A stretch of DNA of 63,786 nucleotides, the filler included, from Reticulomyxa filosa (Eukaryota; Protista; Foraminifera), in NCBI GenBank assembly GCA_000512085.1. It is 13 parts of 13 records of this genome, joined end to end, with 100 filler letters (N's around TTAATTAATTAA, not from the genome) between each part and the next. Parts side by side here need not be neighbours in the genome. Positions count along the whole stretch, not along the records: positions 1 to 27,739 come from ASPP01036605.1; 12 more parts are not named here. The stretch is one strand, 5' to 3'. The notes beneath the pieces were generated by a model. That model was not told where the DNA came from. It worked only from the letters and a program-made list of their open reading frames with translations, and did no database searches. Shown in pieces: positions 1-63,786 of this stretch. Position numbers and translations under genes: made by a program. Each line of letters opens with the position of its first letter. Positions within the stretch are counted from its first letter, which is position 1.

Positions 1-1511
1 AAATTTCACTTGACGCCTCTTTAAAATATATTAGCATTATACAAGATGAAAAGTAAATAGACAAACGTTAAAAATCTGTGGGCGTTGGAAAATATTTTGC
101 GAAGCCAAAAGTATGACCAAGATATGCTGCAAAAAAAAATTTGCAGTTTTTTAATATTTGCAACGAAATTTGTTCATATTAAAAACAATTAAATAATTTT
201 TGAGCTGTGTACACACGTTCTTTTTTTTAAGTTGGTTGAAACGATTACTTCAGCTGACATCCCCAAGCTTTCATATGCTTTAGCAACAAAACTTCGGTCA
301 ACAGGTAAGTAATTGCAATATGGTTTATAATACATAATATATTTGAGCAAACGAGAATTCACACCGTAATTGTATTGGTATTTTTACAATGAAAAAAGTA
401 AAGCTAATCCCTTCTTCCTAGGTCTTTCTTGTTTTTGGAAGACTCAATTTTTGTTTTCATACGAAGGGGTTCGACATAGGAATTGACTATTTCGGCTTTT
501 CAAAATGTATACAACGTATATGCTTCCATACGCCTTTATTTTGCTCAAGTCAATCAAACTCAACAAAAAAAACTTTCTCGGAAAAAGCAATAATGTCGAT
601 TGCAAAAAGAAAAGGGACGGAAAGAAGTTTTAAAAGTGACACATATCCGCCTAGAAAGGTGAGTTAATACATATTGGATAAATTTGATAAGTATTTCTGG
701 CAATGCATAAATACGAGTAAGCATTATTTGCGAGTGTCTCAATAGTCAATTTTCAGCTCCTCATAAATCAAGATTAGTCATATAAAAACTTTCCGACCAG
801 AATATCATAAATCGGACTATGTTGTCTTTTGAGCGAGAATATATGAAATATATACTTGTGGGAGTGTGCTGCCGATGAAATATTACACTAAATGTAATAC
901 GAAAGGTTAATTAGCTCTTTTAAGCAAGTATCAACGAAAAAGATTAAATAAAGAAAAGGAAAACAAATGTGTGGAAATGAGTACACCGAAACACCAGATT
1001 AAAACGAGAAAAGAAAACACTGGTGAGTGAAAAGTGTTAGGAAAAGTTTAACCCACCAGGAGCTCACCAGCCCATTTAACGATTCTATCTATGTACGAGC
1101 TTCTCCTACATACTAATATCATTTGTGAGTGGTAACTTATACAGATTTAAGTTGTCTCATAAGCCACTTAAACTTATTTATCATCTTTTGATTCAGTTAT
1201 TTTCATCCAATCTTTGTTAAACCATAATTTGTGCGTGTAACATATAATTATTTTCTAAATAGGCAAACTCGTCACCTGTTAACTGTCTTCTTTTTCATCA
1301 CTATTCTGCAAATAATCATATCTTATAATTTGCTGACAAATGAACTGTTTTGCTGTCCTTTAAAAAATTCAGAGTCTACCTTGAATTACGAGTTATTTTT
1401 AAGTTGAACATTTTAAAACTTTATCTGTATTTCTAGTTTGGTGTCTGCTAACCACTGATTATAAACGTCCAAAAAAAACTCTAAAAAAAGAGATTATGTA
1501 CAACAAAAGTT

Positions 1512-3019
1512 TTAAGCAAGCTTCTGTTTTGTCTCTTTCAAAGCACTTCGAATAATGTCAAGTGCTTGGTGAATTTCCTTCTCATTAATGATCAAAGGTG
1601 GTGCTAATCGGATGATATATTCATGTGTTGGTTTAGCCAACAAACCACGATCTTTCATTAACATACACACTTCCCACGCATTCAAATTTTTGGCTTCATT
1701 GGTAACAATTTCAATTGCGCAAAACAGTCCTTGTCCTCTAACAGTTGTGACAATGTCAGGGAACTCTTGTTTCAATTCCTTTAATCCTTTCAATAAAAGT
1801 TCACCCATTTTGGTGCTGTTTTGCGGCATCTTTTCCTCTCTCAACACAGACAAAGCAGTCATGGCAACTTTGCATGCCAATGGATTTCCTCCGTAAGTAC
1901 TGCCATGAGTTCCCGGAGTCAACACGCCAATGACATCGTCTCTTCCACAGACCGCGCTAATCGGATAAAGTCCACCAGAAAGAGCTTTTCCCAAAGTGAT
2001 CATATCCGCTCGAACATTGAACACACCCTCACCGCACAGCATGGCACCACAACGGCCCAGCCCAGCTTGCACTTCATCACAGATCAAAAGAATGTTATGT
2101 TCATCACACAATTTTCGCACTTGAGTCAAGTAATCCTTGTCCGGGATGACTACCCCTGCTTCTCCTACAACAACGTATACAACATACAGTGTCACAGTCC
2201 CAAACTATATATACATACATTTTGAAAATAAATGCGTAAGTATACTTATGAACATTTACAGATTTATTTATTTGTTTGTTAATTTATTTGTTATATCCAA
2301 AAAAAAAACAAAACAAAACCTTGAATTGGTTCCAACATCACAGCCGCAATTTTTTCACCACCGTGTTGTTTGACGGCTTTTCGCATTGCGTCAATGTCAC
2401 TGTACTTGACTTTGACAAAGTTGGGGACAAATGGCCCGTAGTTGGTATAACTGTCAGGATCCGTGCTTGCGCTCACTGCAGCAATGCTTCGTCCCCAAAA
2501 ATTGTTTTCCGCAAAAATGACAATGGCCTCATTGCTTTTCACGCCTTTCTTCTCGTAGGCCCATCGTCGAGCAATCTTCACACTCGATTCACATGCCTCC
2601 ACACCAGTATTCATCGGCAATACTCGGTCATACTTGAAAAAATTCGTCACAAATTGACAATACTCACCCAACACGTCGTTGTAAAATGCTCGGCTGGTCA
2701 ATGTCAATTTCTGCGACTGTTCTATCAGTGTGTTCACAATTTTCTCATGGCAATGGCCTTGATTCACTGCACTATACGCGCTCAAAAAATCAAAATATTT
2801 CTTGTTGTCCACGTCGTATACGTATACTCCTTTACCGCGGGATATTACCGCCGGAATGGGGTGATAGTTGTGCGCACCAAATTTTGTTTCCAAATCCATT
2901 GCCTTTTTTGCCTTCGAGCTTATTTTCGAGCTCACTGCTGATGCCGTAAACCTACGACGCAGCAAAAATGAATATGAAGGGCATTTTAACGACAATATAC
3001 GTAATATGCGCCGAGACAT
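1512..3019 (-). CDS. OAT: Ornithine aminotransferase, mitochondrial; 2 exons (3019-2320, 2164-1512), about 450 aa
   Basis: Motifs GAHNYHP, DFLSAYSAVNQGHCH, PMNTGVEA, FWGRSIAA, EPIQG|EAGV, DEVQAGLGRCG, PLP lysine in LGKALSGG, HGSTYGGNP. The GT-AG intron 2165-2319 joins EPIQ-GEAG in frame. Arg/Ser-rich N-terminus resembles a transit peptide. Confidence 0.96.
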
Positions 3020-3249
3020 GATCGAAAGTTTTTTTTTTACTTAAAAAAAATCTTGTACCAATTGTTTTGTTTGTAGAAACACTGTGAATTACTTGGCAAA
3101 AAACTGATTTACCGCATAAATTGCCTTTATAATCAAAATTAATTAGTGTTGGCATTGTTCGCTTAAAAGGTTAAGTTTTTTTTAGTGTGGCAAAAGCTAC
3201 AGATTCGTCTTGGCTCAATCAAGTCAAGTCAGCAACCGTTAGAATAATT

Positions 3250-4752
3250 ATGGCTAGTATGAATGAAAAAACACATGAAAACATAGCAAAAGACAGTACT
3301 AAAAAAATTAGCGTGCTTAGAGTTGCGAACGAACGCTATTTACTGGGTGCCAAAGTTGGAAACGGAAGCTTTGGAGTGTTGTATGAAGGCAAGGATGAAG
3401 TAACAGGAGAGACAGTAGCAATAAAAATGGAAAAATGTTCTACCAGCTATCCACAACTGCCGATCGAATACAAAATCTACAGTGGTTTGAAAGGATCTAC
3501 AGGGGTACCCGCAGCAAGATGGTACGGAAAAGAGGGCGACTACAACATTTTAGTGATGGATATGTTGGGGCCAAGTTTGGAAGATTTATTCGTGTTTTGC
3601 AACCGAAGGTTTTCATTAAAGACGATATGTATGCTGGCGATTCAAATGGTAAACAGAAATTTGTATTTCATTTTTAGGGCCAGTCATTTGAAAAAAATTA
3701 AACACAAAAAAACAGTTGAAACAAATCGAAACAGTCCACTCACATAATCTGATCCACAGAGATCTCAAGCCAGAAAATTTTTTAATTGGATTGAATGAAC
3801 ATTTCAATACAGTTCTGTGTTGTTTATTTGTACCTTCTTGCAAAAAAAAACGGAGTGGTTTTTTTTGGATCATTAGGTTTTTGTAATTGATTTTGGCCTA
3901 GCGAAACGATACATGTTAAAGACGAAAAAACACATTCCCCTGATTTGTGGAAAATCACTGACAGGAACGGCCCGTTTTGCAAGCATCAACACACATTTGG
4001 GATACGAGCAATCACGCAGAGACGATCTTGAGACAATAGGCTATGTGCTTTTGTACTTCAAAAGAGGAAGTCTCCCTTGGCAAGGAATAACAGTTCGCAT
4101 CACTTATTTATCTATTTTTTTCTCTTTTTGTATTACACTTTTTTTTTTTTTGATTGGGTGCGAAGTGATCATCTCTTCAAAAACAAAAAGGGTAAAACGA
4201 AAGACACAAAATACCGCCGAATTCGAATGTTAAAAGAGATAACAGGCATTGAAGATTTGTGTGCTGGCCTACCAGAAGAATTTATAACGTATATGAAATA
4301 TTGCCGAAATTTGAGATTTGAAGAAAAGCCAAAGTACGCCTATCTACGTAACTTGTTTAGGGCTGTGTTCAAGAAAAATAAATTAAAAAACGACGGGCGT
4401 TATGACTGGACAGAGAAGTTCTTCAAAAAGGTATAGATTTTTTTGGGTTGTTTTCGAAGAAAAAATTACTCTAATCCTTTTATACTGAGCTGCATCATAC
4501 ACATTATAGAATGCTAACTTTTCTCCTGATACTATCCAATTACCTAGGCAATTTGAAACAAAAACAGAAAAAGCAGATGCACCAACAGAAAAAAATTCGC
4601 ATTCAAGCAGAGATAATGGAGGCTATGACTCGAGCTTATATCCAATTAATGACTATCCAAAAAAACACAAAAAACACCAGAAAAAAGCACTTGACTCTGA
4701 ACCGGATCATACAGCCCCAAATGAGTTCCTTCTTAGTCTTAAAGGGTTATAG
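3250..4752 (+). CDS. CK1: Casein kinase 1 family Ser/Thr kinase; 5 exons (3250-3648, 3716-3811, 3877-4092, 4191-4430, 4510-4752)
   Basis: [22 protein letters not shown]-type motif ([10 protein letters not shown]), [41 protein letters not shown]. All introns are GT-AG and keep frame. Confidence 0.95.
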
Positions 4753-5263
4753 CAATCTACTTTGGAAGAATGATAAATTAATAAAAAATAAAATAATAAA
4801 AGGGAAAAAAAGCATAAAATTACTATTTTTCGCAGACAAATCTGCACAAACAGGTGTTTACACCTTTGTGCTGAAGAGATATGCATTGCGTTCTTTTGAA
4901 TTAGTTGCAATTTTTGTGAACTCCAGAACTGCAGCGACTTTATCATTATGTTTAATTTTTCGTTTATTGTTAACATTTTTTTTGTGAACATCATAAGTTT
5001 TATTGGTCTCTTTTATTACTTTTTGGGGCTACCTTCACCAAAAAGATTTTACAGAACCACAATGAGATGTTGGGCATTTGTTTTATTGTAAAGTAAATTT
5101 GTATCAAAAACTTTTTCTTTGATATTCTCAAAGAAAATTATTGTGCAAAGTGTACATAACTTTTATTGCCAATGGAAATTTTGTAATTCTTAGCTCATAA
5201 CTCAGCAAGTCCAGCAAAAAATTTGTTTCTGTGCTCAGTGGTTGCTAAGAGCAAAAAGAAAAT

Positions 5264-7783
5264 ATGACACAAGAAAAAGACGAATTCAAAAGCAATTCTC
5301 AACAGCTCAGCAAAAACGAAGTTGTTCTTGACGCTAAGTTTATTGCTCTCTTCGGTTGTAGTTCACTTTGTTATTACAAAATAAAACATGGGAAAATAGT
5401 GCTCTTGTTCCGGAAATCAATGACACAAATAATACCAGTAATCGAACATTAGGCCTGGTTCCTGAAAGTGAGCATATGGGTGAAGTTGAGAGCCCAACAC
5501 TAAGTTCAAACACGGGTACAGACTCAACTAAAAGGACAGTCCATCCACCCCTTGCAATTAGCTCTCTAAGGAACAACTATTGGGCTAAAAGCATAGTTAT
5601 GCATTATTTTCTCTTGCTTTCCTTTGTACAAAGTTCGACCCCATTGCAATACTAACTCAATATCTAGGATAAAATGCTGATCAGTTCTTGGTACCGATGC
5701 ATTTACTTTGCAATAATTATGCTATCAATATGTTTGTACGATGCCAGTCTAGCGTTTTTAGCAAAATCTTCAGATTGTTTAATAAACATATTTTTGGTGT
5801 TAGCACTTGCATTTTTGGTAATCGATATTCTTTTGCAGACTATTGCGCACAAAACATATTTATTGGCATTTCCTTTTTTTACAGATTTATTTTCGGCTGT
5901 CAGTCTATTTATCGAAATCATTTTTTTTTGGAATTTAGGCAATTCTACTGCAGTTGATTTGAGAAAAAAAAATTATTGCTCTGTTTTCTTTTCTGCAGCT
6001 GTACCGATTCACTAATGTATTTTTTGGGGGGAGAAAGACACGATGGACAAGCATTTATGGCAAGAGCTATGTCCGCTCAGCTACATTGCTTCGATTTTTA
6101 AGAATGTTAATGTGGATACGAAGTGCACGGTTTGTTCGCGTCAGTAGGTTGCTGCAAACAAGACCAGAAAATAATACAACCGAACAACTACAGCAATCCA
6201 ACAAAGAAAATGGTAAAAAAAACAATGATTAGAAAAGTACTGAGACGAGAAAACAACGTGTGTTTTTACAATTGTTTGTTACAATAATAAAAGATAACAC
6301 AAAACCAGAGCCTAATAACAAGGTACAAAATACGGAGAACAGTGGCAAAATCAGTACCAAGCTTGTAGACAATATTTCTCGTCATGTATTAATAGTTTTG
6401 TTGCTAATCATTATGATAACTTCCATTTTAACTACTTTACAATTGCAATCTTATTCTGTATTTGATTATGCGGTTGAAGAACTGGAAGTTCAATATGAAA
6501 AGTACGGGGGGCTAGCACGGCTTTGAGTACAATGATCGATATACTTATTGCAAAGCATCCTGGTTTTCTTTCCTCTACTTTGTTTTATTTTTTTAAAACG
6601 CATTATTGTTTGGATAGAACTAAAAACGCTGAAAGTTGGGATGATCACGTATGCACAAGAGAGTACGCGGAAATTGCGTGCAACTGAAATACTGCAATGG
6701 GAATCTTCAAATGTTTCAATAGAGATTAGTATTAAAAAAGACACCCAGTTAGAACATGCAATGTCATTCGGGTTTTCAATTATAATGATATTAGTATTTT
6801 CTATGTTATTTACAAGAATTAACAGAACAATTCAAAATTTGATAATGTCACCATTAGAAAAGATGGTACGACTGATCGAAGAGTTGACACAACACTTGTG
6901 CTTATTAGGTGAAAATAAAGAAGAACAAAAATTTCTATACACCAACTTGTTTGAGACCGAAGTAATTGAACGAACTATTGAGACATTGTCCAAAATTTTT
7001 GCATCCATTCTAAGCTCCAAAGATCAATTTGATGATATAAAAATTCAGGACGATATCTCAGATACAAACCCAAGAAAAATAAGTGCATATGAACCATTAG
7101 ATGACAACACAAAGCATGCACAAGCGCTAGCCTTGATTGCACAAAAAAGAAAAACGTCCACTCAGTCTCGTGAGTCAATCATTCGTTTTAATGTTCGTCA
7201 AGAAAATGTAATTGAGGCACGGATCCAAGAACAAATTAGTGTGTTAGAAAATTCTTCTGATTTAACATCATTTCAAATCAAACTGGAACATTTCCCTGAG
7301 CTAAAAAATATTGAGGTAAGCTGGATTATAAAAATATTTGAGTCTTCAATCATCTTGAATGTTTTTATTATACTATGACTTAAAAAAAAAAAGGCGACTC
7401 TGGCTCATTCAGTAGCAACAGAATATTTCAAACTGTTTTGCCGACAGCAAATGGCAGAGGAAGCATATCATTTTGTAAAAGGTGTTAATAAATATCGAGA
7501 GCACGTCAAACAACACTTTGAAAAAATTTTGAAAACATACATTTTTGATAATTCTTATTCCTGCATTGGAGTTTCTCAAAGAGAACAAAATGAATTAAGG
7601 AAACATCTATCAGACATGAGTATATACGCCAACAGTTTTGATGCATTAACTATGGACGCGCTGAATGTCCTCCATTCCCAAGTATTTGGATCTTTCCTTA
7701 AATCCAAATATGCTTTAGCTTACATTATTTCTCAGCCGCAAAATAGAAAGAGATTTTCACATTTATTTTTATTAAGTCAGTAG
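5264..7783 (+). CDS. 6TM membrane protein with S1-S4 voltage-sensor-like domain, HAMP-like linker and C-terminal RGS domain; exons approx. 5264-5320, 5362-5595, 5668-5952, 6038-6212, 6294-6562, 6618-7315, 7394-7783
   Basis: S2 FLVIDILL, S3 FFTDLFSAVSL and S4 LLRFLRMLMWIRSARFVRVSRLL (exon 6038-6212), then two more TM helices and LIMSPLEKMVRLIEEL...ETEVIERTI. RGS signature: ATEYFKLFCRQQMAEEAYHFVKGVNKY...ILKTYI...IGVS...SFDAL...LHSQVFGSFLKSKY. The model needs a one-base correction in the G6 run at 6506-6511. The first exon is the least certain. Confidence 0.8.
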
Positions 7784-8316
7784 TTTGTTTTATATTGAAT
7801 GGATACAGTTGATCTCAATATATGCTGTTTTTTTTCAAAAAAGCACTTATTTAATTGATAAAGATCATTGTGCTTTTTTAATGTTTCTTTAGGCCACATT
7901 GTTTTTGTTTCAATTTGTGGAAGTGTTTCATCAATTTTACTTAGTGTTCCATTAATATCACTATTAAAGAAGAATTATTACAATTTTTATTGTACTATTT
8001 TCTTTTTTATAAAGAGATTGATTACGTACTGTATTTATATAGAACCAGTTCAGTGAATTTGAAGGATTGATCAAAGTTAAAACACAAAACTGTACAGCAA
8101 GTAATAACTAAAATCAATTATTTCAGAAAGTGCAATTAAAACTTGACGCTTGAAAATGATCCTTTTAATGAATTCAACGCGTTATATGTGTTCGTAGTAA
8201 AGAATTTGCTTAATAACAGAAAAAATTAATAAATAAAATTGAAATGATTTTTTTAGACACAAGTGAAAGAACGCAAGATTCGTTGTGGGTAAGGCAAAAA
8301 AAAAATCTAGTGGAAC

Positions 8317-11086
8317 ATGGCGAAATTAGAACATATTGATAATGATTTCAGCCACAAACAGAGGCAAGAGACATCTAGTATGGCCTCTAGTCTTTCTCTT
8401 TATAGTTGCAACGACAAAGGATTTATGGAGTTTAGCGATCAATTGGTGATTGACAAGCGTTACAAGCTGCAGAAGCCAAAAGGGGTGGACGAGCTCGAAC
8501 TCGATCACGGGAAAGGTCGTTACGGGTCTGTATATTGTGCGTATGATACCGAAGAAAAAAATTACAAAGCCATTAAAATATTGAAGTTGCCTGAAAAAGA
8601 CGGTGACGACGTTACGAATGACAATAGCAACTTGTTTTTTTTTTTTTTGTGTGTGCAAATATAAATATAAATATGAATACATCATATATGTGCATATACA
8701 TATATATATATATATATCAGACTTATATCCATCGTGAATTGCGAGTGCTAAAACGGATAAGTAGTAATCATTTAGGTGAAAAGGACAATCCGAAGATCAA
8801 CTGCCCCTTTGTAATCGAACTGTTGGGATATGGGTGGTATAAACGCCATTGTTATTTTGTATTTAATTATTTCGAAGTGACATTGCAACAGCACCTCGAC
8901 TACATTTTGCAGCTGAATTTGGAAAGCGTGGAAAAACTCAAACAACTCAATAAAAAAAGTAAAAGCTGGGGGCAAAAGTCCGACCAATGCCATTCATTCC
9001 AAATTTCTCAAACAAGACAACCATCGCAACACAAATAACAATAACAACAGCCGTAATCATAGCAACAATAACAAGAGCAGTCATTACAATTTTCAAAAAA
9101 TGGAAAAGCTTATTCACATTTACAAAAATGTCGTCATGCATCCGTTTGACGTGTGGATTGTGTTTTTTCAATTACTGCATGCTCTCGCTTGTTCAGTTTC
9201 TTTATATACAAAAAAAAAAAAAAAAGTATACGTATTCATCATATTTACGCGTTTTTGTCCTGTCAAAAAAAAAAAAAAAGGGGGAACATTTCGGGAAGGG
9301 GGGGGAAGAGAAAAAAAAAGTGTGATTCAAGTGAAAGCTTCTCCTACCTCCCCCCCTCCTTTTCTTCCTCTTTTGTCTTTTATTTTATTAAAATGAATTG
9401 ATTTTAAAGTGTACGCGTGTGCGAATGTGTACATATGTATATTAAATATATATACATATACACATACATATTTATAAGTATGTATGTATGTATGGGAATG
9501 ACATTAGATATCCATAACATTTGCAAGGTGATGCATTTGGACTTGAAGCCGAACAATATAATGATAAACAATTACAAAGTGGCGAAAATCAGCAGCGGTG
9601 ACCAGTACACACTAATAAAACTGGTGAACCCTCGAGTGACGCTGATCGACTTTAGCGTGAGCACAAAGATGGCGAGAGATGTGGACTTGGACGACTACGC
9701 GTGCCGCGGGTACTATGGGACACGAAGATATCGCGCGCCGGAGATGATTTTCGGAGGAGCGTGGAACCGGTCCATTGACACGTTCGGGTTGGCGTTGATC
9801 GTGTTGGAATGTATTCAATTGGCGCCATTGTTCGAAAACAAGTATTATGACCAAGACGGACGTCGTTTTGAGCAGCTGAAAGACAGCAAAGGGAGAAAGA
9901 CGTACGAGCCAAGAGAGGTCATTGACTATCTTATGCGAATGGCAAAGACCTGTTTGGGAAGGCCATCTCATCAATTCGTCAATTGTGTCGACAAGCAATT
10001 TCAGCCACTTCTTAAAGACACTGTCACTATACCTGAGTTTATCGAATATCAAACAAAAAAAGGTCTATATTTAATAAGCATATTCCACTTGGTCTATCTT
10101 CTTCTTCTTCTTCTTCTTCTTCTTCTTCTTCTGCTACGACTTCTGCTTCTACTTTTTCTTCTTCTCCTACTTCACCTGCATCCTCATTCTCTCTGCCGAC
10201 CAAAGATGACCTCTCCAAGGCCGCCGCTAACTTAATTGGAAATCCGTATTACACGCCCACCATCTATGGCAATGAAGACATGGCCGAATATAGGCCGACG
10301 CTATCGCAGATCCATCAATCGCATTTGTACGTGTGGCCCAAGGAGTATGTGACGGGCACCTACTTCAAGGTCTACCAACCTTTCATTGATCGCAAAATGG
10401 TCTTTGACAGAGACGTCGCGCGCTTGAACCAAACCAAAATTGCTATCAACCAAATCCTGCGATGGAACCCCATTGATCGCTGGACTCCTGAACTCATTCT
10501 CCAAAACCATTTCCAACAGGACAAAGACTATTTGCTCTCCTGTCTCTTCACCAAAGAACAATTCGCTACGTTGCTTGACCATGGCTTCACTGATGATTTC
10601 ATCTATGGTGGTCACTATCCATCTTCCGTCTCTCAATCACATAAAACTATTGGTATATATGTACATATATATATATATATTTCTTTTCTTTTCTTTTAGT
10701 TTATTTGATATATGCATATGTAAATATATGTACATATGCATATGTAATAAATAGATCATAATAGCAGAGATGTATCTTCGATGCTGTCACAGGGCAAATG
10801 TGTTGGACGGAATGAAACAACGAAAAAAAAGATTGAAATTGAAAATGAAAATAAATATGAAAGAAATCATAACACGGTGTCACGTCCTCTTCAAATTATG
10901 AAAACCACAAAGAATATTGTCACCACACAAACTTCGAAGGGTGCTCACGTGGGTGACAAAAGTCAAACAGCCACTCCACAAGCTACTAATGCTGGTCTGT
11001 TGAGTGCTCATTTCAACAAAATGACCTTAAAACCAACGCCAGTATCCAAAGTCACTGCTCACACCATTGCTGGGCAGTCCAAATAA
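8317..11086 (+). CDS. Divergent CMGC (CLK/DYRK-like) protein kinase with Asn-rich and poly-Ser inserts; introns approx. 8611-8720, 9191-9507, 10652-10754
   Basis: GKGRYGSV, KAIKI, HLDLKPNNI, LIDFS, GTRRYRAPE, WNRSIDTFGL, LRWNPIDRWT. Two apparent frameshifts in A7 runs (8952-8958, 10055-10061). Confidence 0.82.
10097..10132 (+). repeat. (TCT)12 microsatellite encoding poly-Ser in the kinase
   Basis: Read directly. The ORF track shows it off-frame as poly-Leu. Confidence 0.9.
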
Positions 11087-11563
11087 CCGTGTTTGTCTTC
11101 CGTTTGTTTGTTGTGCTTTTTGTTGTGTTGTGTCTCGGTTGTGCAAGGAAACATAGAACATACAATTTCATCACTTTAGTTTCTTTTTGTGCGTCATTAT
11201 TTTGTCCGAAATGTTCTATTTCCAATTTTACTTTGCTTTGCTTTTTTAAAAAAAGGGTAGGTGCTTGTAGGGTGGGATTGTTCAGTTTTAAAATCTTTTT
11301 GTTGTCTGTGTCTTCATTTTTTTGTTTGAATTTGAAAAAAAAAAAAGCTTGGGTTGATTGTAACTTTCTAATTTTTCAAAAAAAATTATTGACGTTTTCT
11401 TTCAAAATTAAGATCAATTTTTAATCTTCAAAATGTCAACTCTGAAAATTCTTGGATGAAAGAACCAATGAATATGTTTAATTTACTTTTTCATTGGAAA
11501 AGTGTCAATCCAATAATTTTCAATTTATTTGCTTTGTTCAGTAAGTGTGTGAATAAAGAAATA

Positions 11564-12173
11564 TTAAAAATGGATTATACTGTATCCACAAACCCAAAAC
11601 ATCTATTGATCCAACAACATAAAAACTTATATGATTAGTACTTTGGAGAACAATGAGAAGATAGTATTGAATAAATTCACGTAACTAAATAGGTGCCAAA
11701 ACCAGGCATAAGACCTTCCTTCAGCACATCTATTCGAGAGTAAACCTCTTCATCGGGACATAAATAATTTTTGTAATAGTCCAGTCCGACTAATGTCAGT
11801 ATAAAATATCTGCCATTTTTTTTGGAAAAACCAACTTTTTAAAGATCAGTTTTTTTCTAAAAAATAAAACATAAAAAAACGAAACGCGATGACAGCAAAC
11901 AACCCATAGAGTGGAATTAGAGCCCATATAATACCAATTATCATTGATACAAATTGACGAGCCCAATAGATGACGTCAGCTATGTCATCCTTTGTTTGAA
12001 AGGAAATTGTATTTTTCAGAAATTGCTGTAACCACTGGGAAACAAAAACAACTTACCTTTTCCCACTTATGGCCACTTGAAAACGCTCTCTCCCATTTAT
12101 TTATCTTTGATTTTGTTTCTGTAGGTTCTATCTTTGATTTGGATTTTTTTCTTTTTATCACTTTGGAGGACAT
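11564..12173 (-). CDS. RAB5IF: Rab5-interacting protein family (RAB5IF/OPTI) small ER membrane protein, 4 exons
   Basis: Spliced translation: WEK|DDIADVIYWARQFVSMIIGIIWALIPLYG...YYKNYLCPDEEVYSRIDVLKEGLMPGFGTYL|MFWVCGYSIIHF*. This matches the DVIYW.RQ...G.IW..IPL.G and KEG family pattern. Confidence 0.82.
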
Positions 12174-12915
12174 TTTTTTTGAGATGTCGACTGAACTTGA
12201 CACCTACTTTTCCTGAAAAATCAACAAACACGTAGACCACAAAAACACGCGCAACGTATATGTCAAAGTATTAAATTTATTTTTTGTTGACGCTACAGTG
12301 CACAAACCAAGAAATATTTCAATGTAATTTCCAATTTATATCCATAATAAAAAAAATTTTCAATATATCAATTCATAACGACTCACTATATACATTTGTT
12401 TGGAGTTACACTATACTGTGCTACAATTTCTAGCAAAACAATATTGTGTAAAATCCAAATTTCGATCCACTATATAATTACTAATCTTTCTTTCAAATAT
12501 CCATAACTATTTTTTACTATAATCATCATAAAAACACTTCATACAACAAACATCATAAATTTAAAATTAAAAATAAATAGATAACAAGATCATGTTTTAA
12601 AAAAATTAGAACTAGTGTTTATTTTTTGTGGAGAAAACTGATTATCTTCAAAATCATAACCTTATGAAAGTTATTGCAATTTAACCCTTAAAACATATAT
12701 CACAATAAGCAGTCAATTTTTCAGGAAATATTTTTTAATTTTTTTGTGCTTCTTAACTTTTCAGTGATTTTATTTTTCGTATTTGAGCTTCTCAAATAAT
12801 TTCAGTACGTTTTTTGGTCCGCTAGAAAAACGAACAAGTAAACGAATTTTTTGCGTTGATTTAGGGGTCCTTCTTTGATTATCTCCGCTTGGCTTGTGTG
12901 AATTCTGAAAAGTAG

Positions 12916-13715
12916 ATGACTAAGATGGCATCTTCAAAAAAACGTGGTGCGTTCATTGTATTGGAGGGCATAGATCGTTCTGGTAAGTCGACCCAATCAA
13001 AGAAATTGCACGAGCACTTAACGGCGCAAAAAATTGCAAACCAATTGATCCGATATCCTGATAGAACCACAATCACTGGTATGAGTTCTCTAATGTGACT
13101 GTCCTCCCGCTCTATCACAATGAACTAGAGACGTTGTAAGACTGCAAACAAAACAAAAAATTAGGTAAACTGCTCAACGAGTATTTACAATGCAAACAAG
13201 AGGTTGACGATAGGGCCATCCATTTGATATTTAGTGCAAATAGACATGAAGCAAAACAGCAGCTTTTGTCTTGGCTTGAAGAGGGATACACGGTGATATG
13301 CGATCGCTACAGCTATAGTGGAACAGTGTATACGTATAGCAAAAACGTGATAAAGCGCGATAAAATGGAGAAAGAAGGCGATAAGAGTATTAAGTCTCAG
13401 AAAGCTCTTGATTGGGAGTGGTGCAAACACGTAGACCAGGGACTGATTCAACCCGACGTGGTTATTTATTTAAATGTCAAAGATCTTGCAACGGTGAAAA
13501 ATAGGGGAGAATTTGGAAATGAGCGATACGAAAATGAGGCCATGTTAAAGCAGGTGTTGAAAAGCTACCAAACTTTTCTTGCTGAAGATGCCGACAAAAA
13601 AATCTGGTCTATTGTCGATGCCAATCAAGCTGTTGAAGATGTCCACAAACAAATTGTTAGCATTACATTGGCCACAATTGAAAGTGTGGCTTCAAAGCCT
13701 GTTCAATATTTGTGA
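12916..13715 (+). CDS. DTYMK: Thymidylate kinase; intron 13079-13164
   Basis: RGAFIVLEGIDRSGKSTQ P-loop, RYPDRTT, FSANRHE, DRYSYSG, PDVVIYL, GNERYE. Confidence 0.95.
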
Positions 13716-13948
13716 AAACTTTGCAATCAAAGAACTATTTTGTTTTTCTTTTCCAGTTCACTTTAGTATTTAAAAATTAATTTTCAAGGAACAGGAGTTC
13801 TTATATAAGCCGTTGGAATTGTCATAACATTTTTTTTACTCGATACAAATACTAAAGAAAACAAAGGGAGAGAAAGGATCCTCCCCTATATTCTCTTATA
13901 AAAAAAAACTATTTCATCAAATATATTTTTGAAGGGTGCAACCATTCG

Positions 13949-14933
13949 ATGTCAAGCTTTGATCATCTCATCAAAATACTTGTGATTGGCGATTCTGGTA
14001 TGTTTACTTTTTCCCATATTATGTAGCAGTATTTGGAAAGAACACACAAAGAACATAAGAAAATACAAACCAAAAGGTGTTGGAAAAACATGTCTTTTGT
14101 TGAGATTCGCAGAGCAAACATTCCAGACTAGTTTCATCTCCACTATTGGGTGTGTACTCCACACAAAGACACACACACAAAAAGGGGGAGAGAAGAATGC
14201 GACGAGTAAAAAAAAAAGGTCGATGTAATGACACAAAAGAATAGACTTCAAAATGAAGACAGTAGATGTTGATGGAAAAACAGTAAAATTACAAATTTGG
14301 GACACAGCAGGACAGGATCGGTTTCGTGCAGTGACAACGGCATATTATAGAGGAGCAATGGGGATTGTATTAGTATACGATATCACACAAGAGCAATCCT
14401 TTCTGAATGTCCGAAATTGGGTCGAAAGTATACGTGAGCATGCTGCTGATGACATTCCTGTTGTCTTGGTCGGAAATAAATGTGACAAGATCGAAGATCG
14501 AGTTTTCTTATTTTTATTTTTAATTTTTATTTTTATTTTTTTGTTTTGTTTTGATTACTCATCAAAATGATCTTTAATAAATAAACAAACAAAAGGCAGT
14601 GTCGAAAGAAGAGGGCAAGAAAATGGCGGATGAATACTTGATGCGATTTTATGAGACTAGCGCTAAACATGATATCAATGTCAAAGATATGTTTATCAAT
14701 TTGGCAAGAGATATTCTCATTCGAAATCAAATCAAGGTTTTGCATATACGTTTTTTTTTTTGTAAAGTACACATGTGCTTTGTTGCATGCACTTTTGTCG
14801 ATTGGGTATGGTGATGTCGTGTGGTCCACAGGAAGAGTTGCACAAACAAGCCAAAGAAAAAGGCACGAAAATTAAAGATGCACCCGCCAAATTGGAATTA
14901 GCACATGCCAAAAAAAAATGTAATTGTTCATGA
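13949..14933 (+). CDS. RAB8: Rab8/Sec4-like small GTPase, 5 exons
   Basis: [56 protein letters not shown]-terminal KKKCNCS prenylation motif. Confidence 0.9.
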
Positions 14934-15301
14934 TATAGAGTTTTATCACTATTACGTTTTCTCCTCCCCTTTTTTTTCTTCCTTTTCATTTTTCCAATTT
15001 TTTTGTGTTGTGTTGCGCTGCGTTATATGTTTCACCATCAAATCATTTAACGGCATTGAAACACCACCATTTTATTAGACTACTTGGAATACTAATATTA
15101 TTGTTCTACTCAAATGATAAATTTTTTTAGCACATTTCCGACCAACATTTTTCAAAATAGCTGAGTCTACAACTTGAAATTTTCGAGTAGTTTGTTGCCT
15201 TCTCATTTTCAAACAAACATTTGGTCTCTGACAGTTGCATTATGGCAAATATCAAAACAGTTCAAACAAAAAACTGTGACAAAAAAAAAGGGGGCTAGAT
15301 G

Positions 15302-16570
15302 ATGCCCAAAATAGCCAGCTGCAAATTAAAGACAAAGCATTGGTCACAATATTTTCGAAGTTTGCACATTCCTCGTGTAAGTAAGCAGAATATCCAGACT
15401 TATTATTTTTGTTATCAGCAAAGGGCGCCACAATCGACAAAAAAAGACGAACCAAAAGAGCGGAAAGGGGCAGCCGTGCAGCTGTCCCCGACATCGTACA
15501 CAGCTTGTCGGATTGAAGCGATATGGCAAGATACCCACAACGTGAAAAGGTACCGTGTGGCGTTACCACGGTCGGATTTGCCGTTGGATCTTCCGGTAAG
15601 CTCGGCAGTGAAATTTCGCGGTTTCGAAAAAGCGAACAACGCAGAAATTGTCCGATCTTATACGCCGGTGAATGACCCCACATTGATCGGTGCGGCTGAT
15701 TTCGTTGTCAAATTGTACCCCAATGGCTTGATGAGCAATTATTTGCGCGATTTGCAAGTCAATGATACCATCGACATTACTGGGCCTTTTCTAAAAATAC
15801 CCATCCCTCGTGCGTTTCTTGGAAAGTCACAGATTGTTATGATTTGTGGAGGTTATCTTTTTTTTTTTTTTTTGACATCCAAATATGTATACATTTATGT
15901 ATACGTAAGATATGTATATAAATATATACGTATATATGTGTATATTCATTTTCCCTCCTTCCACATCCCCCTTTTTTTAAAAAAAATCTTTACGGGACCC
16001 CTTTCACTTAAAAAAAAAAAATTTATAGGGACGGGATTAGCTCCAATGGTTCAAACTTTAAAAGAAATTTGTCGTCTTTTGACTTCTCCGAACGATGAGG
16101 AGAGAGGGGACGCTTGTGAAATCGTGCGTGGGATTAACGAGATTGCACTGATCAATTGCAATAAAAGCGAACAAGATATCATTTGTATGAGCGACTTGCA
16201 AAGTATTGAAAGCACTTTTGCGAGTGTGCTCTCATTGGCTGATCAACAGCGCAATCGCGGTAATATCAAGTTCCACTGTTCTCATGTCTTGGAAACAGTT
16301 GGAAAATGTAGTCCATCTAACTTGACAGGACAAGGACAAAAAAGTCATAAGGTGCTACATGTAGGGCTTTTGAACACGTCTTTGTTAAAAAATACTTTGC
16401 CTCCACCAAATGATCGTGTATTAATTCTTGTTTGTGGCTCTGCGAATATGCTTACACACGTGTGTGGCAACACCGAGCGAGACCCTCAAACTCGACGCAA
16501 AATTCAGGGAGAAGTTGGAGGTATTTTGAAGGAGCTTGGATACAAACCTAATATGGTGTACAAATTTTAA
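15302..16570 (+). CDS. NADH-cytochrome b5 reductase family flavoprotein, probably mitochondrial (MCR1-like); intron 15852-16028
   Basis: RSYTPV, VVKLYPNGLMSNYL, GP, MICGG|TGLAPM, LVCGS, QGEVGGILKELGY...VYKF. Confidence 0.9.
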   Translation: MPKIASCKLKTKHWSQYFRSLHIPRVSKQNIQTYYFCYQQRAPQSTKKDEPKERKGAAVQLSPTSYTACRIEAIWQDTHNVKRYRVALPRSDLPLDLPVSSAVKFRGFEKANNAEIVRSYTPVNDPTLIGAADFVVKLYPNGLMSNYLRDLQVNDTIDITGPFLKIPIPRAFLGKSQIVMICGGYLFFFFLTSKYVYIYVYVRYVYKYIRIYVYIHFPSFHIPLFLKKIFTGPLSLKKKKFIGTGLAPMVQTLKEICRLLTSPNDEERGDACEIVRGINEIALINCNKSEQDIICMSDLQSIESTFASVLSLADQQRNRGNIKFHCSHVLETVGKCSPSNLTGQGQKSHKVLHVGLLNTSLLKNTLPPPNDRVLILVCGSANMLTHVCGNTERDPQTRRKIQGEVGGILKELGYKPNMVYKF

Positions 16571-17204
16571 AATGTTTGTCACTATTTTATTTTACTAGTC
16601 AATATGATAGGTTTTTTGTTTGATTAATTAATCACATTCGATTATTATTTACTATGATGCAGTCTTTTGTTTCAGCAAAACAAAAGTCAACTTCAAAATC
16701 GGGCCGTTCTATCTTGTGTCGAGCAAATTTTTGTGAGATGCTGGGTATTGTCCACATCACCATTTTATTCAAAAAGAAATTGTCTTCGTAAGTATAATAA
16801 TATTTCTTGGGGGTATGATTTTGGCTACGTCCAAAAAGTCGTGTGGTAGAAGCTGAAACTTTTACTTTTCAAAATGTTCAATATATTCTCTCAGACGTTG
16901 TCCATCTACAAATATTTCCAATTTTCTTAGAAAAAAAGATTTTTGAAAATTTGGTAAACACATTTTTAGTTTCACCAAGATAGGCAAGTATTAAAAATTC
17001 AGAAATGAAAAATATTTAATATTTTTTATTTTCATTTCGTGCACGAATAAATAGCAACAATTATAAATATTATCAACTTTTAATGCATCAAATGAATAAT
17101 CGTCTATTTGGACGTAAAATTAATTTTTATTTATCTTTAATTTTTTGAGTTTAGAATGACGACAGCGATGTTTACATTTTCTTTTTTGATCTCTAATTTT
17201 AACA

Positions 17205-18600
17205 ATGGGTCTTCACAACTCCAAATTTAAGAAAACGGCCATTGTCCCTGAAAACAAGACAAATGACCCAAAGAATAACATACCTTTGACTTCTAATGAC
17301 AAATATGGCTTTACACGTCAAATGAAGAAGCCTAAACCACTTAATAACCACCACAAAGACATTAAATTGATCTCTTTCAATCAGCATCTAAACAATGAGA
17401 AGTTTCAATAATTTCTGAGAAAATTTTAGAAAAAAGTTTACTCCTTTTGGTTTTATAGTATTAAATAAAATCTGAAATAAATTGGACTAATAGCTATAAA
17501 AATTTGATTGGACAGCTAACCGTTCAAGAGTTGTTACATTTGAGTATCCATGGAATTCCATTTGAATACAGATGCTATTTATGGAAGTATTTTTTGAGGC
17601 TAGACTCTTACTACAGCACATATGCAAAAAAGCACAACAAATCACTACCAGATCACTACCAATCAGTACATGACACTCAAAGTGACAAAATTAAAGACAT
17701 CCAACTACTGCAAGGAGATATTAAAAGGACGTTTCCTTCTCATCCTTTGTTTGCCGATGAGACTCAGGAAATGGCAAAAAAGCTTCACCACATTTTAAAA
17801 GCATATAGTATCATGAGCACTGACATTGGCTACGTGCAAGGATTGAATTATATTGGAGGACTATTGTTGTTCCATTTGAGTGAAACAGATGCATTGGCAG
17901 TGCTTTTGTCAATAACCAAAAGAAACAACTTTTTTAATATGAAAAAAATATTTGACGAAAAAATAACAATGGAGTGAAATTTTTGCAAACATGTGTGCAA
18001 AAGTTTGATGATGGTTTTAAAAAAAACTTTGAAAGATTATTTAAAAAGTTACAACATGCCAATATCATAAGTGTAGCATACGCCACTTCTTACTATGTCA
18101 CATTGTTTGCATACTGCTGTGAGGTTTCCGTATGTGCAAGGATATGGGATTTTTTAATTTTGTTGCCGTATTTAATGTCAACAAATATGACACTATCTGT
18201 GCACGATATTATCACAAAAATTGCAATAGAGTTTATTAGGTTACGAGAATATGAATTCAAAAAGTTGAAACCAAGTTTTGCTCACGTTTTTTATTTTATT
18301 CGTGTAGATCATCTTGTTTAAATATTATTTTTTATTTTTTTTTTAACAAGTCGAAATTGTTCAGAAACTAAGAACGTGGGATTTGGAAGAAAGTGAAATG
18401 TTTCAAATCTTTGAAAACATTTTGAAAGATTATGAGATACGAAAGAATTCCAACGAACAAATTGCAACTGTTTTTATGTTCAATACTACTCTTAGAATGG
18501 AGTCCAATTCAAACAGCACGGGATGCGAAAGCATCACATAAAATACAAACATATCAAAAATCATCTTTTTTTTTTTGGAGTTGTATTTTCAACCTCAATC
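17205..18600 (+). CDS. TBC-domain Rab GTPase-activating protein (exon boundaries and 3' end approximate)
   Basis: GIPFEYRCYLW, DIKRTFP (Arg finger), GYVQGLNYI (Gln finger), ARIWDFL. N-terminal MG start. Frameshift in the A run at 17958-17963; first exon junction unresolved. Confidence 0.8.
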
Positions 18601-18829
18601 AATTTGTCATTCCAAAAAATAGGCTATTATCGATTAACGATTTTTGTAATTGTTTTGGCAAAAAAAGTGTGTATTTCAGAGTAGAGCAAAAATATTCTTG
18701 GAAAAACGGGAGTGAGAAAAGAAAACCAAATATAAAATTTTTATACCTACGACAACTCAATAGTTTATTTTGACAAAGAAGAGTGTAAATTCTTTGTAAA
18801 TAAGCATTGATTATTTTATATTTGACTAT

Positions 18830-19116
18830 GGTCAATTTATTTGCTCTGGATCAGATGATAAAACAATTCGTATATGGAATGTTGATAATAACAACAAACT
18901 CGATTGGATGGACATTTAGACTCTGTGAATTATGTGAAATTTCACGATATCATTATAATATAATCAAAGTATCATTTGTTCTTTATCAAGTGACAATACT
19001 ATTCGTGTATGGGATATTGAAACAACTAGACAATTAATTGTACTCAACGGAAAAAAGAAATAATGATATCAATTTGTGTTATGGTTCAAATAAGGATCAT
19101 ATTCGTATTTGGGATA
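18830..19116 (+). pseudogene. Degenerate WD40 repeat gene fragment, paralog of the adjacent gene
   Basis: Broken pieces GQFICSGSDDKTIRIWNV and NLCYGSNKDHIRIW, with frameshifts and deletions. Confidence 0.7.
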
Positions 19117-19435
19117 ATATCATTTTGCATCAATAGCGGATTAATAAATATTCTCTCATTAACTAGCATGCGTCAAGTATTTATATTTTCTTGTATCCAC
19201 GTACGTATACTAACATCGCATCTAACATAATATTCTTTGAATACCACATATAAACACCTTTTTTTATTGATATTCAGTTTAATAAATAAACTTGATTAAT
19301 AGTATATTTATTTACGTTCTTGAATTACTGAGCGTTTTTAACACCTTTATTACTTTTGCTATTAAAAAGTGCAAAATTTTTTTCTCCTTAAATCATCTCA
19401 TCATCTAACTCAATCTCAAAAAGAGTACTAAAAGA

Positions 19436-20788
19436 ATGACTACTTTAAGTAATGAGAAACAAGGCTCAATACAACAAGCATTGGTAAACTTTCTTTTTTA
19501 ATTTTTGAGAAGACTTGTTAACACTGTATTTATTGTATGATATTTAGTCAGAAGAAGAAAGGACCCAAATTATTATTACAAATTGGATTCGAATATCCAA
19601 CATTAAACTAGGATGGATCAATGATTTTAATAAATTTATTGTCAATTATGTTATGTTTATATGTTTAAATATTTATGTATTATATTCATTTATAATTTAA
19701 CATAGGCTGCAACTATCGTTATGCTTGATATGTTCCTTTCATCAGCTAAACTATTAAAGACCCTAACTGGGCACACATATAATGTGTGTAGTATTGATTA
19801 TACAACATTTAATGATTGTCAACTCATTTGTTCTGGATCAGCTGATAAAACAGTTCGTGTATGGGATATAGAAACAAATAAACAAATTCAATTATTCAAT
19901 GGACATTTAGGTTATGTATATTCTGCAAAATTTTCATCATATCATAACTACAATTATCATCGCAATGTCATTTGCTCTTCATCAACTGACAAAACAATTC
20001 GTTTTTCTGATGTGAACGATAATCAACAACTACAAGTATTTAATGAACATACACAAGGTGTTCTTGATATTGAATTTTCATCATTTAATGGTGGTAGATA
20101 TTTATGTTCTGGATCAAAAGATAAAACTATTCGTTTATGGGATGTTGAAACATCAAAGAATTTACATACTTTTAATGGACATGAAGAATCTGTTTGGAGT
20201 GTAAAATTTTCACCATTGCAAAACAATAACAACAATATTGGTGTAATTGGTGGTAATGGATATACTATTTGTTCTGGATCACGGGATAAAACCATTCGGA
20301 TATGGGATGTTGAAACAACCAAACAATTAATTGAATTCAAAGGGCATGAAAAATGGATTATGAACGTAAAATATGGATCAAATAAATTAGGAAATATTGG
20401 TTGTTCAAATACAATATTATCTTCGTCACAAGATAATAGTGTTCGTTTATGGGATATTCGATCTGGTCAACAAATTCAAATATTTAATGGACATAAACAT
20501 TGGATTCATGAAGTAGAATATTCACCATTTGTAATAAATAACATTGAAGTTGGAGGTTTTTCTAATGTTATATGTTCTGCATCGTTAGATAAGACAATTC
20601 GTTTTTGGGACATTCGATCAAATAAGGATCAACTTCACGCAATCCATGCAGATGCAAGAGAAGATAAAGGAATACTATGTCTTAAATTTATATCATTAAA
20701 AAAGAAAAATGAAGAAAAAATAAATGATAATTGCGATATTCATTTATACTATGGTTCATTCAAAGGTTATATTCGTGTTTGGGGATGA
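19436..20788 (+). CDS. WD40 repeat protein of a lineage-expanded family; exons 19436-19483, 19548-19649, 19706-20788 (approx.)
   Basis: About 6-7 GH...ICSGS.DKTIR.WD repeats, the family insert IGVIGGNGYTICSGS, and the terminal YGS.KG.IRVWG. Confidence 0.92.
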
Positions 20789-21134
20789 ACAAATGTGAAC
20801 TTTTTTTTGAAACAATTTTGTTAAATGAAGATTTATAAAAAATAGTTCTTTTTAATTATTCATTAATTAAATATTTTTTGATCAACTTTTTTAAAAATAT
20901 AATGCAAAGCCTTTATATTTGACAAAAATTTTTGCAGATTTTCTTGGAACTATTTGGATACGTTATTATTCTTGAGTTTGTCTTTTGTCTTCATATGTTG
21001 ATAGTGTTGTCTTCGTGCAATATTCCAAGTGAATTACATAATAGAATGTGCAAAGTAAGTTCAAATATAATCCATGTATTTCTCCGATTGAGTATTTGTA
21101 CTGCTTTTGAAATAATTCTTATTGCCTTTCAAAC

Positions 21135-21254
21135 TACAATTGATAGTTAAAAAAAAAGCTCCCCCTAAAATAAATTTCTATGCATATTCATAAAGAAGCA
21201 CACGAATGCATATGTGTTCATTTTAGGAGGATCCTTTTTTAGCTGCTGATTGTA
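21135..21254. repeat. About 120-bp imperfect palindrome (MITE/foldback-like)
   Basis: Left arm TACAATTGATAGTTAAAAAAAAAGCTCCCCCTAAAATAAATTTCTATGCAT. Reverse complement of right arm TACAATCAGCAGCTAAAAAAGGATCCTCCTAAAATGAACACATATGCAT. Confidence 0.6.
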
Positions 21255-21749
21255 CCATTACACATATAATACTGCAAAATTCTTACAAACAGATAATTCA
21301 TAAAATTAAAAAGTGCTGTTCTTGAAACAAAACGATATTCGTTATTTTTTTGTCAGTGCCCGTAAAAAATGATACAAGAGCACGATATAATTTTCTGTTG
21401 CGGCTATGAAAAAAAAGTGTAAAATACACTTTGCGTTATTGTACACCAAACTGTTATATCGCAGATATAAACACAAATAACTTATACTATGAAGTCGGTA
21501 AGTGAACAAAACTTTTGTTAAAATGAAAAATTTGAATTGAAAGACAAAAATATATCTTTTTTGTTTTGCAAGGCATTGATATTGCTAAAAACTGTTTTTT
21601 TTCTGTTTTTGTGATAACATGCATTGATTTTTTTTTGAGGGAGAAAAAAATTGGAGTGGTAAAGTATTTGAGTGAGATCGTTATGTGTAGCTTGTTACGA
21701 GTTTTCTTTGACTTCTTCATCATCTTGGAAGTATGATTAACTTGAGGAA

Positions 21750-22736
21750 TTAATTGATCCTAGTAGCAGGAGTTGTGGTATCATCTTGTTGAGAAGTTTG
21801 TTTTTTTTTACGAATACATTCGTCAATAAACTCCAATAGCTTTTGACGAAATTCATCTCCTCTTCTCATTTCAATATCATTATGTCCGCATCCTTCCACC
21901 CAAAAATAACGGACTTCACAAGTGTTTTTAGCTTTGACTTGTTGATAAAGATATTCTCCATGAGAGAAGGGTACAACACGATCGTTTTTTCCATGGATAA
22001 TAAATACAGGATAAGTTGTTACTTTGGTAATTTTGGTTTCATTATGAAAGATATCTGCTGGTTTTAAAATACTACTTGCAACCCAATGATATAATTGTGT
22101 TTTTATTGCAGTACGTAATGGACTTTGTAATATTAATCCTAAGAAAAAAAAAAAAAAAACAGATAAAATAAAATAATTATTATATATATAATATATATGT
22201 ATACTTATTATAATATACCTGCTAAATTATTATATTTAGCAGCTAAATGCACTGTTGGTCCAGAACCAAGTGATCGACCAAATAATATAATTTTGGAAGG
22301 AGAAATGTTTGGACCCTCGTTAGGATTTGTTAACCAATTAAATGCAGATTCAATATCATCATAAGTTGCTTTTTTTATTTATTATTTTTTATTTATTATT
22401 TATTATAATGTTTTTTATTTTCATTAAATACCTAACCTTCTTCTGACGATTTTCCTTCTGACAACCATATCCCTCGTAATCATATGCCAATAAATTAACA
22501 CCTAAATCTTCTGATAATGCTTTAAAACCATATTGGGAACTTATCAAATCTTCTGCGTTTCCATGACTATACAAAATGGTGTAGTCGTTGTCCTCCTTAT
22601 AAAACCATAACGCTGCTATTTTACTCCCGCCTTTTGTTACTATCTGTTTGAAGTCGGTGTGCGTTCCCAAGTCTTTCTTGTCTTCTTCGTCATGTTGTGG
22701 GGGTAAAAACGCTAGTTGATTTACGACACTTCCCAT
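21750..22736 (-). CDS. ABHD17: ABHD17-like alpha/beta hydrolase (depalmitoylase family), 3 exons; 3' end approximate
   Basis: LAFLPP, TILYSHGNAEDL, YDYEGYG, nucleophile GRSLGSGP, LILQSP, IIHGKNDRVVP, GCGHND. One-base frameshift near 22463. Confidence 0.88.
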
Positions 22737-22993
22737 GGTCAAGCACGTTGTTAAAAATTAATTATACTCTCAGTTCAGCAAAAAATTTTTGTTTTTTCCC
22801 GGTTCGTTCTTTGGGTTATATAATATTCGTGTATTAGTTGTATTTCGTACGCTGCTTGTTAAAAAACAAGTAAATTCTTCAAAAAACTATAACACTGCAT
22901 TTTATTTCACTCGTTAAGCTGAAAAATGGTTTTTTATTAGAAGTTCGCTAGTGTCTCTTCTTTAAATTTGTTGATATAAATTACGTTATCAAA

Positions 22994-24037
22994 ATGCTTG
23001 CAACGTGTTTGATTGGATCCCTTTTGGTTTCAAGTGGCATTGCAAGTGCATCATTTGGACCCACAGCATGGACCGACCTTAAAACAACTTGGTAAGGAGA
23101 GGGAAACGCAGAAAAAATTGCGGAGGAATATATTTTTTTACATTTTTTACATAAAAAAAGGTCTGCGGCTCCTTTCAAGGGCTTTATCCCTGTTCCAACC
23201 TCGTTGAGTGATGCTAAGTCTCGTGGATGGGACGAAATGTTGACGTGTGCCAAGGATTCCAGGGTGGGATATTTGTACGCAGAAAACGAAGACATTTCTT
23301 CAATGCCCTTTTACAACAGTAATGGTCAAATTTACGGAATAATTTTGGGAATGACCGATCCAGGCCAGAGCAGCGAAATCCCGCCTTTTAATTCCTATAC
23401 TTTGAGTAATGGGACAGCATTTTGGGGTGTGCAAGCATATTTCCGTGATCCTGCGTATGTGTGTTCCGACACTTCTGTTAGCACTAACGAAAAAATTGGT
23501 GACAGACTTTGGTTCAGAGTTGGTGAGTTTTTATCTACTTGTTGTTACTTCTCATTAGTAATTTTTGTTTGTTTTTGTTAGGTCCAAACTCATTTTATGA
23601 GGTTCCTTTGGTGGAAAACAGTACCACTTTAGATAATGACGGTTGGCTGATGGGTGGATGCTTTGTTGGCATGGGTATGCACTATTGGCGTTATGTAAGT
23701 GTAGACATGGACTGCAACACCGTTTATCCAATCTTTTTGTTGTACACTGAACAAAAATTAACTGCCTGGGGAATTGCTATGGCTCATGACGACCGACCTT
23801 ATTGTACGTTGTTTTTTTTTTTATTGTTATTGTTCTAATTTTTTTGGTGGGGGGATTGTGTGAATAGTGACCAGTAAACGATGGGAGCATCCTGGTGGAG
23901 ACAGCTTGAAATTTTTCTTCCAAGAAGGTGATATGCCAACATGTTTACCAAATCAAGGAACTCTTTCTACACAACATGTGTACTTGGGCAACCCCTTATG
24001 GTATAATTGCCTTGGAGATTTCCAAAAAATCTTTTAA
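22994..24037 (+). CDS. Secreted Cys/His-containing protein of unknown function, 4 exons
   Basis: Signal peptide MLATCLIGSLLVSSGIASA. Spliced motifs WTDLKTTW, AKSRGW, NGQIYGI, QAYFRDP, GGCFVGMGMHYW, PIFLLY, RWEHP, STQHVYL. Introns are GT-AG. Confidence 0.75.
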
Positions 24038-24308
24038 TTGATTGTGTGAAGTTTTATGGTAAATTTCTTTTCAAGTGATTTTTCTAGCAAAGAACAAATT
24101 TACTAGTCAATTTCCTTTTGGCCAATCAGAATAAATAAAAAATTGTAATTGTGCCATATTTCCAAAAAAAAAAAGCTCGGTGTAATCTAAAAAAATTTTC
24201 TTGGGGAGAAATGTGTTAAAACTTTGTGCACTATTTTTCAATTCCACCTACAAAGGAGTCCTTGGTTTTTTCAAAAAACGGTCATTTATACTTAAGAAAA
24301 AAATGGAA

Positions 24309-26030
24309 CTACAACTTGTTGAATTGTTTTTCCATAGCGGCAAAGTTTTGGCCACCAGATAAACTTTCCAAAGCCAAAATTAAAGCTTGTGTGCCCTTTC
24401 TTCCATGTCCTTGGGCCTGCAATGCAATATAAAGTTGTTGTGCCAAAGCTAAACCAGGCAAAGACAAATTCATTCGCTTGCTTTCCTCCAATGCAATGCC
24501 CATATCCTTAATGAAATGTTCAACAAAAAACCCAGGATTAAAATCTCCTTTCACAATTCGATGTCCCAAAACATTTATTGAAAAAGAAGCAGCGCCGCCA
24601 CCACCAACCTTTTTTATTTGTTTTTTTTGCAAGCAAAACAAATACATAACAATGAAAAAAATTACAACACACATACACAATAAATACCGCTTTGATGACT
24701 TCTTCCAAATTTAAGCCAACTTTGTGAGCATACAATAGTCCTTCACAAACACCGATCTGCAAATACACATTTAAAACAATAGTATATTTTATGTTTAATT
24801 TCGTGTGTTTGTTTGAATGAGTGCCGTAAAAAAAAAAATCAATGCAATCAAAACAATCGCCGACCATATTGGAAGCAATCAAAATTTGATTGACCATTTT
24901 GGTGTGTTGTCCTCGTCCGGCAGATCCCATGTATTGAATGGTTTTTCCCATGTGTTGAAACAGCCCATGAACTTTATCTAAAGCATCTTTGTCACCACCA
25001 ACCATTATCGACAGCGTTGCATTTTTTGCACCAACGTCGCCGCCACTTACCGGGGCATCTTTATTTGTACGTATATATTTTTTTGCCCGTGCACATCTCT
25101 GTATGTGCAAAAAAAAAAATACACATATACATATACGTATATATAAATATAAACAAACCGAGTGATTTGACATTCTTCTTGCTTGCTTCGATTGCAATTT
25201 CTTCTGCCAAACTGGGCTATTGGGATCGCATGGACACAATATTGACATGTAACACTATGAAAGTGGGATTGGTTATGAGACGACTCTTTTTTGGAGTTGG
25301 ACACTTTCAAAACTTCACTCGTGGTCATATCGACAATAATGGAGCCCGCTTTGGCTCCTGCGAGTGTCCCTTTTTTTCCTAAAATGGTTTCTCTTACATC
25401 TTTGGGATATCCAACAATGCTAAATATCACGTCTGTTTTGTTTTATTTATTTCGTTTTGCTTTTGAATGATTGAAGGGTGATATGACATCACAGGCAAAA
25501 TCGACAACTGAATAATTGACAATAATAACCTGATTGTTGAGCGACGTGCATTGGCGATTCTGCAAATTTTGCACCCAGTTTTTCAAGGGGCTCACATTTT
25601 GAACGTGTTCGATTAAAGATTGTCGTCTGTTTGATTGATATTTTTTCGTATTTGTCATTTCGTCTTCTTTTATTATCGTTATTTCTTTTATAGCAATTAA
25701 ACACGTCCATTTGTTTATGTTTTTATTTATTCATTTGTTTGTTTGTAATACTTCACTGGGTATCCTGCTTTTATTAAATGCTCGCACATGTGTCTACCCA
25801 TAACACCTGTTTTTGATGTTGATTTGTTTTGTTTGTTCTACTTTTTTTGAAATTTTTTGTTGCGAAGATTTAACAAATAAATGGATCTGAATTGGCGTGA
25901 TATTTTGAGTCGCAAAGACACCCTTACCTGTTCCGATCCATCCCACTTTCAAGTCTTTCTGACTAGATAATGATCTTATACTTAGAGATACAAGCTTTTG
26001 GTGGGTTGCCATTTTTCTTAACGAATGCAT
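24309..26030 (-). CDS. 3-hydroxyisobutyrate dehydrogenase-like / beta-hydroxyacid dehydrogenase (6PGD NAD-binding family), multi-exon
   Basis: [46 protein letters not shown], catalytic [21 protein letters not shown]. Confidence 0.93.
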
Positions 26031-27066
26031 AAACTTGTTTACGTGAATAGGGCTTTAAGCCAAATGAAAAGCTTTTTTTCCTTCTCGCTTCTCCTTTCGT
26101 AACGTGTTCACCAGGTAGAGAAACAAACAGCATGTTTTAAGAAACTTACAATGTAATATTTTGAAATCCTTTATTTGTGGTGAAGAAGTAATCCTTTCAG
26201 GGTTGGAATAAACACTGACAAGTTTATCTAACAAAAACAAGGACAATAAAATAAACCCATTCATTGTGAAACAATCAACAGACAAAAAAAAGATCAAAAC
26301 ACTGTGCTAGAAATTGATCCAAAAATATCTTCATCGCATAAGATAAAACAGAGCAACCAAAAAAGCTACAGCACAATAGAAATCAACGCAAAACAAAAAT
26401 AATATTTTAAAAAAAACAAGCAAACATAGAGAAATAAATACACGTTTGGGTTTACCCTTTTGCAATGCTATTGTTATGAGTTGTAATATAAAGTAAAAAA
26501 AAATACCAAATCTGGAGCAACAATTCCCTTTCCCGAAAACATTTGAAAAAATAAAACAATAGCAAAATGGATGGAAGAAAAAAAAAACACAAGGCAGATG
26601 AATTGTCTTTTAACATCATCATGCTACTACTGCATAACAAAGGAAAAAAAACAAGACGTATGTGTTTACAGTTGTCATTTTTTATCTGTAGTTTATTGTG
26701 TCTGATTTTTAATTTATATTTAAAGTGTTTTAAGTATTTACAAATTACTCACACAATAAAATACTAAAAATACAGTAAATCCGACTTTTTTTTATAAAAA
26801 AAAAAATAATAAAAATAAAATAAAAATAAATAAAAATTTCAGACATTGCAGTGCTTAGGCTTTGTTCCCTCTTCTCCTTTTTTTTTTTACCTTCAAACTT
26901 TTCTTTTTTTTTTTGTACTCTTTTTAATGTTTTGAAATGAGAAGATAAAAAAAAAGATAAAACACGAATAAATTAATAAAAAAAAAAAGAAGAGGAAAAT
27001 AAATAAATAAAAGTCTAGTACTTTCTTTTTTTTTCCGACAGATGAATCGAAATTGAAAATGCTTGC

Positions 27067-27650
27067 TTATGGTTTTTTGCACCACCTCTTAACCAATCTT
27101 GTTTGAATGGTGATGTGACGAGAATCGTCTTCTACGTGCGGGAGTGGTTGCTGTTCGTCTTTGGGCAGAGAAAAGTGAGGAGATGTAAACCACGGATGTT
27201 TCATTGCACGCTTTGCAGAAGGCCTTGCACCGGGATTCAATTGCAACAGCGAACACACAAAATGTCTTGTCAAAAATGAAATCGCAACATCGTCGGGGAA
27301 ACACCACTGTCCTTTTTCAATACTACTTCGCAGTAACGCTTCATTGGGTCCATGAAAACAACGTTGTCCAGATAACAATTCAAATGCGAGGACCTTATTT
27401 TTTAATGTTAATTTTATTTTCTTTTGTTTATTTGTTAAAAATAATTTATAAAGTAACACATTTTTTTTTTACTTCTTAACTCCAACCGCTACCAAATAAT
27501 ATTTCAATAGTATACGTTCATTTCCATAATACGCCAAAAGATTAAGAACAACAACACAGCACCAAAGTATTACAAACACGAACAAAGTGAAGTAAAATAG
27601 ATAAATGACAAAAAAAAAAATTGTCCATACTTAACCCCAAATATCCGAAG
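27067..27650 (-). CDS. C-terminal part of a CAMK-like Ser/Thr kinase, 5'-truncated by the contig end; includes 15-nt and 8-nt microexons
   Basis: SDIW|AVG|VLAFELLSG...F, LLQLNPGARPSAKRAMKHPW (subdomains IX-XI). Confidence 0.75.
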
Positions 27651-27739
27651 CTGTATTACGTAGAGATTTGATTTATTGAATGGCAACGTTATGATTTATT
27701 TGTGTCGCGTATATGTACGAATGTGTTCCAACATGAACA

Positions 27740-27839
27740 NNNNNNNNNNNNNNNNNNNNNNNNNNNNNNNNNNNNNNNNNNNNTTAATTAATTAANNNNN
27801 NNNNNNNNNNNNNNNNNNNNNNNNNNNNNNNNNNNNNNN
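27740..27839. other. Artificial contig-joining spacer (44 N + TTAATTAATTAA + 44 N)
   Basis: The same 100-nt spacer recurs at 30243-30342, 32739-32838, 35351-35450, 38042-38141, 40892-40991, 45110-45209, 46334-46433, 48406-48505, 51500-51599, 59917-60016 and 61641-61740. The 12-mer places stop codons in all six frames. Confidence 0.98.
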
Positions 27840-28744
27840 TCCTTCAGCTGCTTATTATGCGCAATCATATTCTGCAATTCATTCTCCGATTGTTCCAAGT
27901 CTCGTTCCAACTCCTCAAAATCTTCGCGCGACGACTTTTGCTTCAGCTCCACCAACTCCTCCTGCGTCGTTGTACACAACTGATTCAGACGATCGTTCTC
28001 CGTCTTCAATCCCTTAATCATCTCCTCCTTATTCTGCAACGTCGTCTTCCATTCGCGCTTCTCTTGACGCAATGTCGCAATTTCATCCGCATAGTGCTGA
28101 ATGTCCTTATTAAAATCCTCGTCTGATAAACGCTTATCTCCCAAACCTAATGACGCACGCAACTTCACGTGACTCAACTCGTCCGATCCTTGCTCGTCTT
28201 CTTTGCCGTGTCCACGCATCTCTGACAACTCCTGCTCGATTGTCTCGCGCTCGGTTCGCTCTGTTTCCATTTGCTCTTTGCTCAATTTCAACTCTGTCTT
28301 CAAGTCGTTAATCGATTGGATAAACTGCGCACGCTCCTTATGAAAGTCTCTTTGGATCTGCTCGATCTTATTCTTATATTCCATCTCTCGATCTGTTTCC
28401 ATACGCTTCGACTCGTTCAGCGATTGCGAACTCGAGTCATCTCCATCGTTCCCTTTTTTTGAACGGTCATCTCCTCCACTGTTACTACTACTACTACTAC
28501 TACTACTACCGCCTCCGCTTGTCGACTTTGTCACCTCCTTCTCTGGTCTCGAACCTATCTCTTCCTTTGACGACTTTGTACTACCGCTCTCGCTATCCTT
28601 ATCCTTCTTCGACGAACGGCTACTGCTTCCACCTTGATCACCCTTCCTCTTTGGATCATTCTTTGACGCCGGGGTCCTTGTCTTCTTTTCACTACCCTTT
28701 GGCGTCTCCTTTGGCTTCTTTTGGGTTGACATATTACCAAACAA
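27840..28744 (-). CDS. Partial coiled-coil protein with Ser/Lys/Gly low-complexity N-terminal region (runs off the contig; upstream exons unresolved)
   Basis: Open frame of about 300 codons with E/K/Q heptad-like composition and an (AGT)n poly-Ser tract near 28484-28508. Confidence 0.7.
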
Positions 28745-30205
28745 AATTTTGCTTGATTATGACACCCCTTTTTTTTTTTTCCTGTTAAAAAAAAAAAAAA
28801 AAAAAAAAAAACGTGCAAAACTACTAACAGTAATACTATCAATTCTTTTCCTTCCTGTCTATTCCCTCTTTACATCGTTTTGGTATGTTACAACGTGCTA
28901 ACCCTGCATATATAGGTCGTAACATCATGATAATACTTTTAACTTGTCATCATTCTGTTTGTCCAGACTTAAATCTTCAATTCAAGATTTCCTTTTCTAC
29001 ATTATTCGTTTTTTACGTTTTTATTTCTCATTTTTTTTCAAGTACTTTCAAACTTACAAGTGACTCGCTTGCCTTTTTTTTAACCTACAAAAGAAACGAA
29101 AAATCTTTGTTTTGCTCTATTTCTGCAAACAAATTTTGTGGGCAATTTTTGTAAAATGTTTCTCTTTTTTTCACTTTTTGTTTGTACTCAATCATTAAGA
29201 TCGAAGTTGCATTTTAGACTGTTTTTTTTCCGTTGAAACTAACTAAACACAAGACTAATTTAAATGTACGCCAAGTCTTTGCAACGTGTATAGCAACGAA
29301 AGTAAGTACACAAACAATGTGAAAAAGAGAGACGATCAACTAAATGAGATTCAAAATACGAAAACCAGTGTTGTTGTATCTGAACTTGAAAAACAATACT
29401 ATATACGTCAAGGCGAGTCTATAATAACTTATGTACATGTATATATCCAAAACGCGTTTAATCTTATTTCAATATAAAAATTTATAATTTCAAAAAAGTG
29501 TACAGGCAGTGGTGGGCAATCTTTGTGTGTTTATTAATAAATTTCATTAAAGTTTTATAACGTAGTCTTGGTTTTAGCGAGTTGTATATTAAAAAAAAAT
29601 TTTTGCATAATAAAAAATTGTAATAAACACCTATTTCAAGTCGGGTCACTTATATTCAGACTGTTGTTCCCAAACAAAAATATAAAAGCTAAAAACACAG
29701 TCATTTAATATTGTTCGCCTTCAAACCAATTCAAAATGAGAAAGCTTGTAATTTTGTATTATTTGGTTGCATATCTGTCAGAATTTAAGCAAGACAGTGG
29801 GAAGAAAGGCAAGCCAAGCGACTAGAAAAAAAAAATGAGTTGTTAGTAGTTGGTTTTTTTTTGGGTACTGGACTGAAACGCCAAAGGACGAGGAGAAACG
29901 ACCTCAAAGCCGTCCCTTTTTCCATTTTCAAAAGCAAAAAGAAATATATTTTTTGAAAAGCGCGTGTAATCGAGTTACTCATTTGTTGAATTGAATTTGT
30001 TTGGTAACTTTGTGAATTAACTCAGGGACCTAGTGTTATCACTTGGAAAGTGCGTACCTGTTTTTGTGAAGCAATACAATGCAGCCTCAAATAAATCATC
30101 AAAGTTTGGCATTAGTAATATTTCCATGAAAAACAAGCAGAGAAATGACTAAAAGACACACATACACAAACATAAGCACGACGATGTCAATTTTTTTTTT
30201 TCGTA

Positions 30206-30242
<37 letters not shown>

Positions 30243-30342
30243 NNNNNNNNNNNNNNNNNNNNNNNNNNNNNNNNNNNNNNNNNNNNTTAATTAATTAANN
30301 NNNNNNNNNNNNNNNNNNNNNNNNNNNNNNNNNNNNNNNNNN

Positions 30343-30479
30343 AATGTTTCTTTCTTTACACCGGTTAAACGGCGAAATTGGTCTGAATTTTACCCTTTGA
30401 TAGCTTCGTATTTCATAACTTCCTATTTTAGTTACTAAATACTTTTTAATCTATTTCTTTTAGTTTCGAAAGAAGTCTA
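30343..30479 (-). mobile_element. Left end of an IS5-family (ISL2-group-like) insertion sequence, truncated by the contig end
   Basis: Terminus TAGACTTCTTTCGAAACT, RBS AGGAAG, ATG at 30416. Reads MKYEAIKG*NSDQFRRLTGVKKET; FRRLTGV is typical of this transposase N-terminus. Exact inverted copy at 32606-32738. Confidence 0.85.
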
Positions 30480-30617
30480 ATAAATCTTTCTCAATACAAC
30501 GAGATCAGCAATATAGCGTTCGGTATTATTGGCAACCAGCTTCTTCACTACTTCAGGAAAGGTGATTTTTCCTGCAAGTGAAAGTTCCATAGTTTCGCTT
30601 AATATATTCTTATCCAT
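30477..30617 (-). pseudogene. DUF1398 (YbcV-like) family gene truncated by the IS insertion
   Basis: MDKNILSETMELSLAGKITFPEVVKKLVANNTERYIADLVVLRKIY, then a TAG created at the IS junction. Lies directly downstream of marR in operon-like spacing. Confidence 0.7.
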
Positions 30618-30628
30618 AAATTTACTCT

Positions 30629-31082
30629 TTATTCTAGGCGGTCTTTACCGCGGGTTGATAAATTCCAACCATTTGCGTTCAATAGCTTTTGGATGGTTAT
30701 TTGCAATTCGTGTTTTTCTTTGGTTGTTAAGGACTTAAAGAAAGCCTCATCGTTTTCATCAGCTAATTTAGCATTCAAACCCTTTCGGTTCCAACATGCT
30801 ATTGATCGTCGATCCTTGCCATTAGAACGTACTACCAACTCTTTATGTACAAGACGTCTCTACCATGCGCGATAAAGAGCTATTATCTACCCCGATTGCT
30901 TGAGCTGCATTATTAAGGTTTAATGACTCATTATCATATAAAACTCGTAATACAACCCATTGAGCAACAGAGATATCATATGCTTCGAGCTTAGCTGCAA
31001 AGCTATGATGAACGTAATTAGATAGACAACGTAGCCAATAGCCAAGATGGTCTTCTAAATTGCTTATTTGTATCTTAGTCAT
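30629..31082 (-). pseudogene. marR: Bacterial MarR-family transcriptional regulator, frameshifted near 30857
   Basis: LEDHLGYWLRCLSNYVHHSFAAKL...ISVAQWVVLRVLY...IGVDNSSLSRMVE, then after a +1 shift RLVHKELVVR...DRRS...ADENDEAFF. Confidence 0.85.
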
Positions 31083-31111
31083 AAAAAACGCAATTTACAT
31101 TTACAAATAAT

Positions 31112-31140
31112 ATAATAATTGCATACGCAACAGTTGGCAA
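31112..31140 (-). promoter_or_regulatory. Sigma70-type promoter for marR with an overlapping palindromic operator
   Basis: Minus strand reads TTGCCA-17 nt-TATTAT. The spacer contains TTGCGTATGCAA (TTGC-N4-GCAA, 31119-31130), as expected for MarR autoregulation. Confidence 0.65.
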
Positions 31141-31186
31141 TACAAATATATTTGGTTTCTTTAATATATTAAGAATAAATGAGCTA

Positions 31187-31293
31187 TGTACGGATAGCAC
31201 CCGTACATCTGAAATATAGACATATAGGGGTTTTAGAGCCACCTTCCGTACAACGTCCGTACAAATCTAGATTTCATATCCGTACAATGTACA
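31187..31293. repeat. Cluster of CCGTACA heptamers (four direct, one inverted)
   Basis: TGTACGG at 31187; CCGTACA at 31201, 31246, 31257 and 31280; TGTACA at 31288. Confidence 0.75.
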
Positions 31294-31504
31294 GAAGGGT
31301 TGTAAGCCTTATATGGCCTAGCTTAGAACCCTTGCATTGCATAATGCATATGGTGTGATCAAATTTTTGTTAGAAAATTTGCCTATACTCAGCTTTGCCG
31401 TTATTGTGAATATGCCTATTGACATTAGGTATTATTAAATATGAAAGAGATTAATGGTTATCCAGCTAAAATGGCGTTTGAATTTTTTATTCAATAATTA
31501 ACAT

Positions 31505-32605
31505 TTATCGTTTATCTATTTTGCCTGATGCAAACTTTTGTAAAATAGTTGCGCTTGGATGGTTTGCGATAGAAATTAATTTATTTGCTAATGTGACGGG
31601 TAATAGTGCGTTATCGTACATATCACATTTTAGATAAGAAAGAAGAGTTAATATTTCATGAATGTTATTGACATCAGAAACTTGGTATTTATTATTTAAT
31701 TCTGGAATAGGTAGAGTGGCGACATAAACTCTTCCCTCTTGAGATTTGAATATTATTTTAACGCCATAGTATGTAGTATTTCCAAAAGCTTCATTATCAT
31801 CTTTTCTTCTAGGAAGTATATGTTTATATATATTCATTATCCAAAATTAAAAACTTTCCTGGTTTAAGTAATTTATCTATTTGTTTTGCATGTTCGACAA
31901 AAGATCCACTTTTTTCTAATCCAACAGCCAAAAAGGAATAATTAGTTTGTAATACTTAACAAGGTTTTGCATAGGCTTATGCATATTAGCGGTTTGTCCA
32001 AAAAATGCTAAGGGTCCATCCTTAATAAATAAAATACTTTTCATTTCTTCTGGTACGCTTGATAATATTGCCTTTATACAAGCAATCATTACAAACTGTT
32101 TTAATGCAGTTGATAAATATTCAAGAGCAGCTGAGGCACCAGCAACTTCATCGATTATTTCATGTAATCTTAATGTATCGCTTATATAAATATCTTTATT
32201 ACATTCAGGACATATAAATATATAATCCTTTGTCATTTTAGAGCGATCTAATTGTATATTAGGCCTCCTGCAATGAGGACAAGAAGCAAGATTCCATGTA
32301 GTATTTGCAATTTTATTATATTCTTGAAAAATAAACCAGCTAAAGGTTTCTAAACCATTTAATAATTCATTTTTTAAAAAATGATATAGTGCATATCTAA
32401 ATGAATTTAAAAAAGTTGAATGCTTATCTAGGATAATAGTTTTAGATGGTATATATGCTTTAATACGTTCAATATTCTTTAATTTTGCTATGTCATCAGG
32501 AGAAATAAAAGACTCAGAATCTATTTGTTTTAGATCATTTATACTAAAATAAAGTGCACCAATTTGTATAAATGCAAAAGTAGCTGAAGGAAATTCTTTT
32601 CTTAT
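31505..32605 (-). pseudogene. nurA: Bacterial NurA-like nuclease with a zinc-ribbon insert; 5'-truncated by the IS, two frameshifts
   Basis: Reconstructed: IRKEFPSATFAFIQIGAL...CPHC...CPEC...ILFIKDGPLAFFGQTANMH...[shift ~31951]...VGLEKSGSFVEHA...[shift ~31830]...TTYYGVKIIFKS...CDMYDNALLPVTLANKLISI. The DGPL and GxxK motifs are NurA-type. Confidence 0.78.
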
Positions 32606-32738
32606 TAGACTTCTTTCGAAACTAAAAGAAATAGATTAAAAAGTATTTAGTAACTAAAATAGGAAGTTATGAAATACGAAGCTATCAAAGGGTAAAATTC
32701 AGACCAATTTCGCCGTTTAACCGGTGTAAAGAAAGAAA
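32606..32738 (+). mobile_element. Second copy of the same IS5-family left end, in the opposite orientation
   Basis: Reverse complement of the 30347-30479 segment. ATG at 32669, in-frame TAA at 32693-32695. Confidence 0.85.
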
Positions 32739-35450
32739 NNNNNNNNNNNNNNNNNNNNNNNNNNNNNNNNNNNNNNNNNNNNTTAATTAATTAANNNNNN
32801 NNNNNNNNNNNNNNNNNNNNNNNNNNNNNNNNNNNNNNTATTTAATTGCATGTACGCCAATATCTTTGTAATGCGACTTATGTTAAATCCACGTTGATTC
32901 TTGTACGATGTGATAATCAGATTATAGAATGAACTGAACAGTCAATGCATAATTTAGATAGCCAAATGATATGTTCAATTTCTGCAAATTCTTTTTAAAG
33001 TTTGATACATTCTGTTAATCTATGCATCTATTTATTCATATGTATAAATATAAATGCTGTATAAATACTATGTATTATGTGTTTGTCCCCAAATGAAATA
33101 AAAAACAAAATATAGTTTGTACCATCAAATCCAAGAAATTGATATTACTTGCAACAATTGCACAATTCAAACAGTATTTGAATAAAACGATACATTTGAT
33201 ATTTTAAAAAATACCGAAATATCCACATGAACTCCAAAATGTACATAAGAAATTAGCATGCTTTTGTTTTCAATCAAGTCTTTGCATAACGAATGGCAGA
33301 TTGAGTCATATGTGGAAACGTAGTCACATCTGACAATATCAACATTCCAATCCGATGTGTATCGATTTGGAGTAAGATGCAGACATTGAGTATTGAGCTG
33401 AATATTGTAAATGCGAATATAAACGACATATTTGAGATATAATCGTTGTATATAATAACCAAATTTGTGCCGACAATATCAGGAACGCATGCACAAACGA
33501 TACGCTCATGGAAAGATAACAAAAATTAACTTTGTGATTTTTTTTCTTTTGTTAATTGTTCAGTTTCGTATCTATGTGTACATATACGTATTTGTATATG
33601 AATGTATACATTTGTACATATATTATCCAACATAAATATATATGTTTGTTTTCACATTAAAAAAAAGATTTAATCCACACCGTTGTGTAGCGTGAAAGGA
33701 TAATACATGTTGCTGTTCACTATATGGTCAAGTATCAGTGCGACAATGTATTAAAAGTGATATGGACGAAAATTGTTAATGCGACATTTGAAAGACATTG
33801 AATAGATAACCCATAATTTGTCTTTGGCACTGATTACTATAATGGTCGAAAAGGATGTCGACAAATATAAATTATATACTATAACCAATATTAATGTAAT
33901 GTGAATATGTGATATTGCATTGTCAATGATATCAATAACAGTATGTATAATAAATGATATAATACAATAATCGGCGATTTGTACCAAATGAACACGACTG
34001 AAACGGTAAAAATCAATTGTCAATCTTTTATTTTTATATAACCTATTAATATTGACATATCACAAGCATACATATAGATATCGAATGTTTGTATGTGGTA
34101 CATAAATACATATGCATATATTGTAAATACCGTCGTGAATGTAGTTTATATTATATTCGCCGAATATTCACCATCATTTTCACGCATGACATCATTGACA
34201 TTAAGTCAATATAAATACCAATGTGAATATCAATACAACGAAGATAATGATGTGATTAAACCACGATAAATACAACATTCGATATCGGATAGCAGAATAA
34301 AAGGTCACACAATGGACAATGAGGAACATCGATACGAATCGTAATAAATTGCAACAGCAGTATGATACACGAACATTGTTCTTCGCATTTCTGACTTTTA
34401 TATCATATTACTCTGTTGTCGACTTTGTCTATTCACACATGCACATATGCACTCGTTCATATACATGCTTAATACAAACATACGTCTTTGACAAATATAC
34501 AAAAAGATAGCATACCCTCGTTACAAGAAAAAAAAGAGATGGTATTCTGCTAGTCCAATATCGAATTTACTTTGATAAAATGGAGTCCAATACCAAATTA
34601 TAACCACAACCAACAAATGCTACGACATCGTCAAATCTTATCTGATTCTATGCACCATTTGCCTTGGATTGAAGAAAGTGAATTGAATATATCAAACCAG
34701 ATTGGATTAAAAAATATAATAAATCGATTGGATTAATGGAGCGAATCGGACTGTACTCAGGATAAATCGAATGATATTTTATTTAAGGATGAGCAGGATC
34801 GCGTGGATATTTTTTGAATAGTTATTTTATTTTATTTTATTCTTTGGACATAGGACTAATATAGCAAAAGAGTGGGTAAAGAGCAAGAAGACAGGAATAC
34901 CTTGCCTGTTACAAAACACACAGTAGTATCAGTTTGTTATATTTTCCACTAACAACATGATACAAACAATAACAAAGAGATATACTTAAATTTTCAGACT
35001 CCAAACTCTTTGTCTCGATTTCTTGTCTCTTTCTTTCCTTTTTGACGCGATCTTGCTCGCTTTCATATCACATAAATAGACAAATACAAACAACACACAT
35101 GCAACTTGCACTGTTAGTTGATTTGTTTTAATTTGTTTTTGTTACATAGAAAAAAAAAGAAAGAGCCAGAAAAGATATATATGTGTATATGGGTATATCG
35201 ACTCAAATGGTTTCTCGAAAGACTCTGCGCCTTTGGCAAAGTATTCCTGTTCTCTTTCTCTTCCACTCTCTTTGCTCTTTTTTTTTTAATATTCCATGTC
35301 CTAATATTGTTATATTATTAATAATTTGTTTATATTAATAAAAAAAAAAANNNNNNNNNNNNNNNNNNNNNNNNNNNNNNNNNNNNNNNNNNNNTTAATT
35401 AATTAANNNNNNNNNNNNNNNNNNNNNNNNNNNNNNNNNNNNNNNNNNNN

Positions 35451-36239
35451 ACAACAAATGAAGCTACAACAAATGAAACTCCGACAAATGAAGCTGAAGT
35501 AACTGAGGCTGCAACAGCGGCTAAAAAAAGTCACTCGCATTTCCATCATAAGCATGCCCATGCAGTAAAAAGTGTAAGCGATGCAAGCCCAACCGAAGAG
35601 CACGCTCATCACCATGGCCACGGTCATGCTCATGGTGATCATGGCCACGGCCATAACCATGACCATAACCATAAGCCTAGCCATGATCAAGGTGCAGATC
35701 ATCATCACGATCATGACCACGGAATTGAAGTTCTTGAAATTCTTCAAACCTCGTCTTCTTTTGTTAGTGCAATGATATTGCTATTGGGCTTGTCTTTGCA
35801 CAACTTTTTGGAATCATTGTCACTGGGAGCGTCAAATGAGTATAAAACTTTGGTTGCTATTTCCGCTGCTATTTGTGCTCATCATTACCTAGCTTCATTT
35901 TCGTTAGGATGTGCCGTTCTGAAAGCCAAAAAATCATTGCGCTTTACTTGGGGGTTAGCTTTAGTTTATGGATTAACTGAACCGATTGGGATCGGTATTG
36001 GCATGGCAGTAAAGAGTGTCTCTGAATCCTGGGTGTCAGCGATGCTGGTTTGTTTTGCTGCTGGAACTTTCTTGTTTGTCTCCATTGTTGAGGTGATGGT
36101 CCCTGCATTTGAGAAAGAGCACACTCATCTTGAAAGTCCCAAGTATTCGCCAAAAGAAGAAATTAAACATGAATTGACCAAAATTGCGTGTGTCTTTTAT
36201 GGCTTTGGTCTCATGTCCTTGTTAGCAGTTTGGGCCTAA
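35451..36239 (+). CDS. ZIP (SLC39) family zinc/iron transporter, 5'-partial, with a very His-rich loop
   Basis: Open frame from the contig start through HAHHHGHGHAHGDHGHGHNHDHNH, TM4 LSLHNFLESLSLG, TM5 AICAHHYLAS, PIGIGIG, AAGTFLFVSIVEV, and terminal LMSLLAVWA. Confidence 0.92.
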   Translation, partial: TTNEATTNETPTNEAEVTEAATAAKKSHSHFHHKHAHAVKSVSDASPTEEHAHHHGHGHAHGDHGHGHNHDHNHKPSHDQGADHHHDHDHGIEVLEILQTSSSFVSAMILLLGLSLHNFLESLSLGASNEYKTLVAISAAICAHHYLASFSLGCAVLKAKKSLRFTWGLALVYGLTEPIGIGIGMAVKSVSESWVSAMLVCFAAGTFLFVSIVEVMVPAFEKEHTHLESPKYSPKEEIKHELTKIACVFYGFGLMSLLAVWA

Positions 36240-38141
36240 AGTCATAAAACGTAGAAAAAAATCCTAGTTTTTCAGTATATAAAAATTGCATACTGCAACC
36301 AGGCGTGTCAATTTGTTTTTTTTTTTCCTTTTTGAGCCATGGAATAGAAATTGTGAAGTTTTTTTCCCACGGGTTCTCTTTAATTTGATAAGAACTTACA
36401 TTAATTATTTTTCTTTCGTTTTTATCTGGACTCAAAAAAAAAAATCTTTGATTAAAAGTTGTATTAATAGCTAAATCAAATAATATTTTAATATTGGCAG
36501 CCATAAACAAGTCAAAGAGGGCAAAACAAATTTCTTTTGCATACGATCAAACTTTACAATTGATAGTGATTTAAACAAAATAATCGCAAAAAAAAATTCA
36601 ATGAATAGAAACCAAACATTTTTATTGAGAAGACAACAAAGTTAATCGAACACAATAATTGTGTTTTTCTCTTGGGATTTATTGAAAAAACTACTAGACA
36701 TTGTGACATTACAGGTTCAGCTTTGCTTTTCATCTGGAGACAAGCTTGAACTTGTTGGATACTGGACTGACAAAGATGACAGTGAAAACAGTTAACAAAG
36801 CGAGAAAATACGAACTGACTCCAGCCTTTGACGTCGACGTTGATAATCCATACTTAAGAACACATTATTTATCTTTGATTATCGATATTAGTCTCGGATT
36901 TCTATCACACCAACATCACAACAATCCACTACCATGTATGACAATCCACAACGGACACCAAACCATTATCGGCATCCATTACCACGGTCAATCAACAAAT
37001 CATTAATCAATATCAGCTGCAATTTAACACGACGTGATTTTTTGTGGAAAGAATAATAAATTATATATGATAATAAACAATTTAGTGGTGAAATTTATCT
37101 AACGCTAGAGATTTATGACTGAATCCACATATCAACAGTCGCCATTCCATCGAAATAGCATGATACTTTTGGCCCAAATCACATATATGTCCATATAATC
37201 TTTTTTATTCGTGGAGGGCCTGCCCTGCAAGTGAACAAACTATCATTGTATCTCAACATAATATTGACAGGTGACGTGCTAACAGCACTCATGTCCTTAT
37301 TCATTTGGCGGAGACTTTACAATGATTGGGTATGTAATCATGCAGCTTTACTACATATACACATATTTTTACTACATTAATCATCAATTATTTACTATCT
37401 TGATTTAGTGTTGAATTTTATTTTAACACTAGAGACTTGTTGCGACTGTACAAACAAATTGCCACATCATTGTATCGAGAGCATGGAGAATTTTAACAAT
37501 CGTGACAACATATCAACAGTCGTTTTCTTTTCATGAGTTGCTTTCTTTTGCCGATCGATATTGATTATAAGGTGGCGGATAGATACATTTAATTAAATGT
37601 TTGATTGGAAGATTATATTGCATTGTCATAAGTTGATTTCAAGATTTTATAATATATGAATACAATATTGCTTTATTATTTCGACTTTCATCATAATTCG
37701 CTTTTTTTCAACATATCAAATAGTACGTTTTCTTTGAATATTTCAATCATTAGTTATTTATCTATTTATAAATAAATTAAAAAATATGTTTTTATTTAAT
37801 AAAACAAAAAAAAACATATAGTCTTTTTTTTTAGAATTGGGTCAAGTTCAATTGCTTCGACTATATTTCAAAGTACATACGAAATGAATAGTTTTAATGT
37901 TGCTCGAGTGCAAAGTCAGTTCTATCATGCATGATTTAAGTCTATAAATGATAAAATAGATTGCTGCAGACACTTGCAAATCTTCGATTTTGTGGCGTAA
38001 TAGGACTATGTTCATTGTAAATAGTCAACTGTATACACTCANNNNNNNNNNNNNNNNNNNNNNNNNNNNNNNNNNNNNNNNNNNNTTAATTAATTAANNN
38101 NNNNNNNNNNNNNNNNNNNNNNNNNNNNNNNNNNNNNNNNN

Positions 38142-38173
<32 letters not shown>

Positions 38174-38232
38174 AAAAGATCCCCCCCCCTTTTTTTTTTT
38201 TTTTGTGTGCACTTCTTTTTTTTTTGTTTGAA

Positions 38233-39035
38233 TCAAACTTCCAGAAATTGTGATTCCATTTCGGCCATTGCTTCGCCAATGCCTGGTTCCAACCACGTGA
38301 CAAACCTTCGAATGGCACTCAAGTCGGCGCGGAACATTTTTTCCATTTCTGGATACTGCAGCTTAATGCACACCTCGTCTTTTGTCGCATTATTCAATAT
38401 CGCTCTATGTGCCTGTCCGATGCTCGCCGCCCCCAACGGCTTTTCGTCAATACGTAAAAACACGTCCTCCACCTTTCGATTCAACTCTTTCTCGATCACA
38501 CTTCGCACGTATTTCATATCTTGAGCTGGTACACCATCCTACACTTTTGTTTTCCCCGCATCCCCCCCCATGCACGCATACCTCAAAATTTCCAGAAATT
38601 TCTGGGCCATCACAAAAAAAAAATACATATATATACATATGTATACAGATTTTTTTGTTTCGAGACCTGGAGTGTTCGTAATTTGTCAATCCAAGATTGA
38701 GGCACGACATCAGGACGTGACGTGGCAAACTGACCGGCTTTCACAAATAAACCGCGCAAGTCCAAAATAATGTCTAACACCCGCTGGGAGTATTTTTCAT
38801 TCAGTTCGTCGAATTTCTTGTCCAGAGTATCGTAGCGAATGCGGTAGTCGGCACTCCATTTCGTCCTCACGTCGTGGAGGCTTTGGCACACTCTGTAGTG
38901 AGCCAAGATTGGAACGGCTTGCTTGTAAAACTTAAACTGACGACGAAACCCTTCGTCACTATATATTAAGGCCCCTCCTATCACACTTGAGCCAAGGACT
39001 ACGCGAAAAGTTACGCGAAACGCTGTTTTCAGCAT
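38233..39035 (-). CDS. ABC1/ADCK (UbiB) atypical kinase, 3'-partial
   Basis: LRGLFVKAGQF, LRTLQ|DGVP, PLGAASIGQAHRA, VCIKLQYP, FRADL. Intron approx. 38540-38667. Confidence 0.92.
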
Positions 39036-39315
39036 CTTTAATGTACGATAAAAAGATTATTCACGCAACAAGTGTAAAAGGGGGAGAGGAGCGAGAAAAA
39101 AGTTCACCAAAGCAACAAATGTGGAAACATAAATTAATAATATTTATATTTCGGAAAATAAAAATTGGAAAATCAATTTTTTTTTAATTTGATAATGACA
39201 CTAGTGAGTTAAACAAAGGCAGTGGAATGGGTCATGAGAATTAAAAAAAACATTTTCTGTGGTCAAGGACCTTTTAAAGTACGGACAGCTATTGAATAGC
39301 CAAAAAAAAAAAAAA

Positions 39316-40062
39316 ATGATGAAAAAGAGCGTGTCATTGTGGTGGATGTTATGGTGTATCACTTTAGCTGTGTGGACGATACTAGTAGTGACCGGCGACA
39401 TGAACACATGTCCGTCGGACGACCCTTGCATTGGGTGCAACCAAGTGCAAAACTGTTCGACAGAAGACTGGGTGTGTGTGACAGTGCCAGCAAACCGACA
39501 CAACGTGGACGCACATGACGAGGAGTTGTTAGTGGAAAACGAACTGAAAGGATTGACGAATGCGACCACACTCACATATCGCCTAGTGTTCCACAACAAC
39601 ACATTAACTTATCCTTGCGACATTGACACATGGTGTTCGAACGTAAACAAGTTGTTTGGGTTTTCGCGAGGCTTTATTCCGGTCATGCATATGTCATGTA
39701 TTTTCGGATGGCGTCGATACTTCCCCGATCCGCAAGTATACGTAAATCAAAGTGATATGATCGCCATCTACGGATACGGATGGAAGAACCATCGCTTACC
39801 GCCATGGGAAACCCCTGGACAGATGCCTTTCATGACCTTTGTCAAGGCAGAGACGCAGTACATTTTCCAAGTCACTCAAAATAAGTTCAACTGCACTTAT
39901 AGCATTTGGGATGATACGCATCAAACCTTACTCGCTTATAACTTCACTCCACAAGAACCACCCATGCCGGGACCATCATACCAGTTCCTGCTATACTTTG
40001 GCGGCACTGAGACCACGTCACAGCCGGTCACTGTCTCTTATAGCCGCTTTGCTCCTTGCTGA
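39316..40062 (+). CDS. Intronless secreted beta-rich protein of unknown function
   Basis: Hydrophobic N-terminus and a Cys-rich segment, followed by NKLFGFS, SCIFGWR, IYGY and LLYFGGTETT motifs. Confidence 0.75.
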   Translation: MMKKSVSLWWMLWCITLAVWTILVVTGDMNTCPSDDPCIGCNQVQNCSTEDWVCVTVPANRHNVDAHDEELLVENELKGLTNATTLTYRLVFHNNTLTYPCDIDTWCSNVNKLFGFSRGFIPVMHMSCIFGWRRYFPDPQVYVNQSDMIAIYGYGWKNHRLPPWETPGQMPFMTFVKAETQYIFQVTQNKFNCTYSIWDDTHQTLLAYNFTPQEPPMPGPSYQFLLYFGGTETTSQPVTVSYSRFAPC

Positions 40063-41196
40063 TATTTTTTTTTGGGATTTGTTGTGATCTTATATATGTG
40101 TACATGTTCTAGGTGATTCATGATTTTTTTGTATGCGTGTATCTTTTCACATTTTTGTGTACGTTGTTTGAAATATGTTACCTTATTGTTCATTCTTTTT
40201 TTTTTTCCACCAATATTTTTCAATCAGTTGGGTCACATTAACGAATATCTCATATTTCGCTATTTTTTCAATTCTTTGTTATTTTCAAAAAGAAAAGACT
40301 GTCTTTTTTTTTCTATCAAGTAACATTATTCATCACAAAAGTTTAGTGATATAGAAAAAATGAATCCATAAACGAACTCTCCAAGGAGGAAACACTTGGA
40401 GACTAGATGTTTTCAACTGCAGAAATAGAGAAAAATGCAAGAAAAGATTGATTCAACCTTATTTGGGTTGCTTATTTCAAGCAACTGATTCAGATATTGA
40501 TACGAGTAAATGATAGTTAAAAGAAGATTTCAAAAATGTGACAATATTGAAAACCAATAATGCAATCAAAATACAACAATTTTTATCATTATAACAACAA
40601 ATCACACAAGAAGCCTAAAAAGAAAAAAAACAAAATATGGAAAAAACCAATGTGTTCTTTTGCATCGTAGTTCATTATCGAAGGGATTGGACGGACAACA
40701 TTGCACAATTTTGCATTTTGTTGCAATGCTGTTCTTCATTTCCGGGTTGTTTGTGCGCATTTCGAGTCCATAATAAGTGCATTTGATTTGCTTCTACGAA
40801 CGGAACCAATAGCAATGGCGATCAATTGGAATGCAATATTCATGGCATTGTACTTATTCACATTTAATACAATGCTTTGATCATTGTATGANNNNNNNNN
40901 NNNNNNNNNNNNNNNNNNNNNNNNNNNNNNNNNNNTTAATTAATTAANNNNNNNNNNNNNNNNNNNNNNNNNNNNNNNNNNNNNNNNNNNNTTTTTTTTA
41001 TGTTCAATTTTTTTTTAACCATTTTTTTTTTTTTTATTTGTTTTCGTTTATTTGTTTTGTCTGAATTGTTTTTGTTTGAAAGTTATTATTTAAATTTTAA
41101 ATTTAAGATCTATTTGAAGTAATTTTTAAAAGTAATAAATGAAATGATGTAATAATAAACTTAAAAATTTAGTGTTTGAAACTTTCAATTGTCACA

Positions 41197-44132
41197 TTAA
41201 TCTTGTTTTGCTAACAATTGCACGTTTGCATTTTTTAAGATCGCTAATTCTTGATCGCTAAAAAATGTTTGATATTGAGTAATTCCGGCACTTTCAAGTG
41301 ATTTTTTTACTAATAATAGCGCTTTTTTTTGTGATTGTTGTTGCTCAACTGCAATTTTTTCTCTTTCCATGAGAAGAGGTCTCTCATCAATCCTAGCTTT
41401 CATTTCATGTTTGTATCGCTCCCATGCTTGAGAAGTTTGTTGTTGATCTTTTCTTGCTTTCAATTGAGCATCTTTTCTATTTTTTCTTTTTTTATAAACA
41501 TTTTTGTTGTATTTTGTTAATAATGATTTTTTCTGAAAATCATACCTCATTTGTTCATTATTATCTGTTATCACTCTTTTTAGTTTTCCTTTCCATCTCT
41601 GCTTGACGTCGTTTTCTTTCTGTCTCTGACTCAGTACAACCGTTGATTCATCTAATTCTTTTTGTTTCATCCTTTCAAGCCTAAATTGAACAGATTGATC
41701 ATGTTTTGCTGTCGATTTTGGCACTATTGTTGGCACGCTTCGTTGAATCGCCTTTTTTTTTTAACACTTTTTTTTTGCTGCTTTTCATTATTTTTAGAAT
41801 TTTGTCCTAGATTTCCTTCGCTTCGTGTAATCTTATTCTGAATGTATTTATATGGATCACATAATGAAAAATTTAGAATATTAACCTAAAAAAAAAAATC
41901 TTAACTCTCGAGGAATGGAAAGTAAATTCTTTCGGTTTTGTTTGTTTGAAATGTTTTTTGTGAATTGCCATTTGTTGTTGAAATTTAGCAAATTTTCTAT
42001 TTTTGAAGTATTGTTTATCAAAGTGAGAATAAATAAATGAACATTTTTGCACATAAGACAGAAAAAAAGAAGCTAAGCTTATTGAAGTCTGGCAATGTTG
42101 TATTTATTTTAGGACGGAATGTTTCTTCCTTTCTTATTTCCGTCTCAACTTTTCTTTTTTTTGACAACTGATTTTTTTTGTGTTTGTTCTCGTTCCACAT
42201 TTTCATTCGCGGTGGCAACGAAGAACTTCTCAACATGCGCTGTACGATGATTTGTGAGTTCAGTTATAATTAATTAGAATTATAAACAAAGGCAAGCCAA
42301 CATTGTACATTTACTGCTTTTTTTCCGTGTTTATTTTACCAAGAGGAAACACGTACCTCTGCTCTTTTTTTAATCCTTGCCTTCCTTTCATTGCTTTCTT
42401 TGTGTATTTCGCCGAGTACAAAGGCACCTTGGCAAACCACGGTACTTCTTTGGCATGGAATTGTTTTTCAGGTGCATCTTCTTGTTTCGATTGCTTTTTC
42501 TCTGTATCCCTTTTCTTTTTTTTTTTTTTTTAAATCCCCCCTTGCGTTCAATCTGCTCAAATTTATTTATTTGTTTCAATCGACATACCGACTGCACTGC
42601 ACTTCGAAAAGAAGACCATGGCACAGGACTCGCTTTGAATTGGAAGTTCAAAATGTCTTCTTCTTTTTTTTTTCGGCGTCCATCCACTCCAGAAACTTGC
42701 GTTTGGCGATGTTTTCGTGTTTGTGTTTGTGTTTGCCATCGCCGTGAAAACTGAACGGCTTTGGTACCGTCACTTTTTGCTTGTCCACATATCTGCGGAT
42801 CTTTTTCGCGTTCGCTGGCGCGCTTTGTGGTCGCTCGATTGAACCATCTTCCAATGGCTCGCTGCTTTCCACTTGCTGGCAAAACGCACTTTCGATCATT
42901 GTCAAATTTTGCGCTTGTTGCGAACGTATTTTATGCAACGTCCGCTCCATGCTGTCCTCCGAATCGGTATTGTTCCCCATTGGGTCGGAAAATGTTAAGA
43001 CATCCGACATCTCACTTTCTGAGGAATTTTCCTTGCTTTCTTCTTCTATTTGAGTTTTTTTTTTGCACCCTTTTTTTTTTAAAAAAAAAACTCCTTCCGT
43101 TTTTTTTAAAAAATTTTTTAATGCGAGTTCGAGTTATTAATTTTTATAGTAAGAAGGTTCTTTTGCTTTTTTTTTAACCTCGATGAAGGGAAATTGTCTC
43201 TTCGATCAGGTTCGTACTCAGCACACGTCTTCGTTCCGATTGTGGGTTCAGTGCTCCTTCAAGCTTTTCCCTTTGCGCTTTTAGGGCTTCAATTTTTTCT
43301 CGTAACCTTTTTTCGGTTTCTTCCATTTGCTGCTCTTCCGTTTGATACAGAGAGTCAATCTCATTTTTAACTTCATTTTCACTGCTTTTTGATTCTTTTT
43401 AGTTCATGTTTTTTTGGAATTATCGACATGTTGCTTTTGAACATTTTTATAAAAAAAAAAAGGAACGTACCAGGAAAGTTTATTTGTCTAATTGCTTTAA
43501 ATTTTTGATTCAAATTTTCTCTCGAATTTTCGGCTGTTGTGTCGATTTGTGATGTTGTCTGAAAATTTTCAACTTGTTTGATTCGAGACCGGAAAGGTCC
43601 CCTATGCGGACTTGTTAATTCAGACGGACATCTGTTATATTGTAAAAACATTCCATAAGTTGTACTATTTATCACCTTTTCCAAAAAAAGTAAAATTTTA
43701 AAAATATGGTATCAAACCTAGTTCTTGCAATATTCACTGTTGGTTCCTTGGATTTAATATTTTCAATAGTTTTTTTGTTATTTTTTGCGTTAAAATTAGT
43801 CGTTATTGAATTTACAGTGCGAGGCCTTGGGGTTTGCACAGATCGTTCTTAAGTATTATTGCAGTATTATCATTGTTTGAGTTAATCTTTTTGAAGAAAA
43901 GTCAAACAGGTCCTTGTCAACCAAACTGAGTTTTGAAGTATCAGTTCGAATTTTTCTCTCTTTGATACAATAAAATGGAGGCGCAACATAGGCCAGTATT
44001 GGAATGCTATGTTGTTGTGCAATTTTTGTTTTAGGATCACGGGCCGCCACTTGGCAAAACTGCAAGTTGGTTGCCATCCGTCAACGCACTAATGGAACTG
44101 CTTCGTCGTGTTCTATAATTCTTTGATGTCAT
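41197..44132 (-). CDS. FAM161: FAM161 (UPF0564) family microtubule/centriole protein, multi-exon; start approximate
   Basis: KVTVPKPFSF, NFQFKASPVP, LRSSSLPPRM, TFRPKINTTLPDFNKL, KTKPKEFTF and DERPLLMER occur in the order known for FAM161A/B. Confidence 0.8.
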
Positions 44133-44514
44133 ATTTCCATTACGTCTTAACTCATCATCTTTTGACTTTTATGATGTTTTTAAAACGAGTTACGTAGATA
44201 CTGCCAAAAGGTGTTGAAATCTAGGCTATGACTTTGCTTATGTGTAGCATTTTTTGACAAGAGTAAAATGTTGATTGATTGTTCTTTTTTAAAATTGTCA
44301 TTTTTTTCAAAAAGACGTAAATAGTTTTAAATTAAGGTAACCAAGCAAAAAATCAAATAGCATATGGTTATTTGCCTATTTTTTTGAGCATTCAAAAGTA
44401 GCTTTGGATATGTATCAACAGCAGAATACGTTTTAAAAAAAACCGCAACTCAGTTTTTGCAAAAGCAGAATGTGGAAGCCCTTTTAAGAGAAATCTTTTC
44501 TAATAATTTTCGAA

Positions 44515-45040
44515 ATGAGACCGAATTTATTAGCAGGCCTTCAAAAGGATATAAAAAAATTGCGTGCAAAAGATCCACCAAAAGAGCCTGTGTATGTAGA
44601 ATGGAAGGAGTTGGTGGAAGCACAGCTCAGTTCAAACTCGAAAGAGGCCCCGAATACGACGAGCGCCGAGAGCAAAGAGGAGACGACGTCGACAAGGATT
44701 ACAGCACGAGATTACGTAAGTATTGTCGCCGTGAGTGACACGCACATGCAGCACCGCCAATTGACAATGAAAAGTGCCGACATACTAGTTTTGAGTGGAG
44801 ACTTTACTAACAATGGAACCGTCGAAGAAGCAAAAGACGTGAACATATGGTTAGGAGAGTTATCAGCCCAAAAAAAGTATAAGCACATATTGGTGTGCGC
44901 AGGCAACCACGAAGGCTACAACGAACTGAGTGACCCTCTACTTTGCAAAAAGACTATGAGTAACTGCACATTCTTGCACGACGAAAGCACTACTATTCTG
45001 GGAATCAAATTTTATGCAACCCCTTGGACAAAAAACTTGT
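44515..45040 (+). CDS. Calcineurin-like metallophosphoesterase (MPPED/239FB-like), 3'-partial
   Basis: VAVSDTH, LVLSGDFT, CAGNHE, FLHDES, GIKFYATPW. Confidence 0.88.
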
Positions 45041-48000
45041 TTTGCATACAAAAAAAAAATTTTAAATTTTTTTTTTTTTTTTAATTTAAAAAAAAAAAAA
45101 AAAAAAAAANNNNNNNNNNNNNNNNNNNNNNNNNNNNNNNNNNNNNNNNNNNNTTAATTAATTAANNNNNNNNNNNNNNNNNNNNNNNNNNNNNNNNNNN
45201 NNNNNNNNNTTTGCTAACTTCATGAACTTTAAAGGCCCTTTTGATATATTGGGGATCAAAACTCATTTGTGTCAATGCTTCTGTCACTTTTATTTATTCG
45301 TGTAATATATATGCGTGTGCTTCACTGCTTTTTTTTTGTATTGTATCGAGAGGAAGAGAAGCCTCAAATTCTTTTTTCATTGTTGTTGAATATGGCGAAC
45401 ATACAAGCTTCTATGTCCTGCCTATTTTTTTGTTCATAACAAAAAATTCCCTCTTGTATACCAAACGTTGCATATTAACAACACTCTTTAAAAAAAAATA
45501 CTTCTCCAAACATTCTATATTAAGTTCGGCTCTAGATTCTTCTCACAATACACGTTATTTGCAACAACGACGTGATATGCTCGCTCACGAATTTATTTGT
45601 TCGCTTTTTTTTTTTCTCTTCCCCTTTTTGACTGTAAACATGTTTCAACGGCATAACTTTCAATTTAGTATTACTGCTTTCAAAAAAGATTACAAATATT
45701 AAAAACGCTCTTAGACTGATGCTACCAGACCTGAGTGTATTTTCCAAATCAATGCAATGTACTTTTTTGGCAGGCACCTGTAAGAAAAAGAAGTAGAGGA
45801 AGTATGTTTTAAAAATTGACTTTAAACCAAATTTAAACATTTTCATTCAATGTTACATTGGAAATGCAGGACATTTCAAATAATGACGATCAAGGACATT
45901 TCTGTATTTTTGTCAGTTCTATAGTATCATTATCAACTTTTTGGAGATTTGTATCAACTAGTTGCTATGTGTATCAACTGACAATCGTAAAAAATACATA
46001 TCAATTGTAAAAAAATAAAGTTATGATTTATCGCATTATTGTCGGATTTACCGAAGAAAATAAAATTGTTTGTTTTCGGATTTTTAAAAACGTTTTTTAA
46101 CAAGCGGCAACATTTTTTCCTCTAGCTCTTGTTGGTGGTATAGAAAACACTTTGTGGTGGCCGTAAGTGAAGTTTTAGTGGTTCTTATTTTTAACAATGT
46201 TATGAAAGTTCTGGAGGAAAAAAGCCCTTTGTTGGAAAAAAATTGTTGCTGACAGCTTTCTAACAAAGACAAATTAATGTTAACTTTAATTGAGATACAT
46301 TCTGAATGCAAAGATATGTTATCCAATTGTTGANNNNNNNNNNNNNNNNNNNNNNNNNNNNNNNNNNNNNNNNNNNNTTAATTAATTAANNNNNNNNNNN
46401 NNNNNNNNNNNNNNNNNNNNNNNNNNNNNNNNNATACAAAGTATTTAATGACATATTGATGACAAATTACATCAATCATTTTTTTTGTATGTTATTGTTG
46501 TCAACAATGAACTAAAATGTTACAAATTTCATCGTATTGTTGCCATTGTACAAATTATTGTGCAATCATAACAGATTTGAGTTAATTGTAATGTATTTTT
46601 AAATGAACTTAGATTTCAAGATTAAAAAAAGGACCACATTGTGTAAGAGTCTGTCCATGTGATGTTGTTCAAGTATGTGCACTCCCTACAAAATGTTTTT
46701 AAAAAGAGGTATTGAAAAATACCACTATGTGCACATCAGTGATTGACTGATTACAATATCTACACGTTTGCCTAAGATTAATCAAACCAGAAGTGGAAAG
46801 CCTTGCACAATGAATGGATCATGAAATTTGTTGAAAAAACCTAAACACAAGATTTTTGCATTTATTTAATTGGATTAATCGAAGTTATACACTTAAACTG
46901 GATGCTTATATGTTGTTAACTGTTGGATGTCAAATATGCTTTAACGATCGTTGCTAATATTTAGTATACCAGCGAGCTTTAGTCGGTAAGTTTGATCGGT
47001 TCAGGACAGTGTCAAAAGTCAGGGCCAAAGCAAGAGGGCATTGACTGATACTTTATGTGTGAGAAGTAGAAAGGCCAAAACAGTCATATTTATCAATTGT
47101 TTGGGTTCTGGTTTCGCTTGCTTGAACCAGTTCCCCTTTTCAGACTTTTTTCCAAAGATGCAACAATAGAATACACAGACCAAGTATCAAGCAAAAAGAA
47201 AAAAATTCCAATAACTATTCGTTACTATTTTTTGTCGTTTAGCCGGAATAAGATTTGACATCGCAAAAAAAAGGCAAGTCTTAGATAATGCAAATAATAT
47301 TTTCATTTAAAGAAAAGAAAATTTTACATTTGTGATAGTTTCGTCGGATTTTTTAAGATTAAGATGATTTTAAGATTTAAAAACAAATATTTCAATATCA
47401 TTGCATTTTGAAAGAGGGAACAGGAACGCCAATGAGCTAAAACAAAATAAAAAAACTTGCTGCATGTGTTTCTATTGCAAATGTTGAAAAAATCTCGTCC
47501 CTCGTCAAGTATAACAAATGAAAATGAAGAGTATTAATGCGAAAAAGGTCAGCATCCGACGTTACAAAAAAGTGAAGAGAAAACAGTACTCTTTTGAAAT
47601 ATGAGGACTGTCCTCTGAGCAATGCCCTTTTCTACGTTGGTGGTATTAATCTCTTATTTTAATTCTTGCAAGAGATTTGCGCTTGTTGGGAACAAAAAAA
47701 AGACAATAAAAATGATGGCCAATCAGACATTGGATTTAATACTTTTTATATTAGCGATCATGGGACAATCGCTACCTCTTTCTTTCCAAATCATTGAAAT
47801 TATCAGCAACAAGCAAGCATGCAGACATCACCACGAGCGATTCCAATCGAATGGAATAATTTGGCATTATAACGGAAATGAATGTCAGTGACTCCATGGT
47901 ATGCATACACAGCATGTCCATTGTAGAAGAGTTTGTATCAATGTCATCCTTGGAATAACTTCCTCTTTAATGCATACATAATATCGTCACTTAACAAACA

Positions 48001-49081
48001 ACTCGATGTATGCACAAATATTTTTTAAAAAATATACAGTGCGGACTGAGACGTGAGTGTGTTCGAGTGAATCGATTCGTTTGGCAAACAACTCCCTCAT
48101 TTTTCTTGCTGTGCACATATGGACCCAACATCTTCGACCCACTCATTGTGGCTCAGCTGCACATTACACTCACTTCGTCGATTAAATCTCTCTGCCTTCA
48201 CAAAACAACAGTCTTAAATGGCAGTCCTTCTGGAACACGTATAAAGAGAACAAGCACATTTACAAGTACTTAGAGGTATGAAATATGAAGCATTTTTCAC
48301 ATATTCAGTGGCTACGAAACACTTGTTCTTGCTTTTGTTTAAAATCACTATGGTCCTGTTTTTCCATAACCTTTTTTTTGTTTTTTGATTGGGAAATTTT
48401 TTTTTNNNNNNNNNNNNNNNNNNNNNNNNNNNNNNNNNNNNNNNNNNNNTTAATTAATTAANNNNNNNNNNNNNNNNNNNNNNNNNNNNNNNNNNNNNNN
48501 NNNNNTTGTTTCTGTTTTCGCCACAATCTTGTTGAAGACGAAAATCGTTGTTAATATCGAAGATTAACTTCGAACTTCTTTCAGATACTGCTAGATGTTG
48601 CAGTATCTAGTTGTTATGTGCTTGCCTTCCTTCAAAATACAACTTTTTTTTCAAAAGTTTATCTCGATGGTGAAGGATTTTTTTTTTTTTTTATATCTTT
48701 GTGTGGTGTGTAACTTTGGATGTGGAAGTGATTTTTAAATTTTACCTCGTATATTGTCCTCAGTTGCTTTAAGTGTATCGCTAAAAGTTTTTTTTAGCTG
48801 AAAGTTTAGATCTAATCCTAAAAAAAAAAATTCTATATCAGATCATCGTGACGATCTGACGCTTTCAAAATAAAAACCGTTGGAACATGTGTAAAACTTC
48901 AAGATACTTCATTATCTCAAAAAGATCAAACTCGATATCGAGATATCAAGATCAAGGTGTCTTAAGATGACAACTGAACCAACCAATCAAAATAAAAAGT
49001 GCCAACTGAAAAGCTTCCAGTAGTGATATTCACATTTGCAGATCAATCGAACATTGTCGTAAATCAAAAAATTACAATCAA

Positions 49082-49960
49082 ATGTCACGAGATCTTCGAA
49101 AAAATATTGGGAAACCATATAAACAATTATTGAAAATGACGTATACGTCCACAATCAAAAAGACTAACAAATTAGTGTTACACCTCAACAGAAATAGTAA
49201 TGTGGATAATTTTCAATATATTGTGAATGACATTAATGCAGCAGTATCATGCGAATACACCATTTGTCATGTGTCAGATAGCGAATTCAAGACGAAAGAG
49301 GTAGTTTTGAAAGGAATTGGTTTTGAAGAAGATATTGCTGATATTCAATCAGAATTGGAGAATGGAGGTCATGCGATTAGAACAGTTTATCGTTGGGAGA
49401 AATCGTAAACAGTCATTCATATACATTACAAACTATAGATCAAGCCAATCTAGTGAAGCAGCATGCGAAATTGCGTATTGGTTTCATCCATGCACTATTA
49501 TAAATAATAACATAAAAAATATAGAAACAAAAGACAACAATCTCAAAATGTTGTTGATGAGAAACAACAACAACAGATAATATACAAAAATGAAATTTTA
49601 GACCCAAATACAGCAACAAAATTGGATAGATTAACATTCCAAGATCATTTACGGAACACAATGACATTCCTACGGTCATTGAGTAAACAAGACCGTATGG
49701 ATATGTATAAAAATACTTCTCATTGGAAAGAATATATTTCCAAAGATTATAAATACATTACAAGCACCAGATTGTTATCTATGATCGGGGCTAAAGACGT
49801 AACTGTATTCAAAGAAAGACAGGACCGAACATGCAATGCACCAATGTGGAAATTGTTGAAAGACCTAAGTCCAAGTCTTTCTACAAGATTACCTTCAATG
49901 ATACAATTGGAGCTGCAAGATATTCGAAGACTGCTTCATTCAAGCGATATTAGGATATGA
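49082..49960 (+). mobile_element. Degenerate gag/ORF1-like remnant of a non-LTR retroelement
   Basis: EVVLKGI...DIQSELENGGHAIRTVYR resembles the LINE ORF1 pre-zinc-knuckle region. Broken by stops and frameshifts. Same contig as the RT remnant. Confidence 0.4.
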
Positions 49961-51109
49961 ATGACCACAAGGACATTGAAGATGCTTATTTTGTTTTTTG
50001 TAATGTTGTTTGTTGTTTACTTTTTGTTGCAGTGTGTATTTAGTACTGTACATTTTTGGGTGATGTTCTTGTTCACATTGTTTTTCTTTATGAATTCAAC
50101 AGTAACATTCTATCTAAAAAAAATTTTCCTTTCCAAGTTGATTTGTGTCTTTGGTTTTTCAGATTGTTTCACTTTTGGATAATTTGTTATTACAATTTGT
50201 TGCCTTGTCTTTTGAATAACAGTACAAATAATTGAATACTTCAAAATGTATCAAAGTATTCACATTCAGCTACATTAAATCCAATGCAAATGTTTTTCTC
50301 TTGAATGGCTCGTTTGGTATCATTGGTACTTGAAAAGATTACCTTCACCATTGATAATCCTAAGATTTCAATTGATTTCCGTTTACAGGATCAATAATTC
50401 TTGCATAAAAATTCTTTTCTGATCTTTATTTTCTGCTTCCAAATGTTCTTTTCGTTATTTCTTCTTTTTATTATTTGATTGATTAACGCTCAATTCAGAA
50501 TGTCTCATCTTTTTGTTCATCATTCCAGTGATAGAGTCATCTTCGACTTCGGGTAATCCTCTCTTGCGATCTTTCTTTGATAGATCAATCGATGAACTTT
50601 TTCCATTATTTGCCAATACTTTTCCATTATCCAAATCTGTTTGTTGCAATTTCTTTGATTGATTACTCATTGAATTCATCCAATTTTTAAGTAATGAATT
50701 AGGATTTAATAAAAGCAGAAATTCTTTTATTAACCTGTGTTTCTAGGCCTGGGTATAGCAGCTCTCGATTACGTCTGTAAAATACAATTTTTTTCAAAAG
50801 TTAGTCTCGATGATGAAAGTGGTAATATTAATTTTTTTTAATGATCAAAAGAAACCATTATTATCTGCAGTTTCTATCGAAATTTGCAGTGTAAAACATT
50901 CAATATTCAAGCATTCGAGCAAGAATTACAATCTACTATGAAAATGACTGAATACATTATCATTGGAAGAGATTGAAATGCTCATCGTCCTGCATGGTTG
51001 GATTATAACATAGATGAGTGTACTCTTGATTTCATTGTATCCAGGAAGATATGGAAAGGCAATAAACCATGAAGGAAACACAAGAAACTTGTTCATGAAA
51101 TTCAAGGAA

Positions 51110-51345
51110 TTAATAAACACGTGCAAGGCTCAAGGTCCTGATAACATCCATAATCAAATGTTTAAGAATGGTGGCATTGGTATTTCTATTTAGATGACGT
51201 TTCCGAATGGGATATATGCCAATTGCATGGAAAAAGGCAAACATTGTGCCTGGCATAGCCAGTGCAAGAGTCTCAATTGCATTGTTATCAAATGTTGGTA
51301 AATTGATGGAAAGAATCGTCACAAGGAGATTGGCAGCGTCGATTA
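51110..51345 (+). mobile_element. Non-LTR retrotransposon reverse transcriptase remnant (domains 0-2)
   Basis: KAQGPDNIHNQMFKNGG, GYMPIAWKKANIVP, IALLSNVGKLMERIVTRRL, with deletions and an internal stop. Confidence 0.85.
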
Positions 51346-51599
51346 AAGCACATACATTTTCGATGACTTGGAAGACTGTATTTGTACATTTTCAAACATC
51401 GACAACACAACAACAATTGGAGAATCTTGTGCATAATTTCAATGAAATGCAACAAGAAAATGAAGAAAAGATAAAGAAACAAAGAACTCCAAAATGCTCN
51501 NNNNNNNNNNNNNNNNNNNNNNNNNNNNNNNNNNNNNNNNNNNTTAATTAATTAANNNNNNNNNNNNNNNNNNNNNNNNNNNNNNNNNNNNNNNNNNNN

Positions 51600-51979
51600 A
51601 ATTATTAAATACAATATTATCTGGGTCAGAAGATAAAAGTGTTTGTTTGTGGGACATTCGATCTGGTGAGCAAGTTCAAGTATTCAATGGACATACAAAT
51701 ATAGTATTGACTGTTGCATATTCACCATTTGTGATTAAGAATAGTATTGGTAATTCAAATGTGATATGTTCTGGATCAACTGATAATACAATTCGTTTTT
51801 GGGATATTCGATCAAATAAGAATGAATTGTATATGATCAAAGGAGATGATAAAGAAGATAATGGAATATTTTATTTTAAATTTATTGAATTGAAAAAGAA
51901 AGATAAGACAAAGAATGTTACATATGATTTGAATTTGTGTTATGGTTCGGGCAAAGGCCTCATTTATATTTGGGGATAA
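51600..51979 (+). CDS. WD40 repeat protein, 3' fragment (same family as 19436-20788 and 56542-58958)
   Basis: LLNTILSGSEDKSVCLWDIRSG...ICSGSTDNTIRFWDIRS...NLCYGSGKGLIYIWG. Confidence 0.88.
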
Positions 51980-53256
51980 TTTAGTTTTTGTTGAATAAGA
52001 AGTGAAAGTGTTTTTTTTTGAAAAGTTTGATCAAAAGAAAAGTGAGGTGATATTAAACTTGTTTGTTTTGATTGAATTCAAGCATTGAAAAAGCTGCATT
52101 CAATGTTTTTTAAAGAATTCAAAATCATGATAAATGAAAATAGCAAAATAAATTGCAATGTTGTAGAATCGAACACAATTGTCTTTGTAGTAATTTATGA
52201 ATATTATTTAAAAACTTAAAATGTTGTGGCTGTCGTTGAATGTTTTCAAATAATATGGCGATAAATACAAGAAAGGAAAAAAGTGTCCTAAGTTTGAAAG
52301 GCAAGCAGTAAAGTAAGGACAGTTCTCTTGATTAGTAAATTTATTTGAAATGAATTGTGTGTTATTAAATGATTTTGAATTGATATTTTTGTTTTAGTAT
52401 CTGTCAAACCACATCTGTCATTCCAAATTTCTAATGCCTTTTTTTGTTTTTGTTTTAATTGTGATGTGTATGTTTGTAAACATTAACAAAAAAGGTTTGA
52501 GAAAATCCCTTTTCTTTCTTATAAAGATTTTTCCTTACTTTTGGTATATTTTTCAGTAATTAGCCTCGACTTATCAAAAGATATTAATTTTTTTATTCGG
52601 ACGAAAGGTTTTCTGAAACAAATACCTTTCACATTCCAATAAGTCGCGCATGTTATTGCTACCGTTTTTGTTTTGTGCTGCGTTTGCGTAATTGTTTTTT
52701 TAAACCTTTTTTTCCAAAATAATTGAAAAAAGAAAAACTATTGAATAAAAACAAAACTTTCAAAGCTGTCCTTTTACAAATACTTTCAATTAGCAATTTC
52801 TTTACTCAGAATTGCAAATTTTTTCCTGAGAAAGACAATTTTGATAAACTATTTTCCGTGTGTATTATGCGTGCTATGTCTAGATTGTTAACCTTTTTTT
52901 TTCTACTTTGAAAGTTGTGAAAAACATTTCAATTTCATTTCTTTTTTTTTAATACTTGAAAAAAGCTCTTTTATACTATGTGTGAAATCCTCAAGGCCAT
53001 GAAAAATGCTTTTCTCTTCCTTAAAATGATCAAAGTCCGAACTGGACGTCTCGTTTCCCAGTGCAAGTGTATTCCACTGGAACATTTCAGATGTTTGAGT
53101 ATTTTTTATATTTAATACGCAAGAATCAAGAAAAAATATATTTTAATCAAATTTAAATTTATTTAAAAAATCAAGTTTTGTTTGAATAATTTGTTACTTT
53201 CGTGTTTCAAAAGGGGTCCTTTTTAAAAAAAATTTAAAAACTTCAGCATTAACAAC

Positions 53257-55563
53257 ATGGGTAATCGAACTACAGCACAAAAATCTACTGAAAGACAAGC
53301 CAAGCAAACTGAACAAAGTCAACATCTTATTACTCCAACTTCCTTTCAACATTTGACAGATTTACCTGCTACACTTTCTGAAAGACAAAGCGAACCTCTT
53401 GTTACCCCCTTTCAAACTCTGAAAGCTTTGCCCATTCCACTTGAAGAATCTCAATGTGTGCTACACAAGCACGAAATCATCATTTGTGGAGGTAAAGACG
53501 AAAGAGCTTGTTATTCTTATCACACAATCAAAAACGAATATAAGTTTATCTGTGAGTATCCAAGTGATGTTGAATTAGCTAGACACTGTGTAGTGGAACT
53601 GGCAAATAACAACAGTAAAGACAGACATGAAATCACTTTGTTATCTTTTGGTGGATTTCGTAAACATACATTGATGATGAAATATGTAAGTATTTGGAGT
53701 AACGAAAACAATAAATCAAAGGAATTAAACAATTACAACGAATGGATTCCCTTCACAGACAATCACAATCATCCAATTATCATTGGAAGAGACATTGATA
53801 ATTATTCAGGATTGCGTGCAGTGATTGGTGGACGTAATAATAATTTGTTATTTATTACTTATTATTATAGGAATATTAGTGTGTTTGATTTAAATACATT
53901 TCAATTTATTAAACATGATACTTTACCAACTAATAATGCAATATATTGTCATTGCTTTGTATCAAAGTCAGCAAATGAACAAGGACAAGAAAGAATGAAC
54001 ACAAACGAAGAAGAAAATAAACGAAGTTATCAAATGCTTTTATTTTGTGATTGTACAGGATTGTCAATTGAATATAATGAAGATAACAACGCTTTTCAAT
54101 TTCATCAACTACCTGTTTGTGATGATATTGCGCCATTATTTAGATATGCATATGTGTGTGTCAATGGTGCTATATTGTTCTTTGGTGGATGTAATGATGG
54201 AAATGGTACTAATTCTGTTGTTTCAAAATCAGTGTACAAGTATTTAATTCGAGAAAACAAATGGATGATATTCGAAAACTTTTTACCCAGTTCATTAGTA
54301 AATTGTGTTGCAGTACTGAGTGAAGAAGACAATGATATACACATCATTGGAGGAAGAGATGATGAAAGGAGAACAGTATTAACTCACCTGAAAGCAAGAG
54401 TATGTGTATGGAATGCTCCGCAGTTGGTAATGATTTGTTTATTTATTTTTTGGTGATCAAATAGAAATAAATTATATTACATACATAATAAATAATCAAC
54501 AGTCAACAAATGAAATAAAATGTATCATTCAATATTGGGTTCGAGTTTTAAAGATAAAATTAGGATGGATTGATGAATTTAACAAAATTGTTATAGACTA
54601 TGCTAAAGTAATATTTTTTTTTTTTCTGTATATAAATTATTGTTATTATATAATTTGCATTTTCAAATAGGTAAAAGGCTATCAATTATTAATGGTTTTA
54701 CAAGGACATGACATAGCAGTGAGCAGTGTAAGATTTTCTGCAGATGGTCGCAAGATTGTTTCAGCATCATATGATCGCACTGTTCGAATATGGGATGTTT
54801 CATCGGGAAAACAACTCCAAATTTTCAGAGGACATACTAGTGCTGTTTTTACTGCGAGATTTTCACCAGATGAGCATACTGTTGCTTCATGTTCAAAAGA
54901 TGGAACAATTCGATTATGGGATGTTAATACAGGAACTGAGATAATAAAAATAGAAAAAAAGTTTGGTCCGATATGGGATATAGACTTTTCTCCAGATGGA
55001 AGATATATTGTGTCAGGTTTTAGAGATAAAACAATAAGATTATGGGATATACATTCTGGAATAGAAATAAATCGATTATTAGGGCATTCAGCAGGTGTAT
55101 TGAGTACACAATTCTCATCAGATGGCAAAATGATTTTATCGTCATCAATAGATAAAATAATTAATCTATGGAACGTAGAATCTGGTGAAATATTGAAACA
55201 ATTCAAAGGCATTCTGATCGTGTAACACGTGCAAAATTTTCTCCAGATAGTAAATTTATTGTATCTTGTTCACTTGATAGTACAGTTCGAATATGGAATA
55301 TTGAAACAGGAATAGAATTGAAAATATTGAAAGAATATTTAAATACTGTGAATGATATACAATATTTTCCAGATTGTCAAACAATTGTATCATGTTCAAG
55401 AGATAGAACAGTTCGATTGTGGAACGTAGAATCAGCGAAAATAATACAAATATTGAACGGAAAATCTGACGTGAAATGCGTGGATGTTTCTCAAAATGGG
55501 AATAAAATTATAGTAGGCTCTAGTGATTGTAAAATCCAAATTTTGGGATTATTATATCCATAA
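53257..55563 (+). CDS. Kelch-like propeller + linker exon + WD40 repeat protein; exons 53257-54426, 54503-54607, 54671-55563
   Basis: Kelch-like IIICGG, LLSFGG, AVIGG, ILFFGG and IHIIGG blades. WD40 repeats GH...V.FS.DG..IVS.S.D.T.RIWD. One-base frameshift near 55208. Confidence 0.85.
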
Positions 55564-56541
55564 AAGTAATAAAATTTTTTTAAAAAATGAAAGATTTTAA
55601 AACGATTTCTTAATTATATTCCTTTTGAATATAATTTTCTATGTCACATACAATTGCAAATTTAATAGGAAACAAAATTTTCCTTACAAAAATTGTAATA
55701 CATCAAAAGTGATAAAATCAAACAACGTTGTAACAATCACTTTTTTTGGAATTATTTTTTTTATGTAAAAAATAAAGACTTGTTCATCTTCTTATATTTT
55801 TTAAATATTTACTAATGATTGAATGTAAACTGATTTTTAGAATAATATTTTTTCAACTTCTTTTTTTCAAAGGCTTTCAATGAAATAATTTCTTTGAACT
55901 TTCAAATTAATATTATTGTTTAAACTTAATTTTTGGAACTTAATTTCATGCGATTTGTTTGCTTTTAAAAGTTCTGATAATCGTTGTGCATGCTATTCTA
56001 TCTATTGAAATAAATGTTTCTTATTTCTATGATAATTTAATATTTTCATCATCTCATTTGTTATCCAAACAGCAATCATTAAATAAAGATAATGTAATAC
56101 TTATCTGAAATCTCTTCTTTTTGTAAATTACTCGATCATTGCATTAAATGTAATAATGTTTTGATAGTTGATGTCTTGCTTCAGAAGAAATTATTGCTTT
56201 TGACAATGCACCCTATTGTCCTTTTTACTTTATCCTGCTTTGATTGTTCGATATTATACAGAAAACAATAGCAAATGGACACAAAAAAACAATTTTAAAA
56301 TTAATAGTGATTTGCAATCAGTGCTTGAAATATTTTACAATTTATTTTAATATTTGGATATAATTTTCATTAATTAGCTTGAATGCTTTAAAAAATATTG
56401 AACTAAGCTTTTTGAATTTCTTTAAAGCAAGATAGAACGCATCTTTCAATCAAATTAAGCAAGTTTAATGTCATCTTACTTTTCATTTAGTCAAACTTTT
56501 CAAACAAAAATCACTTTTATTCTTATTTGACAAACAGTAAA

Positions 56542-58958
56542 TTATCCCCAAATGCAAATGTGACCTTTATTTGAACCATAACACAAATTCAAATCATATG
56601 TAACATTCTTTGTCTTATTTTTCTTTTTCAATTCAATAAACTTAAGACACAATATTCTATCGTCTTCTTTATCATCTCCTTTGATCATATACAATTCATT
56701 CATATTTGATCGAATATCCCAAAAACGAATTGTATTATCAGTTGATCCAGAACATATCACATTTGAATTACCAATATTCCTTGTTACAAATGGTGAATAT
56801 TCAACAGCATTAACACTATCTGTATGTCCATTAAACACTTGAATTTGTTTACCAGATCGAATATCCCATAAACAAACACTTTCATCTCTTGATCCAGATA
56901 ATATTGTATTTAATAATTCATTTGATCCATATTTTACACTATTCACACAATCTGTATGTCCTTTGAATAGATTGCATTGTTTTGTTGTTTCAATATCCCA
57001 TATTCGAATGGTATTATCCCATGATCCAGAACAAATTGTATATCCATTTCCACCAATCACACCAATATCACAACTTTCGTTATTGTTATCATTCTTGTTC
57101 TTACTTTGCAATGGTGAAATATCAACACACAAGACACCATCTGTATGTCTATTGAAAACACGTAATAATTTTGATGTTTCAACATCCCATAAACAAATTG
57201 TTTTGTCAAATGATCCAGAACACAAATATTTACCACCACTAAATTGTGAAAATTCAATGCCACAAACATTTTCTGTGTGTTCATCGAATACTTGCAATTG
57301 CCGATTATGTTTGAAATCCCAAAAACGAATGGTTTTGTCACGTGATGAAGAACAAATGACATTTTGATGATGATTACGATAATGATATGACGAAAATTTC
57401 ACACAATACACAAAGTCTGAATGTCCATTGAATGATTGAATTTGTTTGTTTTTGTTTATATCGCATACACGAACTATGTTATCATGTGATCCAGAACAAA
57501 TGAATTGACAATCATCAAATGTTGAATAATCAATACTATACACAGCACTTGTATGTTCAGTGAATTTAGTGATTAATTTGGATGATGAACGAAATGTGTC
57601 AAACATAAAAATAGCTGCCTGTGTTAACAACAATGATAAAAAATAAATAATTTTTTTTAATTACAATAAAAAATGAACAAATGCAAACTTAACATAATTG
57701 ACAACTAATTTATCGAAATTATTTGCCCATCCAAATTTGACGTGTAATATTCGAATCCAATGTTGGATAATGATTTGGATCTCGTTTTCCTTTGGTTAAT
57801 TCAATCACAAGTCACACACACATACAATATATACAAAAAAAAACCTAAAGATAACCAACTCTCAAATTTAGATAAGACTTACCAATGTATATGATTGACT
57901 GTGTTTGAATTGTGATAATTGATTATTGTGAATATCTTTTTTGAATGTTTCAATTTCGATCTGATGTATTTCATGAATGATATATTTATATGAAAATGGA
58001 AATAAAAAACAAATAATACCAGTTGTTGTTTTAAGCTTAGATTTTCATTATTTATTTTTGCAATTTCTTCATTTTGATTTTTTTCATTCAATTCTTTTTC
58101 GGATTTCAATTGTTTAATCTCATCCTGTATTTAATATTACAATTAATTATATGTTTATTTTTTCAATTCAAGCAATAGAAATATTTTTTTGAAAAAATAG
58201 AAAATCCTTACATTGTTGATTTTTAGTATTTCTTCAAATTTGATGATACGAATGTCAAATGCACTTTGACATTGTTTAAGTTGTTGAATTTCTTCATTTA
58301 GCTTTTCAATTTCTGCAATACTTTTCAGGTTCAATTTTCTTAATTCCCCCTATTTTAAAAAATGTTTCCCTTCGTTTATTTATCTGTTGCAAATTATTGA
58401 AAAAAAACTCAAAAATAATAGCAAAACTGTTTGTAATTTTTCAGCTTGCAATTGCGATTGTAGCTCTTTGACCAATAAAATAATTTGTCGAATTGAAATC
58501 AATCGGCATGAATTGTCCAAATGATCTTTCATTTCATTTATTTTTCCTTTGTAGTTGCATTCATTTTGGTTTTCATCTTTTGATTGATTTTTTTTCAAAT
58601 CGTATTGCCGAGGACATGTTACCAACAAATTTGAAACTTGTTGTCTCAAAGATTGGTTCTTCACAAATTCGCAATGATCGTGTTGTTCAATTGGACATTT
58701 GCCATTGCTTTGTTTTAAGTACTTTTGCAAACACTCTTCCCCGATCAAATACACTTGTCCTGCATTTTCATGCTTATTGCATTGTAATTCCATTGCGTTG
58801 TTTGCAATTTGATTGCAAATGCAGCAGATTAAATGGTTCAATTTCTGTTTGTCGTTAGTTAACAAAACCCAGTCTTTGTTATAACAGCTGAAACTGGAAA
58901 ATGTTTCTTTTTCATTTTCCAGCTTTCTTTCATTTCTTTCCACATTCAAGACTAACAT
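56542..58958 (-). CDS. RING/TRAF-like zinc finger + coiled coil + linker exon + WD40 repeat protein
   Basis: LICCICNQIANNAMELQC..H...GEECL...CPI..H..C, VTCPRQ, CNYKG...DHL...C, then coiled-coil exons and about 7 WD40 repeats ending GHICIWG. Confidence 0.88.
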
Positions 58959-61475
58959 TATCTTTATTATGATGAAGAGTTTTTTTTTTAAAAAAAGTTG
59001 TGTTTAAAAAGGGACAGCACGAAACTCACTATTTTTATAAAGTGGTTAACATTATTGAACAACTTTGTTTATTTTTTATTTTTGAAAAAGTAAATGAAAA
59101 CAACAGCAAAAGTTCATCTCCATTTTACATTAATTTCGTGTTTAATCCTGTTTAAGGGAGTGAGTCTTTTGCACATTCAATTTCTAAAAGCATCAAGAAG
59201 TTAAAGATTATTTTTTTTGGAGGTAATTTCAATAAAACAGCAAGAATAGATTAATAATAAAAGTAACGTTGTTGCACAAACAAAAACTATGTTCATTAAT
59301 GTGAGTATAGCAGTTGCGATAAAAAGAAATGCAAATTTATTTTAAAAAATTACAATTTGTACATTGCTAAAACTAAATTAATAAAGAATTTTTTTCTTTT
59401 ATCCAAACGAAAAGTTTTTTTTTTGGATAAAAATTCTTTTTTTTTTCAAGTTTTTGATTATTTAAAGAAAAGTTAATAATCAGTCCTGCTTTAACAAAGA
59501 CTGGGCTTTACCCTATACATTTTATTTATTTGATTTGCAAATAAATTGTAACCAAAAAACAACGAGAGGAACCAAGAATGCCATTATATGGACATAGTGC
59601 TTAAGAATATTTATGGAAATTAACATTGTTGTATCTTCTTCTAATTCTTGTTTTCTTGATTTTTTCAATATCGATATGACATTAGCACAACTTGCTGGAT
59701 TTGTTTCATCCATAATATATTTATTGAAATATTCAAATAAAATAACATAAATAGTTTTTTCTTTGAATTGAATTTATACAAAATAAGTAACATTATATTG
59801 CCCTTCTATGATGCATATTTCATAATTTGAAGATTTTTTTATTGTAGAATTGTCGTTACTGATTATTGTAATGTCCAAATATTTTACAAAATGTAATATT
59901 TATCTTTCATTTCAAANNNNNNNNNNNNNNNNNNNNNNNNNNNNNNNNNNNNNNNNNNNNTTAATTAATTAANNNNNNNNNNNNNNNNNNNNNNNNNNNN
60001 NNNNNNNNNNNNNNNNAAGTGTTGAGATTTGAATGTTAAGTAATGTGTGTTATATATACTTTTTTATTTCTTTTTCTATATGCTATGTCAATATCATATT
60101 GATTAATACAAAACAAAATAGCCAAAGAACTACATATCTCTTTTCCAGCATAAAATTTTGCATATTGTTCTGCTCGTTTCAGCAACAAAGAGAATCAGAC
60201 GGCAGAGATTATGCAGAACATGCTCATTGTTGTTTTTTCATTTTTATTCCTTGTTTTCCTTTTATCACTTTTTTTTTTTTGTTTCTGAAAAATTTTTAAA
60301 AAAGGATTCAAAGTTTATAGAGTAATTTTTTGGAGGTTGTTTTTTTCTTTTTAAAGTTTATTTAAAACTGAATATTAAATTGAATTATTTGCGCAATTTC
60401 AATATTCTGCAACTAATTTCAAAGGACTTGAAAATTTGTGTATTTTGATTCATATCAATTTTAATTTACAATAGGCATTAAGAAGAAAATAAATATGTTT
60501 TACATAGATCAGATTTGCTTGGATAATAAGACACTCCAATTTACCATGTATTTGAAAGTTGTTCTTGTGTTCAAGACAATTTTATTTACTAGTCTTCATA
60601 TTTTTTTTGCCTTTTGCATCGTTAATTATTTCTATCTTTTCAATCTATTCACCGATAAAATACTTTGAAATAAATTTTATTCAATTGGTTTCAGTCATAT
60701 TTATTAAGAAGCTCAAGTACTTTAATACCTAAATTAACACGCTATCTCCAGTGATTTGGTAATGGAAAAGATAGTATCATGTACACTCTGATGCAATGGC
60801 TAATTTCTTCATGTGGATTGTCAGGCTTCACTTGTGGTATTAAAGGATTTACTGAATATGTTTTAGACCAGAAAAGGTAGTTTGAAAGATCTGGAACGGG
60901 ATATACGGCAATAGAGTGTAGCTAGCAATAGGATTTGTGATAAGAAAGAGCCGGTTAGTTGAACAAAATGAAGTAACACTTAGTGTTACCAATGCCAAGA
61001 CTCGCTGATCAAAGTACGTGTCATCATTGACAGACGGACATAGGAACGAGTTGGTGAAGACATTAAACTTTGTGTGGAGATGTTTTTCAATGAGGGAATT
61101 GATGTTCATGTAGAGAGTTTTTTGTTTGCCGTCCGTCAATATGTCACACAAAACAATAGCATATTTATACTCGTTGAATTATATGCACGTTAAGAATGTT
61201 TTCTTGAGACGCTTCAAAAAAATTAGTTGTAGAAATACTGAAAATTGTAATCAATACCAGTACAATCGACAAAACAAAGTCAAATACATTTTCCTCTTGC
61301 AATCAGCATAAATAATAAGATAAACTTCTAAATAAAAAATTTTTTTACAACCAGTTGCAGAGTATTGAGACCCAACGTAATAGCGTGTTTTACTCAAAAA
61401 AACTCTACAAAAATTTTAAAAACCTTAGCGTTCCCCTTCTAATAAAATATCAATCTCTGGAAAAGATCAAAACAA

Positions 61476-61640
61476 ATGGAAGAGAAGTATCCTGAGAGAA
61501 TACTTGCGAATGAAACCTCAGAAGTAAAAGAAGAAAAAAGTAACAAAAAAAAAGAAAACGAAAAACTGGACCCATCGAAAGAAAAATTAAAGCGACATTA
61601 CCAATCACAAGATAAATTGGACCCATTATTTGATGATCCT
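61476..61640 (+). CDS. N-terminal fragment of a probable NACHT-type NTPase family protein (contig ends)
   Basis: KLKRHYQSQDKLDPLFDDP resembles, from recollection, the pre-NACHT segment of an expanded foraminiferan family. The NTPase motifs are not in the window. Confidence 0.4.
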
Positions 61641-63786
61641 NNNNNNNNNNNNNNNNNNNNNNNNNNNNNNNNNNNNNNNNNNNNTTAATTAATTAANNNN
61701 NNNNNNNNNNNNNNNNNNNNNNNNNNNNNNNNNNNNNNNNTTCGTCCTCGTGGCCCTTACCACTTTTAAATCGCTTTCATGATTGTTTGTATGACGAAAT
61801 CGTGTATCGTTTGGAGCTGCTGCAAGGCCAATATCCCAACTTGATAAAAGTGGACAAAGGATCAGAGCGCTACGGAGTGCATTGGCCAACTTTGAAAAGT
61901 GGGGAAGAAGTGAAGTGGTGATTTACCATCAATGCACAATGTTCCAAGAAAAGGAAATAAACATCACCATTTTAATGCTAACATAAATAGCTCTCCCGTT
62001 CACAGATGGAACCCAAAAAAACTTTGATGACGGTACGTTTTTTAACTGTCATTTACACAAAAACTTGTAAATATTGAAAGAGTTTGTGACAGGACATTTG
62101 AATCGTAAATGGATCATATGATAAGCAGCAAATCTTTAAAGATATCAATTGATTAATAAAATGTCCATTCCATATTTGCGCAATGAAAATTTTATCTATT
62201 TCATAAGTTGCACAACAAAGTTTGAAGACTATTCGTTTGTTGTATTATTAATACAACAAAAAACGTAGGAAAAGATTTTGTAACATTCACATTTACCTTA
62301 TTCAATCTGTTTCATTGCAGTTTTGCATCCATTCTAATGTGTACATTTTGTATATTAAACAATTCATAATCTCCATATTGCCAACCTTTTTCATTTTTTC
62401 AGTCCGTCATATTGAAGCGAAAGGATGACATTGAAGGGAGACTACATTCGTATTATTATTCTTTCGTTTTGTAAAATCTGTTGTCTTTATGCCAACACAC
62501 AATCACAACAAAAGCTATGTGCTCATTCTCAATCTTGTTTTTTCCATGTAGCTTGTTTACAATATTTATAAATGTGCATGTAGTTGAATACCTGCAATAT
62601 GCTATTCCACTGCAATTATACAATGTGAATAACATGATATTATATAAAAAAGGATTATTGAAATAGAATTAATATATAATACTTTTTTTCAATTGCATTA
62701 AAGTGAACTTTAATTGATAAAGAGATATTATTGAATTTTGAAAAATAGTGTAGACGCTGAATCAGATTGCGAGATTTGGAGCCAATATAATTTGATATGA
62801 ATTAATGTTTTAGGCAATGCATATATATGTTCATTGTCGATTTCACTTAAGTCCAAATAGCTTGAATAGACAATCCAATAATTTCAAATGACAGTAATCC
62901 TGCATCTATCTTAATTCTCCTTTCAATGCATATTTCGCAATTCATTGAGATTCTTATACTCTTTGCAAGTCGATTGTGTTGATGGATGTGCTATTTGTTG
63001 GCAAACTGCACAAACAAAGTACTTGAGTTTGCTTGCTTTATTCGCTGCCTGTATCCATTGCTTACTCAAGCAAGTTTCAACCGAAAAAAGCTTAGTCATC
63101 ACCAGTTGTTCGCGTTTCTCTTCTATAGTATTTAAAAGCAGCAGTTTTCTTCAGATTTTACACCAAGAAATGATTTATTCTGGAGAAGGGAAAAAAAGTT
63201 AAAAACAATACTAAAAATATTTAAACAAAAAGAGAAAGTCATGGATAAACATATTTTCTTCTGAATATTGAAGTTTTGTACTTATATTCTACTGAAAATT
63301 ACCATAAAAAGCAAAGAGTTAGTCGTCATCAAGTTTTTTAGAAAATCTATGTAGGAATTTTGAGGTATTAAAAATTGATCTTTCATCGAGCTAAACAATG
63401 TTGAGTTCTCTTTATGAATATTAGGAAGCAATTGTGCAAGGCACAAAAACAAAAGACTCACAATTTGTAGTGTAACATATGTAAAAAAAAACAAACAAAA
63501 GTGCTACTATAAACTCCACATAGGGTGCAATTAGTACAAGTTGTGAACAGCCAAACGTCAATATACGCATTGCAAAGGAAACCAATGGCTAGAGCGGGGC
63601 CAAGATGGACAGTTGATATTATATTACTGCAGCAACACACATCAATACCTATTAATGCGTTGGTGGAAATCAAATGAATGATTGGCATATCAACTCATCC
63701 CACGGCAAGCTAAAGCCAAAAGGAGAAAGATCTTGGGTCTTGGTAGCTTATGTATGCTATATCTCAAAAAAAAAAAAAAAAAAAAA

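What the first reader, a model, noticed from the sequence alone, without database searches (positions are those of the whole stretch)
5264..7783. Voltage-sensor domain fused to an RGS domain: a candidate voltage-regulated G-protein GAP
Seen in sequence: an exon absent from the ORF track (6038-6212, clean AG and GT borders) encodes LLRFLRMLMWIRSARFVRVSRLL, an S4 helix with an RxxRxxRxxR run (6086-6154). The preceding exon supplies S1-S3 with the expected counter-charges: F and D in S2 (FLVIDILL) and D in S3 (FFTDLFS). After S4 come KISTKLVDNISRHVLIVLL (S5), an extracellular loop, S6, and LIMSPLEKMVRLIEEL...FETEVIERTIETL. Established knowledge: that 6TM plus linker layout is the ion-channel-like N-terminus of ciliate and apicomplexan adenylyl cyclases. 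Voltage sensors also drive non-channel effectors such as the voltage-sensing phosphatase, and membrane-anchored RGS proteins are known mainly as 7TM-RGS. Here the cyclase domain is absent, the last exon (7394-7783) is an RGS box, and no GYG pore filter is visible. Inference: membrane potential could switch GAP activity on G-alpha, coupling electrical state to heterotrimeric G-protein signalling without a GPCR. I do not know of a described VSD-RGS protein.
Basis: partly seen in the sequence, partly recalled or inferred. Interest (0 to 1): 0.92.

Follow-up and report, generated by a model that had tools for sequence, protein, structure and literature searches.

The report
Voltage-sensor-like membrane protein ending in RGS
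This Reticulomyxa filosa gene joins a voltage-sensor-type membrane domain to a G-protein-regulator (RGS) domain, a rare undescribed combination shared with other foraminifera, but whether voltage controls G-protein signalling through it is untested.

Summary
Window 5264-7783 (+) of Reticulomyxa filosa contig C36605 is a 7-exon gene of about 690 aa. It encodes a four-helix voltage-sensor-like domain (S4 exon 6038-6212), a fifth TM helix, a roughly 90-aa ectodomain, a sixth TM helix, a helical linker and a C-terminal RGS domain (Pfam 39.4 bits).

The public model (ETO02146.1) skips the S4 exon and runs on into the next kinase gene. A 35%-identical paralog has the same exon structure. Relatives hold the whole architecture in one reading frame: two metagenome ORFs and a Bolivina transcript. 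So the fusion is real.

Three points need correcting or remain open:
- TM5-loop-TM6 is not pore-like. It resembles a two-TM ectodomain sensor. In other protists the same input module is fused to cyclase or phosphodiesterase.
- Both R. filosa copies lack the RGS residues that contact G-alpha (RGS4 N88, N128, D163). Ten other RGS domains of this genome keep them, so GAP activity is doubtful.
- This copy needs one extra base at the G6 run 6506-6511 to stay in frame. No reads were available to check this.

Verdict: a new output variant of the voltage-sensor-coupled enzyme kind. Voltage control of G-protein signalling is plausible but unproven (about 0.3).

The parts
5264..5337 (+). Exon 1 (tentative): start codon and N-terminal cytoplasmic residues. 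It ends in phase 2 before GT at 5338.
   Evidence: Open frame plus GT..AG borders. There is no homology support. The NCBI model starts instead at ATG 5674.
5400..5595 (+). Exon 2 (tentative): hydrophilic N-terminal region.
   Evidence: It is in frame with exons 1 and 3 through GT..AG introns of 62 and 72 nt. The paralog also has an upstream exon joined just before DKLLS.
5668..5952 (+). Exon 3: S1, S2 and S3 of the voltage-sensor-like domain. The S2 Asp (VIDIL) and the S3 Asp (FFTDLF) lie here.
   Evidence: Three hydrophobic spans. hhalign to the family voltage-sensor alignment gives prob 99.5%, E 1.3e-22. A six-frame hit with a family profile lacking window rows gives E 2.9e-8. The two Asp align to Shaker E293 and D316 through the family profile.
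6038..6212 (+). Exon 4: the S4 helix (6086-6154, six Arg at three-residue spacing with Met at the R2 place) and the start of the cytoplasmic S4-TM5 linker. It ends in phase 1.
   Evidence: Sequence. The paralog exon starts at the same place. hhalign gives prob 93.8%, E 1.7e-7. The exon is missing from the public gene model.
6309..6562 (+). Exon 5: the rest of the linker, TM5 (about 6383-6439) and the first helices of the ectodomain. The frame changes from 2 to 1 at the G run. It ends in phase 1.
   Evidence: Hydropathy. It aligns with the family SK(I/V)G..D.I(T/S)R.V + TM5 block. The frame-1 peptide 6511-6561 matches the paralog's exon end in register (0 of 1000 shuffles reach the score).
6506..6511 (+). 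G6 homopolymer where the reading frame breaks. One additional base here (or within 6499-6523) would restore the homologous reading.
   Evidence: Frame 2 stops at 6524-6526 and frame 1 is open only from 6499. Paralog comparison. No second copy exists in the assembly and no sequencing run was listed.
6618..7315 (+). Exon 6: the beta-strand half of the ectodomain, TM6 (about 6764-6808), the conserved helical linker (6821-7048: LIMSPLEKMVRLIEEL...ETEVIERTIETL) and a variable spacer ending in FPELKNIE.
   Evidence: 34% identity to the paralog over 232 aa. A profile search found 15 relatives. Alignments to RGS- and cyclase-type relatives. The intron position and phase are shared with the paralog.
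7394..7783 (+). Exon 7: the RGS domain and the stop codon (TAG 7781-7783).
   Evidence: PF00615 E 9.1e-10, 39.4 bits. The family RGS profile hits RGS4 1agr at E 1.9e-13. The C-terminal RKRFSHLFLL matches the KRRFSHLNL tail of homologs, so the gene ends here and not in the kinase gene.

Best explanation
Shown: the window carries a seven-exon gene of Reticulomyxa filosa (RFI_35292, mis-modelled in GenBank). It encodes a membrane protein of about 690 aa belonging to a small conserved family.

Order of parts:
- cytoplasmic N-terminus;
- a four-helix voltage-sensor-type domain (S1-S4);
- a disordered cytoplasmic linker;
- TM5, a compact alpha/beta ectodomain and TM6;
- a conserved helical linker, which Pfam calls PF26726 Helical_RasGEFs in the homologs;
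- a variable spacer;
- a cytoplasmic RGS domain.

In other protists the same input module (voltage sensor + TM5-ectodomain-TM6 + linker) is fused to class III nucleotide cyclases or a phosphodiesterase. The RGS domain therefore takes the place of an enzymatic output.

Inferred: S4 movement with membrane potential, possibly together with a signal read by the ectodomain, is passed through TM5/TM6 and the long TM6-linker helix. This changes how the RGS domain meets membrane-bound G-alpha-GTP, so the electrical or chemical state of the membrane tunes heterotrimeric G-protein signalling.

Open: whether the RGS domain accelerates GTP hydrolysis or only binds G-alpha. The usual G-alpha contact residues are missing.

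This particular copy is intact only if the assembly lacks one G at 6506-6511.
For: Gene model and paralog:
- GT..AG introns of 55-96 nt.
- The paralog on C23808 shares exon starts and phases.
- Only these two module genes were found in the assembly.

Fusion in one frame:
- P0003 and P0012 are single uninterrupted ORFs on metagenome contigs.
- The Bolivina argentea transcript protein P0017 runs from S1 into the RGS domain. Nonionella stella P0005 covers TM6-linker-RGS.

Voltage-sensor domain:
- 13 of 19 family segments hit Ion_trans and nothing else. Whole-protein hits cover profile positions 3-127 only.
- For the model of homolog P0009, the best matches among 48,161 chains are voltage-sensor domains: Kv4.2 Z 10.1, rmsd 3.2, 112 aa; Ci-VSP Z 10.0, 119 of 136; KvAP Z 9.6, 127 of 132.
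- The only sequence hits in the PDB are Shaker and CaV1 sensors. They align the S2 and S3 Asp and five S4 charges.

RGS domain.

Module shared with other outputs: cyclase and phosphodiesterase.

Substrate exists: at least 145 exon-level G-alpha matches in this genome.
Against: - No expression data: no run was listed.
- The frame break at 6506-6511 could be real, which would make this copy a pseudogene.
- Window exons alone do not reach Ion_trans thresholds. The fold evidence comes from a homolog, not from the window protein, because the joined model was not folded.
- Z of about 10 is within the range that helical bundles can reach by chance (note).
- The voltage sensor is separated from the output by a disordered linker and a second sensor-like module, so coupling is inferred.
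- RGS4 N128, N88 and D163 equivalents are G, A and Q here, while ten other RGS domains of this genome keep them. The N128 place is variable across the family.
- The Shaker F290 place is Leu and the R2 place is Met.
Confidence: 0.5

Rival explanations
1. Receptor-type RGS. The ectodomain between TM5 and TM6 is the real sensor (ligand or ion). It signals through TM6 and the helical linker, like a bacterial two-TM HAMP sensor. The S1-S4 bundle is then a structural or localising appendage that no longer reports voltage.
For: - The ectodomain models with pLDDT above 90.
- Its shape neighbours after the PF26726 proteins are bacterial HAMP/HisKA sensor kinases (TM 0.47-0.53). WalK is the top Foldseek row and Cache sensor domains appear at Z about 7.
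- A disordered linker of 45-130 aa separates S4 from TM5.
Against: - S4 keeps 5-10 Arg at three-residue spacing, and the S2/S3 acids are conserved across RGS-, cyclase- and phosphodiesterase-type members. This argues for selection on the charge system.
- Matches to HAMP and Cache are at noise level: Pfam HAMP in 1 of 21 linkers at E 0.15, and Z below 8.
Confidence: 0.2
2. The RGS domain is not a GAP but an RGS-homology docking or input domain. It would bind G-alpha (or another partner) to recruit it to the membrane module, or to let activated G-alpha regulate that module. GRK2 and RH-RhoGEFs use their RH domains this way.
For: - Gly at N128, Ala at N88 and Gln at D163 in the window copy. The paralog is similarly degenerate.
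- Ten canonical RGS exons of the same genome keep all three residues.
- The N128 place is T, C, S, N, P, A or G in the family.
- RH proteins (axin, GRK2/5, SNX13/25) appear in the profile's hit list.
Against: - The best PDB matches are catalytic R4/R7 RGS proteins (RGS4 E 1.2e-13) rather than RH domains (E 1e-5 to 1e-3).
- Glu at the E87 place is kept in the window copy, and EN/ES is kept in most family members.
- From memory, small residues at N128 of RGS4 reduce but do not abolish GAP activity. This was not checked here.
Confidence: 0.25
3. The window copy is a decaying pseudogene. The frameshift is real, and only the paralog or the orthologs in other foraminifera are functional.
For: - A frame break lies inside a conserved ectodomain helix.
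- There is no second allele in the assembly and no RNA run.
- This copy has lost more RGS contact residues than most relatives.
Against: - It is the only disruption in about 2.1 kb of coding sequence.
- All six introns keep GT..AG borders and compatible phases.
- Conserved motifs are intact on both sides of the break.
- The break sits in a homopolymer, in an assembly that the literature calls highly fragmented (PMC5784254).
Confidence: 0.3
4. Annotation artefact: the membrane part and the RGS exon belong to two adjacent genes.
For: The public model of this locus is demonstrably wrong in other ways. It skips S4 and fuses the gene to the downstream kinase.
Against: - The same order is found in the paralog.
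- It is found in single uninterrupted ORFs P0003 and P0012.
- It is found in a transcript-derived Bolivina protein.
- Exon 6 ends and exon 7 starts in phase at homologous residues (FPEL...|ATL.H).
Confidence: 0.03

Closest known systems
Voltage-sensor/cyclase fusion proteins of stramenopiles and alveolates (Phytophthora PPTG_13136-type proteins, PMC12223298; Paramecium/Plasmodium/Tetrahymena channel-cyclases of Weber et al. 2004, as cited in PMC10651576)
   Same: - An N-terminal S1-S4 domain with an Arg-rich S4, two further TM helices and a helical linker precede a cytoplasmic signalling domain.
- Diatom, bolidophyte and brown-algal cyclase proteins align with the window protein through the whole input module: SFFFWLD, the S4 Arg ladder, SKVG..D.ITR, LV..PIE.M and ET.V.E.AI.
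   Different: - The output here is an RGS domain instead of a class III cyclase.
- The alveolate proteins are described as carrying a K+ pore, and no pore signature is present here.
- Direct homology to the ciliate and apicomplexan proteins was not shown. No alveolate cyclase appeared among the listed hits; the only alveolate link is a Perkinsozoa phosphodiesterase cluster found by shape.
Voltage-sensing phosphatase (Ci-VSP)
   Same: A voltage-sensor domain drives a cytoplasmic signalling enzyme rather than a pore. The Ci-VSP sensor is among the top structural matches of the homolog model (4g7v, Z 10.0, rmsd 3.4, 119 of 136 aligned).
   Different: In Ci-VSP the enzyme follows S4 directly through a short linker. 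Here a disordered linker, two more TM helices, an ectodomain and a helical linker lie between S4 and the RGS domain. There is no phosphatase or C2 domain.
Seven-transmembrane RGS proteins (AtRGS1 type; from general knowledge)
   Same: A membrane-embedded sensor is fused to a C-terminal cytoplasmic RGS domain, giving receptor-like control of G-alpha deactivation.
   Different: The window protein has six TM helices, four of which form a voltage-sensor-type bundle with an Arg-periodic S4. There is no 7TM fold. The catalytic-site Asn is absent here.
Bacterial two-TM sensor kinases with a periplasmic domain and HAMP (WalK, YpdA-type)
   Same: The topology is TM, alpha/beta ectodomain, TM, then a continuous helix into a cytoplasmic helical linker with a Pro near its start. 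These are shape neighbours at TM 0.47-0.53, and WalK is the top Foldseek row.
   Different: There is no significant sequence match to HAMP or to solved HAMP or Cache structures. The protein is eukaryotic, carries an added voltage-sensor domain, and has an RGS output instead of a kinase.

Membership tests
Voltage-sensor domain (S1-S4 half of Pfam Ion_trans PF00520) | Four consecutive TM helices forming an S1-S4 bundle | tested here: met
   Three hydrophobic spans in exon 3 plus the amphipathic S4 in exon 4. For the homolog model, the best matches among 48,161 chains are Kv4.2, Ci-VSP and KvAP sensors (Z 9.6-10.1, rmsd 3.2-3.4, 112-127 aa). The fold was tested on homolog P0009, not on the joined window protein.
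Voltage-sensor domain (S1-S4 half of Pfam Ion_trans PF00520) | S4 with basic residues at every third position | tested here: met
   The window S4 reads RxxRxxMxxRxxRxxRxxR (6086-6154). Through the family profile, the family's Arg ladder aligns to Shaker R1, R3, R4, K5 and R6, with Met at R2.
Voltage-sensor domain (S1-S4 half of Pfam Ion_trans PF00520) | Acidic counter-charges in S2 and S3 (Shaker E293, D316) | tested here: met
   The Asp in VIDIL and the Asp in FFTDLF are conserved with the paralog. The S2 place is acidic (D or E) in all 19 aligned family members and the S3 Asp is invariant. Both align to E293 and D316.
Voltage-sensor domain (S1-S4 half of Pfam Ion_trans PF00520) | Aromatic residue at the charge-transfer centre (Shaker F290) | tested here: not met
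The family profile places Leu opposite F290.
Voltage-sensor domain (S1-S4 half of Pfam Ion_trans PF00520) | Pfam Ion_trans score over the gathering cut-off (25 bits) | tested here: inconclusive
   - Window exons scanned singly: no hit. The six-frame genome scan did not list C36605.
- Homologs: 26.0, 26.1 and 27.5 bits for P0007, P0012 and P0009:1-170; 17.7-21.8 bits for others.
- 13 of 19 family segments hit at E <= 0.01, and Ion_trans is the only family hit.
Voltage-gated cation channel (six-TM with pore) | Re-entrant pore helix and selectivity filter between S5 and S6 | tested here: not met
   Ion_trans matches end near profile position 127 of 241. The loop models as two helices plus four strands at pLDDT above 90. 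Pore domains score only Z 6.2-7.0, within noise. No GYG-like motif is present.
RGS domain (PF00615) | Pfam RGS score over the gathering cut-off (23.9 bits) | tested here: met
   Window exon 7: 39.4 bits, E 9.1e-10, profile positions 6-113 of 117. Paralog: 26.8 bits. Homologs: 31.6-40.9 bits.
RGS domain (PF00615) | All-helical RGS fold | tested here: met
   The homolog model's C-terminus matches RGS18, RGS1, RGS8, RGS16 and RGS4 with Foldseek probability 1.00 (E from 4.6e-3, TM by target 0.41-0.50). The family sequence profile hits RGS4 at E 1.2e-13. The window exon itself was not folded.
Catalytically competent RGS GAP (R4-type) | Asn at the G-alpha active-site contact (RGS4 N128) and the switch-I pocket residues (E87, N88, D163) | tested here: not met
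   The window has G at N128, E at E87, A at N88 and Q at D163. The paralog has G, P, L and Q. Ten other R. filosa RGS exons have N, E, N/S and D.
HAMP domain (PF00672) | Sequence match to the HAMP profile after the last TM helix | tested here: not met
   The window linker gave no Pfam hit. Only 1 of 21 family linkers hit HAMP, at E 0.15. No HAMP structure was hit by the linker profile. Only shape neighbours at TM about 0.5 were found.
PF26726 Helical_RasGEFs module | Match to the PF26726 profile | not testable with these tools
   The family is absent from the local Pfam copy. Precomputed hits exist for homologs P0003, P0007, P0009, P0012 and P0016-P0020. The window linker aligns with those regions at 34-39% identity.
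7TM-RGS (AtRGS1-like) | Seven-transmembrane receptor-like domain before the RGS domain | tested here: not met
   Six TM helices, four of them a voltage-sensor-type bundle.

The most novel reading that the evidence does not exclude
Foraminifera and some uncultured relatives may possess a voltage-regulated RGS protein. This would be a further class of non-channel voltage-sensor effector, beside the voltage-sensing phosphatase, SLC9C1 and the sensor-cyclases. It would let membrane potential set the lifetime or availability of activated G-alpha without a GPCR. The same exchangeable input module would also drive cyclase and phosphodiesterase outputs in other protist lineages.
Probability: 0.3. Interest if true: 0.85.

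Novelty: new variant of a known kind. Interest (0 to 1): 0.65.

Why it matters
Proteins that convert membrane voltage into something other than ion flow are very few. The review PMC10651576 covers voltage-gated channels, the voltage-sensing phosphatase, the sperm Na+/H+ exchanger and the still uncharacterised protozoan channel-cyclases.

A sensor-type module that evolution has plugged into cyclase, phosphodiesterase and RGS outputs suggests a general, portable input device in protists. The RGS version would tie electrical state directly to heterotrimeric G-protein signalling.

R. filosa has a very large G-alpha repertoire (at least 145 exon-level matches). Regulators of that system may therefore matter for the biology of its large reticulopodial network.

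Practically, the finding corrects two GenBank gene models (RFI_35292, RFI_27444). It also supplies intact intronless homologs (L010 3001-5487, L011 3001-5715) that can go straight into expression and electrophysiology.

Tried and rejected
- Sequencing runs for 5200-7900: none was listed, so splicing and the G-run length could not be checked with reads.
- Pfam on single window and paralog exons gave no Ion_trans hit. The six-frame Ion_trans scan of the genome did not list this contig.
- Two-sequence exon profiles against the PDB gave nothing useful. The window RGS exon alone gave no PDB hit at E <= 0.01; a 12-sequence family profile was needed.
- Foldseek with the whole 756-aa homolog model found only the RGS part. 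The voltage sensor appeared only with the exhaustive aligner.
- The TM5-ectodomain-TM6 model has no clear solved relative. I do not claim a Cache, PAS or pore fold.
- HAMP membership by sequence failed.
- PF26726 could not be run locally and no paper mentions it.
- A homodimer prediction of the TM5-linker module gave no verdict (score 0.26, mark 0.32). It is evidence neither for nor against dimerisation.
- BLASTP of the 21-aa frame-1 peptide against the paralog found nothing because of its length. An ungapped score with shuffles was used instead.
- N-glycosylation sequon density in the ectodomain was uninformative.
- The search for alveolate channel-cyclases among relatives was saturated by ochrophyte sequences, so homology to the Paramecium/Plasmodium proteins remains unshown.
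- The alternative acceptor at 5999 for exon 4 was considered. It was rejected because the paralog exon starts at the place equivalent to 6038.
- The NCBI route round the frame break (intron 6502-6555) was rejected because its peptide has no similarity to relatives.
All window-level tests were exon by exon, and full-length tests used natural homologs.
Full report
**Identity of the locus.** The window is contig C36605 of a 102-Mb, 50,809-contig assembly. An exact look-up of the annotated product shows the organism is Reticulomyxa filosa. The gene is RFI_35292 (ETO02146.1, UniProt X6LL87), annotated as an "RGS domain-containing protein" of 910 aa. The region is AT-rich (31-34% G+C) with short GT..AG introns.

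**Gene model.** Reading the sequence and checking borders by script gives seven exons on the + strand:
- 5264-5337
- 5400-5595
- 5668-5952
- 6038-6212
- 6309-6562
- 6618-7315
- 7394-7783

The introns are 55-96 nt, all have GT..AG borders, and their phases are compatible. The first two exons rest on open frames and splice signals only.

The public model (P0002) differs in three ways:
- It starts at ATG 5674.
- It skips 6038-6212 and reads another frame there.
- It runs past the stop at 7781-7783 into the downstream kinase gene.

The C-terminal tail RKRFSHLFLL matches the KRRFSHLNL tail of relatives. The true end is therefore at 7783.

**The paralog.** Six-frame searches of the genome with the window exons found one paralog, on the minus strand of contig C23808. 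Its exons lie in the same order: S1-S3, S4 (RLLRFARVARLAK), TM5 plus loop, the large exon, and RGS. They begin at homologous residues and share intron phases. Identity is 27-39% depending on the exon. Its public model (RFI_27444, P0001) also loses part of S4. A family profile finds only these two genes with the module in the assembly.

**The frame break.** Frame 2 stops at 6524-6526. Frame 1 is open only from 6499. The only homopolymer besides an A4 run between those points is G6 at 6506-6511. Read in frame 1, 6511-6561 gives ASTALSTMIDILIAKHP. This aligns in register with the end of the paralog's exon (MDTTLNDLVERFIAKYP), right up to the shared phase-1 donor, and 0 of 1000 shuffles reach the score. 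The peptide produced by the GenBank work-around (intron 6502-6555) shows no similarity: 932 of 1000 shuffles do as well.

One more base at the G run would restore the homologous reading. So either the assembly under-calls a homopolymer or this copy is broken. No second copy exists in the assembly and no sequencing run was listed. This stays open. The assembly is described in the literature as highly fragmented (PMC5784254).

**Relatives, and proof of the fusion.** A profile of the large exon of both paralogs was scored against 1.84 billion representatives. It returned 15 proteins, and a second search added more.

The full-length relatives are P0003, P0006, P0007, P0009, P0012, P0016, P0018 and P0039. 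All have S1-S3, a long Arg-periodic S4, TM5, a loop of about 90-100 aa, TM6, the PIERMT..IQEF / ET.VIEAAI linker and an RGS domain.
- P0003 and P0012 are each one uninterrupted ORF on metagenome contigs of 13.7 and 135 kb.
- P0017 is a transcript-derived protein of the foraminiferan Bolivina argentea. It runs from S1 into the RGS domain.
- P0005, from Nonionella stella, covers TM6-linker-RGS.

The membrane part and the RGS domain therefore belong to one protein in this family. Window-level tests were exon by exon, and whole-protein tests used these natural homologs.

**Voltage-sensor domain.** The window exons tie firmly to the family sensor alignment, which contains no window rows:
- S1-S3: hhalign prob 99.5%, E 1.3e-22, and a six-frame hit at E 2.9e-8.
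- S4: hhalign prob 93.8%, E 1.7e-7.

In the family:
- 13 of 19 sensor segments hit Pfam Ion_trans at E <= 0.01, and no other family is hit.
- Whole-protein matches cover only profile positions about 3-127 of 241. Scores are 26.0-26.1 bits for two proteins and 17.7-21.8 bits for three.
- An AlphaFold model of P0009 (S1-S3 pLDDT 76-93, S4 56-73) was aligned to 48,161 solved chains. Its best matches are voltage sensors: Kv4.2 (Z 10.1, rmsd 3.2 A, 112 aa), Ci-VSP (Z 10.0, 119 of 136), KvAP (Z 9.6, 127 of 132), then Kv2.1, NaV, CaV, TPC, HCN and SLC9C1. The tool warns that helical bundles can reach such Z by chance. The uniformity of the list is what counts here.
- The family profile's only sequence hits in the PDB are Shaker and CaV1 sensors (E 0.01-0.12). 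They align the S2 Asp with E293, the S3 Asp with D316, and the S4 charges with R1, R3, R4, K5 and R6. Met sits at R2 and Leu at F290.

The window S4 reads RxxRxxMxxRxxRxxRxxR.

**TM5-loop-TM6 is not a pore.** Folded alone, this part of P0009 reaches mean pLDDT 81, with the ectodomain above 90. It forms a long TM5 helix, two helices, four strands, and a 58-residue helix that spans TM6 and continues into the linker.

Solved structures give only noise-level matches: WalK at E 0.06, Cache sensor domains at Z about 7, and Kv or CatSper pore domains at Z 6.2-6.4.

In the ESM Atlas the nearest shapes are eukaryotic clusters carrying PF26726 Helical_RasGEFs:
- with Guanylate_cyc (Chlorophyta, Bacillariophyta; TM 0.63-0.67);
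- with PDEase_I (Perkinsozoa; TM 0.62).

Bacterial HAMP/HisKA sensor kinases follow at TM 0.47-0.53. HAMP is not supported by sequence.

Sequence searches confirm that the same input module is fused to class III cyclases in diatoms, Triparma and Ectocarpus, and to a phosphodiesterase. A voltage-sensor-plus-cyclase family in stramenopiles and alveolates has been described for Phytophthora zoospores (PMC12223298). The protozoan channel-cyclases remain functionally uncharacterised as recombinant proteins (PMC10651576). I could not show direct homology to the ciliate or apicomplexan proteins.

**RGS domain.** The window exon scores 39.4 bits. A 12-member family profile hits RGS4 (E 1.2e-13), RGS7, RGS1, RGS2 and RGS8 ahead of the RGS-homology proteins. 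The homolog model's C-terminus matches RGS structures with Foldseek probability 1.00.

Mapping onto RGS4 gives, for the window copy:

| RGS4 residue | Window copy |
|---|---|
| E87 | Glu (kept) |
| N88 | Ala |
| N128 | Gly |
| D163 | Gln |
| R167 | Ser |

The paralog is equally degenerate. Across the family, the N128 place is T, C, S, N, P, A or G. By contrast, ten other RGS exons of R. filosa all keep the (I/L/V)N(I/L/V)S Asn, EN or ES, and D.F.RF.

The fold is therefore RGS, but classical GAP chemistry is doubtful. The domain may bind G-alpha in an altered way or act as a docking domain. Potential partners are abundant, with at least 145 exon-level G-alpha matches.

**Mechanism.**
- Shown: the architecture, its conservation, and the exchangeability of the output domain.
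- Inferred: S4 movement, and possibly a signal read by the ectodomain, is passed through TM5/TM6 and the TM6-linker helix to the RGS domain and alters its action on membrane-bound G-alpha.

A dimer prediction for the module gave no verdict.

My odds:
- The fusion family is real: 0.95.
- This copy is intact: about 0.6-0.7.
- The sensor is voltage-responsive: about 0.6.
- The RGS domain is a GAP: about 0.4.
- The full "voltage-regulated GAP" reading: about 0.3.

**Novelty.** Full-text searches for voltage sensor plus RGS, Ion_trans plus RGS, Reticulomyxa plus RGS, and PF26726 found no description of such a protein. No Atlas cluster of 50 or more members shows this architecture. Databases already tag the parts (UniProt name, precomputed Pfam). 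The combination is best called a new output variant of the voltage-sensor-coupled enzyme kind.

Noticed in passing
window 5674-10235 (GenBank model ETO02146.1 = P0002): The public gene model fuses this gene to the downstream protein-kinase gene. It also skips the S4 exon and reads intron sequence (6557-6617) as coding. The paralog's model ETO09934.1 loses part of S4 too.
   Followed up: yes
window 8317-10235 (+), repeat at 10097-10173: A downstream multi-exon protein-kinase gene (Pkinase E 4.1e-15 for 9417-10235). It ends in a TCT triplet array of about 26 copies that encodes a poly-Leu tract.
   Followed up: partly
window 1512-3019 (-): A class-III aminotransferase gene split into two exons (Aminotran_3 E 1.6e-66 and 2.8e-45).
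   Followed up: no
window 3187-4436 (+): Kinase-like exons upstream of the finding (Pkinase E 1.3e-4 for 3187-3747). The 3913-4233 frame carries a casein-kinase-1-like motif, judged by eye.
   Followed up: no
window 13224-13715, 15299-16570, 17504-17977, 19721-20788 (+), 24538-25248 (-): Ordinary housekeeping neighbours: thymidylate kinase, FAD/NAD-binding oxidoreductase, RabGAP-TBC, a WD40 propeller and a 6-phosphogluconate-dehydrogenase-type NAD-binding protein.
   Followed up: no
whole genome G000: Signalling repertoires are very large. There are at least 145 exon-level G-alpha matches (377 candidates), at least 61 RGS matches and 151 Ion_trans matches.
   Followed up: partly
protein P0022 (JGI metagenome, 1275 aa): A relative in which a phosphodiesterase domain sits N-terminal to the voltage-sensor module and a cyclase-like domain follows it. 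A single protein would then make and break cyclic nucleotide around the same sensor.
   Followed up: no
homologs P0003, P0006, P0007, P0009, P0016-P0021 (S3-S4 loop): The motif VARGGRAGRAAR is nearly invariant just before S4 in the foraminifer-like clade, adding four more Arg. It is absent from both R. filosa copies.
   Followed up: no
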